From positions 27,900,001-27,964,000 of the forward strand of contig NC_043014.1 in NCBI RefSeq assembly GCF_006345805.1: DNA of 64,000 nucleotides, read 5' to 3'. The stretch's first letter is position 1; the number at the start of each line of letters is the position of its first letter. A program made the position numbers and the translations under genes. The notes under the pieces were generated by a model. That model was not told the origin of the DNA, did no database searches, and saw only the letters and a list, made by a program, of their open reading frames with translations. The stretch comes from Octopus sinensis. Taxonomy: Eukaryota. Positions 1-64,000 of this stretch are shown one piece after another.

Positions 1-46
1 TATTATTGTTATTGCACTGTTAATGCTGCTATTATTGTTGTTACAG

Positions 47-219
47 TATTTTACCATTTGTGTCCATCCTGACCTAATAATGAGCCATGGAGGGTCGGAT
101 GACCCATGTGCTTCAGTTTATGTTGCTTCTATTGGAAAACTAGGGCCAGATGTCAACAAGGACCATTCAGCAAATATTGGAAGCTTTATCCATGAAACTT
201 TAAAGATTCCAATGGACAG
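47..219 (+). CDS. MIF: Macrophage migration inhibitory factor (MIF/D-DT family), internal exon (exon 2)
   Basis: ttacag|TAT acceptor at 46/47 and AG|gtatg donor at 219/220. The 173-bp exon translates YFTICVHPDLIMSHGGSDDPCASVYVASIGKLGPDVNKDHSANIGSFIHETLKIPMDR, with the MIF motifs GGSxxPCA and SIGK. Size and phase match vertebrate MIF exon 2. Exon 1 lies upstream of the window. Confidence 0.92.
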
Positions 220-879
220 GTATGTTTTCTTTGTTATTATTTAATCCTTGATTAGCCCTAATCCACCAAATCTATGATCAAATATGTTGTTGTTGAATGA
301 ACTTTGCAGGTTGTTATTATTTAATTCTTGATTAGCCCTAATCCACCAAATCTATGATCAAATATGATGTAAACATGACCATTCAGTCTTTTTCCTTGAT
401 GTAGATATCTACTACATTAATGTTAAACAACCTTCTTCAGCGAGTCCACCTTTTAAGATGGTAAAATTTAATTTGAAGAAAATTTGGTTGTTCTTTCTAG
501 TGAGATAACTAACTGTATATAAGCTCTCTCATTGGTATGTTTTTGTTGTTGATGTGTGAACTGTTCAGATTTTCTCTAACTGTTATACATAAGGTAAATG
601 CTTGTCAGCAAGAAGTTGATTACTTTACTTAGAAGAAAATTCAAGTAAGGTTCAAGTTGAATGACTCTTACACTCCTACTTCATGGAGTCCAGTAAGAAT
701 GTATGATCATGTGCATAATACCAACATGGCCCTCTATTTCTGAAAGGCTTTTCAGTTTGTTGGCATATCTAGTCAATTGAAGAGCAATAAGATGAAACTG
801 CAATTTGGATAAGCAGTCCCTGTTTCTCAAATAACATAATATATACATGTGTGTGTGTGTGTGTAGATATATATAGATA

Positions 880-1200
880 ATGGGTCAGTGATTAGTGTCA
901 GGCCCACAATCATGAGGTAGTTCGATTCCCAGATCAAGCTGTGTGTTGCGTTCTTGAGCAAGACACTTTACTTCACAATGCTCCAATTTACTCAGCTATA
1001 GAAATGAGTTACAATGTCACTGGTGCCAAGCTGTATTGGGATTTTCTTTTCCCTTGGATAACATTAGTGGTATGGAGAGGAAAGGCTGGTATACATGGAT
1101 GACTGCTGGTCTTCCATAAACAACCTTGCTTGGACTTGTACCTCAGAGGGTGACTTTCTTAGTGCAATCCCATGGGCATTCATGACTGAAGGGGGTCTTT
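880..1200 (+). mobile_element. tRNA-derived SINE (family with CTTGAGCAAGACACTTTAC core)
   Basis: Box-B-like GTAGTTCGATTCCC followed by ttcttgagcaagacactttacttcac, a conserved SINE core-like motif; lies in the MIF intron. Confidence 0.55.
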
Positions 1201-2023
1201 ATATACAAATATGAGAAAGAGATATTTACTGTAACAATTGCACTCTCTGTTCTAATTTGCTGATTGTGTACCACATACCTGTGATTTATCTGCTAGTCTT
1301 CTCTCCTTACCATTATTCTCCAAATCATCATTTTGTCTGAACACTCTCTTAGGTCTAATATTTAGAAATATTAGAAACAAGACATTGAATTTGTGTGTAG
1401 ATGCATGCAATTTGTATATGTGCATGTTTGTGTGCATGTGTACATGCATGCATCTGTGTATGTACAGATCAGTCTTTTCATTGTTTTTGACTTTAATAAA
1501 TTAGTGAAATTTGTAAACACAATGCCCCGAAACTGATGGCCACATCAACTCTTGTATGAAACTCTGGAAGGGCAAAAGATAAAGTTGACTTTGACAGGAT
1601 TTGAAATCTGAATGTAAAGCAAGGTAACTAAATACTGCAAGCCATTTTCTCTACCATTCCACTAACTCTACCACTCCACTACCCTTATAAACATCATCAT
1701 CATTTAATGTCTGTTTTCCATGCTGGCATGGGTTGGACAGTTTGACAGGAGTTGGAGAGCTGACCAGAATCCAATTGTCTGTTTTGGCATGGTTTCTATA
1801 GCTGGATACCCTGCCTAACACCAACCACTTTACAGTGTGTTGAGTGCTTTCTATAGTTCACCAACATGGGTGCACTTAAGTAGCACTGGCACCTGCAAGA
1901 CAAAGACCTCTCAGCTGGGAGGGGGAGTAGGGGTATGGCCACAAAGGACATGTGTGTATGGATGGCTGCAATTTTACTTAGCTTGATGCGTCTTAAGTAA
2001 GATGTCTTATTTTACACTTTTAG

Positions 2024-2087
2024 GTTTTACATACAATTCAATGACTTACTTCCTTCTAATGTTGGTTATAACGGTACAACGTTTTAA
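2024..2087 (+). CDS. MIF: MIF terminal exon (exon 3)
   Basis: ttttag|G acceptor completes the phase-2 Arg codon, then FYIQFNDLLPSNVGYNGTTF-TAA, the typical MIF C-terminus (NVGWNxxTF). AATAAA follows at about 2153 and 2174. Confidence 0.92.
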
Positions 2088-2453
2088 AATGTTAGCTGAA
2101 GCTTCACACCAAGTCTCAATTTATACAGAAGAAAACATTAAAGACATGGAAAAATAAACAAAGAAAATAGTAAAATAAAAAATATGAATTCTTTTTGTTT
2201 TTCTTGAATTTTATTTTTTAAGATCTACCAATAATAAATTGCCATGTCTTTCCTTTGTTCACAGAACTACATTTATCCTGAATCCCACCTTCACACTTCC
2301 ATATATGCGTACTAATCAACATACAAGCCTCATTGTTTTCTTGTTTCATTGGTTCTTCTGTCGTAAGATCAATTTCTAGTTGTATTCTTACTTTCATGCA
2401 TTTTCACTTTTTCTTTTCTGGTGATGCTAGGTCAGTTTCCATGTAGAGGAATC

Positions 2454-3923
2454 TTTTTTTTTTTTTTTTGCTTTGGTGTGTAACATATTCTCTTGATGTA
2501 TTTGTTAATGTTTTTTTTTCATATGGTATAGTCACATGAGAGGATTTAATTCAATCATGCCCCCAATCTTTTAATTTTGGCATTGGTTTGTAAGTCTTGT
2601 AGTAATATACTCTAACTATTGCATCTCTCTTCTGCATGATGGTCCATAGTTCAGTGTTGCTTCTGTTGAGACATGGTGTTCTTTTTTGTATCCTTTCTAG
2701 TTGATGTCTAATGTTTATGCATGTTGGTGTTCCCTCCAGGATGCATTTTGTTTCTTTGTTGTTGCTTGAAACCACATTTCATCAGTGTAGATTATTGTTT
2801 TGTTGATGCAGCTTCCGAATGTAAAATTATATGATGCTTGGCAACACACATTCTTCCACAGTTCATGAGTCCATTCTGTATTGAACACAGTATGTAACTT
2901 TTTCTAGAATTTCTGAAACCCATTATGTGTAGTCCTTTTTTTTCCTCTTTTTTTGTATGTGACAGATTTCAAATGTGTGTTGTGCAAATTTAGCTGAGTC
3001 AATGTTATATTGCAACCATTTGTCCAATATGTTTAGTGATGTTTGTACATCCCCAGTATTGGTTGTTTGCATTTGTGAGGAAGAATTCCTTTTTCTCTCT
3101 TATTTACTCTCATTTTGGTGTTTAGTTCCAATGCGAGTTCTTGTTGCTGCACTTTATATGATGGTGCTGAGATTTAGTGTAGATTTGTAAATGCTGTCCT
3201 ATGTTTCTTTGTATTTTGTTTATCTGAAGTTTTTACAAAGTGTTACATATTTTCAGGAGTTTTTTTAATAAAGTTGTATTTCTTACCTTGTACGATGTCT
3301 TGGTTTTTTTATTATGTGCTCTTTGTCACTTTCCTCTTGTAAAACATTTTTTTGCGAGTCTGCATCAAGCATGTTTTCCAGGATGACCCAATGTTTTTTG
3401 GTGTCTGTGGTGAGGTAATTAGCAAATCTGTATGGATTGAATATTTTTTGACATGATAGTTTGTAAGGTTTGTTTCCTCTTTGTTGTAGTAACCTTTTCA
3501 CCACCATGAAGTTGTAGTTGTTGTTGGGGTGCTTTCTGTGCCATGTAATAATATGAAAGTGGTATGTTGGAACAGTGTTTAAAGTTTTCAGATGTCATTC
3601 CAGTTGCTATTCCTGCATTGATTGTTGGCATTTTTTGTGGATGGCTGGTGCAAGCATAATTTGATTCAATTTTAATGAAATATGTAGTTTCGAAAGTAAA
3701 GTATAATGTTGATTTCTCTTTACTCTTTTTCTCTTTTACTTGTTTCAGTCATTTGACTGCGGCCAAGCTGGAGCACTGCCTTTAGTCGAGCAAATCTACC
3801 CCGGGACTTATTCTTTTTAAGCCCAGTACTTATTCCATCGGTCTCTTTTGCCAAACCGCTAAGTGACAGGGACGTAAACACACCAGCATCGGTTGTCAAG
3901 CAATACTAGAGGGACAAACATAT

Positions 3924-3959
<36 letters not shown>

Positions 3960-5430
3960 ATACATATATACGACAGGCTTCTTTCAGTTTCCATCTACCA
4001 AATCCACTCACAAGGCTTTGGTCGGCCCGAGGCTATAGCAGAAGACACTTGCCCAAGGTGCCACGCAGCGGGACTGAACCCGGAACCATGTTGTTGGTTA
4101 GCAAGCTACTTACCACACAGCCACTCCTGCGCCTGTTGGTTTTGGTAATAAAGGGCAATTAATTAATATAATTTCTGGTGGGCCCTCTGATGTGTATGCC
4201 ACATTGTTTATTAGTGTTCTATCTGCTACTGTGTATATTTCAGATGATTGTACTTGTAGGTCTGTTGTTGTCACTGTGATGTCTTTTCTGAATTCTTGGT
4301 AATTGAAAGCTAGATCAGACACTTCTGTCCTGGCTGAGTCTTGTTTCTTTTGTTCTGACTCTTAGATGATTTCTCTTACAATTTAATATAGCATTGTTGC
4401 CATCTGTTCCATATGTTGGTGCCATGGATACATCTAGACATCCATCCAATATAATATCTCTCTCTCTCTCTAGCTGATATGGTGTTGAATGCTGGAGGAA
4501 AATGTATGGTTAAGTTGTCACGTAAGGTGTTGGTTAGGGGTTTTCTAAGTAATGACTTGTTGAACCATTTGCGTACATATGTATTCTCTTGTCTAATCTT
4601 TTTAACTGAGTTCATCTCTCTCCAATCGTGGAAGTCTGTGATCAAAGTTGTGCATTCTTGAATGTCTGCTGTAATTTTGCATTCTGCATTTCTGTTCATT
4701 ACCACTATTGGTGCTGAATAACTGTATTCATATTTCGGTAGGAACACGTGTTATGCTGTTGTGGGTTGTATTTCCCTTGTTTGGTATGTGAGATAATTTA
4801 AGTAGGTTACCAAACCCAGTGTATTTGAAGGTTTCAAGGATTGGAATGGCCACTTCGTCATTGTTTTTTGTTTCCTGCTGTAATGTTGTCACTTTTGAAA
4901 TTCATGCTTCTTATTTTGTGTGAAGTTGCATTTGATAGTGATTGTTTGAACTTTATTGGTTAACAAGTAGAGTATGATGTAGTCTTCAGCTTATACTCTT
5001 CCCCATCTGAAGTGTCCTGTGTTGTGCATTCCTTTTTCTCTCCATTTGATATTTTGTGAATTTTTCTTTGGCTGTATTCATGTCACATGATTTGATCATG
5101 TTTCTAAACTTTCTGCTGAATTTAAGTATTTGGGTTTTGCTCCTTTCCATCCATTGTTTTCTCCTTTTCTGCCTCTGAATTTTGTGACTGTTGATTTAAA
5201 GCCATTGCAGTATCAGTATTATGTCCAGAGACAGCAATATTATTAGTATTGGTTTCTGGTGGTCTGAAGTAGTTATCAAGTCTGAGATAGTGCTTAACAG
5301 TGATTTCTCCTCTTGCAAGTATGCCAGTTGGACTGGTCTGTATAGCACTTTTGATGAATTTTTTTTTTTGTTTGCCTCCTGGGTATCTATGTCTGTGGGC
5401 ATAATTCAAGTAGTGTTCTTTTGCAATTAG
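2454..5430 (-). mobile_element. Heavily decayed non-LTR retrotransposon, possibly L1/Tx1-like, interrupted by a SINE
   Basis: Long A-rich minus strand with many broken 60-120 aa ORFs, a poly(A)-like tract at 2454-2469 on the minus strand, and faint Cys/Trp-rich C-terminal-like peptides (LCSIQ..., ELWKNV). No RT motif was found. Confidence 0.3.
3720..4134 (-). mobile_element. tRNA-derived SINE (octopus OK/OR-like) with internal (TA/CA)n
   Basis: Minus strand reads GGCGCAGGAGTGGCTGTGTGGTAAG (box A) ... GGTTCAGTCCC (box B), body GGCAAGTGTCTTCT, a microsatellite, then the tail CAGTCAAATGACTGAAACAAGTAAAAGAG. The same family recurs many times in the window. Confidence 0.85.
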
Positions 5431-8400
5431 ATCATGTTCGTTTTGTAGAGGCTCTCATTGGTTGCTACATTGCTGTTAAGATCAAGTTTGATGTGACAAG
5501 CCTGTATTAAAAAGTATGCTAAAGACAGACACATACCAAATGTTGACAAAGGACAGAAAATGATCTGTTGGTTGTGCTTGCATTCCAACTAATTTCTTGC
5601 ACATTTTAACTTACAGTATTGATTTGTCATTTAGGTTTGGAGGTTAATAAATATTTGTCAAATGCACACTACTACTTACCATGGTGTATTCTTTCTCTTC
5701 TTCCTCTAATTGAACTGAACCAGTCAGAATATAGGGCTAATACAAACTATCAACACTGCAACAAGTCAACTAGCCTACTTCTAAGTGTGATTTTACATTT
5801 TTTTAATTGCAGTTCTTTGAAATGTTTTCTTTTGACAAGGAAGTTTGTAGGAAGCCTTAATTGTTCTATGGAGCAAGAAATTACTGCGTAGATGGTACAA
5901 AATATTGCTCTCAGTCAATAGTGACTCTTAGTCATTATTGAGAAAGTGCAATAGTTGATTAAGTATTGAACCAGTGTTTGATCTGTAACTAATGATGCTA
6001 TTGTCAACAAATAGTAATAAGAAAGGTAAAATAATCATGTTATCTTCCAACACTATATATATTCCCCCTTCCCATTGAATTTGTCAGGCAGCAGGACACA
6101 TGAAAGCAAAGTATAGACAACTTGATGATGGAAAGTACTGAACTAACAAAAAAAAATAGTTTAGGTTACTAAGAGAGAACTTTTTCTCTCCTGCCTGGAT
6201 TTGCTTTTGTTACATATTTACTACAATTTTTGTTTAGTTGTCTACAAGTCGTTCTTTAATTGTAGTTAGGCTTTTTAAGGTAAGAACAGTTGTATGAGGA
6301 TGTGTACACACATGAAGGTAGTAATTCCAAATAAAAGATGTGAACCTTTACAGCCATCCAGAATATGTTAAGGTTACAGTTAAGTCTTATGAAAAAACAA
6401 AACAAAAACATAAGTTTCAAATTCAATTTGATTTTTATTCATTTTGACAAATAAATATATTGAACAAAGAAAGCATTGAATGTGTTTGTGCATCAACATA
6501 TATGAAAGATCATTCGACATTGTGATTCATTCTATATCAGAAAAGTATGCTCAACTGAATAAGTTGGGTAAGGACAACCAGCTGAAGGGTTTAAATAGCT
6601 CATATCCTACCATCAGTATTTTGCTGTCCCGAGCCAAGGTAGTTATTTCTTTCCTCAAAAGTTCATTTATAATCATAAGGTCCTAGGTTCAATTTCACTG
6701 TATGGCACCTTGGACAAAAATCTGACTTATTTTCAACTCAATCAAGGCCTTCTGAATGAAACTGAGACAGAAACTATGTGGAAGCCTACCAGATGGACTG
6801 CACCTGTAATTCAGCCTTGTCACACTGATTCTATCAGATTACATTAAAAAAACAAATGTTTATGCAGTCCTCAACCACTTACATTGTAATACAATAAGTA
6901 GGCAGTTTCATTCACTGATGTTAAAACTGATGCAAAAACCATTAAGTAGGTAACACAAATCTGTTTAGCTGAGCTCTATGATCAGTCCTGTTAAATTGAC
7001 AAATTAGTTGTCTTGCAATGCAGAGTTTAATTTTATGAGTGGAAGAAATTACCTGCAAAAGAGCAATATCTTATCCCAAAATATAATTATTCCTCATCCA
7101 TTTGACACAAGAGTTAAGCATCGGTAATTTGAAAAGGATTAGCTTGTTAGCATTTATTTGTTCTGAGTCCACTTTAATGATGACAGAATCAGTTTTAAAA
7201 AGTCAGTTTTATGTACTTTGAAGCCCATTGGAAGAGATAAACTCAGCACTACAAGCTAATAAAATACATTTTACAGAAGTCAGGTGTACCTTACCTTGTG
7301 ATATCTATCTATAGCTCAGTAACTAGACCCATAAGAAAAGTCTTTGTCTCAGACGCAACTTAGTGCCATGATATGAAATACTGACCCTCTGCAGATAAAT
7401 TCAACTCTAGCAACAGAATGAAAATCATGAACGTAGATATATTTATTGTGTACTGTCATTTTCCCTTCCCCATTAACAAAGGATGCTTATTTTCATTAGA
7501 AGAGAAAAGTAAATGTGATTTGATTCTTAGAAGGCTTCAGATTTAAGAGTAGAGGCGAAATGTTTGAGGTGCATATCTTCCTCAAGGATAACAGGAAAAA
7601 TGGACTGAAACCAGGCCACTGATTCAATTTGTTAGAAGTGAACCCGTTCTATATTATTCCTTCAGAAGAAATTAATAAAAAATCTCCTATAAAGAATTTG
7701 TGGGTTTTTAACATAATTGTAAATACTGGTTTCTGTTTAATTACTCTCCATCATAGAATATCTTACGAAATTTTTGGAGTGCATTTATATTGCATGTTTG
7801 TGAAGGAAGCTACAATAATATTTATAAGAGAAAAGTGCCCCAGTATTAGTGTATGTTGGTCTCTTGCTAGATTGAGATGATTAGTTCAATTTGTATGTAC
7901 ACTAAATGGTAAATTTATAGAAGACATCAATCTTCATTTAGTGTAGAAACCATGTTATGAGGTTCAGCTCTGCAAATTTTGAAGTTACTCATCAATGAAT
8001 GACTTCAAAATTTACTTACAGATGGGGTGTCAACTTTAACAATTTAATTCACAAAATCTGCAGTATGTCTGTTCAGACAGATATGACTTGAACCGGTTAA
8101 TAATTATGAGTTTACCAGCAACTAAATGCATATACATTAAAAGACCCCTTTCCCATACTGTAGGACTCAAATTGAACTAAGTGAAAAGATAAAAAGAAAC
8201 TCATATATGATTACTATATGCTGACTACTATTTCTACAAGTGAGAGAACTAATTTAGAGGCTAACTTGCTGGTTCAGCAATATGAATTTAATTTAATTTG
8301 TTGATCATAAAACAGATAGTTTTGCATAAATAAACAGCATATAGAAATGATGATTTCTAACATAGGCACAATGCCATACATTTGGGAGGAGTTTGTCAAA

Positions 8401-11400
8401 TCAACCCCAGTACACAACTGGTATTTATTTTATTAACATTACAGGATGACAGATATAGTTGATCTCAGTGAGAATTAAACTGAAAAGGTAAAGTTTTGTA
8501 TGTAAATATTGCAACAAATAAAAAATTTACAAGAACAGTTCTCAATAACAGATGTTATAGTTGATTAACTTCAGCTCAGAACATGGCTGGTACTTTATCT
8601 CATTGACATTGGAAAGAATACAGGCAGAGTTGATGTTGGCAGGATTTGAACTCAGAATGTACAGATCATTAAATAGATACTGTAACAAATTAAAAGCAAA
8701 CAATAATAGTTTTCTAAAATATTTGTACAAGAATCTGAGAAATGTCTGAATTTTTAAAGAAAATAATAAAACAAAAAATTTAAATATAATGGACGGTACA
8801 TATTAGTACATAAGAGTAAATAAATAAATGAATGTGTATGCATGAAAAGATATTTTAAATGATCAAATGAAGATTAATGATGTTTGATCTAGTATATTTG
8901 TGTTTGTATACTTCATAGAACCTAGGGTAGTTATAGTGATGGTAGCACAAGCATTGTTTACATCTTTACCACCACCATCATTATCATTATTTTAATGACC
9001 ATTTGATATAAGATGTTATACAATTAACAATGATCATAAGAATTAGCAGAGAAAAAAGCCTGTGTGTATGAATTCATATGAAGCTAGTGATTCACACCTT
9101 TGTTACTCAGATTTTCTCACTTGATGCAGTCTTCAGATAAAATGAAAAATAAAATGTTATGTGAATGGTCATATTGAATAAGAAACTCACTAGTGACAAA
9201 GTGAAGCAATAGATTTCTACAAATAAATATACTCTACAATATGTATTCAGTAACCAAAAAATGCATATGTATGTGTGTGTATAGGTTCATTTCTTTAGTG
9301 AGGGTCACTGAGATAGTTAACTTCCTGCAGAATGAGAGAGAAATCTATCAGTTCTTAAAATACTAGTGCTGTTTTTCCACAAGAGAATTCTGATCAAACA
9401 GACCAATGATCAAAGGTGTTCCAGCCATACTATGTCTTTTATTCAGACATATCTATCTTATATATTCGGACATATCTATATATTCAATGTGCCCCTTCTT
9501 TTTTATTTAGATGGTAAGATGTGATTATAGGGAGAATCAGTGAACTAATCACTTAGAGGCTCCTTCATTATTGCTTGGCCCCAAATTAGGCCTGATTGAG
9601 CATATTTAAAATCAAAAGTTTTCCAACTACAACCAATCCGTCTTTCTTTTCAGTCATTGTGTATCTTATACTACATTAAGATCTCATCTCTTTTAAGATA
9701 GTAGTGTAATTTACTGTTGTTGTTTTTTATCTGGTGGAGTGACCATAATGAGACTCTTGTTGCCTCATGCTTCAGTGGTGGTAATTGTGATGGGTGGTGT
9801 ATATGGAAAAGTAAATGTCGAAATAGAAGAATTCGCCATAAAATATTGTTTTCAAATTTTGGCACAAGGCCAACAAGTTCGGGGAAGAGGGTAAGTCAAT
9901 TACATCAACCCCAGTATTCAACTACTTATTTTTATCAACCCTGAAAGAATGAAAGGCAAAGTTGACCTTGGCAGGATTGGAACTCAGAACATGGAGACAG
10001 ACGAAATACTGCTAAGCATTTTGCCTGGTGTGCTAAAAATTCTGCCAGCTCAGTTTTAATTAATTTTTTTTAAATGTAGGTGGAGTTCAGGCCCTTCTGG
10101 TTCATGTCTCTAATAAAATACACAAACTATGATGTTTCAATTAATTTTGATAATAATCAAGAATTTCAAGGTTCTGAATAAAATAACTTTGTTGTTATTA
10201 CACTGGTCTTTGGTATATAATTTGTATCACCTCTTAATTTAAATAGAAATACTTTAAAATGGACAGTATTATATCACAGAATCAAAAGTATCTCAAATGT
10301 GTTGGCATTGAAAAGATTAAATCAAAAACAAAAAAGAAGAGGAAAATGTTTTTCTTACAAGCTTTCACAGAAACAAATCCATTGTTGACTATTGTCTGAA
10401 TTTAGTTTTGTTGTTATTCTTCTTATTTAAATTTAAGAGTTTTTTTTTTTTGCTATTTTTGTTTACCCAAAATGCCTTACATAATTAATTTGGCCTAAGT
10501 TTTAGTGTCATTACTCTTACAAAACAGACTGAAATGTGTTCAAAAACAAATTAACAACCTTTCTTTCTTGCACGCATACACACACACACACACACACACT
10601 ACAATTTAAGAACATTAGAGAAATAAAAACAACTTTTAAAAAATATTAGGTGATAATGGAAACCTTTAAAATAAGAAATACAGAATTCTGTAAAAATGTT
10701 GAGAAGTTAGAAAAACAAATCAAGTTTTTGCAGTTGAGTTTTCATGTAAGCACAAGTAGGTGGGTGGTAAAAAGTGTAAAACACCATATTAAGTGCAATG
10801 CAATATTTCATATCATCTCTCTGAGTTCTGGGTTCAAATTCTATCTCAGGAAGAGAAAGAGAGAATGTGTTTGTGTGCGTGCATGTGCGCACATGATAGT
10901 ATAAATGCTTCGGAAATACTGAGTCTCAAAGCTTTAAAAGAGAAGAAAGCCACTTCATCAAACTTAGACACAACACTGTCCCCCTCTTATTCCAACTACA
11001 ACAACCTCTGCAACTCAATATGTTCTACAAAACCTACAGAATATACCATAAAACTAATTAAGTCAAGTCAATTAAATCTATGTAAGAATATGTATTTAGC
11101 CTTATTCTACAATAATTCTGAAATTACATCTCCACTGTTTATTAGAACTGCACATTCTTTCTGTCTATTGTCAGGGCTTTAAACCCTCTTTTTCATGCTG
11201 AAACTAATTTTCAGCAACACCTAATATAGATCTCATCAGTGAATTGTTGTTCTTTCTTGTTTCAGATTTGTTCTTATAGCATCTAGTACTAATTTACATA
11301 AAACACCTTGATATTTCATTCATTTATATAATTTATATTTTTTTTTTAAATCTCAAAGTGCCATGCTAACATTTCTGATGGTAATTTTTTAATAATAATA

Positions 11401-11415
11401 ATTATTATTATTTTT

Positions 11416-13170
11416 AACAAGGCTACAAATGTTGCTGACTCTAATACTTGACTGGTTCTCTCAACCCCAGAAGGATGAAAAGCAAAATAGAACTTTAGTG
11501 TGATTTGAATATAGAATGTAAAAAACTAGAACAAATACCACGAGGCATTTTGTCTGATGCTTTAAAGATTCTGCCAATCCATTGTCCTATTTCATAATAA
11601 TTTCTACTATAGGCACAAGGCCTGAAATTTTTAGGAAGGGACTAATTAAGTACATTGACCACAGTGCTCAACTGGTACTTATTTCATCAACCCCAAAAGG
11701 ATAACTTGGTGGACTTTCAGCTCAGAAGGTAAAGAAGGCTGAAATGTCCAGCATGCTAACAATTCTGCCAGTTTGCAGCTTGAATAATTTCTTACAAAAG
11801 TAGAAGCCCAGAGATTTGGAAGGAGGAAGCAGTCAATTGACCTTAGTACTTGACTGGTACTTTTATCTTATTAATCTTAGAAAGATGGAAGGCAAAACTA
11901 ACTTCAGTGGGACTTGATCTCAGAACAAAGAGCTGGAACAAATACTGTTAAGCATTTTGTTTGATATTCAAACAATGCTGCTACTGCCGCTGCCACCGCC
12001 AGCACCACCACCAATAATAATAATTATTTATTTATTAATAATAATAATAATAATAACAACTTCAAATTTTGGCACAAGGCTAGTAAGTTCGAGGAAGAGA
12101 ATGAGGCGAATACACATGAGTGCTGAACTGGTATTTATTTTATCGAACCTGAAGGGCAAAGTCAACCATGGCAGAATTTGAACTTAGAACATCAAAACGA
12201 ATGAAATACTAAGCATTTTGCCTATTGTGCTAACAAATCTACCAGCTTGCCACCTTAATAATAATAATAATAATTTCTATCAGGTACAAGGCCAGAAGTT
12301 TCGGGGGGTGAGAATATAATTATATTGAAATTATATCAGTACTTCACTGGTACTTTATCAATCCTGGAAAGATGAAAGTCCAAGTCAACCTTAGAAGCCT
12401 TTGAACTCACAACACAAAAGAGATGTAATAAAAATACCGCTTAAACTGATAAAGAATCTCTGCATGATCACTCAAAATGCTAGAAATAGCAGCCACCAAA
12501 TATCTCTCAAAAACAAGTAACTAGATTATGTGGTGTCCCCTAGGTTTCCTTCACAGAGGATTAAAAGAAACAGGAGAGTCACAGTTGGAATGCTTTTGAT
12601 CATAAGTTTGATTAATCAAGGTTGACTTGTGATAAGACAATAACAACAACAACAAAAAATACCACAAAATATTCTGTGTCCAATACACTGTTGCTTCTAC
12701 AAACTGATAGCCCTTTTCGTAGTAGTAGTAATAATAATAATAACAACAACAATAATAATGATGATAATAATAATGTCTTCTACTAAAGGTACAAGGCCTG
12801 AAATTACATTGACTCTAGTGTTTCACTGGTACTTAATTTATTCCCCCCCCCCCCAGATGAAAGGAAAAGTTGAACTCAGAACAGAAAGACGGACAAAATG
12901 CTACTAAGCATTTTTCCTGATGTGCTAATGATTCTGCCAGTTTGCTGTCTTAATAATAATAATTACAATCTTTTCTACTATAGGCACATGGCCTGAAATT
13001 TTGTGGGAGGTAGGTTAATTGAGTACATTGTTCTCAGTGCTCAACTGGTACTTATGACGAAAAGTAAAGTCAACCTCGGTGAAATTTGAACCTAGAATGT
13101 AAAGAGCAAAAAGAAATGCCACTAAGCATTTTATCTTGTGGAGTAATGATTCTACTAGCTTGCCACCTTA
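11416..13170 (-). mobile_element. Head-to-tail cluster of about 7 tRNA-derived SINEs with Nin/MESC-like core, separated by (AAT)n
   Basis: Repeated unit ...ggtacttattttatcgaccc..gaaggatgaaaggcaaagtcgacctcggcggaatttgaactcagaa...taagcatttt...gattctgccagc, all in one orientation. Confidence 0.85.
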
Positions 13171-15269
13171 ATAAACACAATAATAATAACAATAATAATA
13201 ATAATAATAATAATAATGGCAGCAATTAAGAAAATTTTGATTATATTATGAATTCTTCAAATTATTCTTATGATTTTCTTTTTTCATGTTCTCTTACAAA
13301 CCAAGTAGAGAATAAGGTTTTGATTCCTGGTTGTAACCATATCATTTTACTAAAAATGCTAATGACTTTGAATTTCACACAATCTCATATTTGTCTTTCT
13401 ATTCTCAACAATTGAGCTTTTAGTGATAAGGTCAATTTTACACTTTTTATCAAAAATAAATCAATATAAAGTGTATATATGAGCATGTGTGTGTATATAT
13501 ATGTTTGTATATATATATATAAGATTGTTTTTATTTATAGTTATATATAAAAACACTCACTCATTGGTTGAAGAAGGCTCACTCAATACATTTAGGTAAA
13601 GTATCACATTTAGTTTTACAATGAAAAGGTTGACTAACTTTAAAGATTCCCTGTTGTTGGCTTTGTCAGGCAGTCTGAGGAAGCCAATGACATCAAAGCA
13701 GCAAAAGCACAGCGAACCTTTCCTTTGTAACAATGTGTGTGTGTGTGTGTATGTGTGTGTGTAGAACAAATAGATATGCTGAAAGGTAAAAAAAATCAAA
13801 TTTAGCAAAACTTAAAAAAGTGAATAAATAAAATAAAGTATAATCAATCAGTTAAATATATTCCAATAAAATTATTTTGTCAGCTTACCATTAATCTTGT
13901 AACAGAAAAGATTGGAAAGACATTTGAGATTCATTAAAAGGACTTAGAAGGAAAAAGATTACAAAAAAAAAATGAAAATGAAAATATGAGCAAGAATGGT
14001 TGTGTGCACTATAAGACTTCAAACCTAATTATTATAGTCACACCAGATTCTACAAGATCTCAACAGTTGAAAGATCAATTGTAAGAAGAGCAGACACCTT
14101 TAAAACCAAAAGTTCCAATAATTTGTAAATTTTGAAATATGCAAAATCTGTCCCATACATGCTTGGGAGCAAGAACAAAAAGATGTTTGTAAAACAGTAT
14201 CAGTGTATTTAACTAAATCAGAAACATAACAGTTTTCTATCCAAGTAAACATCATTCACACATATTTCATGGCCATACCAGTGCATCCATCTTAACAATA
14301 ACAACAATACCTATCCAATGGATCATACTTAAAACTTGTTTTTCCAATCTGAGATATTCACAATGCCTTCTGTTCAAAATTATAAATAACTTCATGTTTT
14401 TGATGCATGTGTGTGTGTGTAAGAGAGATAGACAGACAGACAGACAGGCAGAGAGACAGAGACAGTGAATGTGTGTGTCCGTATGTGCAAAGATAAATTG
14501 GGGAAAATAAATGAATTTTTAAAAATTACCTAGCTAAATACATTAATATTAAGCTGGAGTAATTTATTCCAAGTAAAACATAAGTGGTTTAGTAGTGTCA
14601 TGTTAATTTATAATTCTTCAAATTTGCTAAATTTTCCAATCCACTAAAATCTACATAAACTAGCATGAGTCAATAAGCATCCCTACATGGTATTTTGGCC
14701 AATTAAGAAATAGCAGTTGAATCTTCCTCAAATCACACCCAACTATCTCAAGAAGAGGGAAGGCTCACTGGACTCTGTAGTTGAGTGAGGCTGTAAACAA
14801 CAGGACCCTTATGTAGTACATAGCAGTACCACTGTTGGCTTTGATAGCCATGGGTACATTATGTCTGAATAAAAAAATGGAATGGTCACATATGGAATGC
14901 TTGATCTGGGCAAACCTTGAGTGAGGAATAAACGACAACCTACTCTTGCATAAAATAATAAATACAAGAAAATGTTTTAAATTATGTAAAAGAAAAGCTG
15001 GAGGTAAAGGGTAAAAAATAAAATTCTCTTTTGCTTTCTTAATGCAAAGAGTGAAGAGGTCGAGCATACCTAAATGAACAAGTAACTAATAAATTCCTTG
15101 ACTGCAACAAGTTCACTACGTCATATATATAGCGATAAATCTCATTTGGAGGACAACTGAAGAATTTGTGGTTTTGTTTAGCATGAAAGAGGGTTGTGGG
15201 AGAAGTCAATGTGGGGAAAATCATCACAATCATTATCGTCACTACCAACATCAGTATCATTAACATTCT

Positions 15270-15495
15270 TATTTCTTTACTACCCACAAGGGGCTACACA
15301 CAGAGGGGACAAACAAGGACAGACAAATGGATTAAGTCAATTATATCGACCCCAGTGCATAACTGGTACTTACTTAATCAACCCCAAAAGGAGGAAAGGC
15401 AAAGCTGACCTCGGCGGAATTTGAACTCAGAACGTAAAGACAGACGAAATACCGCTAAGCATTTCGCCCGGCGTGCTCACGTTTCTGCCAGCTCA
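15270..15495 (-). mobile_element. Young copy of the Nin/MESC-core tRNA-derived SINE
   Basis: Minus strand TGAGCTGGCAGAAACGT (box A) and GAGTTCAAATTCCGCC (box B); retains many CpGs. Confidence 0.85.
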
Positions 15496-15683
15496 TTAAC
15501 ATTCTTGGCATAGAAAACAAACAAGTGGGGTTGCTTGTGTAATTCCCTTGGCTTGCTCATTGTAACAGCCAAATCTCCCTCAACTAACTGCTGATGAATG
15601 TCTTTTGAATGAAGGAGTGGGGAATTATGTATGTAAGATTTAAAATAAAAAATAAAAACAATAAAAAGACAAAGATGACCAAT

Positions 15684-15860
15684 TATTTACATTATTTACA
15701 TTTGATGGATATTTGTCCTCATTTTGTTTGCTGTTAACACAATGTTTCGGCTGATATACCCTCCAGCCGAAACGTTGTGTTAACAACATACAAGATGAGG
15801 ACAAATATCCATCAAATATAAATAATGTAAATAATTCCTCATCTCTTAAATATAGAACTG
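15684..15860. mobile_element. Penelope-like (PLE)-derived palindromic insertion with 13-bp target-site duplication
   Basis: 73-bp arms (15681-15753 and 15764-15836, 5 mismatches) around a 10-nt loop; centre GTTTCGGCTG...CAGCCGAAAC; direct repeat AAAGATGACCAAT at 15671-15683 and 15861-15873. Confidence 0.6.
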
Positions 15861-16355
15861 AAAGATGACCAATGTTAAAGATATTGATGAAAACTACTCC
15901 TCTGATTAAACTTTGCTCTCACAGAAGTAATCAAAGCAACAAATGACAACTGCAGCAGTAGCAGCCACCACCACTATTGTCATCATAAATATAGCTTTAT
16001 GGTTGTATTATAACTGTCGTGAATCTTCATTAAAATTCTCAAGAAGCAAAACTGACAGATAATAAACTCTTGAAATAAAAGAATTATAAGAAAGACATTT
16101 GCATTTCAGAATGATTTTGATGGCCATTGTTTAGTTGCAGGTCAGCCTTAATTGAGCAGACATATGAATAAAGAAAATCCAGCCATAACTCACCATTTTT
16201 GCAATCATATCATATATAACAGATCTATATTATGCAAGTGTTCTTTTTTTAATTTATGAGTTGTGATTTGAGGGAGATTTGTCTGCTTGTTTTAGCATTT
16301 AAAGTGATTACATAATAGTGTGATTCAATCAATGTAAGAAAAAAAAACTGTTTAA

Positions 16356-16568
16356 CTCTTTAGCATTTAAAACAGCCATATGTAACCAAAATATTCTACC
16401 TATTTTATGTTCAAACTGATTAGATCCAGCCTCTCACACCTACCCTACAATGCCATTCTAAAAGTATATAAATACATCATTGAAATCTTGAAGCTATGAG
16501 ATAATGATTAATTAAAAATAAAGTGAATAAATAAGCATTATTTTCAGAGTAATCTGAGCACTAAAGGG
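16356..16568. mobile_element. piggyBac-type MITE
   Basis: TTAA flanks at 16352-16355 and 16569-16572; termini C(T)CTTTAG...CTAAAGGG; a homologous copy lies at about 55724-55922. Confidence 0.65.
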
Positions 16569-19500
16569 TTAAAATTTCATTTATAACTAATTAAAAAAGT
16601 TGATTAATTATGCTAATTACTTTATATCAGGATTTTTTAAAGAGTGATTGATGTCTATACTGATGGAAAGATGGAATGTCTATGCTTTTTTTCCAAGAGC
16701 ATTACTATATTAGAAGATGTGGTGGTAAATGGCTTTCCCTAAGATGTGAAACCGCATGATGGTCAGTGTTCATGACAGCACTGATTAATATTATTGGTTG
16801 ACTGAGACAACTGGACATCTCTCATTCACAATACTTTTCAATAATTTGGTAAAAACATAAACCAAAAATCTTTTATTTCATAGAGCTCTAAAATCTGTTA
16901 AACGAAGCTGGAAGATGTATTAATGTTACACAAAAAACTTCAAATGCAGTCTTTTGTACTGCATAACTACTACTACTACTCCCGCTGCTGCTGCTACTGC
17001 CGATGATGATGATGATAATTTCTAATTTTGTTACAAGGCTAGTAGTTTTGAGGGGAAGATTAGGTGACACTGTAAACTCCAGTATTTCAGTGGTATTTTA
17101 TTTGATTAACCCTGAAAGGACTAAAGGCAAAGTTGACCTTGGCTGTATTTGAAATCAGAACATAAGGAGTTAGAAGAAATATCACAAAACATTTTACCAA
17201 CACTCTAACAACACTGCCAATTCAAATCCATATAAACAATAATTTACTTAAACTAATTTTGACTTATGAGCCCAATATTTCATACACAAACTCATAAAGT
17301 GAGGTAAGAAGATAAACTGAAACTGGACAGGAGTCAGTTTGTTGAGAAGTTATTGCTTCTCAACTGTATTCATGAATAATACTGATATTACTGATTTCTT
17401 CATCAACAAGAGATAATGATAATGATGATGATTTGTTTGAAATCATCTATGTGTCTGTTTTATACACACACACACACACACACACATATAGCTTATGCAC
17501 AACAATACTATTAACCTATGTTGATTAATAGTATTAACAATACTATTAATCAACATACATATGCTTCAGAATAAAGTATTAGTCAAGTGTAATATGAAAT
17601 TATATAAATGACAAAGGAACAGGAGATGATGCAATGGACTTCATCAGCTTACAGCTGTTTCTGCTACAAGATATACTGCACTTAGTTCTGAGTGCATTGC
17701 ATCTTATAGCAGAAATGGTGGTAAGCTAACAAAGTTCAGTACGTACTTTCCAGTTCCTTTGTCATTTATATAATCTCTCTCACACACACACACACACACA
17801 TTTTATATACATACATACATTACATACCTGCATGCATGTATACACACATGCATAGATACATATACATTATCGATACTATTTTATCATCACTATATGATGA
17901 AAGGTCATGTAAAATTCAGGATTTGAATTCTGAACAGTGAGAATTAAGCTACATAAACTAAGGCATCCAATCTGAGATTCTGCTGTCGTAGTCATGTCAA
18001 AAAACAAAAAAAAAACATTGGGAATATCTGCTGTGCATAAAACATAAGGACAGTGTCCAAAAACAGGTGTATTATTTGTAGGATATCCCTCCTATGACCA
18101 AAAAACTGTATCACATCCCATGGAGTTGTGGCAGGGAACATAAAGGTGGAACTATTCACTCTCATAAAGTAAGATTAGAAGAACATTGTGAAGTCCTAAT
18201 CCCTGGGAATACAGAATAAAAACGGGCAAGCTGGTCATTTGTGCTTGGGGAAAGGAAGCCATCAACCCTTGTAGAACAAAGTTAAGATAATAAATAAGGA
18301 ATGACTCAGAAAGGTAAGATGACTTAAAGAACCACAGCGCATGTCTTGAAAACCTCCTCAGTAGACTTAGCATGAATATGAGCAGAACATGGAGGCCTTT
18401 AATAAATAACACAAGACTGATGGCAATTAAAAAAAAAAGGTTAGTTTCAATTTCCATTATTGAATTATCCTTTGGGATAATGGAATAGTCAATATAAAAA
18501 TTAAGTTTATCTGATGAGTGTGATTCAATCCCCAAATCACTCTCTCTCTCTTTCTACACACACACACACACGGAGTTCAAGTGGAATGAGCAGGCATCAC
18601 AAAGACATAAACTAGGAGAACATCCTTAGCAGGGAGAATAGAATTAGAGTTTGACTTGAAAATTTGAGAAAGTTACAGCATACTACAGGCACAGAAGAAA
18701 GCAAGAGGATACAACAATCAAGACAAAGTCACTAGTTTGATTATATCAATATGTAGTAATGGTTTCAAATTTTGACACTAGGCCAGCAATTTCGGGTGAG
18801 GGTTAAGTCAATTACATTGACCCCAGGGCTCAACTGGTACTCATTTTATCGACCCTGAAAGGATGAAAGGCAAAGTCGGCCTTGGCAACCTTTGAACTCA
18901 GAATGTAAAGTCAGAAGAAATACTGCTAAGCATTTTGTCCAATGCACTAATGATTCTGCCAGCTTGCTGTCTTATATCAATATGTAATAATGATAATTCC
19001 TCCTCTCAGAAATTCATAGCAAATTAATGACTTGTATGGTGAAGAAATGAAATATCAGAATACAGCTGAAGCTGTTAAATCACAGTGTATATTCATATTT
19101 CCATATGTATTCTCTTTTAGGGGTAAAGTATTTTATATATATATAGCTTAAAGAAAGTGGGGGAAAAGTACTACATTTGTGGAAGAGAAGTGCAGTGTAT
19201 GTATATCTTATATTGTGAAGAGTAGCTTATGTATAATTTTATTGGAGTGTGGAGCAATGTGTATATATTTTGTGATATGAAGAGCAGTGTGTGTATACTT
19301 CATTGAAGTCCACTGGCACTATGTATATATAGGGGTCAGGATCGCATAGCTTTCAGGCAACATTGGTTAGCAACACTCTACAAAAGCAATTTCCTCAAAC
19401 AAATCACTGCAACTTATCAAAACAAATATTTGCCATATGTCTGATAGAATGGTAGGATTTGGAAAGATAAATGGCTAAAGTAGATAAGAGTGTGTGTATG

Positions 19501-20441
19501 TGTGTAGAGAGAGATACAAACACATACATTACACTCATTGAGAAATGCCTTAGAATTAAAAGTAAAAAATGGACAGGTGAAGGCAAGGGATGGAATAAGA
19601 GAAGCTTGTAACAATTGTTTCTAACATAGACACAAGGCTTCAAATTTTTAGGAAGAAGGTTAGTTAGTTCAAATAACCATAACATGTGACTGGTACACTG
19701 AATTACCAATCCAGCAAGGATAAAAGATATAGTCAACCTAAGTGGGATTTGAACTCAGAATGTAAAGAGCTGTAACTAAACCCTACAAAGTATTGTGTTC
19801 AACACTCTAACGATTCTGCCAGCCCACTGCCCTAGAAACCTGTGATAAAGAAAATTCTACAAAGTCAATTAAAAAGATAAAATGTAATAGCTGGTTTTTT
19901 TTAAAAGTAAATTAATAAAATTAAGAGAGGAAAACTTGATGAAAAATAGTTTAAAATTAATATTACATTTTAAAAACATTAAAAAAAAATTTGTATCTGA
20001 AGGCAGCGCTCCAACATTGTCTTAGCTGTGATAGCTAAAACAAACTACAAATAAAAACTAATCTGAAGTTTCTCTTAAATTTTTGAAATAAAGAAATTGC
20101 AAAAGAGAGTTAAATCTGTTTTAGAAAGATATTTCCAATGCAAGTTGGAAATATAGGAATGGAAACAAAAGTAAAATAATGGTTTACACTTTTAATACTT
20201 CAGGCTATGCATTTTGCACCTGCCCCTTCCACATGCCCATATGTGTGTGTGTGTGCATGCGTGTGTACAGTTCAGACCTAAGCTTGTACTCCTGATACAG
20301 GATTTCTAAATCCGAAATACTGAAATATAAGGTAAAAATGTAAATTATTGCTTTTGTTTTACATTTTTACATTTGTTTTCATCTCTAATATTTCTAACTT
20401 GCATTCTAGTAGCTTTCTTGAAACACTTTTAAGAAAACATC

Positions 20442-20472
<31 letters not shown>

Positions 20473-20785
20473 CTATATATATATATATATATTCTTGTTC
20501 TTCAGGAATTTTTAAAAATAAAAGTAAAAAAGTGTGAAGTAAAATGTTGTAGGTAGGGGGAGGATGGGAACCACAGTCCAATATTATTTTTTGTTTGGAG
20601 ACAGGTAAATCTCTAAATGAAGTTGTAAACAACAATTAGATTTTTATCTGTTAACAATGTTGGTATTTTAGAAATTTTACATAAAAAAACAACAAAAAAA
20701 AAAGTCACAGAGTAGATATAGACATAAATAATTTAACATTATATTAGATTTAAAATTTTAAGAAAATAATAAAACTAATAAAATG

Positions 20786-21446
20786 TTATTGTTGGTGTTC
20801 TTGGTTCCAGTCTAAAAAACCTACTGTGCGACCAGGAGGGAGAGCTTTACAAGTCATACAGTTTGCACGTAACTTCTGGATACAGTAGGCAGGTATATGC
20901 CACTTGTCCATTATCAATATGGTCTGCATATTGTTCGTCTCCGTGCTGTTAGTGTATGATGCTGATGACGACACAAGGCGTGCCCCATGTGCACGCACTA
21001 ACTCACCAATTTCGACCCGTGTCAAGTAGTAGATATCCTGCAGTTCAAAGCAGCCTTTCCCTAGATACCAGATATGACCAGTTGTGCTCTTGTGTGGGTG
21101 GTAGTCTGTCTGTTTGACTGTCTCCACTAAACACTGCAGCACACCGTAATCATCTGGGCTAAGAGGTAATACCTTGATAATATCAATATGTCCAATGAGC
21201 TGGAGGTTCTTGAAGTTTGCCTGCACACCATTGTGCTCTAAAACATCAAGGAAATAGCCATCAGAATCACAGCAAGTCGGTAACATTTTCACTATATTCT
21301 CCTCATGGCGTCGAGTAATTTCAAGGCCTATTTCTTCCTTCAGACTAGGAATTTGATAAAAGTCTACTTCATCACTAAGTTGCTGTAATTCTACCAGACT
21401 ATCAGGCAGGTGAATTTTACTTGTACGAAGAAAATTTAAAATATAT
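20786..21446 (-). CDS. KCTD6/11/21-like BTB/POZ (T1) protein, terminal exon
   Basis: Polypyrimidine tract and ttccag|A acceptor; continues the BTB domain (R)YILNFLRTSKIHLPDSLVELQQLSDEVDFYQIPSL, then a C-terminal domain of about 170 aa to TAA. The 661 bp are consistent with the phase-2 intron. Confidence 0.9.
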
Positions 21447-22035
21447 CTGGAAAGTAAAAAAAAAAAAAAAAAAAACATTTAACAAAGTGATTAAAAGATG
21501 AATACAAAGTAAAATGCAACAAAAAAAATAGAAAGAGAATAAAATAAATCCTTGCAAGAAAATAGAGAATGATGGAATATTAACAAGTGGAATTGGAAAG
21601 TAACGGAGCGAAATAATGAGAGGGTAGGTAGAGAAAGAAAAAGAGAGAAAGAGGAAATTGAATTTTAACAGTTGTAATAGCAAAAGTTGTTGTCAGACAC
21701 GTATAACCATAGAACTAGTTGATGGAATAAAAACAATAGACACTGTAGTAGTAATGAATGCAGACAACTATTAACATAATCTTCATATTTACAAAGTTCT
21801 GAAGACTACAAATGGAACTATCCCAGCATATAACATGAAAGCTTTCAAATATACTATCCTCTCTTTTTAGTCTCACCTTCAACAATGTAATGAGCCTTTG
21901 AATGGCCTAGTGGACCACATTTTGAACTCTATCAACAAGGTGGTTGTTCATGAATATAAGAAAAATATACAGAGAGTGACTGTCATAAGTTTTATGGTAA
22001 CACTGTAAAACAACTATGTAAAAATCAATGTAAGC

Positions 22036-23320
22036 TACAGGGAGGGGCAGAGAGGATGGACATTTTTGAAAAATTCACAAAATCAGTAATTTTAGCTGCA
22101 AACAAATTTTAATGACATCGTTAAATCAAGTGAGGAAAACAGCATCCATCATCTGGTGTCCGTTTTCATTAATGCATTTCTGAAGGCTTTCTTGGAAGTT
22201 GGCCTCCACTCTCTCTCCAGCATTGCTCTGTCAAGTTGGGCAACTTCCATATGAACAGCTTCCTTCAAATCATCCTGTGTACAGGGCTAATGTGCATACA
22301 CACATGCCTTAAAGTTTCCCCACAAGAAATAATCACCCATGGACAAATCAGGGGACCAAAGAATGTCAGCAAACCTGGAAATGAGGTGGCCACTGAAGAG
22401 AGGTCGAAGAACGTCCATTGATCTCTGGCTGTGTAGACTGTCACCCTATCCAGCTGAAACCACACATCTCAAATAGGTACATGTTTTCGTCATAATTCAA
22501 GTACAAAGAAGTTGTTTATCCCCTTGATGTAACACTCAGAGTTCACAGTAACAGCATTTCCATTATTGTCTTAAAAAAAGTAAGGACCAATGACGGTAGC
22601 TTTTCCAGCAGCACACCAAACTGTCACTTTTAGGCTGTGGTCTTTCATGCAGTTCTCTTGGATTTTCAAGAGCCCAGTAACGACAGTTCTGTTGATTCAC
22701 CATGCCATTGAAATGAAATTGAGCTTCATCACTCATTAACAAAATGAGGTTGTCATTTGCCTCAAAAATTGTTTCTATCTGATGTGTGAAGTTAAGCCAT
22801 TGTGCATAGTCCCATGGTTTCAACTGTTGCCGAATGACCAGTTTATATGAGTGGAAATGCAGGACTTCATGCAAAATATGCCTTACTGATCGATTACTGA
22901 TGCCAAGTTCAGTGGAATGCATGCAAGCAGAGTGATTCAGACTCTGTATCAAAGCTTGTCTGACACATTCCACACTTTCTGGGTCCCATACTATTCATAG
23001 CACTCCCACCGGTCTCCTATTCATTAGGGTACCTTGTGTACGAAGTGCATTCACCCAATGTAAGATTATATTACGGGTGGGAACAGCCTGACTTCGGTGA
23101 ACATTGAAGTAGCACCGAAACTCACACTGAACTGCTGTGACAGACTTCACATAACTGTTGTAGGCAAATATGTGATGCTCTGTCATCCACAGTGCCATGG
23201 CTTCATCTAAAAAGAAAAAAATGCTAAGACACCATGGACTGAATGGTACCTGTCAGACATATGTCCCACCCCCTGGGGCTGAGTAATGGCCATTTCAAAA
23301 ACGTCCATCCTCTCTGCCTT
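22036..23320 (-). mobile_element. Tc1/mariner rosa-type (DD41D) transposon, degenerate
   Basis: Inverted repeats GGCAGAGAGGATGGAC(A/G)TTTTTGAAA at 22046-22071 and 23293-23318. Broken frames give an N-terminal HTH (SVTAVQCEFR...WV), MSDEAQFHFNGMVNQQNCRYWA and MWFQLD..TVYTAR. Confidence 0.8.
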
Positions 23321-24234
23321 GCATCAGCATGGCCGCAGCTCTGAGTGGAAACTTTAAAAAAATAAATAAATTTTTTAAATATTTAAAAAAAAACAGATAA
23401 AAAGGAGATCAAAAAATCCAAGCTGGATCTTCAGTAAGCACTCCTGTGAATACTGGCTATAAAGTGTATAGAGTGTATATCTGAGGATGGCTTATCTTAA
23501 AGAAATCTACTTTTGCATTACATAATGACTACCTTATTGCATAAGCTTTACCAATGTATATTCATTACTCTGAACAAGGATAGCACTTTGTGATCTTAAG
23601 ATGATTAGACAAAATAGAGACCAGACCAGAATGGGCCATAGCAGGCAAGGATATACCAAACAAGAGCAAAATAGACAAGGCCAGGCCAAAACTGATAAGC
23701 CAGGTAAAGAGAGATCAAGGTAAGATTTAACTGGCAGAAATTTAACATTGGATATGTGCTGAGAAGTCTTTTACTTCCAGTGCTGCCTGTAGCCATGGTA
23801 AGCAGGTTCTTACTGTGCATTATAAGTTTCCCATGCTTTAACTTCTTTTTACACCCTCCACTACATCTTTTGTCTGGGCTGAACACTTGTTCCATTGTTA
23901 CTGTTTAGTCCCAGGTCAGCCATGACTGAGCTGATTAATGAACAAAGACACTTCAGTCATAACTCTTCTATTTTCTAAGTTTTGTTTATCTAGAATTGTC
24001 CAAAATGTCCCTTTTCTAATGCAGTCAAAGGAGATTTGGCTGTTATTTCTAACAGGTCAAACATACAGTGGCTAGCTTGTTAGCTCAACTTAAACCATTA
24101 TTCAATGGCAAACTTTCAATACAGAATAAATTTCTGAATTCTAAAACAAAAAATAAGATATACAAAAATACTCAAAGCTGGGAATAATTTTAAAAATGAA
24201 GCCAACAAAGAAACTTAGACTTAATAAAACTTAC

Positions 24235-24423
24235 CGAAACAGTTTTCCATCTCGATCAATAAAGTAGTTTCCATCTTTGTCTTTGGCTGAAGGCAAGTCA
24301 CCTTCAAACATACGAGCTAGCATTGATTCTGAGTAGCTGACCAATGTGAGATAAGAGGTAGTGTAAATCACCCCACCTACATTCAGGTTGACAGGGTCAG
24401 AGCTTTTTCTGCCATTGTTAAGT
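24235..24423 (-). CDS. KCTD-like BTB protein, exon encoding the N-terminal BTB half
   Basis: tttgaag|A acceptor and CG|gtaag donor. The 189 bp translate LNNGRKSSDPVNLNVGGVIYTTSYLTLVSYSESMLARMFEGDLPSAKDKDGNYFIDRDGKLFR, a canonical KCTD BTB (LNVGG, FIDRDG). Not in the supplied ORF track. Confidence 0.92.
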
Positions 24424-26550
24424 CTTCAAATAGAGAAACAAAACAAAACGGTCAAATATTTAATTATAGATTAGTGTTGACATTATAATTTCAAACTGCT
24501 GCAAATGATGATGATGAAGGCAAAGTTAACTCTCAGCAGGAGTAATTTTGCCTTTCATCCACTTGAGGATTAGTAAAACAGCTAGGACAAATACTGTATT
24601 TTGCCTGATGCGCTAGTAATTTATACCAATCCGTTGACGAAATAATAATAATTTCTAATTTAGGTACAAGGCCACCATTTTTGAAGGGAGAGGATCAGTA
24701 AATTACATCAACCTCAGTACTTGATTGGTATTTAATTTTATTGGCCACAAAAGGTTGAACAGCAAAAGTGACCTTGACAGGATTTGAACTCAGAACATAA
24801 AGAGCTGTAACTAGATAATGCAAACCATTTTATCTGATACTCTAATCATTCTGCTGTCCACCACACTTAATTGTTTTTAACATAAATACAAAGCCAGCAG
24901 TTTTGAAGGGGGGTAGGGTTAACCAATAATATCAAATCTAATACTGGACTGGTACTTAATGTTATTGATCCCCAAGAGCAAAGATGGACAAGGCAGGATT
25001 TCAATGCATGGGCACTTTTTTCGAGGTGTTAATGATTCTGCCAATCCTTTCTTACAAATCCACCAATTTGGCTGGTGGGGTAGATTTTTGGTGCATTAGT
25101 CAAATTGACCAATCCAGTACTTGATTATGGTACTTAAAATGTAAAAATGCTTTAACAATTCTACCAATCCAATGTCTTATCAACAAATACAATAATGGCA
25201 GCAATAAACAACAACAACAATCCTAATCCATTGGTCCAGTCAGGTTTTGAAACGAAAATTTGAAAGCAAAATTTTCCAACATAATTTACAAATTAGGACT
25301 TGCTGGAGAGTATATAATACACAGAAGTACACACAAACAGACAGAGGCAAGTACACATATGCACAGAAAAGCCTGCAGATAGAAAACAGACATCTACACT
25401 TAGGCATATACATGTACACAGAGGTAAAGAAACATACATTCAAAATATAGAAGTTAATGATAAAATGTTGGTGAATTACAAAAGACTTAAGTTTTAAAAT
25501 CTTTAGCTTCAAATAATAATAATAATAAAATAAAAATAAAAACCCTCAACTAATTTTTGCTTTAAAACAGCAAAGTATAATCATTGTTTGAGATGTTTAA
25601 CTTGAAATAAGGACTTGGCAAGTATTTTAAGGAAATTCAATTTGAAAAGAATATCTTTTTTTCTATTCTTTTGTTTTGTTTTGTTTTCTTTATTTGTTAT
25701 TTAATCAACTTGTACTCAAACAGGATATAAAGAAAAAAAAACAACAAATAGAAATAAAATATATATATAAAAAAGAGAAATTTTGGCAGAATCAAAATAA
25801 TCTAATGAAACAAAAACAAATTAATAGATTTTGGAATTTGTTCAAAATGTTGAAAAGAAGAACCGTTAATAATGCTACCTGCTTAATTGTTAGCGATTAC
25901 TGACCAACCAAATAGATGGTTAAAGATATCTGCCTAATGAGAAATCAGGATAATAATGAGTGCTTTTGTTAAGCCTGGTACCTATTCTATCAGTTTATTT
26001 TTGCTGAACTGCTAAGTTATAGGGATGTAAACATTCCAACACTGGTTGGTGATGGGAGGAGGGACAAACATAGACACACACAGATATATATATATACAAC
26101 AGGCTTCTTTCAGTTTCCGTCTACCAAATCCATTCACAAGGCCCGAAGCTATAGCAGAAGACTTTGCCCAAGGTGCTATGCAGTGGGACTGAATCCAGAA
26201 CCTTGTGGTTGGGAAGCAAGCTTCATACAGTCACACCTGTCATATTTAGTGACAATGATAGTTTTCCTATCATTAGGCTACAGCCTAATGATATCAACTT
26301 GCAACAGCAATTTTATGGGGTTGTACCAAGATGTGTCAATATAATGTAGGATAAATATAATAATAATGGGATCTTAATGCATTGCTATGCATGTTTCCAC
26401 AAATCACATGTTTCATACAACCATAGCCTGTATTCCTGGGATGATTACAGTACAATCTGTAATATCCATGGACATCAGGTGGATTTTAGTTCACGTGTTC
26501 ATTTCTTCAGGCGATATGGCATTAAAGTTAGAAGTAATGAATGTATAAGT

Positions 26551-26551
<1 letters not shown>

Positions 26552-26612
<61 letters not shown>

Positions 26613-26781
26613 TATATATATACACACATATATATATATATATATACACATATATATATATATATACACATATATATATATATACACATATATATATATA
26701 TACACATATATATATATATATACACATATATATATATATATACACATATATATATATATATACACATATATATATATATAT

Positions 26782-26833
<52 letters not shown>

Positions 26834-26901
26834 ATACATACATATATATACATATACATATATATATACATACATATATATACATATATATATATACATA
26901 T
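26552..26901. repeat. Compound (TA)n/(CA) microsatellite
   Basis: About 350 bp of TA runs punctuated by CA/CACA. Confidence 0.97.
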
Positions 26902-27125
26902 ATCATCATCATCATCATCATTTAGCGTCCGCTTTCCATGCTAGCATGGGTTGGACGGTTCAACTGGGGTCTGTGAAGCCAGAAGGCTGCATCAGGCCCA
27001 GTCTGATCTGGCAGTGTTTCTACAGCTGGATGCCCTTCCTAACGCCAACCACTCCGTGAGTGTAGTGGGTGCTTTTTATGTGCCACCCGCACAGGTGCCA
27101 GACGGAGCTGGCAAACGGCCATGGA
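26902..27125 (-). mobile_element. RTE-type 3'-end repeat with (GAT)n tail
   Basis: Minus strand ...GGAGTGGTTGGCGTTAGGAAGGGCATCCAGCTGTAGAAAC...CAACCCATGCTAGCATGGAAAGCGGACGCTAAATGATGATG; other copies at about 1700-1900, 39470-39710, 48350-48550, 53500-53712 and 62030-62130. Confidence 0.75.
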
Positions 27126-27134
27126 CGGATATAC

Positions 27135-27182
<48 letters not shown>

Positions 27183-27639
27183 ATACATATACATATATAC
27201 TTATATATATATATGCATATATATATATATACACACACACACATACATATTCTTTTATTTCTTTGTTTCAATCATTAAACTGCACCACCTTAAAGAATTT
27301 TAGTTGAGCGAAGCGACACCAGTACTTATTCTATCAGTCTCTTTTTGCCACACCACTAAGTTATGGGCATATAAACACACTAGCACTGGTTGTCAATCAG
27401 TGGTGGACACACATACACATGACAGACTTTTTTTCAGTTTCTGCTTATCAAATTTGCTCTCATGGCTTTGGTCAGCCAGGACTATAGCAGAAAATACTTG
27501 CCCAAGATGCTAAGCAGTGGGACTGAACCTGGACTGAACCTGGAACCATGTAGTTGAGAACCAAACTTCTTACCACACCCTCACACCTGAAGTAGGCAAT
27601 TATATGCTCAAAATGGCCATCAAAAATGTTAAGATGTGG

Positions 27640-28350
27640 AAAACAGGGTTCATCAGGGATAATTTGAGATGCTTGAAAATAACTGGCAAAATGGCCATCA
27701 GCAAAGTTGACCTAGAAATATAGGGAGGTGTTATACTCAATGACTGAAATAGCAGTATAATCAGCTGTTACAAGGGCAAAAAAATGCTCTAGAAAGAAGC
27801 AACTGTAGAGGTATCAAGCTAGTGGACCAAGCTATGAGAGTAACAGAAAGTCTTAGCATAACTGATAAGAAGAGAATCCACATAGATGAAATGCAGTTTG
27901 GATTTGAGTAAGGTAGGAGCACAATTGATGCTCTAAGATAAATTTTTAACTAAGAGTAAGCTTCTCTGCTAAGCATTTGTTAATCTGGAGAAGGCTTTTG
28001 ACAGGGTACTATGATATGTAGTCTATGAGGAATTTCAATGAGGAATTTAGTACACAAATAGTTGTCCCTCAAGGTTCAGTTCTCTTACCTATTTATTATC
28101 GTTCTCTAAGCTATAACAGAAGTTTAAGACTGCCAGTGGGAATTTCTATATGCTGATGACTAGTCCTTATCACAAAGATTGTGGAGGATTTCAAGAAGAA
28201 ATTCTGTGGAAACAAAATCTGCAATGAAAAGGTCTCGGAGCAAACTTTACAAAGACTATAGTTTTAGTAAGAAAGAAGACAGTTCTCTGATACTACCAAG
28301 AAAATATATACTGCTTAATATACAGAATAAGACTAGGGTGGAAAAAGTTC
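27640..28350 (+). mobile_element. RTE LINE reverse transcriptase fragment, degenerate
   Basis: YKGKKNALERSNCRGIKLVDQAM, IDEMQFGF, LEKAFDRV and FLYADD-like remnants with stops and frameshifts. Confidence 0.75.
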
Positions 28351-30089
28351 AGGAAGCTATTTCCTCTGTTCACAAAACAGATTCATTTTATGAGTGAAGG
28401 GTATATGTTTGTGTATTAACTGCAATGCTGCATGATAGTAACATGAGTGTAGTGAATGTAGAGGTGTGAAAGTGGGACAGAAATAAAGCAAACATACTCC
28501 ATTTGATATGTAATGTTGGTGTGCACAAGTGATGAGGCACAGATGAAAAACTGAAGAGACACTTGGCATAAGAGGAATCAGATGTAGTGTGGGAAAGAGG
28601 TGATTGTGTTGTACAGACATATAATTCAAATGGAAGACAGCTGGGCAAAAAATACCCAGGAGCTCTATGTGAGATCATGGAAGACAAGGGTAAAAGTAGT
28701 AAAGCTAATCTCAAGAGATAACAAAGGAATGCAACAGGTGGTAACATGCAGTGTTGGAGAAGACCCATCCAATCCATACAAGCATGAGTAAATGAATTCA
28801 AGGTGACGCTATATGTAATATAAATTTCTTTGTCTTTTCCTCTCTTCATTGACTTCACACATTTTCTCTCTTTTTTCTCATTTAGTTTAAATTTTTCCTC
28901 TTTGTTAAAACATTTCACCCTCTGATATAATTTTCTAACACACAGGTACACATTTCTATCAGATGCTTACAGCCTCCATATTGCTTTTGTCATCTCATTT
29001 ACTTCACCAATATCTATTCTCCATCTTATTTGCACCCACTCTCACATCCTCACTTTCTCACTATCCATTTAACAAATACACACACGCACATAAACAAACA
29101 CCCAACACCCTCATAAATCTATACTCTATACTTCCACACACTAACATATACCACATTTAAACACACACACACCTCTCCTCTCATACACCTGCTTCCAGAA
29201 ATGGATACACAAATAACTTGTGTATATACACCTGCCTCTTCTCTTCTTAACTCTCTACCATAGAATAGTATTCCCAAGTTTCTAACCTTTTGTCTGTTTT
29301 TTTCTTCACTGTTTTGGTTTCTCATCTCCTCTATGCTTCTATCTTTCTTCTGATCAAGGACTAATGTCTGAAATGTTAAGACTCTTATTTTTTCACCATT
29401 AAAGTATTAAGCTAATTAATACCTTGTCAAATCTTATATTTCAAGACAAAGAAAATGAAAAAGCCCCCCCAGTTGAGTAAGTGTGTTGTAGAGAGAGAGG
29501 TAGTTTATGCCAGATGCTGAAGTACAATAGATGAACAGGTATTTTGCTGTAGAGGGGATACATGGAAATATTACATGATATAAGGGTGACTGAGAGAAGC
29601 TGGAAAAAGAGATAAAGATGGTGGTGATAAGGTTAGGGTGTACTCTCAAAGCACAAGATGAATGTAAGAGAGAACAGGGACAAAGGATCAGGAAGAGCAA
29701 ATAGTTGAGTTTGTAAGAGTGTGATAAGGTGAGTGACAGATGGGTAGAGATGGAGTTAAATGTGAATGCAGTGAATAGTGAACATGGTTGAAGGCCTGGC
29801 TGATGGTGAATATCAGCTTGGGGGTGAAGGTGAAGGAAATAGGAAAAGGTCAGGAATGATGGGGTGATAAGTGATATGGAAGACAGTAGTATAATAAAAC
29901 CATAGATAAATGAGAAATAGGAAGATGATGTGAAAACAAAAGGTGGGTGGGAGATACATAGTAAGATATGGATGCCAGAAGTATGTAAAGGTGGATATAG
30001 CAACAAAGAATGGTGGATGTCAGAGGCAGATATATGAAAGTGTTGAGAATGATAGCAGATATGAAAAGGTGTTAATGATTCTGACAAAT

Positions 30090-30900
30090 ATACTGAACCT
30101 GATCAACATCCATCTGACATTCTTCTTGTTCAGGAACTATGTTGTCATGCCAAAGCTTCTATATACATTCCACAAAGACCCTTGCTACTGCTATGCATCA
30201 CTCTTCACAGGTCTCAGTGCCTGTATCCAATGGACCACTGAGGAGGTATACAATATCTGGTTTGATGACACTGGATTGCAACAGGCCACCTTACCTGTCA
30301 GATATGGCAGCCTTGGCCTTCGGTCTCACTGTTCCTGCAGGCATTTCTCTCATCAGTGACTGCTTGCTATGTCCTCATCCACACAATTACTGTAATCGGA
30401 GAGCACAAGGTGGCCTACAAGACATAGAGCCAGCTCAGTCTCCTCCGCACTGTCCGTTTTCACTCAGCCTCCCGGTCCCACAACAGTGCAAGCTCAATAC
30501 AATGCTATCACTTTTGACTAGCATTCAGCTGGATAGCAACTGTTTGCACATCAGTGTTTCTTAATGCTTGACCTCAAAATCTGTAAGCCTCTGCTGTGGA
30601 TCAATTGTAGACTTTTTCAGTCTCCACCCATTTTCATGCCATTATAGTGCTGGTCACCTTCCATATCATGCTACTCTCAAGGAGATCATAAAGCATGGGT
30701 TAGACACTACAAGCTTCTGACAGATTTGTGATCAAGTCTGTGCCAATGGAGACCTCCAGCATTCATCCCTGCTATCAAGATTGAAATAGCTATCCACAAG
30801 TGCAAGGTCCCTAAGTCTGAGTGGCTGTTCCAGCGTGTCTCCCTTGCCATCCTCCAGGGCAATACCTTTTCCATATTATCCACTGGCACCATGAGGTGGA
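30090..30900 (+). mobile_element. CRE-clade (RLE-type) non-LTR retrotransposon 3' fragment
   Basis: MPKLLY...QQATLPVRYGSLGLRS, then CCGSIVDFFSLHPFSCHYSAGHLPYHATLKEII (CCHC knuckle, from 30592) and WLFQRVSLAILQGNTFSIL near the end. Confidence 0.7.
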
Positions 30901-31373
30901 CTGACCACTCCTTTTAGCTATATCTGCTGTATTCTTTTAAAAAAGCCTTTTTTTTTGTCATATTATGGTGGGATATGACAGTCATAAAATGTAGCTCAAA
31001 GGAAAAGTGTGTTCAGTGGAAAATAAAGTGGGAAAGATATTATTGAGACTGAAGGATGACAAAAGGAGAAGTGGTAGCACAAAAGTGTATGAAATATGTG
31101 CAGTTCTCTTATAATTACAGTAGCTGAATGAATAGTGACATAGTTAGCAGGGACATATGCGGTGGAGTTTGGGGGCATTATAGATACATATATCAGTGTA
31201 TTGACCAGACTATCAGATGTTTTCATACACCACTAGTTATAATACACTTGTGTTGTTGAAGCTTTCTAATAATGCCAGTAGTAGGACAGGTGGGCAAGTA
31301 ACATTTCTCCTGAACAGAACACCAGTCCATCACAGAGTTACCCATTTACAGTTGAGTGGACATACACACACAG

Positions 31374-31610
31374 TCATTCAGAAAGTTTTGTGTTATTTTT
31401 GAAAAATGAAAATAAAATAAATCTACTTGTATTACAATAATTTTTATTCATCAAATACCCTCCATTATTGTTAATGATTTTAGTCCATGTATTTGGTTGC
31501 TTCAAAATTCCATCCACATAGAACTGGGCTACTTTGGAGGAAAAGAAGTTATCCAAATTAATACATGATTTTTCATTCAAGGAATTTTGCAGGGGCTTAA
31601 ACAAATGAAA
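31374..31610 (-). mobile_element. mariner transposase C-terminal fragment
   Basis: FKPLQNSLNEK...DNFFSSKVAQFYVDGILKQPNTWTKIINNNGGY matches the mariner C-terminus. Confidence 0.7.
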
Positions 31611-32090
31611 TCAGATGGAGCAATGTCAGAGATGTATAATGGTGGAGAAGCTGAGATAATTAGGTAGCACAGAAGAATAACCAATGCAAAATGTGAGAGG
31701 AGAGGGACTGTATTAAGAATAAAGGATGGATATCAAGTAAAATTGTTCGAGGTAGTGAGAAAGATAACTGGTATCAGAGAAAAAGATGATAAAATATGCA
31801 GTTCTGCTCAAATATAATTACAGCAGCATTTAAGCAGAAATAATTGGTGTTGGGGATGGTTTGAGGAAGATATTGGATAAGGAGCCCAGTTGTTTGTGGA
31901 CGTTATGTATATGTGTGTGTGTGTGTAAATACATACATATATATATGTTTATTGTGTGCGTGTGTAAATACAAATATATACATGTGTGTTTGTGTAAATG
32001 TATATATATATGTATAAATGTGTGTGTGTGTAAATACATATATGTGTATAAATACATATGTGTGTGTGTGTTTTTTATTGTCTCGATTGC

Positions 32091-34337
32091 TGTTATTTGC
32101 CTGCAGTGCGGTTGTGCGGAGTTCTGTTCTGTTTGCGGCACGACGTGTTCAGTGTTGGTTTTTAGTTAGTCGAGGCTGTAGCAACTCACTGCATAAAACA
32201 TGCATTGAAGTTTAGTTTTTCTTACAATTTAGCAATCTTTGTTTGTATTGAAGATTGCTGTATTTTTAGTTGATTAAAACCTTTTAAACTTAGATATTCC
32301 AGTTTGGGTTTATAACAATTTAATCAACTAAAAATAGCTAGAGAAAGAGATTGGACAGCAAATTTATCAAACCAAATTTGTTCACCGCTGATCCAAGTTC
32401 GAGTCAAGCTTCAAAAGAATGGAAATATTGGTTCAGAACTTTTATAAATTTTTTAGAATCACTTCCCGCTGAACTGCCTATCACTGATGAAAGCAAGCTT
32501 AGGAGTTTAATAGTTCACATAGATAAAGACGTTTACGAACTCATAAGTGAATGTGAGAATTACGCAGAAGCAATTCAAACTCTGGAGAGACTGTACATGA
32601 AACCTTTGAACATTATTTTTGTGAGACAGCTTTTGATAACATGCAAACAAGAACCAAGTCAATCAGTTGACGATTATTTACAGAAATTGAAATGACTAGC
32701 TAAAGATTGCGGGTACAGAGCAGTCACTGAGACTCACAAAAATGAAGTTGTTTGTGACACATTTATCTCGGGATTAATGTCATCTTCAACTCGCCTTAGA
32801 CTTTTAGAAAATGTTCAAGATGTAGCGATAACTTTAGAAGCGATATTTAACCAAGCTTGCATGCTGGAAGTTGCTCAAAGGAATTCTGAAGTGTATAACA
32901 GCAGTCAGACTGCTATAAACAGGCAGGGAACTGTTTATCAATGTTTATTCCACGTGAAGAAGACAAAATCTCAATTCCTGATGGAAACATAGCTTGTGCA
33001 GCAACAAAACGAACCCAAAAATCCTACACCTTTTGCAGATCTAATGATTTTCATCTGAGATTTAAGTGTCCCACTAGGCAGAGCAAGTGTTACAAATATG
33101 GATATTTTGGTCATTTTGCTAAAGAATGCTGGTCAAGTATCCGCAAAAATTTTGATAAGACATCAGCAGCTCTTGATGATGGCAACTTTGCCACGGTTTG
33201 ATGTCAAGGAGGAGCTGCTACTAAAGTTAATTATACAATAACAGTTGATAGCGTGAAAGCATTTGCTTTGATTGATACCAGCTCTATTATGAATCATATT
33301 AGCAAAGACTTTGCAAAGTAAAAACAAATTGGTAGTGAAGTTCGAGAGAAATGAAATTAACATGGCTGTCAATGGAAATCGTTTCTAAAGGGATGGTTAT
33401 TGTATGGGATCAACTGAACTTCAAGGAAGAATTTACAAGCAAGTAAAGCTGGTGGTACTTGATAATTTGTTTGTAGATAGAAGGGGCAATTGAACACAGT
33501 GTTTGTCCCTGGCAAGCCTAGGTACTGGTAATATCAGGAGAAAATCATCGTGAAAAACTGTGTATTGATTATAGTGAGACTATAAATAAGTTTACGCAAT
33601 TAGATGGATATCCATTGCCAAATATGCATGACATGGTCACAAAAATAACTCAATTTAATCATTTTAGCACACTGGAACTCAAAAGTGCATATCATCAAGT
33701 TGAGATTCCAGTTGAAAATCGATCCTACATGGCTATCGAAGCACAGGGAAAATTATATCAAAGCAAACGTATTGCTGTTGGACTTACAAATGCAATGCCC
33801 TGTTTCCAGAGAGTGATCGATAATATAATCGAAAGCCATAATTGTAGAGCTACTTTTGCATATATCGACAACATAACTGTGTGTGGTAAATCAAAGGAAG
33901 AACATGATCAAAACTTGAAACATTTTCTTCAAGTTGTAAAAGACTGAAATTTAACTTTTAATGATGCCAAATGCATTTACAGCACTACACTGATTTGATT
34001 GCTTGGCTATGAAATTCAAAATGGTAACTTGAAACCTGACTGGGTAAAACCCTTACTAGAACTACCTATTCCTAGTACCCACAAAGCATTGAGTTGAATT
34101 GTTGGTCTATTTGCGTATCATTCCAAATGGAATTCCATATTACTCCATTATACCTTTCACATTGAGCATTTTCACGAGGATTGTACACAGTAGAATGAGT
34201 AATCACTGCATAAAACTGTAATTGCGTTGAAGTTTGGTTTTGCTTACAATTTAGCAATCTGTTTGTATTGCAGATTGCTATATTTTTAGTTGATTAAAAC
34301 CTTTTAAACTTAGATATCCCAGTTTGGGTTTATAACA
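32091..34337 (+). mobile_element. Ty3/gypsy LTR retrotransposon remnant (gag-PR-RT, internally deleted)
   Basis: 5' LTR about 32091-32317 (TGTTAT...ATAACA) and a partial 3' LTR 34203-34337 near-identical to 32186-32317. Gag (KPNLFTADPSS...EWKYWFRTF), CxxCxxxxHxxxxC-like knuckle, protease ALIDTS, RT (LKSAYHQ, GLTNA, YIDNI). Confidence 0.88.
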
Positions 34338-34365
34338 GAGTAAATACATATATGCAGGAGTGTAA

Positions 34366-34394
<29 letters not shown>

Positions 34395-34396
<2 letters not shown>

Positions 34397-36360
34397 TTTC
34401 CAGAAACTGTTTCACCAAGATGAGCAGGTCTTCTCAGGTACCATTTATCCCAGTCCTTTGTCATCTCCTCCATGAAGTTCAAGGTCCTGAGATCAGCCTT
34501 CAATACTTTGTCCCATATCTTGCTGGGTTTCCACAACCTCTATCCTCATTGATTGGCACTTCTTTATACAGCTGTCTTCATCCATATGCATCACATGTCC
34601 ATACCAGTACAGTCATCTTTCTTGCTCACTACATCTGAGTCCTTTTTAGCCCAATTTTTCTTTCAATACATTTACTGTTAGTCTTCCATGTACTTATATT
34701 GCACATCTATCAGAGCACCCTAGCTTCATTTCTTTCTGGCCCTTGCAACTCTTCTGCATTCAAAGCCCATGTCTTAATGCAATGCAGCATCAAAGTTCTA
34801 ACACCAGTGTCTTAAAAACCTATCCTTCACTCTAAGCACAAAGTCCTGCAGTGGTAGCAGCTCACTGAACATTTTCTAACCTAAACTTATTCTGGTTGCT
34901 ATATTTTCAGCACAACCACCTTTTCTGCTAATTATGTTTCCTAGGTAAGAAAACTTATCAATTACTTCTAGGGAAGTATCTGGGAATTTCAGAAAATTTA
35001 TTTCTGATGTGCTTTAAGTATGTATTCATCAGTGCATCTGTCATGTGCAGAGTTTACTTACTTTGTTAGTCTGCTTGTGATCCCACTACACCTCAAATGT
35101 CCGTAACTCACATAGCTTATACCTATTCCTTCTCTGTATATTAAGACCATTTCTCTGAAAATAATAGGGTTGTCTTTTTAGCAACTTAGTAAAACCTTCA
35201 TCTTTGCTAAGTTTATCTTGAAGCCTCCAAATTCCAGGTTTAGCTTCCATACCTGAAACATCATCTCCACTTTAAAGTCAGCTACAAGAACTAGATCATC
35301 AGCATATAAGAATTTCCATGGACAATCAGTCTTAAACTCCACTCTGATGGCCTGTAAGACTATGAATAGGAGAGGACTGAGGACTGAGCCTTGATGGACA
35401 CCTACCTTCACACAAAACACATCACTAAAATCGTTATTGACTCTCACTTTACTAATTGCATCAGTGTACATAGCTTCTACAACCCTCACAAACCATTCAT
35501 ATACATCTAGTTTCCTCAGCAACAACCAAACTACTGAACTTGGTATTCTATCAAATGTCTTCTCCAAGTAAACAAGTGCTAGAAAGATTGCATTCATGGT
35601 ATCTCTTCCAGGCACAAGGCCAAACTGCATCTTATCTAGGTGTACGCCAGCTTCATTTCTTTCTAATCCTTGCAAATCTTCTGTGTTCAAGACCATGTCT
35701 TGTTACTTAGTAGCATCACAGTTCTAACACAAGTGCCATACAATCTACCCTTCACTCTGAGGGACCTTTGTTGCCATCTGTGGTGGTAGCTTCCTGGACT
35801 TTTCCCAACCTGTTCTTATCCTGGCTACTATACTTTCAGTGCAACTACTTGCCCTGCTAATTATGTCTCTAGGTAATAAACGCTATTGAGTACTTCTAGT
35901 AAGCCATCTGGACATTTAAGAATTTGTTTCTGATGTGCTCACAATATGTACTGCACCAGTGCATCTGTCATATAAAGCTTACTCCTATTAATCTGTCTGT
36001 GATTCTGCATGCCTTGTGTCTGTAAGTTATATTGGGCACAGCATATAAAGTTTATACCTACACCTACACCTCTGCATATCAAGCAAGGCTATTTCCCTGA
36101 TTATATATCAATGTTCTGTCTTCTTTCCAACTTACTAAAACTTTAGTCTTTGTTTACAGAGGCCTCTTGATTCTAGGTTTAGCTTACATGCTTGGAATTT
36201 CTCCTCTAATTCCATTACAGTTTCAGCTACGAGAACTAAATAATCAATGTATATAAATTTGCATGGGCAACCAATTTTAGGGTTAGGGTTAACCAATTTT
36301 AGCCACCTCTGTGATGGCCTGTGATGAATAGAAAATGACTGAGGACTGAACCTTGATGGA
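34395..36360 (-). mobile_element. Two head-to-tail RTE LINE fragments
   Basis: ORF 35178-35696 has MQFG, LEKTFDR, GVHQGSVLSPLLF and LYADDLVL. The HQGSVL to ERNEA segment occurs twice (about 35400-34720 and 36360-35650). RTE C-terminus KIWDKVLKADLRTL near 34480. Confidence 0.85.
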
Positions 36361-37066
36361 TTCATAATATTTAATTTTCAAAGATATTTTCTATTTTCAT
36401 TGTATACAAATCATTTGGTAGTATTAGTGGTTGAAATGTTTTCTTTTAATGGTGATCTATCAGTTAGCAACAACTTTTGTGGTATGTTAAATTTTGTTGA
36501 CTCATAGCAAAAGCACACTGAAAAGTGTTAGTAAAAGAATGAGGGTGATGTGTGTATGTATGTGTGTGTGTGTGAATATGTGTATGTATGTTTGTGTTTT
36601 TCTCTCTGTATGTGACAACAGGTGTTGGTTTATTTACACCTCTGCAACTTAGCAATTCAGCAAAAAGCCTGAAAGAATAAGTCCCAGGCTTAAAAGTAGT
36701 ATTGGGTTTGAATCCATTGACTGCACCTTGGACAAGTGTCTTCTACTATAGCTCCAGGTTGACCAAAGCCTTGTGAGAGAATTTGGCAGATGGAAACTGA
36801 AAGAACCCCATTATATGTGTTTGTGTTTTATAAATGTGTGTGGGGGGTCGCCTTGACAGTTGTAATTCAGCATTGTCATCATAAAAGTGGTATCCTTCAT
36901 TTCCAACCTTCTATGAAAACATATCCAGCTAGGGGGAAATATTACCTTGCTTGAAAACTTGGAGACAGGAAAGTCATCTGGCCATCAAAAATCTGCCTCA
37001 ATGAATTCTGCCCAACTCATGAGAACATGGAAAACTGGATGTTAAAACAATGATAATCATATATAT

Positions 37067-37470
37067 GGAGTGGCTGTGTGGTACATAGCTTGCTTACCAA
37101 CTACATGGTTCCTTGTTCATTCCCACAGCGTGGAACCATGGGCAAGTGTCTTCTACTATAGCCTCGGGCCAATCAAAGCCTTGTGAGTAGATTTGGTAGA
37201 TGGAAACTGAAAGAAGCCCATCGTATATATGTATATATATATATATGTGTGTGTGTGTGTATGTTTGTGTGTCTGTGTTTGTCCCCCCAACATTGCTTGA
37301 CAACCAATGGTGGAGTGTTTACATCCCTGTAACTTAGTGGTTTGGCAAAAGAGACCGATAGAATAAGTACAAGGCTTCCAAAAAATAAGTCCTGGGGTCG
37401 ATTTGCTCGACTAAAGATGGTGCTCCAGCATGGCCGCAGTCAAATGACTGAAACAAGTAAGAGTAAAGAG
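37067..37470 (+). mobile_element. tRNA-derived SINE (OK/OR-like), full length
   Basis: GGAGTGGCTGTGTGGT head, GGCAAGTGTCTTCTACTATAGCC body, microsatellite, GACTGAAACAAGTAAGAG tail. Confidence 0.85.
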
Positions 37471-40400
37471 TAATATATATATAATATACACACACACATA
37501 TGCATATATATAAGTATACATACACACACATAGACAGATGTACATATACACACACGCACACATACATACATATATATCTATAGAGATATATACATATGTA
37601 CATACATACACATATTTGGTTTACATCCATTTTTCCAATCTAGTATAGGTGACATGAATATATTAAGGTATTGTATTGTTTTACAACCAGATACCTTCCA
37701 GTCATTAACTCTTACCTATTTTTCAAATGAGGGATCTGTAGCTTGTACCTTTCATAGAGTGCAAATGTAAACACACACATACATACAAGCAGCAGACTTC
37801 TTTCATTTTCTGTTGACCAGTCTCACTCACATGCTCTAGGGCCGTAGCAGAATGTGCAGTGCAGTAGAATTTTACCTGAAACCACATGGTTAGTAAGCAA
37901 ACCTCTCAGACATACACCCATGCCTGCACCTGTGTGCAGTTGTATATCTTTGTCATGCATTAATTGTAAAAAAATACTTCAACATCATGTAAGCAGTGGT
38001 GTTTTGTTTGCAGTCTTCTGTGAAAACCAGTCTGGACTAGGTAAATTACTACCTTGCTTAGAAACAGATAAGGAATGGCAAAGGAAGGGCATTCAACCAT
38101 AGAAAATCTGTCTCGATGATTATTATCTGAGCCATCCAGATGTTAAAATAATGATGATTTCTATCCTGGCATATATTGGATAAGTCATTATGATCCAAGT
38201 CCTTCCTTACTGTGATCAGCTGTTCTTATAGATAGGTGCAGATACATATCATTTCAGGTAGGTTTCTATAGCAGTATACTATAAGCACTGGGTGCATTTT
38301 ACTGTGGTATCAGCACTAGCAACACAGGACTAAAGGGATCTTATAATTGTTTCATATAGATCAATAAACTAAGACCCAATAAATGTTTTTTTTTACGACG
38401 CAATTCCAATTTCATTTTAAATGGAAATTTTCTGACATCATGTTACAGTCACTGTATCAATGGACATACATGCACACTGTTGTATTCACTTTTGAAGACT
38501 GTAATAGTGGTTTCTAAAATATACAAGACCAAAGGTTCTTGTAAAAGTTGGAGCAAACCAACCCAACACTTGATGGGTGATAAGCAAAATTGGTACTTGC
38601 AGGATTTCAATTAGGTGCAGGCATGGCTGTGTGTAGGAAGCTTGCTTCCCAACCACATAGTTCTGGGTTCAGCCCCACAATCTTCTACTATAACCTTGGG
38701 CTGATCAAATCCTTGTAAGTGGATTTGGTAGACAGAAATAGGTAAAAGCCCAGTTAGTCAGTCTGCTTACCTGCTTGTCTGTATATATATATATGCACAC
38801 ACACACACATATATATATGTGTGTTGGTTTCTATAAGAGTGACCGATAGAAAAATACATACTGGGGTTGATCTGTTCAACTAAAAACTCTTCAAAGTGGT
38901 GCTCCAGCATGCCCACAGTCTAATGACTGAAACAAGTAATAACAAGATAAAGGAAATTAACACTATTCCACAAGAAATTTAATATAGTGCTTTACCAATT
39001 CTGCCAATCCACCAGCCTTATTTGTGTAATACTATAAGCACAAGACTTGAAAATTTGTAGAAGAGGGCTAGTTGATTACATTGACTCCTGCCCCAGAACT
39101 CAACTGATACTTAAAAAGGATGAAAGGCAAAGTTGGCCTTGGCAGAACACAAAGACAGAGGAAATGCTGCAAAGAATTTTGCCTGGTGTGCTAATGATTC
39201 TGCTAACTCACCACCTTGAATATGATAATTCTTTTGAATTTTGGCATAAAGCCAACAATTTTGATTGGAAGGAAAGTTGATTTACATCAACTTCAGTACT
39301 TGACTGGTACTTATTTTATTGACCCTGAAAGGGTGAAAAGCAGAGTTGACCTCAGCAAGATTTGAATTTAGAATATGAAGAACTAGATCAAATGCCACTG
39401 AGCATTTTTTACAAAATGTTAATGATTAATAATAATAATTCTAATTTTACGTGCTGATGCCATGTAAAATGCACTTGTGCTGGCACCAGGTGAAATGCAT
39501 TTGTGTGTAAACATGTGTACCAGTGGCACATAAAAAACACTCAGTACACTGTGTAAAATGGTTGGCATTAGGAAAGGCATCCAACCATAGAAATCATGCT
39601 AAAACAGACAACTGGAGTCGGGACAGTTCCCCGGTTGGCCAATTCCTGTCAAACCGTCCAACCCATGCCAACATGGAAAACAGATGTTAAGCAATGATGA
39701 TGATGATGATGAAATCTTTCTAATTTTAGTACAAGGCCAGCAATTTTTTGGGGAGGGGACAAGTTGATTATACTGACCCAGCATGGAAAACAGATGTATG
39801 ATGAAGATGAACCCCAAAAGAATGAAAGGCAAACTTGACCATAGCAGAATTTGAACTCAGAAAGCAAAGAGCTAAAAGAAATGCTGCTAAGCATTTTGAT
39901 TGATATGCTAACATTTCTGCCAGCTAGGCTAGCAATTTTAAGGGGAGAGAGTAAGTTGGTACAATCAATCCCAGTGCTTGACTGGTACCTTACTTTCAAA
40001 CATGATAGAAGGATAAAACTGATCTCAGAAAATAAAAGGCCAGAAGACAACCACAAAGCATTTCATCCAGTGCACTACTGGTTCTGCCAGCCATTATTAG
40101 GTATCAGCCTTTCAAGGTCAAGCCAGGAAAATCCTGCTACTGGAACTACATAATAATACTACCTGTTTCATGGTCAAGTGGCTGGCAATTAAACTGGCTC
40201 CCTCCACTTGACTTGCAAGGTGAAGAGGGTGTTGTGGACACACAGCAGGACTAAAAAAAAAGACCTGTCAAAGGACAGACAAGCCCACCATGCCGACGTC
40301 CATCCACATGAGTGGTATCCCATAAAACATCTTACATATGGGCTGGCCAACTGTGCAGTTGGTCCAAAACTGGAGTCAACATCCATGAATGAGGTGGTGT

Positions 40401-41807
40401 AGATTAAAAAAAAAGTGCATCTATGACCTAGTAAATGACACTATATCAATGGATTGAAAGGAACAATGGATTTATTTGTTCCTTAATTTCGAAACTCTGA
40501 AATATATACACCAACCACAGAACTTCCATCTGATCTGTCATCAGTATTTTCTTTTTCATAGTTATATATATGCGCATGTGTGTGTGTACATATTTATCAT
40601 CATCATCATCGTTTTACTGGTGTAGGTTGAACAATTTGCCATTGTCAGACTTAGGGGTACAGGTCATTTAGACAGGTTAAAGGACTGCATCTTATGTATT
40701 TCATTTTTGATTTGGTTTCTGTGGGAAGTTGCCCTTATTAACACCAACCACTTTACAGAATGTAATGGGTGTATCTTTTATGACACCAGTATTATAGAGA
40801 ACAAGAAATGTCCTCAACTACAGGGACCTCAAACCCTCATGTCCCTGCTTGCTTGCCAACTTCTTTACAGAGTGAGAAACACAAGTAATTGGGGTATGAA
40901 AGATAAAGGTATGAATGATGGTGATAAATGAAAAGAGGGACGTGAGATAAGGGGATAAGTGATAGGGGTAGTCAGTTTTGTGAGATACTCAATGCAACAT
41001 GACCAAGGGCATGGAAGTGATGACAACACAGAAATCCAAAAGATAGTGTAACATGGACCCAGGATGTGTGGATGTAAAGGACAAAGAGTATGATAGCAGA
41101 CAGAATGAAAGGGAGTGACAGCAAACAGTGCAGAAGGAAAAGGAGAAGATAAAATATCTTAGGCACAATTGGTCTAATGCCTCTCCTATACATTGACTTT
41201 CAGATGGGCCACAGTGGTCAATTGATAAGGGTGGTGGTAGGCTAATAGAAAATAGAGGAGTGGCAGAGGAAAGGGTGACAGAAAAAGTGAGTGATAGGGA
41301 AATGAGAGAGTTTCAAAGTGTTGGGGGAGACAACAAGAGTAGACTTGGTGGTATATACACATACACTATAAAAGCATATGTATCACATATATATATATAA
41401 ATACATCCACACTCTCCCAAACATATGCCAGCATGTACATGTGTATTACATTACCTTAGTCTAAATCACTACCTCTATTTTTGTAACTTTCAATCTACTA
41501 TACTTGCACAGATGGCCTCTTGTCATAACCTTTGTAAGATGCAACAACTTGAGATCAGCCTTCACCATTTCATCACAAGACTTTCTTGGTCTTATTTCAC
41601 AGGTTCCATTCACTTGGAGTGCTTTTTCATTCTGGTACCATTCTCAATATACATCTTATGTCCATGTCACTTTCACACTACATCTAATTTCTTTTATCAT
41701 CACCAGTTTTTCTCACAGCTCTAATGCACAATGCACACAAACATTACACATCCAACATTTGAGAATACATATTTTCCATGAGCGCTTAGTGCTTACTGTG
41801 TGTATGC

Positions 41808-41855
<48 letters not shown>

Positions 41856-42213
41856 TCCTTGACATTGTTGTATGTTTGCATGGGTCCAACAGAATTCATT
41901 GAGGAAGATTTTTTCTATGGCCAGATACCCTGCTGTCACCAAAAGTCACCTGTTTCCAAGTAAGGTAATATTTCTCCATGAACAGACATGCTTTTCACAG
42001 ATTAGAAATGAACAATATTTGTTTAAAACTGTAATGTATATTAAAACAAGGGGACATACATATCTAAGTCCTGTCACATATTCACATGATCATTTTGAGG
42101 ATACTTTTTCAATACTTGTTATAAAATAAATATAATTTTTACATTCTAATGTTATTTTTCTTTCTTTGCAGATTTCTTGATACCGTAGCAATTAAAATTC
42201 ACCTTTTTTAAAT

Positions 42214-43223
42214 GATTTTAGGTCAGACCTATATCAGACACGATGCTATATGAATTCATAAGGGGCTCTCTAACTGTGGTAATGGTAAGAAATAGTTGTT
42301 CTATCTATGAAAATGAAGCTTTTAAGTGTCCAAGCATGCCATTAATGGGTTGACTAGTTTTACTTGGGAAATATTTCTCTTGCAGATTCTTCTTGATCTG
42401 GACAACCAAGTTCTATCAATATTGAGCTTCTGAAAACCAAAGTTCAGGAAAATCCAAAACACACTTTGATCATAAAACACCTTCATGAATTGGGAAAAAC
42501 GTTTAAACTTTGTCAGTCCCTCGTCATCTGACTGCTTCTCAGCTTAATCAAAGGACAACTCTCTGCTCATTATTGAGTAGATTTGCTACCAAACCTGTCC
42601 TGGGTAGAAACATTATAAATGATGAAAAGTGGGTTCTTTATAATCATTTTCAATGAAAACGACAATGGTTAGCATCCAGTGAAAAAGGAGATTAGATTCT
42701 CAAACCAGGACTACACAAGAAAAAAAATTATACTGTGTTTGTTGGTATATGAAGGGTGTAATTTATTGTAAAGTGTTAAACCAAAATCAATCAGTTAATG
42801 CAAAGTATTGTCAGCACACAAAAATTTGGTTAGTCATAAAAGAGCATTGCTCTTACATGATAATACAAGACTACATACAGCCTAAGTCATTCAGAAAAAC
42901 ATTATGACAGTAAGTATAGAAGTTTTGTTTCACCTTCCTTTACTCTCCTGAACTTGCTCCATCTGAGAATCATATTTTCAGATCATTGCAACATTATTTT
43001 GAGGGAAAACAGTTTATTAATTGTGAAGAGATTATAAAGGATACTGAGTGTTTCTTTGCTTCAAAACCTGAAGAATTTTATACCCAAGAGATTTGCCAAA
43101 TAGATGAGATTATCTTATCAATAATGAGGGCAAATATTATCTCCATTAAAAATATCAGTTAAGATCAAAGAAGCATTTATTTCTTTCCCATCTTGAAATA
43201 GGGAAGAATTTTTTTCCAACCTT
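42214..43223 (+). mobile_element. Highly degenerate mariner (mauritiana-like)
   Basis: MLYEF, ALLLHDNTRLH, PELAPSE..IFRSLQHYFEGKQF and FFASKPEEFY remnants; right end ...TTCCAACCTTA followed by TA. Confidence 0.7.
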
Positions 43224-43229
43224 ATATAT

Positions 43230-43351
43230 ACTTATTCTATCAGTCTCTCTTGACAAACTGCTAGGTTATGGGGATCTAAACACACCAACACCAGTTGTCA
43301 AGCAGTCGTGGCAGACAAACACAGACACAAAGACAAATACTCACACACACA

Positions 43352-43401
<50 letters not shown>

Positions 43402-43557
43402 ACGGGCTTCTTTCAGTTTCCGTCTTACAAATCCACTTACAAGGCTTTGGTTGGCCTATGGCTATAGTAGAAGACACTTGCCCAAGGTACCATGCAGTGG
43501 GTCTGAACCAGGAACCATGATTGGGAAGCAAACTTCTTACCACACAACCATGCCTGT
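43230..43557 (-). mobile_element. tRNA-derived SINE (OK/OR-like)
   Basis: Same head, body and microsatellite as the 3720-4134 copy. Confidence 0.8.
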
Positions 43558-43839
43558 ATATTGCAGGCTTCTTTCAGTTTCTGTCAACCAAATACACTCA
43601 CAAGGCTCCAGTTGGTCCTGAGCTATAGAAGACACTTGTTCAGCATGACTGAATCAAAACCTCATGATTAAGAAGTAAGTTTCACCACACACCCATACTT
43701 GTGCGCATCATAAAGAAGTAGTCTAGGGTTCAGTTCCTATGCAAAGTACCTTGCTATATATAGCTATGTACACATGCATAAATACATACACTGCACACAC
43801 ACAGTTGCATATATACTTATATACATACATCAAAACATA

Positions 43840-45430
43840 CGCGCATGTACCTGTATATATACGCACGCGCGCACGTACACATACACATTACAGTACATTA
43901 CAACTACGCTTGAGGATACAAAGAAACTTGTCCAAGGTTTGCATTCTAGTTAAGTATAGTTTTGGCATGTTTCGTTGACAGCGGTGGTTGAATATTTTGC
44001 GAATTGATTAATGATTTACAAGAAGGAATAAGTTGCGAGGCAATATCTAAATGTATGCATAATAGATAAGCAACAAGCGCTTCCAAAGAAAATTGTTCCT
44101 ACAGTAACAAGTAGCCATTAATGGAGCAATTCCATTCTATTTCTGTTGTCTAGAACTGAGCATTATACACACATCTAATAACAAATACATTTATAAACTT
44201 CATACAATAACCAGAAATCAGGGATCTAATCGTACTGAGGAGAGGGATTCATTTTGTACACTCTTGTAATTTTAGCTTGTAGTACTAGTGATACGCTGGT
44301 TTATGTAATTAGTCTGACAGATGAAGAATGATAATCGGTCCAACCAATTGATTTACAGCGCAATTTAAATGAATTATTTACGATGACAGCTGATTTTCTA
44401 TGTGTGCGTGCGTTAATACAACTGAACAAATTTGGTCTGATTCTATTATCTCAATGGAGACGGACAAATTCTATCCAATGAATTAAACGCACATGTAGAA
44501 GCGTTACCACCGACAGATGTTTTGACAGTCCTCATAGATACTGGCATAAATGCTGCTTCTTTTATCCATATATATATAATGCTTGCATTTATGCATATAA
44601 TATATACGAGGGATTTTCCTTTCTTTTCTAAGTAAGCATTATCTATAGTTCATTTAAAAGAACAGAACAGCAGAAATGGCATGCCTAGTGGTGTTTTCAT
44701 TTATAGGGTATATTTTTATAATATCCACATAATCTATCTGAACGTTCGAGTTAAACAAAATCTTGGAATGTCGTATATAAATACACAAAGATGTCAAACA
44801 TTCATTGTCTTCCCACGCAGTTTCTACCATTGCAACTAACAAGCAAAGTTGACAAAAATAAATAAAACAAATAAAAATAATTACAAATACCAAGAAACAA
44901 GTAAAAAAATCTCATTGTTTTATCTTGTAACAACCATCGTCGTACAATGCGGTACGCTATAAACTCATAAAAGGCAAACAAAACAAACGATGAGGTAGAT
45001 CAATGAAATTTCTCACCTACGACAGCTTGTTGTCATGTTAGAAGGTAGATAAGATAAGAAATTGTGCTGAAAAGATCACAGAACTCCGGCAAGTCAAAAA
45101 TATAAGAGATCAGAGGCAAATTACGGATTTTACTGTCGCTGCTGGTGTTTGTACTGGAGAGTAATGAGAAGGGGAGGTCACTCGCCTATTTCATTTTTTT
45201 TTTTTTTTCAGTGTGCTTATGTGTAAGTGACAGGGGGGAATAGTTTTATCTATAAATCTACCCATGCCAAACAACAACCCCCTCCTCTCTCTCCCTCCTC
45301 CTCTCATAAACGTATACCTGTTGCCTCATTTTAGACAGACAACCCACGCGTTGGAAATTGTAAAGCATGACTACTAATTCCAGGATACAGTCTATAATTT
45401 CACTCTTGCGGGAACTCAGATAAATTTTTT
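43840..45430. promoter_or_regulatory. CpG-enriched putative promoter / first-exon region
   Basis: Visibly higher CpG density in unique sequence than the flanks (ACGCACGCGCGCACG, TCGTCGTACAATGCGGTACGC, CACGCG); contains the candidate KCTD start exon. Confidence 0.45.
45017..45036 (-). CDS. Probable first coding micro-exon of the KCTD-like gene (MTTSCR)
   Basis: AACATG start context, ATG ACA ACA AGC TGT CGT AG|gtgaga strong donor; phase 2 matches the exon at 24423; lies in a CpG-rich region. Gives a 289-aa protein with a 20.6-kb first intron. Confidence 0.5.
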
Positions 45431-45932
45431 AAAATCAAGGCGGAATTCTGGTTTAAACACACCATATAACCCCTGATAACTTTTTCATTTTTAAAAATTT
45501 TCAGAAACCTTTTTGCAAATTTGTGTTCTACACACAATTAAGTGAAAAAATTAATTTTAACACCTCTACTCTTTAAATCTTTTGCGAATTTTTAAAAATC
45601 AGAGTTGAAAATATGGACAGTCCAAGTTTTTGCTTAAACCTCAGCAATGGACCACCATTGCACGCATCACCATTCCATTAAATGTGTTTATGGGGAGAAA
45701 AACATCAATACATGTTGGAATGGACAAAATAATGTAAAAGATATCAGGTGGTCATGAGTGTACTAAACCTCTACTTTTTTCAAAGCCAAAAGACAGCTTC
45801 TTGGCATTTTATAGGAACAGATGAGTATCTTCCTAATACCAACCACACCGCAGAGCATACTGGGTGCTTTTAACGTGGCACCAGTACCAGTGCTTTTAAC
45901 ATAGTACCAGCACAGCCTTATATACATATATA

Positions 45933-47182
45933 CCAGGTTGAGTAAAAAGTAAGCAACGTTTTGAACCATGAAGAATTTGTACCATATTTTTGCAGTTTTG
46001 AATTTTTTTCAACATATTTTTGCAATTGTCTGATAATACAGAGATAGACTTGCTGAAATGCATCAATAAATTAACATTGATATTTTTTTCACTGATGTTA
46101 CAATCATCTGAAATGGAAACTATCAAAGTGTGATATTCAAGCAATTTTGCTATTCAACTGCAAAAAAGGACATAAAGCAGCTGAAACTGCTCATGATATC
46201 AATGAAACATTTGGTGAGGAAATGACCAGTGAGTGGTCAGCTTGAAAATGGTTTAAACAATTTCACAGTGGAGACCTGAGCCTTGAAAATCATGAGCATA
46301 GTTGACGCCAATCTGTCATTGATGATGGTCAATTAAAGACCATCATTGAGAAAGATCCACGTGAAACCACTCAAGAACTGGCAAAAGAACTTCAAGTTAG
46401 CAACCATTTGCATAGGATCAGAAAATCAAAAAAGCTCAACAAATGAGTACCACATGATTTGAATGAAAATTAGAAAATGCTCAGATATGAAACTTGCTCG
46501 TTGTTTCTTCTCCATAACCAGACGGATTCATTTCTCAACTGTATTGTAACTTGCAATGTAAAGTGGACTCTGTACAATAATAAAAAATGTTCTTCGCAGT
46601 GGTTGGACCAAAATGAAGCACCAAAAACCTTCCCAAGACCAGAGCTCTTCAAAAAGAAGGTTATGGTGACTGTTTGGTGATGTACTGCTGGACTCATCCA
46701 GTATAACTTCTTAAAACCTGGAAACATTACTGCAGAAACATATTGCCACGAAATTGCCAAAATGAATGAAAAATTGCTACTTGTCTGTCCCAGACTGGTC
46801 AACAGAAGAGGGCCAATCATTCTTCAACCACACATTTCACTAATGATGCTCCCGAAGTTGAGGGAACTTGGCTACAAAGTTCTTCCCCACCCAGATTATT
46901 CCCCAGACCTTTCTCCTACCGATTACCACTTATACAAGCACCTTGATGGTTTCCTGCAAGAGAAGTTCAAAAATCAAACTGATGCTGAAAGTGCATACAA
47001 AGAGTTCATCAGCTCCAGAACTCCAGATTTTTATACTACCAGAATAAACAAACCTGCAACTTGTTGGCAAAAATGTGTTGATTGTAATGGTATTTATTTG
47101 ATGAATAAAATTTCCTCATTGTTGAAATATATTGTGATGAATTTCATGTTTCAAAACGTTGCTTACTTTTTATTCAACCTGA
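45933..47182 (+). mobile_element. mariner transposon (cecropia/Hsmar1-like), full length, inactive
   Basis: About 40-bp TIRs CAGGTTGA(G/A)TAAAAAGTAAGCAACGTTTTGAA(C/A)CATGAA at both ends, TA at left; transposase remnants VPHDL, KKVMVTVW and YSPDLSPTDYHLYKHLDGFL with several stops. Confidence 0.93.
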
Positions 47183-47207
47183 CATACATACATGCATACA
47201 TACATAT

Positions 47208-47605
47208 AGGTGCAGGAGTGGCTGTGTGGTAAGAGGCTTGCTTCCCAACCACATGGTTTCAGGTTCAGTTCCACAGCGTGGCACCTTGGGCAAGTGTCTT
47301 CTACTATAACCTTGGGCCAACCAAACCTTGTGAGTGGATTTGGTAGATGGAACTTGAATAAAGCCCATCGTATATATATGCGTGTGTGTCTTTGTGTCTG
47401 TGGTTGTCCCCCCACCATCATTTTTTTTTGACTACCGGTGTTGTTGTATTTATGTTCCCGTAACTTGGCATGTTGGCAAAAGAGGCCGATAGAATTAGAA
47501 CTAGCCTTACAAAGAATAAGTTCTGGGGTTGATTTGTTTGAATGAAGATGGTGCTCCAGCATGACTGTAGTCAACTGACTGAAACAAGTAAAAGAATAAA
47601 AGAAT
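47208..47605 (+). mobile_element. tRNA-derived SINE (OK/OR-like), full length
   Basis: AGGTGCAGGAGTGGCTGTGTGGTAAG head with box B GGTTCAGTTCC; standard tail. Confidence 0.85.
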
Positions 47606-47744
47606 CCGTATTCAATTAACAGAGGAAAAGAAAATTGAGAGTTGAAAGTTAATAACTTTATTTCCCAAAATTATTAGGTATAGAACCAGTGTTTTCTTGG
47701 ATGTAATCATCCCTTTAAAAGGTTAATATATCATCTAATTAACT

Positions 47745-47860
47745 TATCTATCTTATATATTAATAGGCAAGTTGTCTGTGTGTGTTTTGTGTGAACCACT
47801 CCTACTCCTACAATTTTCAACCGAATTTCACCAAATTTGACATGTGTGCTCTCTTTGACT
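47745..47860 (+). mobile_element. Non-autonomous Helitron-like 5' end
   Basis: A|TCTATC..ATATATTAATAGG, a short (TG) tract, then CAACCGAATTTCACCAAATTTG, resembling metazoan Helitron-N 5' segments (from recall). Confidence 0.45.
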
Positions 47861-49149
47861 TAGGATGCTTCCCCTACCTCAAACCACTTATATTTGCCAT
47901 TGTCTTCCCCTGTCTACTGTCTCATCCAATCACCTCCTTTCTGTACCTTCTATCCCCTGTGCTGTTCTCCATTAGCACCTTGCTTACCTGCTATCACTTT
48001 CAATGCCCTCACATTTCTACTGCAACTCCTGCCCCTGAACCTCTCCTATATTTCTCTCCATCATTTGCTACAATCACTTCACTTTTTCTCACCACTCTAA
48101 TGTCATGAAACATCCCCACCATCATCTCTCTCATTATTGCTCTCTTTATATAAGTCTCTAACTCACACTCCTTTCTTTTCCAACTGGTGTACCTATGTAT
48201 CTACTTTACAGCAAGACACCTTTCTCCCTCTACACCTTTAATCTTCTCAGCTGCACAATATTGCAACCACTCAATACTCTTTCCACTCCCAGTTGAGGGG
48301 TTTTGTTATGCAAGGTACTTGGTGACCCTGTCAGTGACAGTACCTCATAAAATGCACTGGTGCTGGTGCCATTAAAAAGCACCCAATACACTCTGTAAAG
48401 TGGTTGGTGTTAGGAAGGGCATCCAGCTGTAGAAACCATGCCAAAACAGAATATGGAACCTGGTGTGGCTCTTGGCCTTGTCAAACCATTCAACCCATAC
48501 CAGTATGGAAAACAGACATTAAACAATGATGATGCTGACGATGATGATGTGTAAATATATATGCACAATGGGCTTCTTTCAACTTCCATCTACCAAATCC
48601 ACTCACATGGCTTAGGTCAGTCTGGGGTTATAACAAAAGACACTCAGCTAAGATGCCACACAGTGAGACTGAACTTACTGAATCTGGAACCATGTGGTCG
48701 GAAAGTAAACTTCCTACCACCCAACCTTGTCCAACACAATAGCAAAGAAAATAGAATTATATAGATGCAAACTCTATTTCACCTTCTCATTAAAATAAGG
48801 TAAGAGTGGGGACCAAAAATTTACTCAATATTTCAGTGGGGTGAGGTAGGGTGGGGGATAGTAAACAAGTGTGTTGCTGCTTACCTTATTTCTGTTTTTT
48901 TTTTTTTTTCAGAGTTATAATCTCTGTATTTTTGTACATTTTGGGTTACATTAAATACAATATAGATGGTAAGAAGAGGGACAAGAATACCTGAATGGAA
49001 GTAGCACCAGACCAGCAAACTGTAAGAACTACGGGTCATCATTATAGAGATGATAGCATGCCTGAGGGTCAGAGGCTGGAGCATAACAGTGTATTTGTAA
49101 CTTAATGCCTGTCAGCCAAGTAACTTTTCTCTAGATGTGGTCAAGGATA

Positions 49150-50200
49150 TTTATGTGAGCAGCACATTTCCAGTTGAGGGAGCAATACTCAAATTTGTGT
49201 CACTTAAGTTTTGTAGAATTATCAGTATCCTAAAGTGAAGAGGTAAGTCTTTAAGATTTGGTCCAGGCTATGTTAAGGATGTGGTTTTGCCAACAGAGGT
49301 CCTCTATGATCATCTGGAGAAATTGCGAAGGTTCTAGTTGGTGCTGGTCATGTTGGGTGGGTGGTGAGCCACATTGTGATGATATTTTCTTAAAGTCCTT
49401 GTGTTTTTACTGTTGAAAAAGACAATATTGGCATACCCCCTTTGGAGGATGCAGAAAAGATAACAATCATCTGCATAAAAGTGGGCATTGTTGATTGTGA
49501 TTGCAAGTTGGTCATTGATGTTTAGGTGTATGATTCTTACATCACAGTTAATAGTGTAGGACAGAAAGAGCTCTATCAACATATGCTATGATAGCACTAT
49601 CTGATAGGAAGCTACCAATTTAAAAAATGAGGGATAGATGGAGCCTGAAGGCAGGCAGTTTTGATAAGAAATTCTCATACTAGACATGATAGAAAGCTTT
49701 GATTATGGTGAAATCAACAACATTGCTTTCATTAGATTTCTCTAAGGTGACATAGAAGAGTAGATAATCAATGGATCTGACTTATTGGATGAGGAAGGTG
49801 GTTATTAAAGAGAGAAAGAGATTAAAATGTTGGAAAACATCATTAGTAATGACTGTCACCATTATCTTTGAGATACTAGAATTGAATGCAAAAGAACAGT
49901 AGTTTACAGGATCAGAGGGAGTACTTGTCTTGGGAACAGAATACACTTTGGCAGGTTTCCAAAGATCAGAATGTATCTCTGTAGATTGGGAGAGATTGAA
50001 GAGCTTAGTATGTATAGAGGCTAGCTCTAAGGTGCAATATTTGAGGGGAATAGAAGTAACATTGTCAAGATTGCAGTCCTTGTTGGAATGAAGCAAACGA
50101 GTTCTTTTGCACCTGGCATGTATGTATGCAAGGTGGTGAGATGGAGAAGGATGGATTTGGATGGAGTATAGAGTTGCATGCAAAACAAACAGTGACAGCG
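49150..50200 (-). mobile_element. CR1/Jockey-like LINE RT fragment
   Basis: LKYCTLELASIHTKLFNLS...WKPAKVYSVPK..PSDPVNY...SISKIM and HFYADD remnants. Confidence 0.7.
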
Positions 50201-50279
50201 AAGGCTTTCTTTGCTGGTGTACTGTTCAAAGTGTTGAGATAAACAGTTGGAGCTTATGTTGATATATCACCCAGAGGTT

Positions 50280-50880
50280 AGGAAGTGTATAACCTCAGGT
50301 AGAGTGTAAGGTGGTAGTCCATTGGTGTCCAATGATGACAAAATCTGTGTTCTTAGCAATGAGAGCACATGTGACTACAGTCCAAACTGGAAGCACACAG
50401 GCGCCCACAAGTGTCATAACAGTAGTCAGTTGTCTGGATTGAGGCAGATGCTGCCCTGTGACATCTGTCTCTTGTAGCAGCGAGATGCTGTCACTAGTTC
50501 TCTTTGAAGGCAGCTGCTGCTGGTGAGATGAGAGACCTCCATGCTTCACTGTCTGCAGCAAAGGCTTCAAGTTCGTGTGGACTAATGCTACTCCATTTGA
50601 GGTACTTTTCAGACTGTCATTGTACTTCTGTTTAGGCCTTTCTCATTTGCATGAGCCTTGTGTGAGTTCACTGTACAACAGCTACGTGTGGATACAACAG
50701 TCAGTCATTCTGATGACGTGGTCAGCCCAGTGTAACTGAACCTTCATCAGCATTGACTCAATGCTTGTTGAACCGGTTCTGTCTAGCACTTCTTGGTTTG
50801 TCACTCTGTCCTGCCAGCAAATACTCATGGTCCTGCACAGTGCCTTTGTGTAAAACTGTTCCAGCTGTTTGATGTGTTAG
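50280..50880 (-). mobile_element. RTE (BovB-like) LINE C-terminal fragment
   Basis: QLHWADHVIRM...LLYSELTQG...RPKQKYNDSLK. Confidence 0.7.
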
Positions 50881-50889
50881 TAGTATGGA

Positions 50890-51300
50890 GTTCATGTTTC
50901 ACATCCATAGTGTATACTATACATCATACATCCATTGTTTCCCACTTGTAAAAAGCTCTACATCAGATGAAGATATGAAAAACATGAATGGTACTGTTTG
51001 TAAAATGTTCAGGAAAGCTTGCCGCTGCCATAGTTGGCTTGAAGATGAAATCAAATGGGATACTACATTCATGTATGAGCCAAAGGAGCCTCTACACAGT
51101 CCTTCAGCTTATTAGAAATAGCAGTCAATCATTCTCATATCATACACAATCATTCTACAAAAGGGAAGACATATTGGATAATATAATCTGAAGTGCACAA
51201 TGTCTGAAAAGAAAGTCAAGGAGGTCATGGATGGAACATATTTGATCACAAATTTCTTTGAATAGGGATCACTTGAGAATAAACAACATATAAATTATTT
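50890..51300 (+). mobile_element. Helitron Rep/Helicase coding fragment
   Basis: VKSSTSDEDMKNMNGTVCKMFRKACRCHSWLEDEIKWDTTF resembles the RepHel linker consensus V.GPTSFEDL.TVNG.VC.TFREAC..LGLLEDD..WD.TL. Confidence 0.65.
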
Positions 51301-52606
51301 TCAAATTTACTTCCTGACTGACATAAATTTGCACAAATGGATTCAATGGTAATTTAGAGATATTTGCATAAACTATCTCATTTAGATACCTCGTTCTTTG
51401 ATCCAACACATCTCAGTCTTAAGTTCCCTCCATGACCCACCCATTCACTAATCACAACCGGTGAGCACTCAAATTTTTTTCTTGCTTAGCATTATGTAAA
51501 ATCTAGTGTGTAATAACCACAAATGATCAGTTAATGGCACCCTTTCATTCACTTTGTATGATCAGTATAACAGTAACAAAATTTTATTTTTCATCTTTGA
51601 TCAGTAAGTGTTCTTTCCTATTTGCTTCTGTCTAGAAATCAAAGAAAATGACTACAATTCTCTTCAAACTTTGCTCTTTTGACCTGGACATCAATGTTTT
51701 GAAACTGACCAATTTTCCATTACATTTCAGATAGATTCAGCGTTGAGTTGCCAAAGCAGAAATATCATTTTAGCAAATTTTCTGCTCAATATCAGATTTG
51801 TGTGTCAGTTGCTTGACCATAACCACTTGAGCATGTCCCCTTTGTGCATCTCTAATCACGAGCAGGAGTAGTGAGGGAACATCATAGTTATGTATTCAGA
51901 GGAATTCTTTGGGGTTTGAATAAATGTAACAAAAGCAGTTTGAAGAAAATATTAGCCTTTTTCATACTTTCTAGGAATAAGCAAATAGGAAATAACAGTT
52001 GCTACTCAAGGACAAAAATTATGTTACATGGTGTAATTATTAGGTTATGCCCTTTAATACACCATGGGAAATCATTCCATTGTCTATCAGCACTCATTGT
52101 GTGCCTATAAGATGAGATACCCTTCCTTCTTTGGGTCCTTATCGCCAAATGGAGTTATAAGAACACCATTGTGATACATGATGTCTTGGATATTTTTAGA
52201 ACCTAGTGGAACCAATCTTTCTCCAGATCTGATACAGCCAATTCTATTTTCCCAGGAGAAGTTGACCTTAGCACTGACCTGGTATTTAAATGACCCTGAA
52301 CTAATGAAAGGCAGGTTGACTTCAGAGCACAGTGAGCAAGAATGAATATTGCAAGACATTCTAAACTAACCTCTGATGACTGCCAACTTACAATCTTTAT
52401 TATATATGCAGATTCAACATTTCCATAGGGATAGGCTCTAGAAGTGGGCATTTACCTGAACAACAGAACTTTTTAGTTTATTGGAGTTTACAAGAGAAAG
52501 TCTTTTGTGAAACTAACGGATTTCTAGATTCTAGTTACACATTCTTACTGCACAACATTCATATGTGTGTGTGTGTATGTATATATATATATATATATAT
52601 ATATTT

Positions 52607-53475
52607 ATTAATCAATATAGGGTGGCAAAAAAATTTTGTAGAATTTTTTTGCCACCAGCGGCCTAGTGGGAAAAAATTAAATAGTCATAGACCATTTATA
52701 AGTTCAACATCACAATCAAGGAACGGCCATAATAGGCCATTCACCCACTAGAAATAACAGCCAAAGCTTCAACCGCAAAATAACATTAATTCCGCAAACC
52801 AGGAGAAAATTAAAAAACATTTACCCTGTAATTTCTTATACGATGCACCGTTTCATCTACTGTTTAATGGTAAACTAACCTGATTAAATTAAATCAAGCC
52901 AATCTTCCATAGGCCCTTAGATTCGTCAGTAAGAAATAGCCAGATCGGAACAGATATTTTCACGAGGCATTTCTGTCCCTGCCTCGGCAATATCTTATAA
53001 ATGGTCTATGACTATTTAATTTTTTCCCACTAGGCCGCTGGTGGCAAAAAAATTCTACAAAATTTTTTTGCCACCCTATATTGATTAATTATGAATTTTC
53101 TGGTTGATTCCGTAATGGAATCGGCAGCTTATATTTATTTGCTGCCGATAAATTTGGCGCGAGTGCGATGATTTGAAAATTTTAGGTCAGATATTGCCGA
53201 GGCAGGGACAGAAATGCCTCGTGAAAATATCTGTTCCGATCTGGCTATTTCTTACTGATGAATCTAAGGGCCTATGGAAGATTGGCTTGATTTAATTTAA
53301 TCAGGTTAGTTTACCATTAAACAGTAGATGAAACGGTGCATCGTATAAGAAATTACAGGGTAAATGTTTTTTAATTTTCTCCTGGTTTGCGGAATTAATG
53401 TTATTTTGCGGTTGAAGCTTTGGCTGTTATTTCTAGTGGGTGAATGGCCTATTATGGCCGTTCCTTGATTGTGAT
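52607..53475. mobile_element. Non-coding element with interleaved inverted repeats A-B-A'-C-B' (candidate miniature DIRS-like element)
   Basis: A 52607-52702 / A' 52994-53089 (96 bp, no mismatch seen); B 52709-52995 / B' 53189-53475 (287 bp, one mismatch seen); flanked by (TA)n on both sides. Confidence 0.55.
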
Positions 53476-53896
53476 ATATATATATATATATATCACGTAA
53501 AAAGCACCATCCGAGCATGGCCGTTTGCCAGCCTTGTCTGGCACTTAAAAAGCACCCACTTCACTCACGGAGTGGTTGGCGTTAGGAAGGGCATCCAGCC
53601 GTAGAAACTTTGCCAGATCAGACTGGGCCTAGTGCAGCCTTCTGGCTTTCCAGACCCCAGTTGAACCGTCCAACCCATGCTAGCATGGAAAACGGATGCT
53701 AAACGATGATAGTATACTTGTGTCAGTTATTTGGCATGTTTTCTCTTTGAATTAACTGCTGGGATTTTAACGTCAATTAAATTGGACATTATAAGTAACA
53801 AATTGAAAAAAAAGAGAAATGGAAACAGGCACACTAACAAGACAGTCTGAATTTCTTTCCTGACTCAAATTGCTACTTGTTAATATATTCTATCGT

Positions 53897-54280
53897 TATT
53901 TTCTTTTATCTGTTTCAATCATTAGACTGCAGCCATGCTGGGACACCACCTTGAAGAACTTTTCGTTGAATAAATCAACCCTAGGACTTTTTTTAAAGCA
54001 AGGTACTTATTCTATTGCTCTCTTTTTTTGCTGAACTGCTAGTTTATGAGAATGTAAACAAACCTATAACAGTCAAGCAGTGGTGGGGGACAGACACACA
54101 CACATATATATATAAATACTGGTCTTCTTTCAGTTTCCATCTACCAAACCCACTCACAGGGTGTTGGTTGGCCTGAGGCTATAGTAGAAAACACTTGCCT
54201 AATGTGCTGTGCAGTGGGATTGAACCGTGAACTATGTGGTTGAGAAGCAAGCTTTGTACCACACAGCCATGCCTGTGCCT
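53897..54280 (-). mobile_element. tRNA-derived SINE (OK/OR-like)
   Basis: Same family motifs, in reverse orientation. Confidence 0.8.
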
Positions 54281-55723
54281 ATTAATGTCTACTAATATTT
54301 ACATTTTACTTTTCTTTGCTAAACAATTCTAATTTCCTACACCTGTTCAGTCTTGTACATTTACTGAGTTGATCTTTCATAACTACTGTGGAAGTTACAC
54401 CATGCTGCTGAAGTTAGAATAAGACTGAAATATACCCAGAATTATCTCCTACACCTTCCTGAAAAGGGAAAATATTAGCTGTTGATTTTATACAATTATA
54501 AACTTTTGCTGTCTTATCCTTTATTTTTAATTTGCACTACTTGATATAGTGTATGTAGCCTTAAAAATGTTTTTTGTTTTAAATTTATAACTAATAACAA
54601 CTGGGTCTATCATTTATCCTTCTGTCTGTCTATGTGTATGTGTGTGTATTTATAGAGCTATACATTCAACCAAACTTTGCCAATAACACTTCCAATTGAT
54701 ACCAACTGATATATGAATCAATGAGGGAGCCTCTAAGTAATTGCTTATCCTCCTGAAATAGCAGCCAAGCTATTACATGAAAGAAAAAGATGTATTGAAA
54801 TATGCAGTCTAGGATAAACTACTGGAAAAAGACAGCATGATCATAGCTTGAACACTTTTGATCAAAGTTCTACTCAATCGAGGATGGCATGAGGACTAAT
54901 AACAACCAATTCATATATAGCAAAATCCATATTTTTTCCCACTCCATATATAACCACTTTGCAGTATATGAGGCAAATGTCTTTTACCAGAGTCGTGTTA
55001 TTGACTGAAAGCTTGTGAGTGAAATTGGACAGCTGGAAACTGTCAGATGGACATAGTGAGTCACAGCACCAAGTCTGCTTGAGGATTATGTTAAGGGTAT
55101 AGGGTGCCTGTAGAACACTCAGCAACTTAAATTACACATTATGAACCATTAGAACACTCGTTCATCAATATCTACAAGACTTTATCATCACTGTGTGTGT
55201 GTGTGTGTATTGGTGAATGTTTGTTTACAAAAGAAGAAAAAACTCAATATATAGAGTTTGTGTATTTTATTAGCAATTGAAACTTCTAGAATCATGACAA
55301 TATATGAGTAACCACAAACACATTAAAACATGTTTAATCATTGTGAATCTCTAGTCGCTAGACAAAAAGAAAAATTATTACTGTCATCTATTTACCATAT
55401 GCAGAACGTAATGTATTCATCTATTCACATATAATATTTGCACAGCTTCAATATCATATCCAGCTTTTCATTCAACAAGGAACCTTTAAGTGTACTGTTC
55501 ATTATTGCAATGACATTAAAAGGCAGTGATTTCAAAAAAAAAAAAAAAAGACATTTTATACAGTACAGCACTAATATGCAGAAATAGTAAACAAAACAAT
55601 ATATGGCATGATTCTTTTTAGAGTTTAAATGTTCATTCTATAACTGCAAGGATTTTTCTAAACCTTATACATAGGTATTTCTTCACAAACCAAAGATACA
55701 TCTTTAACAGAAATAGTGTTTAC

Positions 55724-55922
55724 CCCCTTTAACATTTACATCAACCTATCTGTTTTATATTCAAACTGGCCAGATCTGGCCTCTCATATCTACTCTACAA
55801 TGTCAATCTGAAAATAAACAGTCACATCATCAAAATCTCAATTATGAAATAATGCATGATTAATTTTATAAAATGTGAATAAATAAACATTACATTAAAC
55901 AGATAATCTGAATGCTAAAGAG
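55724..55922. mobile_element. piggyBac-type MITE, second copy
   Basis: Homologous throughout to 16356-16568; ends AATGCTAAAGAG-TTAG. Confidence 0.6.
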
Positions 55923-58150
55923 TTAGGTGACTTTGCAGAAACTTTGCTGTTCTGTAGCCTGTATAAACAGAAAAGTTTCAGTACAATTATGCAAAACTTT
56001 ACTCCTCTAATAGTAACAAGTCTAACACTTACACTCTGAAAAGCATGTGTCTTTTTAAAACATTTAGTTTATCAAGCTGAAGGCTTTCTTGCAAATGACA
56101 GTAAAACCTAACATCTGCCCCAACCCAACAAATTTTCTGAATATCTCTTTGAAAAAATGAAGCTCACAACATTCAGAAAGACAATGTCTTATCATCTAAC
56201 TATCCAAATATATTTGGAATGCAAAGGATGATAATATTCACAATTAACTGTTTTAGTATAAAGATGAATTTCTTTCATTAATGGTTCCAGAAGGTGTAAC
56301 CATTGTCTCTTGAAGTATAAATATCCTATTGTAATCATTAGCAATTTTACACATCAGATCAAAATTGGTGAATTCATGCAGACACTTCATCGATACTTAA
56401 AGAAATCCAAAAAATGGCCATATACTTGAGGTGAGAGATAGGGACAGAACATAAATTCAGTAATTCATCAACACCAAAACTTCATTAACAATAGCTATCT
56501 TCTTTGCTGTCGTATGTTTTACACAAATGATAAAGAAACATCACACTTTTGCATGTGAATAGATGAATATATTACATGTTCAGCACATAACAGAGTAGAT
56601 GTATAATGCATTTTCCACCATTTTTTTTTAGCAACCAATCAAGTCTCAATAACCATTTGTGTTTTGATGCATTTACAAACATTACTGCTGATATCCTGTT
56701 ATAATGTTGCTCTTCTTCAATTGTCTGAATAATCAGCAACATGAAACTCCGTGCAATGATTCAAGAAGCTTCAGCTGCAAATAATATATAATAGAGCCTC
56801 TTGAAAGACAATGGTCCATGAAACATGTGACCAAAATTTTAATTTTAATATATGAATAAACTCAGTATCATAAACTGAGTACTATCATTTGATTTTATTT
56901 ACAAATTATAATATTTAGATACAACATACATACATATACACACATGTGCTTACACACACATTCCTTCATTTGTTCTACATCTACTCTTTCTTGCATGAAG
57001 ATGAACTAAGGCAGTGTTTTGCAACTGAATACCTTTCCTATTGTCAAGCCTTCCCTGTTTTTTGAGTAAAATATTTCTATTTCCTTGGTCTTCACAAGCA
57101 TAGAGATACATACCATTTTGCTAACAGGGAATATAAGCATATCAGCAATTTGCCTAAATGCATAATGCAAAGACCCATGGAATGTAAACATTCTTACACA
57201 CACACACCCAAAAAGTTTCTATAAAATTTTCTAACCACCAATTTCTCCGCAAGGCATTAGTGAACCCAAGATGACACATGATTGGATAGAATCTGAAACC
57301 CCAATGTTACAAAGCAAATTCCATATACAGTCAACACACATACAACAGGCTTCTACATAGTTTTTGTCGTTAACATTCCACTCACAAGGTATTGGGCAAC
57401 CACCAGATCATTAACATGGAAAAAAAATGTGGAATTTCTTCTAGCTCTTTACATCCTGAGTTCAAATCTTGTTGAAGTCAACTTTGCTTTCATCCTTCGG
57501 GGATTGGTAAAATAAAGTATCTGTCAAGTAATGGGTTTGAGCTAATCAACCAAGACCCTCCTTCTAAAAAAAAACTGCTGACTTTGTACTAAAATCTGAA
57601 ACATTAATAGAACCAGCTTAAGAAATACCATTAGTGTAGAAATCAGGTTATAAACAAGTTACCATCCAATGCAAGTTGCATTATTCCATTCCTAAACCAC
57701 CAGTAAAATCATAGGTCAAAATAAGCGATATCTTTTGCCATCTTCAATAACCCTGCTACACGAATCAGGATACATTATGTACCCCACAAAGTTTCCCATA
57801 ACACTTCATATACTCTATATGCAGTAATGGCTAGTGTAAAGGTGAGATCAACCCAATGAATTGCACTTTAGGATTACTCCATTCCCTCGCTTCCATTTAT
57901 ACATACATATATATCACAACTGGTATAATCATTAAATTGTTTATTAACACACCATAAGAAAGCTTCAAGCCATATACTTTACAACAAGTATAATTATATA
58001 ACTATCAGATTACACCACTCAGAAGATCTTGGGTATCAAGCTATTTCCTATACACAAATGAATATGAAATTATTTACGTTATTTAACCACCAGGTTGTGC
58101 ATACATTACCACTCACACTATCATCATTCAACATCCATGGTGTGTATATG

Positions 58151-58152
58151 AG

Positions 58153-58224
<72 letters not shown>
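58151..58224. repeat. (GA)n microsatellite
   Basis: About 35 GA units. Confidence 0.97.
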
Positions 58225-58228
<4 letters not shown>

Positions 58229-58702
58229 GGAAAATGATGAGTAGCAAGGTAGGTTACAAGAGCATGTAGGATGGGAGAGACAGGAGGCATAGGGCATGGG
58301 AAGAGTGAATGACATATAATGGCAGAGAAGGTGAGATGATTTGGTTGGGAGGAACAATGAAATATGTGGTTGGAGAGGACAATATTAAGGATGAGGGATG
58401 GATATCAGGTAAAACGATTCTAGGTGATGAGAAAGATTAGTGATATCGAGGAAAAATTGCAGTTAGAGAAATGAAAAGTAGTGTCGTGTCTTGGGGAAAA
58501 TTTAGGTAAAGGGCTCAATTGTTCACACATACACACAAAGCTATACTCATTTATGTGCACCAACTAGTGTAAACCATCAGGCTGTGCCAAGTTACCCTCC
58601 TGGGTGTGAAACCCTTCTAGGTTCCTTAAATCTAATTATACATAGCAACTGATAAACCCACCAAATTGTGTCAGTTAATATATCCCAGGAATGTGCCTCA
58701 TG

Positions 58703-59370
58703 TCAGTGTGGTACTCGTTTATGTTTCAATAGATCATAGCTACTAGAGAAAGCTTCTGTGCAGAAATTGCATTTGAATGGCTTTTCTGCAAGATGCTGCT
58801 GAATGTGTGTGCTCCACTCTATGGTGGAAGTGAAAGTGTTTTCACAGTATTTACAGGAGTAAAGCGTACTATGTTGTCGCCGATGCATTGTTAGGGCATA
58901 GCGGCTGGAAAATGCATCTGTGCACATATCACATGCAAAAGGTTTCTTAGAACTGTGTATTTTTCGATGTGCAGCTAACTCAGATTTGCTGTTAAATGCC
59001 TCTTCACAGTTCAAACATTTAAAAGGTTTATCAGCACGGTGTGCTTTCAAGTGCATGCTCCAACTATCTACAGTATCAAATGTTTCCTTGCAATATTTGC
59101 ATTTATGAATCAGCTTTTTGAGGTGTGCAATGACATGTTTCTGCAGTCTGGAATTATCAATGAAGGCTTTGTCACAATATTGACATACAAATTTTTTTTC
59201 TCCAGTGTGAATCCGGTGATGCTTAGCTTGGTTGCTACGAGTGCTGAATGATTTGTCACAGTAGTCACACTTGAAAGGTTTCTCACCCGTGTGTGTTCGC
59301 TGGTGTTCTAATAAGTTACTGCGAATACAAAATGCCTTCTCACATTGATCACACTGATATGGCTTTTCAC
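58703..59370 (-). CDS. C2H2 zinc-finger protein, terminal exon (8 fingers)
   Basis: ttttcag|GT GAA AAG CCA acceptor completes TGEKP; 668 bp open frame to TGA with fingers CDQC, CDYC, CQYC, CKYC, CLNC, CDMC, CKYC and CNFC. The supplied track shows only the last 117 aa. Confidence 0.93.
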
Positions 59371-60633
59371 CTGAAAATACAAAATTAATCCATCTATATT
59401 ATCTATATCATAATGGAGAAAGCTGCTTATTAATTAGGTATGTAACAGTTACTAAAAGAAAGCAATTATTAAAGGTTTGACCATCTGGAAATTTTTTATA
59501 AATTCATATTCCAAGAAATTTCCTGTAATTTTGATTTCTGAAATTTATTGAATATTTGAACTACAACTTTTTCACAAATTTAAATATTTGTTGCAATCAC
59601 TATGGAGTAGATTTTAATGTTTAATATTAATTTGTTGCAGGCGAAATTTTCTGTTTTCATTTGCAACAGTTTTTCACTCTCTCTAGCCTCTATTTTCATT
59701 AATGATAATATAATATATGTTCATTTCAAGTTTTAATTTGCTATTTGCAAAACCCACAGTTTATTATATATATGTAATGTGAAAAAATTATTTATTGAAT
59801 GAATGAATGCTATTAGACAAAATAGCTGTATATCTTTGATACAAGACACAATTTCAAGAATAATATTTCTGGAGTTTGCTAAATGAATATTTTTGGTAAA
59901 ATCAGAATTTTTTAATATACAGATATAATTTTAAAAAAAACAAGGTGATTTTGTTGGTATGGCTGTTTGGAATGCTATAAGCCTTACAATAATAACTATG
60001 CAATAGCTACTATTTCTACCATACTAAATGTAGTTGGATTACTTGAAGTTTGCTTAAATTACAACTATAATAAATTACTGAAAGAAATATTTACTAAGCA
60101 AATGAAATTTTTTATAAATTGAAGTTTTCAGGAAAATTTACTTTCTGAACTTCCATTTATTATTGAATATTTCGAGTTCACAAATTTAAATATTCTGTAC
60201 AAGATAGTTTTTCACAAGCATTTATTTATACGATTTTTTTCATTTCATGTTTATTTCATTCATTGTTTGCAATGTTCTCTCTCCTGCTCTCTCTCACACA
60301 AAGACACATGTGACTTATTTCCTTTCTGTCATTATCTAAGAATTATCAAGTGAATTCATTGCTATGGCTATTTGATATGCTACAGATATTCAAATATTTC
60401 TATGTAATTGCTACTATTTTTTTTGCAGGCCGTCTCAGAAATGTCAAAATGAACAGCTGGTTTTATTTGTTAATTTCTGTAATTTTTTTAATTTATTTAC
60501 TTTTGCTTTAAAGTGAAAGATGTATGTACATGTATATGAAATGGATGTGAGTGTGAGAGAGAGAGTAAGGGGTGTGTTGTCATGTATATGTACATAAATA
60601 TGCATACATCTTTTTTGTATGTATGCATATGTG

Positions 60634-60682
<49 letters not shown>

Positions 60683-61429
60683 GTGCCACTTAGACATCAC
60701 TCTCTCTCTTACACACAAGCACACACAGATCTTATTGTCTCATTTATTCCCTCATTTCTTTTATAGAGCAGAGAGTAACTATTTCTGTCATTCATTTTTC
60801 CATACAATTCTTAGCTGGGATAAAATCTGCAAATTTGGATGAATGTATATAAGCTATTTGAGCAAACATTACAGCAGTAAAATATACTTTCTATGGTTAA
60901 TGGTACAACTAAAAAGTGCGTATGGTATGCCAACTTTCTACGTATCATGGGTATCTTCAAGCCATCAAGCTGCAATGTTCTTAGCTATCTGCATGAAAGA
61001 TTTACATATTTAAAGACATGAGCTAGTTGATTTAGAAATATATTTAATGTATTGATTGAGTATTAAAAAAATATCTAATTAGAAACCATTATATGATGAA
61101 GAAAAGACAACATTACTTCAATAAATATTTAAATCAAATTGGCAAGTATGAAAGACAACAGATTTGCTCAATTTTCACAGTTACTTGTATATTAGTAATT
61201 CTGTTTTCACTTTCACAAGTACTATGAAGTTTGCTTCATTGAAGAATCTACAAAGATCAGAACATATCCTGAGTAATCTCCCATACTAGCTGAAATGGTT
61301 AAAATATTAACCATTGCACTAATATTTTTTCATTCATTACATAATTATTTCTAATTTGTTTTTTATAGCTGCCTACATAAAACTCTATATTCACTAGTAT
61401 TTTATGGTTAGATATATTATGCAGGTATG

Positions 61430-62130
61430 TGTGTGTGTAGGTAGAAACTCCATAAGATGTACTCAGTGTAAGCTATGGACATATAAGAGGTGCAGCAACA
61501 TCAAAGGAATATTAACTGAGAAGATAGCTTTCATGTGTAACAGATGCACAGGGGCAATAAACACCACAGATGCTCAGAAAACAGATTCCATCACACTCCA
61601 GGGGAAGAAACTAGAAGTAGTTGATAGCTTGGTCCACTACCTAGGTGACCAAGTTAGTAGTGGAGGTGGATGCTCAGAGAGTGTTACCACTAGAATAAGA
61701 ATAGCCTGGGTAAAGTTTAGAAAGCTTCTACCTCTACTGGCAATAAAGGGCTTCTCGCTCAGAGTGAAAGGTAGATTATACAATGCATGTGTACGAACTG
61801 TCATGCTTCACAGCAATGAAACATTGGCAGTAACTGCAGAGGACATGCATAGGCTCAAAAAAATGAAGCTAGCATGATCCATTGGATGTGTAATGTCAGT
61901 GTGCACACACGACAGAGTGAAAGCGCCCTGAGAGAAATGTTGGACATAAGAAGCATAGGATGAGGTGTGCAAGAGAGACGTTTGCACTGATATAGTCATG
62001 TACTATGGATGAGGAGAGATGAGTGAAGAAGCTGTAGAAACACTGCCAGATCAGACTGGAGCCTGGTGCAGCCTCCTGTCTTCCTAGACCCTGGTTGAAC
62101 CGTCCAACCCATGCTAGCATGGAAAACGGA
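61430..62130 (+). mobile_element. RTE LINE 3' fragment with PHD-like Cys/His insert and (GAT)n tail
   Basis: GRNSIRCTQCKLWTYKRCS...MCNRC, YLGDQVSSGGGCSESVTTRIRIAWVKFRKL, KGRLYNACVRTVMLH; followed by the common 3' repeat and GATGATGAT. Confidence 0.85.
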
Positions 62131-62144
62131 TGTTAAACGATGAT

Positions 62145-62177
<33 letters not shown>

Positions 62178-62744
62178 TTAACCTCTGACTGCTACAAAGC
62201 CAGACAACAATATTTAAATGAAGGCTATGGTTGCTAGATCAATAGATGTTAACAGTAATACACTTTAAGAACTTGATCCTAATCACTGATCTTATAGTTT
62301 CCTTTACCCCATAGTGTATGAGTGTCACTGTTAGTCAATGGATGACTCACTGGAACTGCACATTCAGCATGGTGTCTCCTATAACCTCACCTCTAATCCT
62401 AGATCAGATGGTGTCAGGTGCCATGCTTTGCCAAAGGGCAGCCTATTTTTTGTTCAGGACAGCTTATTTCCATATTTGTTACTAACCTCTATATCAGGAA
62501 GCTATTCCCCTATCTGCCCCCAGAAGTCTGGCAGAATATTTCTTTCTCAGTTCTCCCCTAGCATCTGGGATAAAGATGCTAGGAGAGATTGTGATGGGTG
62601 ATGTGATTGAGTCAGGAAAATCTGAGCAACCTCGATTTCATGAAGATGGTATCATACAACTGCAAATAGTAATAAAGAATTGTATACTATTTACTTTAAG
62701 CTAGACAAAATGATGGAAGCTGAATAAGGAAACTGGGTCTTTAT

Positions 62745-63151
62745 CGCTTATCTTTTACTTGCTTTTAGTCATTAGACTGTGGCCATGCTGGGGCACCACC
62801 TTCAATTAATATGGTCAAATGAATTGACCCAAGTACTTATTTTTTTTAAAGCCTGGTACTTATTCTATTGGTCCCTTTTGCTGAACTGCTAAGTTATGGG
62901 GATGTAAGACACACCAAGACTGGTTGTCAAGTGGTGGTGGGGGACAAACATAGACACAAAGATACACACACACATATATGTGTATATGTATGTATATATA
63001 TATATGACAGACTTTTGTAGCTTTCTGTCTACCAAATTCACTCACAAGGCTTTGGTGGGCCCAAGGCTATAGTAGGAGACACTTGCCCAAGGTGCCATGC
63101 AGTGGGACTGGACCTAGAACCATGTGGTTGGGAAGCAAGCTTCTTACCACA
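62745..63151 (-). mobile_element. tRNA-derived SINE (OK/OR-like) in the ZNF intron
   Basis: Same family motifs. Confidence 0.8.
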
Positions 63152-63491
63152 TGGACTAAAGTTAACCATTTTAGCAAATTTTGTAAAAATTAAATTGTGT
63201 TAGCTATCAAACACTTAATCTTCAGCTGTTGATCTTCTCTAATGATTAAAATGAAACATTAAGATTGTCAGGAATGACAATTTCAGATATTATAAAATAT
63301 CTGTTTGGACTAAAAGAACTTCAGTAACTGTTTTTCTAGTTTGTTTAATCTAAATATTATTTCCCCTTCTCATTATTAAAACCTCTAACCTATCTCGGTG
63401 CAGAGTAAGAGTGAATTGCATTGTTGAGTAGAAGTACAAATAAAGAAAACTGAAACTAATCCAGAAGGTCAATGAAAGAATTAAAACTCAC

Positions 63492-63816
63492 CTGTGTGAA
63501 ATCGTCGATGTGCTTGAAGATAGTGCCTTGTACCAAATGCTTTTGGACAGAGATCACACTGATGTGGTCTTTCCCCAGTATGACTGCGGCGATGTGCAGC
63601 TAACGTCGCCAGTATGGGAAACTTCTTGTCACATTGTTCACAATGATAAGGTTTCTCACCTGTATGGTACCGCAAATGAATGAGTAAATGAGACTTTATG
63701 CGGAAAGATTTTTCACACACCTGACAAATGAAGGTCTTAGTGTGTTTGAGAATGTGCTGTTCCAAACGATTACGACTCTTGAAAGTCTTGTTACAGAGGT
63801 TGCAATTATGAGGCAT
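63492..63816 (-). CDS. C2H2 zinc-finger protein, first coding exon (4 fingers)
   Basis: ATG at 63816 with an in-frame stop 11 codons upstream; four C2H2 fingers with HTGEKP/HTGERP linkers; CAC ACA G|gtgag phase-1 donor; exon acceptor ttacag at 63969/63968. Joined protein is 330 aa with 12 fingers. Confidence 0.9.
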
Positions 63817-64000
63817 GCTGGTACTTTGGATACATAGGGACTTTAATCATAGCAAAAAGATAAGGTCTTTTTACTAAGCATGTCTAAAGAGGGTCAATGT
63901 TGAATTTGTTCATGAAAGAATCTTGACAGAGGGACCAATTTGGAAGCATTGCAATTTTGGTTCCAACACTGTAAAATAATAAAAGGGAGAATAACAAAAT

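What the first reader, a model, noticed from the sequence alone, without database searches (positions are those of the whole stretch)
52607..53475. Young non-coding element with DIRS-like terminal architecture (A-B-A'-C-B')
Seen: a 96-bp A and its reverse complement A', and a 287-bp B and its reverse complement B', interleaved with a unique 99-bp C. B and A' overlap by a 2-nt microhomology (CT, 52994-52995). B and B' differ at one CpG-type transition (ATTCGTCAG vs ATTCATCAG), which argues for real, recent DNA rather than a read fold-back. CpGs are retained, there is no ORF or TSD, and it sits in (TA)n. Known: DIRS tyrosine-recombinase retroelements have inverted terminal repeats plus an internal complementary region just inside the right repeat that mirrors the outer left end, and they make no TSD. 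Inference: A = left extension, B/B' = ITRs, A' = ICR, with the coding region deleted, giving a miniature non-autonomous DIRS-like element. The expected right extension is missing. Alternative: template switching on a circular or tandem unit of about 490 bp (A-B-C').
Basis: partly seen in the sequence, partly recalled or inferred. Interest (0 to 1): 0.75.

Follow-up and report, generated by a model that had tools for sequence, protein, structure and literature searches.

The report
Young two-armed repeat insertion in octopus

Summary
A/A' (96 nt, 96/96) and B/B' (287 nt, 286/287) are interleaved inverted repeats with a unique 99-nt C and a 2-nt overlap at B|A'.

The window is Octopus sinensis chromosome CM016876.1. 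The orthologous site in O. vulgaris is empty, an uninterrupted (TA)n tail of a SINE-like repeat. So this is most likely a real, lineage-specific insertion, though the raw reads were not checked.

The layout reduces to one event. It is 389 nt of a 488-nt unit (A-x-B-C') joined head-to-head to the reverse complement of 482 nt of the same unit. The source was therefore tandem, circular or multimeric.

DIRS membership fails. The right internal complementary region is absent, there is no coding partner, and a detailed O. vulgaris repeat annotation never mentions DIRS.

The architecture matches published Penelope-like element (PLE) insertions: inverted flanking copies, a one-sided extension, a 5'-truncated body, an AT-rich simple-repeat target and a microhomology junction. 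PLE protein cleaves and extends both target strands in vitro. PLEs are recently active in O. vulgaris.

Against PLE: no hammerhead ribozyme, a 102-nt rather than 30-40-nt "tail", and no other copy or partner could be searched. DNA-level capture of a tandem or circular repeat at a fragile (TA)n remains a serious rival. Interest is modest.

The parts
52580..52606 (.). Left flank: (TA)n tract (52580-52604) plus TT (52605-52606). Part of the microsatellite tail of the SINE-like repeat that was the target.
   Evidence: O. vulgaris has one uninterrupted 31-nt TA tract here. The TT is not present at the empty site.
52607..52708 (-). A (96 nt) plus x (TTCAAC).
   Evidence: A is 96/96 complementary to A'. 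In the 488-nt unit, A-x directly precedes B.
52621..52656 (.). Hairpin H1 in A (15-bp stem, GGTGGCAAAAAAATT/AATTTTTTTGCCACC). Its mirror copy lies in A' at 53040-53075.
52709..52995 (-). It ends at the base of hairpin H2 (52951-52995).
   Evidence: 286/287 complementary to B'. G at 52925 is the only difference.
52994..52995 (.). Head-to-head junction of the two arms: a 2-nt microhomology (CT) shared by the end of B and the start of A'.
52994..53089 (+). A': the first 96 nt of the right, direct arm, which is 5'-truncated here.
53090..53188 (+). C: a single-copy 99-nt part of the unit. It holds hairpin H3 (53120-53149, 9-bp stem) and a 23-nt motif resembling the complement of a tRNA 3' end (53155-53177, untested).
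   Evidence: No complementarity to either terminus.
53189..53475 (+). It ends ...CCTTGATTGTGAT. A at 53259 is the variant base, inside a CTGATGA heptamer at 53255-53261.
53476..53493 (.). Right flank: (AT)9, the remainder of the target microsatellite.
53494..53710 (-). SINE-like repeat whose (TA)n tail was the target. It is present with the same flanks in O. vulgaris. Other copies lie elsewhere in the window and in the loci from all three octopus species.

Best explanation
SHOWN. An 869-nt block lies inside the (TA)n tail of a SINE-like repeat in Octopus sinensis, about 7.6 kb upstream of a KCTD6-like gene. It is absent from the orthologous O. vulgaris site. It consists of two converging, oppositely oriented, 5'-truncated copies of one 488-nt non-coding, hairpin-rich unit. 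The right arm is A'-C-B' (482 nt). The left arm is the reverse complement of B'-x'-A' (389 nt). The arms are joined head-to-head at a 2-nt microhomology. Because they overlap in content, the template was at least 1.2 units long, so it was tandem, circular or multimeric.

INFERRED (most likely). The block was made by target-primed reverse transcription of the kind described for Penelope-like elements (PLEs), acting on a short non-autonomous element. In this model a multimeric transcript of the unit is bound by a PLE RT/GIY-YIG protein, which cuts both strands of AT-rich simple-repeat DNA. Each 3' end then primes cDNA synthesis at an internal start site of the RNA. One start is at the end of B' (...UUGAUUGUGAU). 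The other is 102 nt further on, at the end of A' (...UUGAUUAAU). The two cDNAs stop short and are joined by microhomology.

On this reading B/B' are inverted 'pseudo-LTRs'. A-x is the one-sided 'tail'. A' looks like a DIRS internal complementary region only because the tail sequence recurs in the tandem template.

The confidence of 0.4 refers to the inferred PLE-type mechanism. The shown part (a young insertion of about 1.8 units with one strand switch, not a DIRS element) I hold at about 0.85.
For: Empty orthologous site and near-identical flanks. One-event decomposition into a 488-nt unit.

Published PLE insertion anatomy: partial tandems, often an inverted 5'-truncated copy giving inverted repeats that flank the unit, a 30-40 bp extension at one end only, and a strong bias to microsatellites, with (TA)n for Naiads (PMC8557442). 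[quoted passage not shown]

Purified PLE protein cleaves and extends both strands of an AT-rich target. It starts reverse transcription at two internal sites of a multi-copy RNA, and this explains the tail (PMC11167929). Non-autonomous PLE derivatives exist as tandem units (PMC8557442; bioRxiv 10.64898/2026.07.22.740005). In O. vulgaris, 30 Penelope families with 329 insertions are recently active (PMC13282606).

Both outer ends lie just after the same hexamer, TTGATT. It occurs 4 times on this strand and never on the other. Random position pairs share this much 3.8% of the time. Both strands of the unit fold far better than shuffles (z = -7.25 and -6.8), as expected for retrozyme-like or structured templates.
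Against: No RT or GIY-YIG partner, and no second copy of the unit, could be searched, because no cephalopod genome-wide DNA search was available. The family link is therefore structural only.

No hammerhead ribozyme was found. Rfam gives no hit at E<=10, and the single CTGATGA heptamer is not followed by a helix II/GAAA core. Canonical PLEs and retrozymes carry one. The HHR-less Naiads are reported as long inactive in cephalopods.

The 'tail' is 102 nt, not 30-40. The right arm is 6 nt short of a full unit, so no direct pLTR pair is actually seen. The TTGATT coincidence is post hoc and weak. A (TA)n tract is also a fragile, cruciform-prone site, so DNA-level repair could give the same picture.
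Confidence: 0.4

Rival explanations
1. DNA-level capture or templated repair. A double-strand break in the fragile (TA)n was repaired by copying from, or ligating in, a tandem satellite or an extrachromosomal circle of a 488-bp repeat. One replicative template switch (FoSTeS/MMBIR or rolling-circle strand switch) at a 2-nt microhomology made the inversion. No dedicated transposition machinery is involved.
For: The source must be tandem or circular. The junction has a 2-nt microhomology. The TT at the left boundary is absent from the empty site and from the unit. The strand switch lies at the base of a 45-nt hairpin. The unit is rich in dyad symmetries. No coding capacity and no recognisable TE hallmark were found.
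Against: It gives no reason for both outer ends to fall just after the same strand-specific hexamer. It also gives no reason for the product to copy the PLE layout of inverted arms plus a one-sided extension. No such satellite was seen in about 165 kb of octopus sequence examined, which is a weak test.
Confidence: 0.25
2. Twin priming by a non-LTR (LINE) retrotransposon. A microsatellite-targeting LINE, such as the highly active Dong-R4 group, retroposed a SINE-like or read-through transcript into the (TA)n. Both target strands primed, as in L1 twin priming, giving a 5' inversion.
For: Dong-R4 has 1129 recently active insertions and SINEs 4544 in O. vulgaris. Non-LTR elements with a restriction-like endonuclease commonly target microsatellites (PMC4640811 abstract). 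The neighbouring SINE-like repeat itself carries a (TA)n tail. A box-like (52659-52669) and B box-like motifs with tRNA-like spacing lie on one strand; this is my reading of the sequence and is not statistically tested.
Against: Twin priming normally yields two non-overlapping pieces of one RNA, whereas here the arms share 383 nt and need a multimeric template. The box-like motifs lie on the strand opposite to the inferred sense strand. ARAGORN and Rfam find no tRNA-like head.
Confidence: 0.1
3. Miniature non-autonomous DIRS1-like element. B/B' are ITRs, A is the left extension, A' is the left ICR, and the coding region is deleted. It would be integrated by a tyrosine recombinase from a circular intermediate without a TSD.
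For: The ITRs are perfect. A' is complementary to the left tip and lies to the left of the right ITR. The element starts with ATT, the commonest DIRS1-like start. DIRS1-like elements exist in molluscs (Aplysia, Lottia).
Against: The right ICR and circular junction are absent. The element does not end in NTT. A left extension is known only in fungi and amoebozoa and reaches 64 nt at most, whereas here it would be 102 nt. There is no RT/YR. DIRS is not mentioned in the detailed O. vulgaris annotation. Pure (TA)n offers no ATT/AAT core. The whole layout is explained by one strand switch on a 488-nt unit.
Confidence: 0.04
4. Helitron-like rolling-circle transposon fragment inserted at an AT dinucleotide of the (TA)n.
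For: The target is AT. Read on the minus strand, the element begins TC after an A, and a strong hairpin lies 14 nt from the other end. Helitrons are recently active in O. vulgaris (8 families, 178 insertions). A rolling circle could give products longer than one unit.
Against: There is no CTRR 3' end (the end is ...ATTGATTAAT). Terminal inverted copies with 383 nt of overlap are not a Helitron feature. The 'TC' depends on assigning an ambiguous A to the flank.
Confidence: 0.04
5. Assembly or library artefact in the PacBio-based O. sinensis assembly.
For: Only one assembly of this species was available. Inverted structures are a known failure mode of long-read libraries. ORFs spanning the junctions are not on record in independent read assemblies, which is uninformative rather than negative.
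Against: The inserted sequence is foreign to the locus, so it is not a local fold-back. It is flanked on both sides by sequence collinear with O. vulgaris. There is no adapter at the junction. It has no match to phage, plasmid, viral, metagenome or prokaryote collections. The arms differ at one base.
Confidence: 0.07

Closest known systems
Penelope-like element insertions with inverted pseudo-LTRs and a 'tail' (e.g. Pen2a_Av of Adineta vaga; Naiad and Poseidon elements)
   Same: Inverted copies of the 3' region flank the insert. Only one of the two inverted ends carries an extension. The arms are 5'-truncated. The join uses microhomology. The target is an AT-rich simple repeat, (TA)n, and the TSD is short or indeterminate. 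The template is a tandem or multi-copy unit.
   Different: The unit is only 488 nt and has no RT/GIY-YIG ORF. No hammerhead ribozyme is present. The extension is 102 nt instead of 30-40. No sequence link to any PLE could be tested.
Animal non-LTR retrozymes (tandem, non-coding, PLE-derived units that form circular RNAs)
   Same: A short, non-coding, highly self-paired unit that must have existed as a multimer or circle, with presumed dependence on PLE machinery.
   Different: Retrozymes are defined by a type I hammerhead ribozyme in every repeat, and none is detectable here. The unit is longer than the roughly 170-400 nt I recall for metazoan retrozymes (from memory, not checked in the papers read).
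DIRS1-like tyrosine-recombinase retrotransposons
   Same: Inverted terminal repeats; an internal stretch complementary to the left tip placed before the right repeat; an ATT start.
   Different: No right ICR or circular junction, no NTT end, no coding region, an oversized left extension and a microsatellite target. DIRS is not mentioned in the O. vulgaris repeat annotation.
L1 twin priming (5'-inverted LINE-1 insertions)
   Same: Both strands of the target prime cDNA synthesis, and two oppositely oriented cDNAs are joined by microhomology.
   Different: Twin-primed pieces come from one linear RNA and barely overlap. There is a poly(A) tail and a clear TSD.
Templated-sequence insertions or eccDNA re-integration at fragile AT-rich repeats
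   Same: Foreign, non-coding DNA is placed at a break with microhomology joins and an internal template switch.
   Different: Such events are one-off and do not predict sequence-specific ends or a family of similar insertions.

Membership tests
DIRS1-like retrotransposon | Inverted terminal repeats | tested here: met
   B/B' are 286/287 complementary.
DIRS1-like retrotransposon | [quoted passage not shown] | tested here: met
   A' is 96/96 complementary to A. However, it matches a 96-nt 'left extension', a feature reported only in fungi and amoebozoa at 12-64 nt.
DIRS1-like retrotransposon | [quoted passage not shown] | tested here: not met
   C lies where the right ICR should be and shows no complementarity to the right terminus or to the flank (score 8 vs shuffles 6.9 +/- 1.1). 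The flank is orthologous host sequence, so there is no right extension.
DIRS1-like retrotransposon | Element begins and ends with the same NTT trinucleotide, complementary to the junction | tested here: not met
   It begins ATT and ends GAT. The rule is from PMC3266345.
DIRS1-like retrotransposon | RT/RNase H/methyltransferase and tyrosine recombinase ORFs, or a demonstrable autonomous relative with the same termini | tested here: not met
   No ORF above 70 aa. A six-frame protein search found nothing. Autonomous relatives could not be searched genome-wide.
DIRS1-like retrotransposon | No target-site duplication | tested here: inconclusive
   The target is (TA)n. The tract is 14 nt longer in total than at the empty site, which could be a TSD or microsatellite drift.
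Penelope-like element type insertion (autonomous or non-autonomous) | Template organised as tandem or partial tandem copies (origin of pseudo-LTRs) | tested here: met
   The two arms together require at least 1.2 units of a 488-nt tandem or circular template. A direct pLTR pair within one arm is not present, because the right arm is 482 of 488 nt.
Penelope-like element type insertion (autonomous or non-autonomous) | Inverted 5'-truncated copy adjacent to the direct copy, head-to-head, giving inverted repeats at the ends | tested here: met
   Left arm = rc(B'-x'-A') and right arm = A'-C-B', joined at 52994-52995. Definition.
Penelope-like element type insertion (autonomous or non-autonomous) | Short extension ('tail', 30-40 bp) at the 3' end of only one of the inverted ends, reflecting two RT start sites | tested here: inconclusive
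   A one-sided extension exists (A-x, 102 nt), but it is about three times the published length.
Penelope-like element type insertion (autonomous or non-autonomous) | Insertion into AT-rich simple sequence or a microsatellite | tested here: met
   The target is the (TA)n tail of a SINE-like repeat, and the empty site was seen in O. vulgaris.
Penelope-like element type insertion (autonomous or non-autonomous) | PLE RT plus GIY-YIG endonuclease, or 3'/pLTR similarity to an autonomous PLE of the same genome | not testable with these tools
   No cephalopod genome-wide DNA search or TE library was available. There is no PLE copy in the roughly 165 kb of octopus sequence in hand.
Penelope-like element type insertion (autonomous or non-autonomous) | Hammerhead ribozyme in the pLTR (canonical clades; absent in Naiads) | tested here: not met
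   No Hammerhead family at E<=10. The only CTGANGA (53255-53261) lacks the helix II/GAAA core.
Non-LTR retrozyme | Type I hammerhead ribozyme in every tandem unit | tested here: not met
Helitron / Helentron | 5'-TC ... CTRR-3' with a 3' subterminal hairpin, inserted between A and T (or Helentron termini between T and T) | tested here: not met
   The ends are ATCACAATC... and ...ATTGATTAAT on the minus strand. There is no CTRR, although a hairpin lies 14 nt from one end.
LTR retrotransposon / TRIM (1-LTR circle as source) | TG...CA LTR ends, a PBS directly after the 5' LTR, and a polypurine tract before the 3' LTR | tested here: inconclusive
   A PBS-like 23-mer lies at 53155-53177, but there is no purine run of 9 nt or more on that strand and no ...CA before it. 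No octopus tRNA was available for comparison.

The most novel reading that the evidence does not exclude
The 488-nt unit is a previously undescribed, ribozyme-less, non-coding mobile element of octopuses. It would exist as multimeric or circular transcripts and would have been mobilised very recently in O. sinensis by a Penelope-like (or other two-strand-priming) reverse transcriptase into (TA)n tracts. That would make it a cephalopod counterpart of retrozymes without the hammerhead.
Probability: 0.3. Interest if true: 0.45.

Novelty: new member of a known kind. Interest (0 to 1): 0.3.

Why it matters
If the PLE-type reading holds, this single filled/empty pair is a clean natural record of the step seen only in vitro so far: priming from both strands of an AT-rich target at two internal start sites. 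It comes with exact junctions and a known pre-insertion site. It would also point to a recently mobile non-autonomous family in Octopus sinensis. That family could serve as a marker between O. sinensis and O. vulgaris, and as a caution for repeat annotators, because the layout imitates DIRS or TIR elements. If it is a one-off repair event, it is an ordinary structural variant at a fragile microsatellite.

Tried and rejected
1. Other copies in the window: none. None in the O. vulgaris locus L001 (56 kb) or the O. bimaculoides locus L004 (45 kb). The only hit was a 20-nt chance match at one orthologous place.

2. Foreign origin. No match to plasmids or phages with blastn in distant mode. No match to viral contigs with two patterns, or to JGI metagenomes with two patterns. 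GTDB genomes gave one 20-mer hit in a Verrucomicrobia MAG. It does not extend, and about one such hit is expected by chance.

3. Coding potential and spurious ORFs elsewhere. The 58-aa frame and a six-frame concatenate of the unit found no protein. Exact look-ups of four small ORFs, two of them spanning the junctions, were not on record.

4. RNA families. Nothing at gathering thresholds in the window. Only chance-level microRNA-like hairpin hits at E<=10 in the region, with no ribozyme, tRNA or snRNA. ARAGORN found nothing.

5. Hammerhead by hand. The one CTGATGA is not followed by a usable helix II plus GAAA.

6. Outgroup state. The O. bimaculoides locus ends about 470 nt short of the site.

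7. LTR/TRIM reading from the PBS-like motif. There is no polypurine tract or TG...CA ends, so it is left as an untested lead.

8. The supplementary consensus sequences of octopus PLEs were not held.

Full report
**1. The observation**

The sequence is as described.
- A (52607-52702) and A' (52994-53089) are perfect reverse complements (96/96).
- B (52709-52995) and B' (53189-53475) are complementary at 286 of 287 positions. The exception is G at 52925 against A at 53259.
- TTCAAC (52703-52708) lies between A and B.
- C (53090-53188) is unique.
- B and A' overlap by CT (52994-52995).

No further copy of A, B or C occurs in the 64-kb window. No ORF exceeds 70 aa, and the two longest run into the flanking (TA)n. 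CpG o/e is 0.87 against a window median of 0.17. Only 1.4% of 869-nt windows reach that value, and the others lie at 43650-45200. Rfam and ARAGORN find no RNA gene.

**2. Where it is, and the empty site**

A neighbouring ORF (20786-21478, minus strand) is 100% identical to a KCTD6-like protein of Octopus. Fetching the gene's loci showed two things.
- The window is Octopus sinensis GCA_006345805.1, chromosome CM016876.1 (locus L002, 100% identity).
- The O. vulgaris orthologue (GCA_951406725.2, locus L001) aligns at 99.1-99.5% on both sides of the element but lacks it. Window 50000-52608 and 53474-55908 abut in L001 at about 2407-2424.

At that point O. vulgaris has one uninterrupted 31-nt TA tract, followed by the same SINE-like repeat. 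O. sinensis has 27 nt (25 of TA plus TT) on the left and 18 nt on the right. A target duplication of up to about 14 nt is therefore possible but cannot be told apart from microsatellite drift.

Substitution divergence between the two species over 54 kb is 0.48%. The arms differ at 1 of 383 paired positions. This is consistent with an insertion at or after the species split.

A precise loss in O. vulgaris that restored a clean (TA)n is much less likely. It is not formally excluded, because the O. bimaculoides locus I could fetch ends about 470 nt short of the site.

**3. Anatomy reduced to one event**

Define the unit as A + x + B + rc(C), which is 488 nt. The element then equals unit positions 1-389 followed by the reverse complement of B-C'-A (482 nt), overlapping by 2 nt. 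This reconstruction differs from the real sequence only at the known SNP.

Every adjacency except B|A' is therefore a normal adjacency of a circular or tandem 488-nt unit. Because A and B each occur in both arms, the template must have carried at least 1.2 units. It was tandem, circular or multimeric.

The second needs only one rearrangement.

The unit is unusually self-complementary. RNA folding gives z = -7.25 for one strand and z = -6.8 for the 482-nt right arm, which represents the other. Three strong hairpins were located:
- H1 at 52621-52656 and 53040-53075
- H2 at 52951-52995 and 53188-53233
- H3 at 53120-53149

**4. Tests of origin**

The unit has no detectable relative in any collection searched.
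- Plasmids and phages: none.
- IMG/VR viral contigs: none.
- JGI metagenomes: none.
- GTDB genomes: one non-extending 20-mer, at the level expected by chance.
- Protein collection, searched with all six frames: none.

It is thus not a vector, phage or bacterial contaminant. The inserted sequence is foreign to the locus and is flanked on both sides by collinear host sequence, which argues against a fold-back read artefact. I could not inspect raw reads.

**5. DIRS membership**

DIRS1-like elements are defined as follows (PMC3266345; PMC8969392).
- They have ITRs plus two adjacent internal complementary regions.
- The left ICR matches the start of the left terminus, and the right ICR matches the end of the right terminus and its extension.
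- The two ICRs overlap in a 3-bp circular junction.
- The element begins and ends with the same NTT trinucleotide.
- It encodes RT/RNase H/methyltransferase and a tyrosine recombinase.

Here the ITRs and a 'left ICR' are present. However, C, which occupies the place of the right ICR, has no complementarity to the right terminus (p = 0.25 against shuffles). There is no right extension, because the flank is orthologous host DNA. The element ends GAT. The 'left extension' would be 102 nt, whereas left extensions are reported only in fungi and amoebozoa at 12-64 nt. Nothing is coded. A curated repeat annotation of O. vulgaris never mentions DIRS (PMC13282606). A defining feature was tested and not met, so I do not file the element as DIRS-like.

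**6. A better structural match**

Published descriptions of Penelope-like element (PLE) insertions fit point by point.
- Copies are 5'-truncated and arranged in partial tandems.
[quoted passage not shown] - Non-autonomous derivatives occur.

These points come from PMC8557442. In Adineta vaga the typical insert has an inverted pLTR. [quoted passage not shown] It initiates reverse transcription at two internal sites of a multi-copy RNA, and the interval between those sites is the tail (PMC11167929).

Mapping onto this element, with the sense strand taken as the window + strand of A'-C-B':
- The right arm starts at the end of B' and is truncated after 482 nt.
- The left arm starts 102 nt further along the tandem template, at the end of A', and is truncated after 389 nt.
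- The two are joined head-to-head at CT.
- B/B' then correspond to inverted pLTRs and A-x to the tail.
- A' mimics an ICR only because the tail sequence recurs in the tandem template.

Two further observations are compatible. Both outer ends lie just after TTGATT (...TTGATTGTGAT and ...TTGATTAAT), a hexamer present four times on this strand and never on the other. Random pairs of positions share this much 3.8% of the time. Also, 30 Penelope families with 329 insertions are recently active in O. vulgaris.

**7. Limits of that reading**

Membership in a PLE-dependent family is not shown.
- I could not search any cephalopod genome or TE library for other copies or for a PLE with a matching 3' region. 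The consensus sequences of octopus PLEs were not available.
- No hammerhead ribozyme is present. This excludes membership of the retrozymes as defined and is atypical for canonical PLEs.
- The ribozyme-less Naiads are reported as long dead in cephalopods.
- The tail is three times the usual length.
- The TTGATT coincidence is post hoc.

**8. Rivals**

- DNA-level capture or templated repair from a tandem satellite or an eccDNA at a fragile (TA)n. It explains the tandem source, the microhomology, the extra TT and the switch at a hairpin base. It is the main alternative (0.25).
- LINE twin priming. Dong-R4 elements are very active in octopus, and LINEs with a restriction-like endonuclease often target microsatellites. 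This is possible, but it does not normally give arms that overlap by 383 nt (0.10).
- DIRS (0.04), Helitron (0.04; no CTRR end) and assembly artefact (0.07) are minor.
- A PBS-like 23-mer in C (53155-53177) hints at an LTR/TRIM-type source. It lacks a polypurine tract and TG...CA ends, so it remains an untested lead.

**9. Verdict**

The finding is most likely a real, recent, lineage-specific insertion with a well-defined empty site, though read-level confirmation is still needed. Its 'DIRS-like' look is most economically explained as two converging copies of one 488-nt repeat. The most likely mechanism is two-strand target-primed reverse transcription of PLE type acting on a non-autonomous multimeric template (confidence about 0.4). 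The general statement, that this is a young insertion of about 1.8 units with one strand switch and is not a DIRS element, I hold at about 0.85. The element is a probable new member of a known kind, and interest is modest (0.3).

Noticed in passing
window 43650-45200: This is the only other stretch with undepleted CpG (o/e 0.9-0.98). It coincides with the annotated 5' end of the KCTD6-like gene (gene = window 45036-20786, minus strand), so it is probably the gene's promoter CpG island.
   Followed up: partly
window 31568-32020: O. sinensis carries 453 nt here that O. vulgaris lacks. It is the only other large indel in 55 kb. The stretch ends in a TG/TA-rich tandem repeat of about 36 nt. Whether it is an insertion or a deletion was not examined.
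   Followed up: no
window 53494-53710 (minus), also about 26913-27085: A SINE-like repeat with a (TA)n tail. One copy supplied the target site. Another lies next to a 350-nt (AT)n at 26554-26903. Diverged copies occur in the O. bimaculoides locus. (TA)n-tailed retroposons therefore seem common here.
   Followed up: partly
window 53155-53177: TGGCGCGAGTGCGATGATTTGAA reads as the complement of a tRNA 3' end (CCA, discriminator, acceptor strand, T-stem strand, T-loop TTCAAAT), like a retroviral-type primer-binding site. No octopus tRNA was available to test it.
   Followed up: partly
window 52925 / 53259: The single B/B' difference falls on the one variable position of a CTGANGA heptamer (53255-53261), the hammerhead core box. 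No helix II/GAAA follows, so this looks coincidental.
   Followed up: yes
window 52951-52995, 53188-53233 and 52998-53018: Both 5'-truncation points of the two arms lie at the base of hairpins: the 45-nt H2 and a 9-bp hairpin at the start of A'. The unit is so hairpin-dense that this may be chance.
   Followed up: no
window 58703-59056 and 63481-63816 (minus): C2H2 zinc-finger ORFs lie on the far side of the element from the KCTD6-like gene. The insertion is intergenic, about 7.6 kb upstream of the KCTD6-like gene start.
   Followed up: no
L003 972-991: A 20-nt exact match of part of C to a Verrucomicrobia MAG contig. It does not extend, and about one such hit is expected by chance in 596 Gb.
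   Followed up: yes
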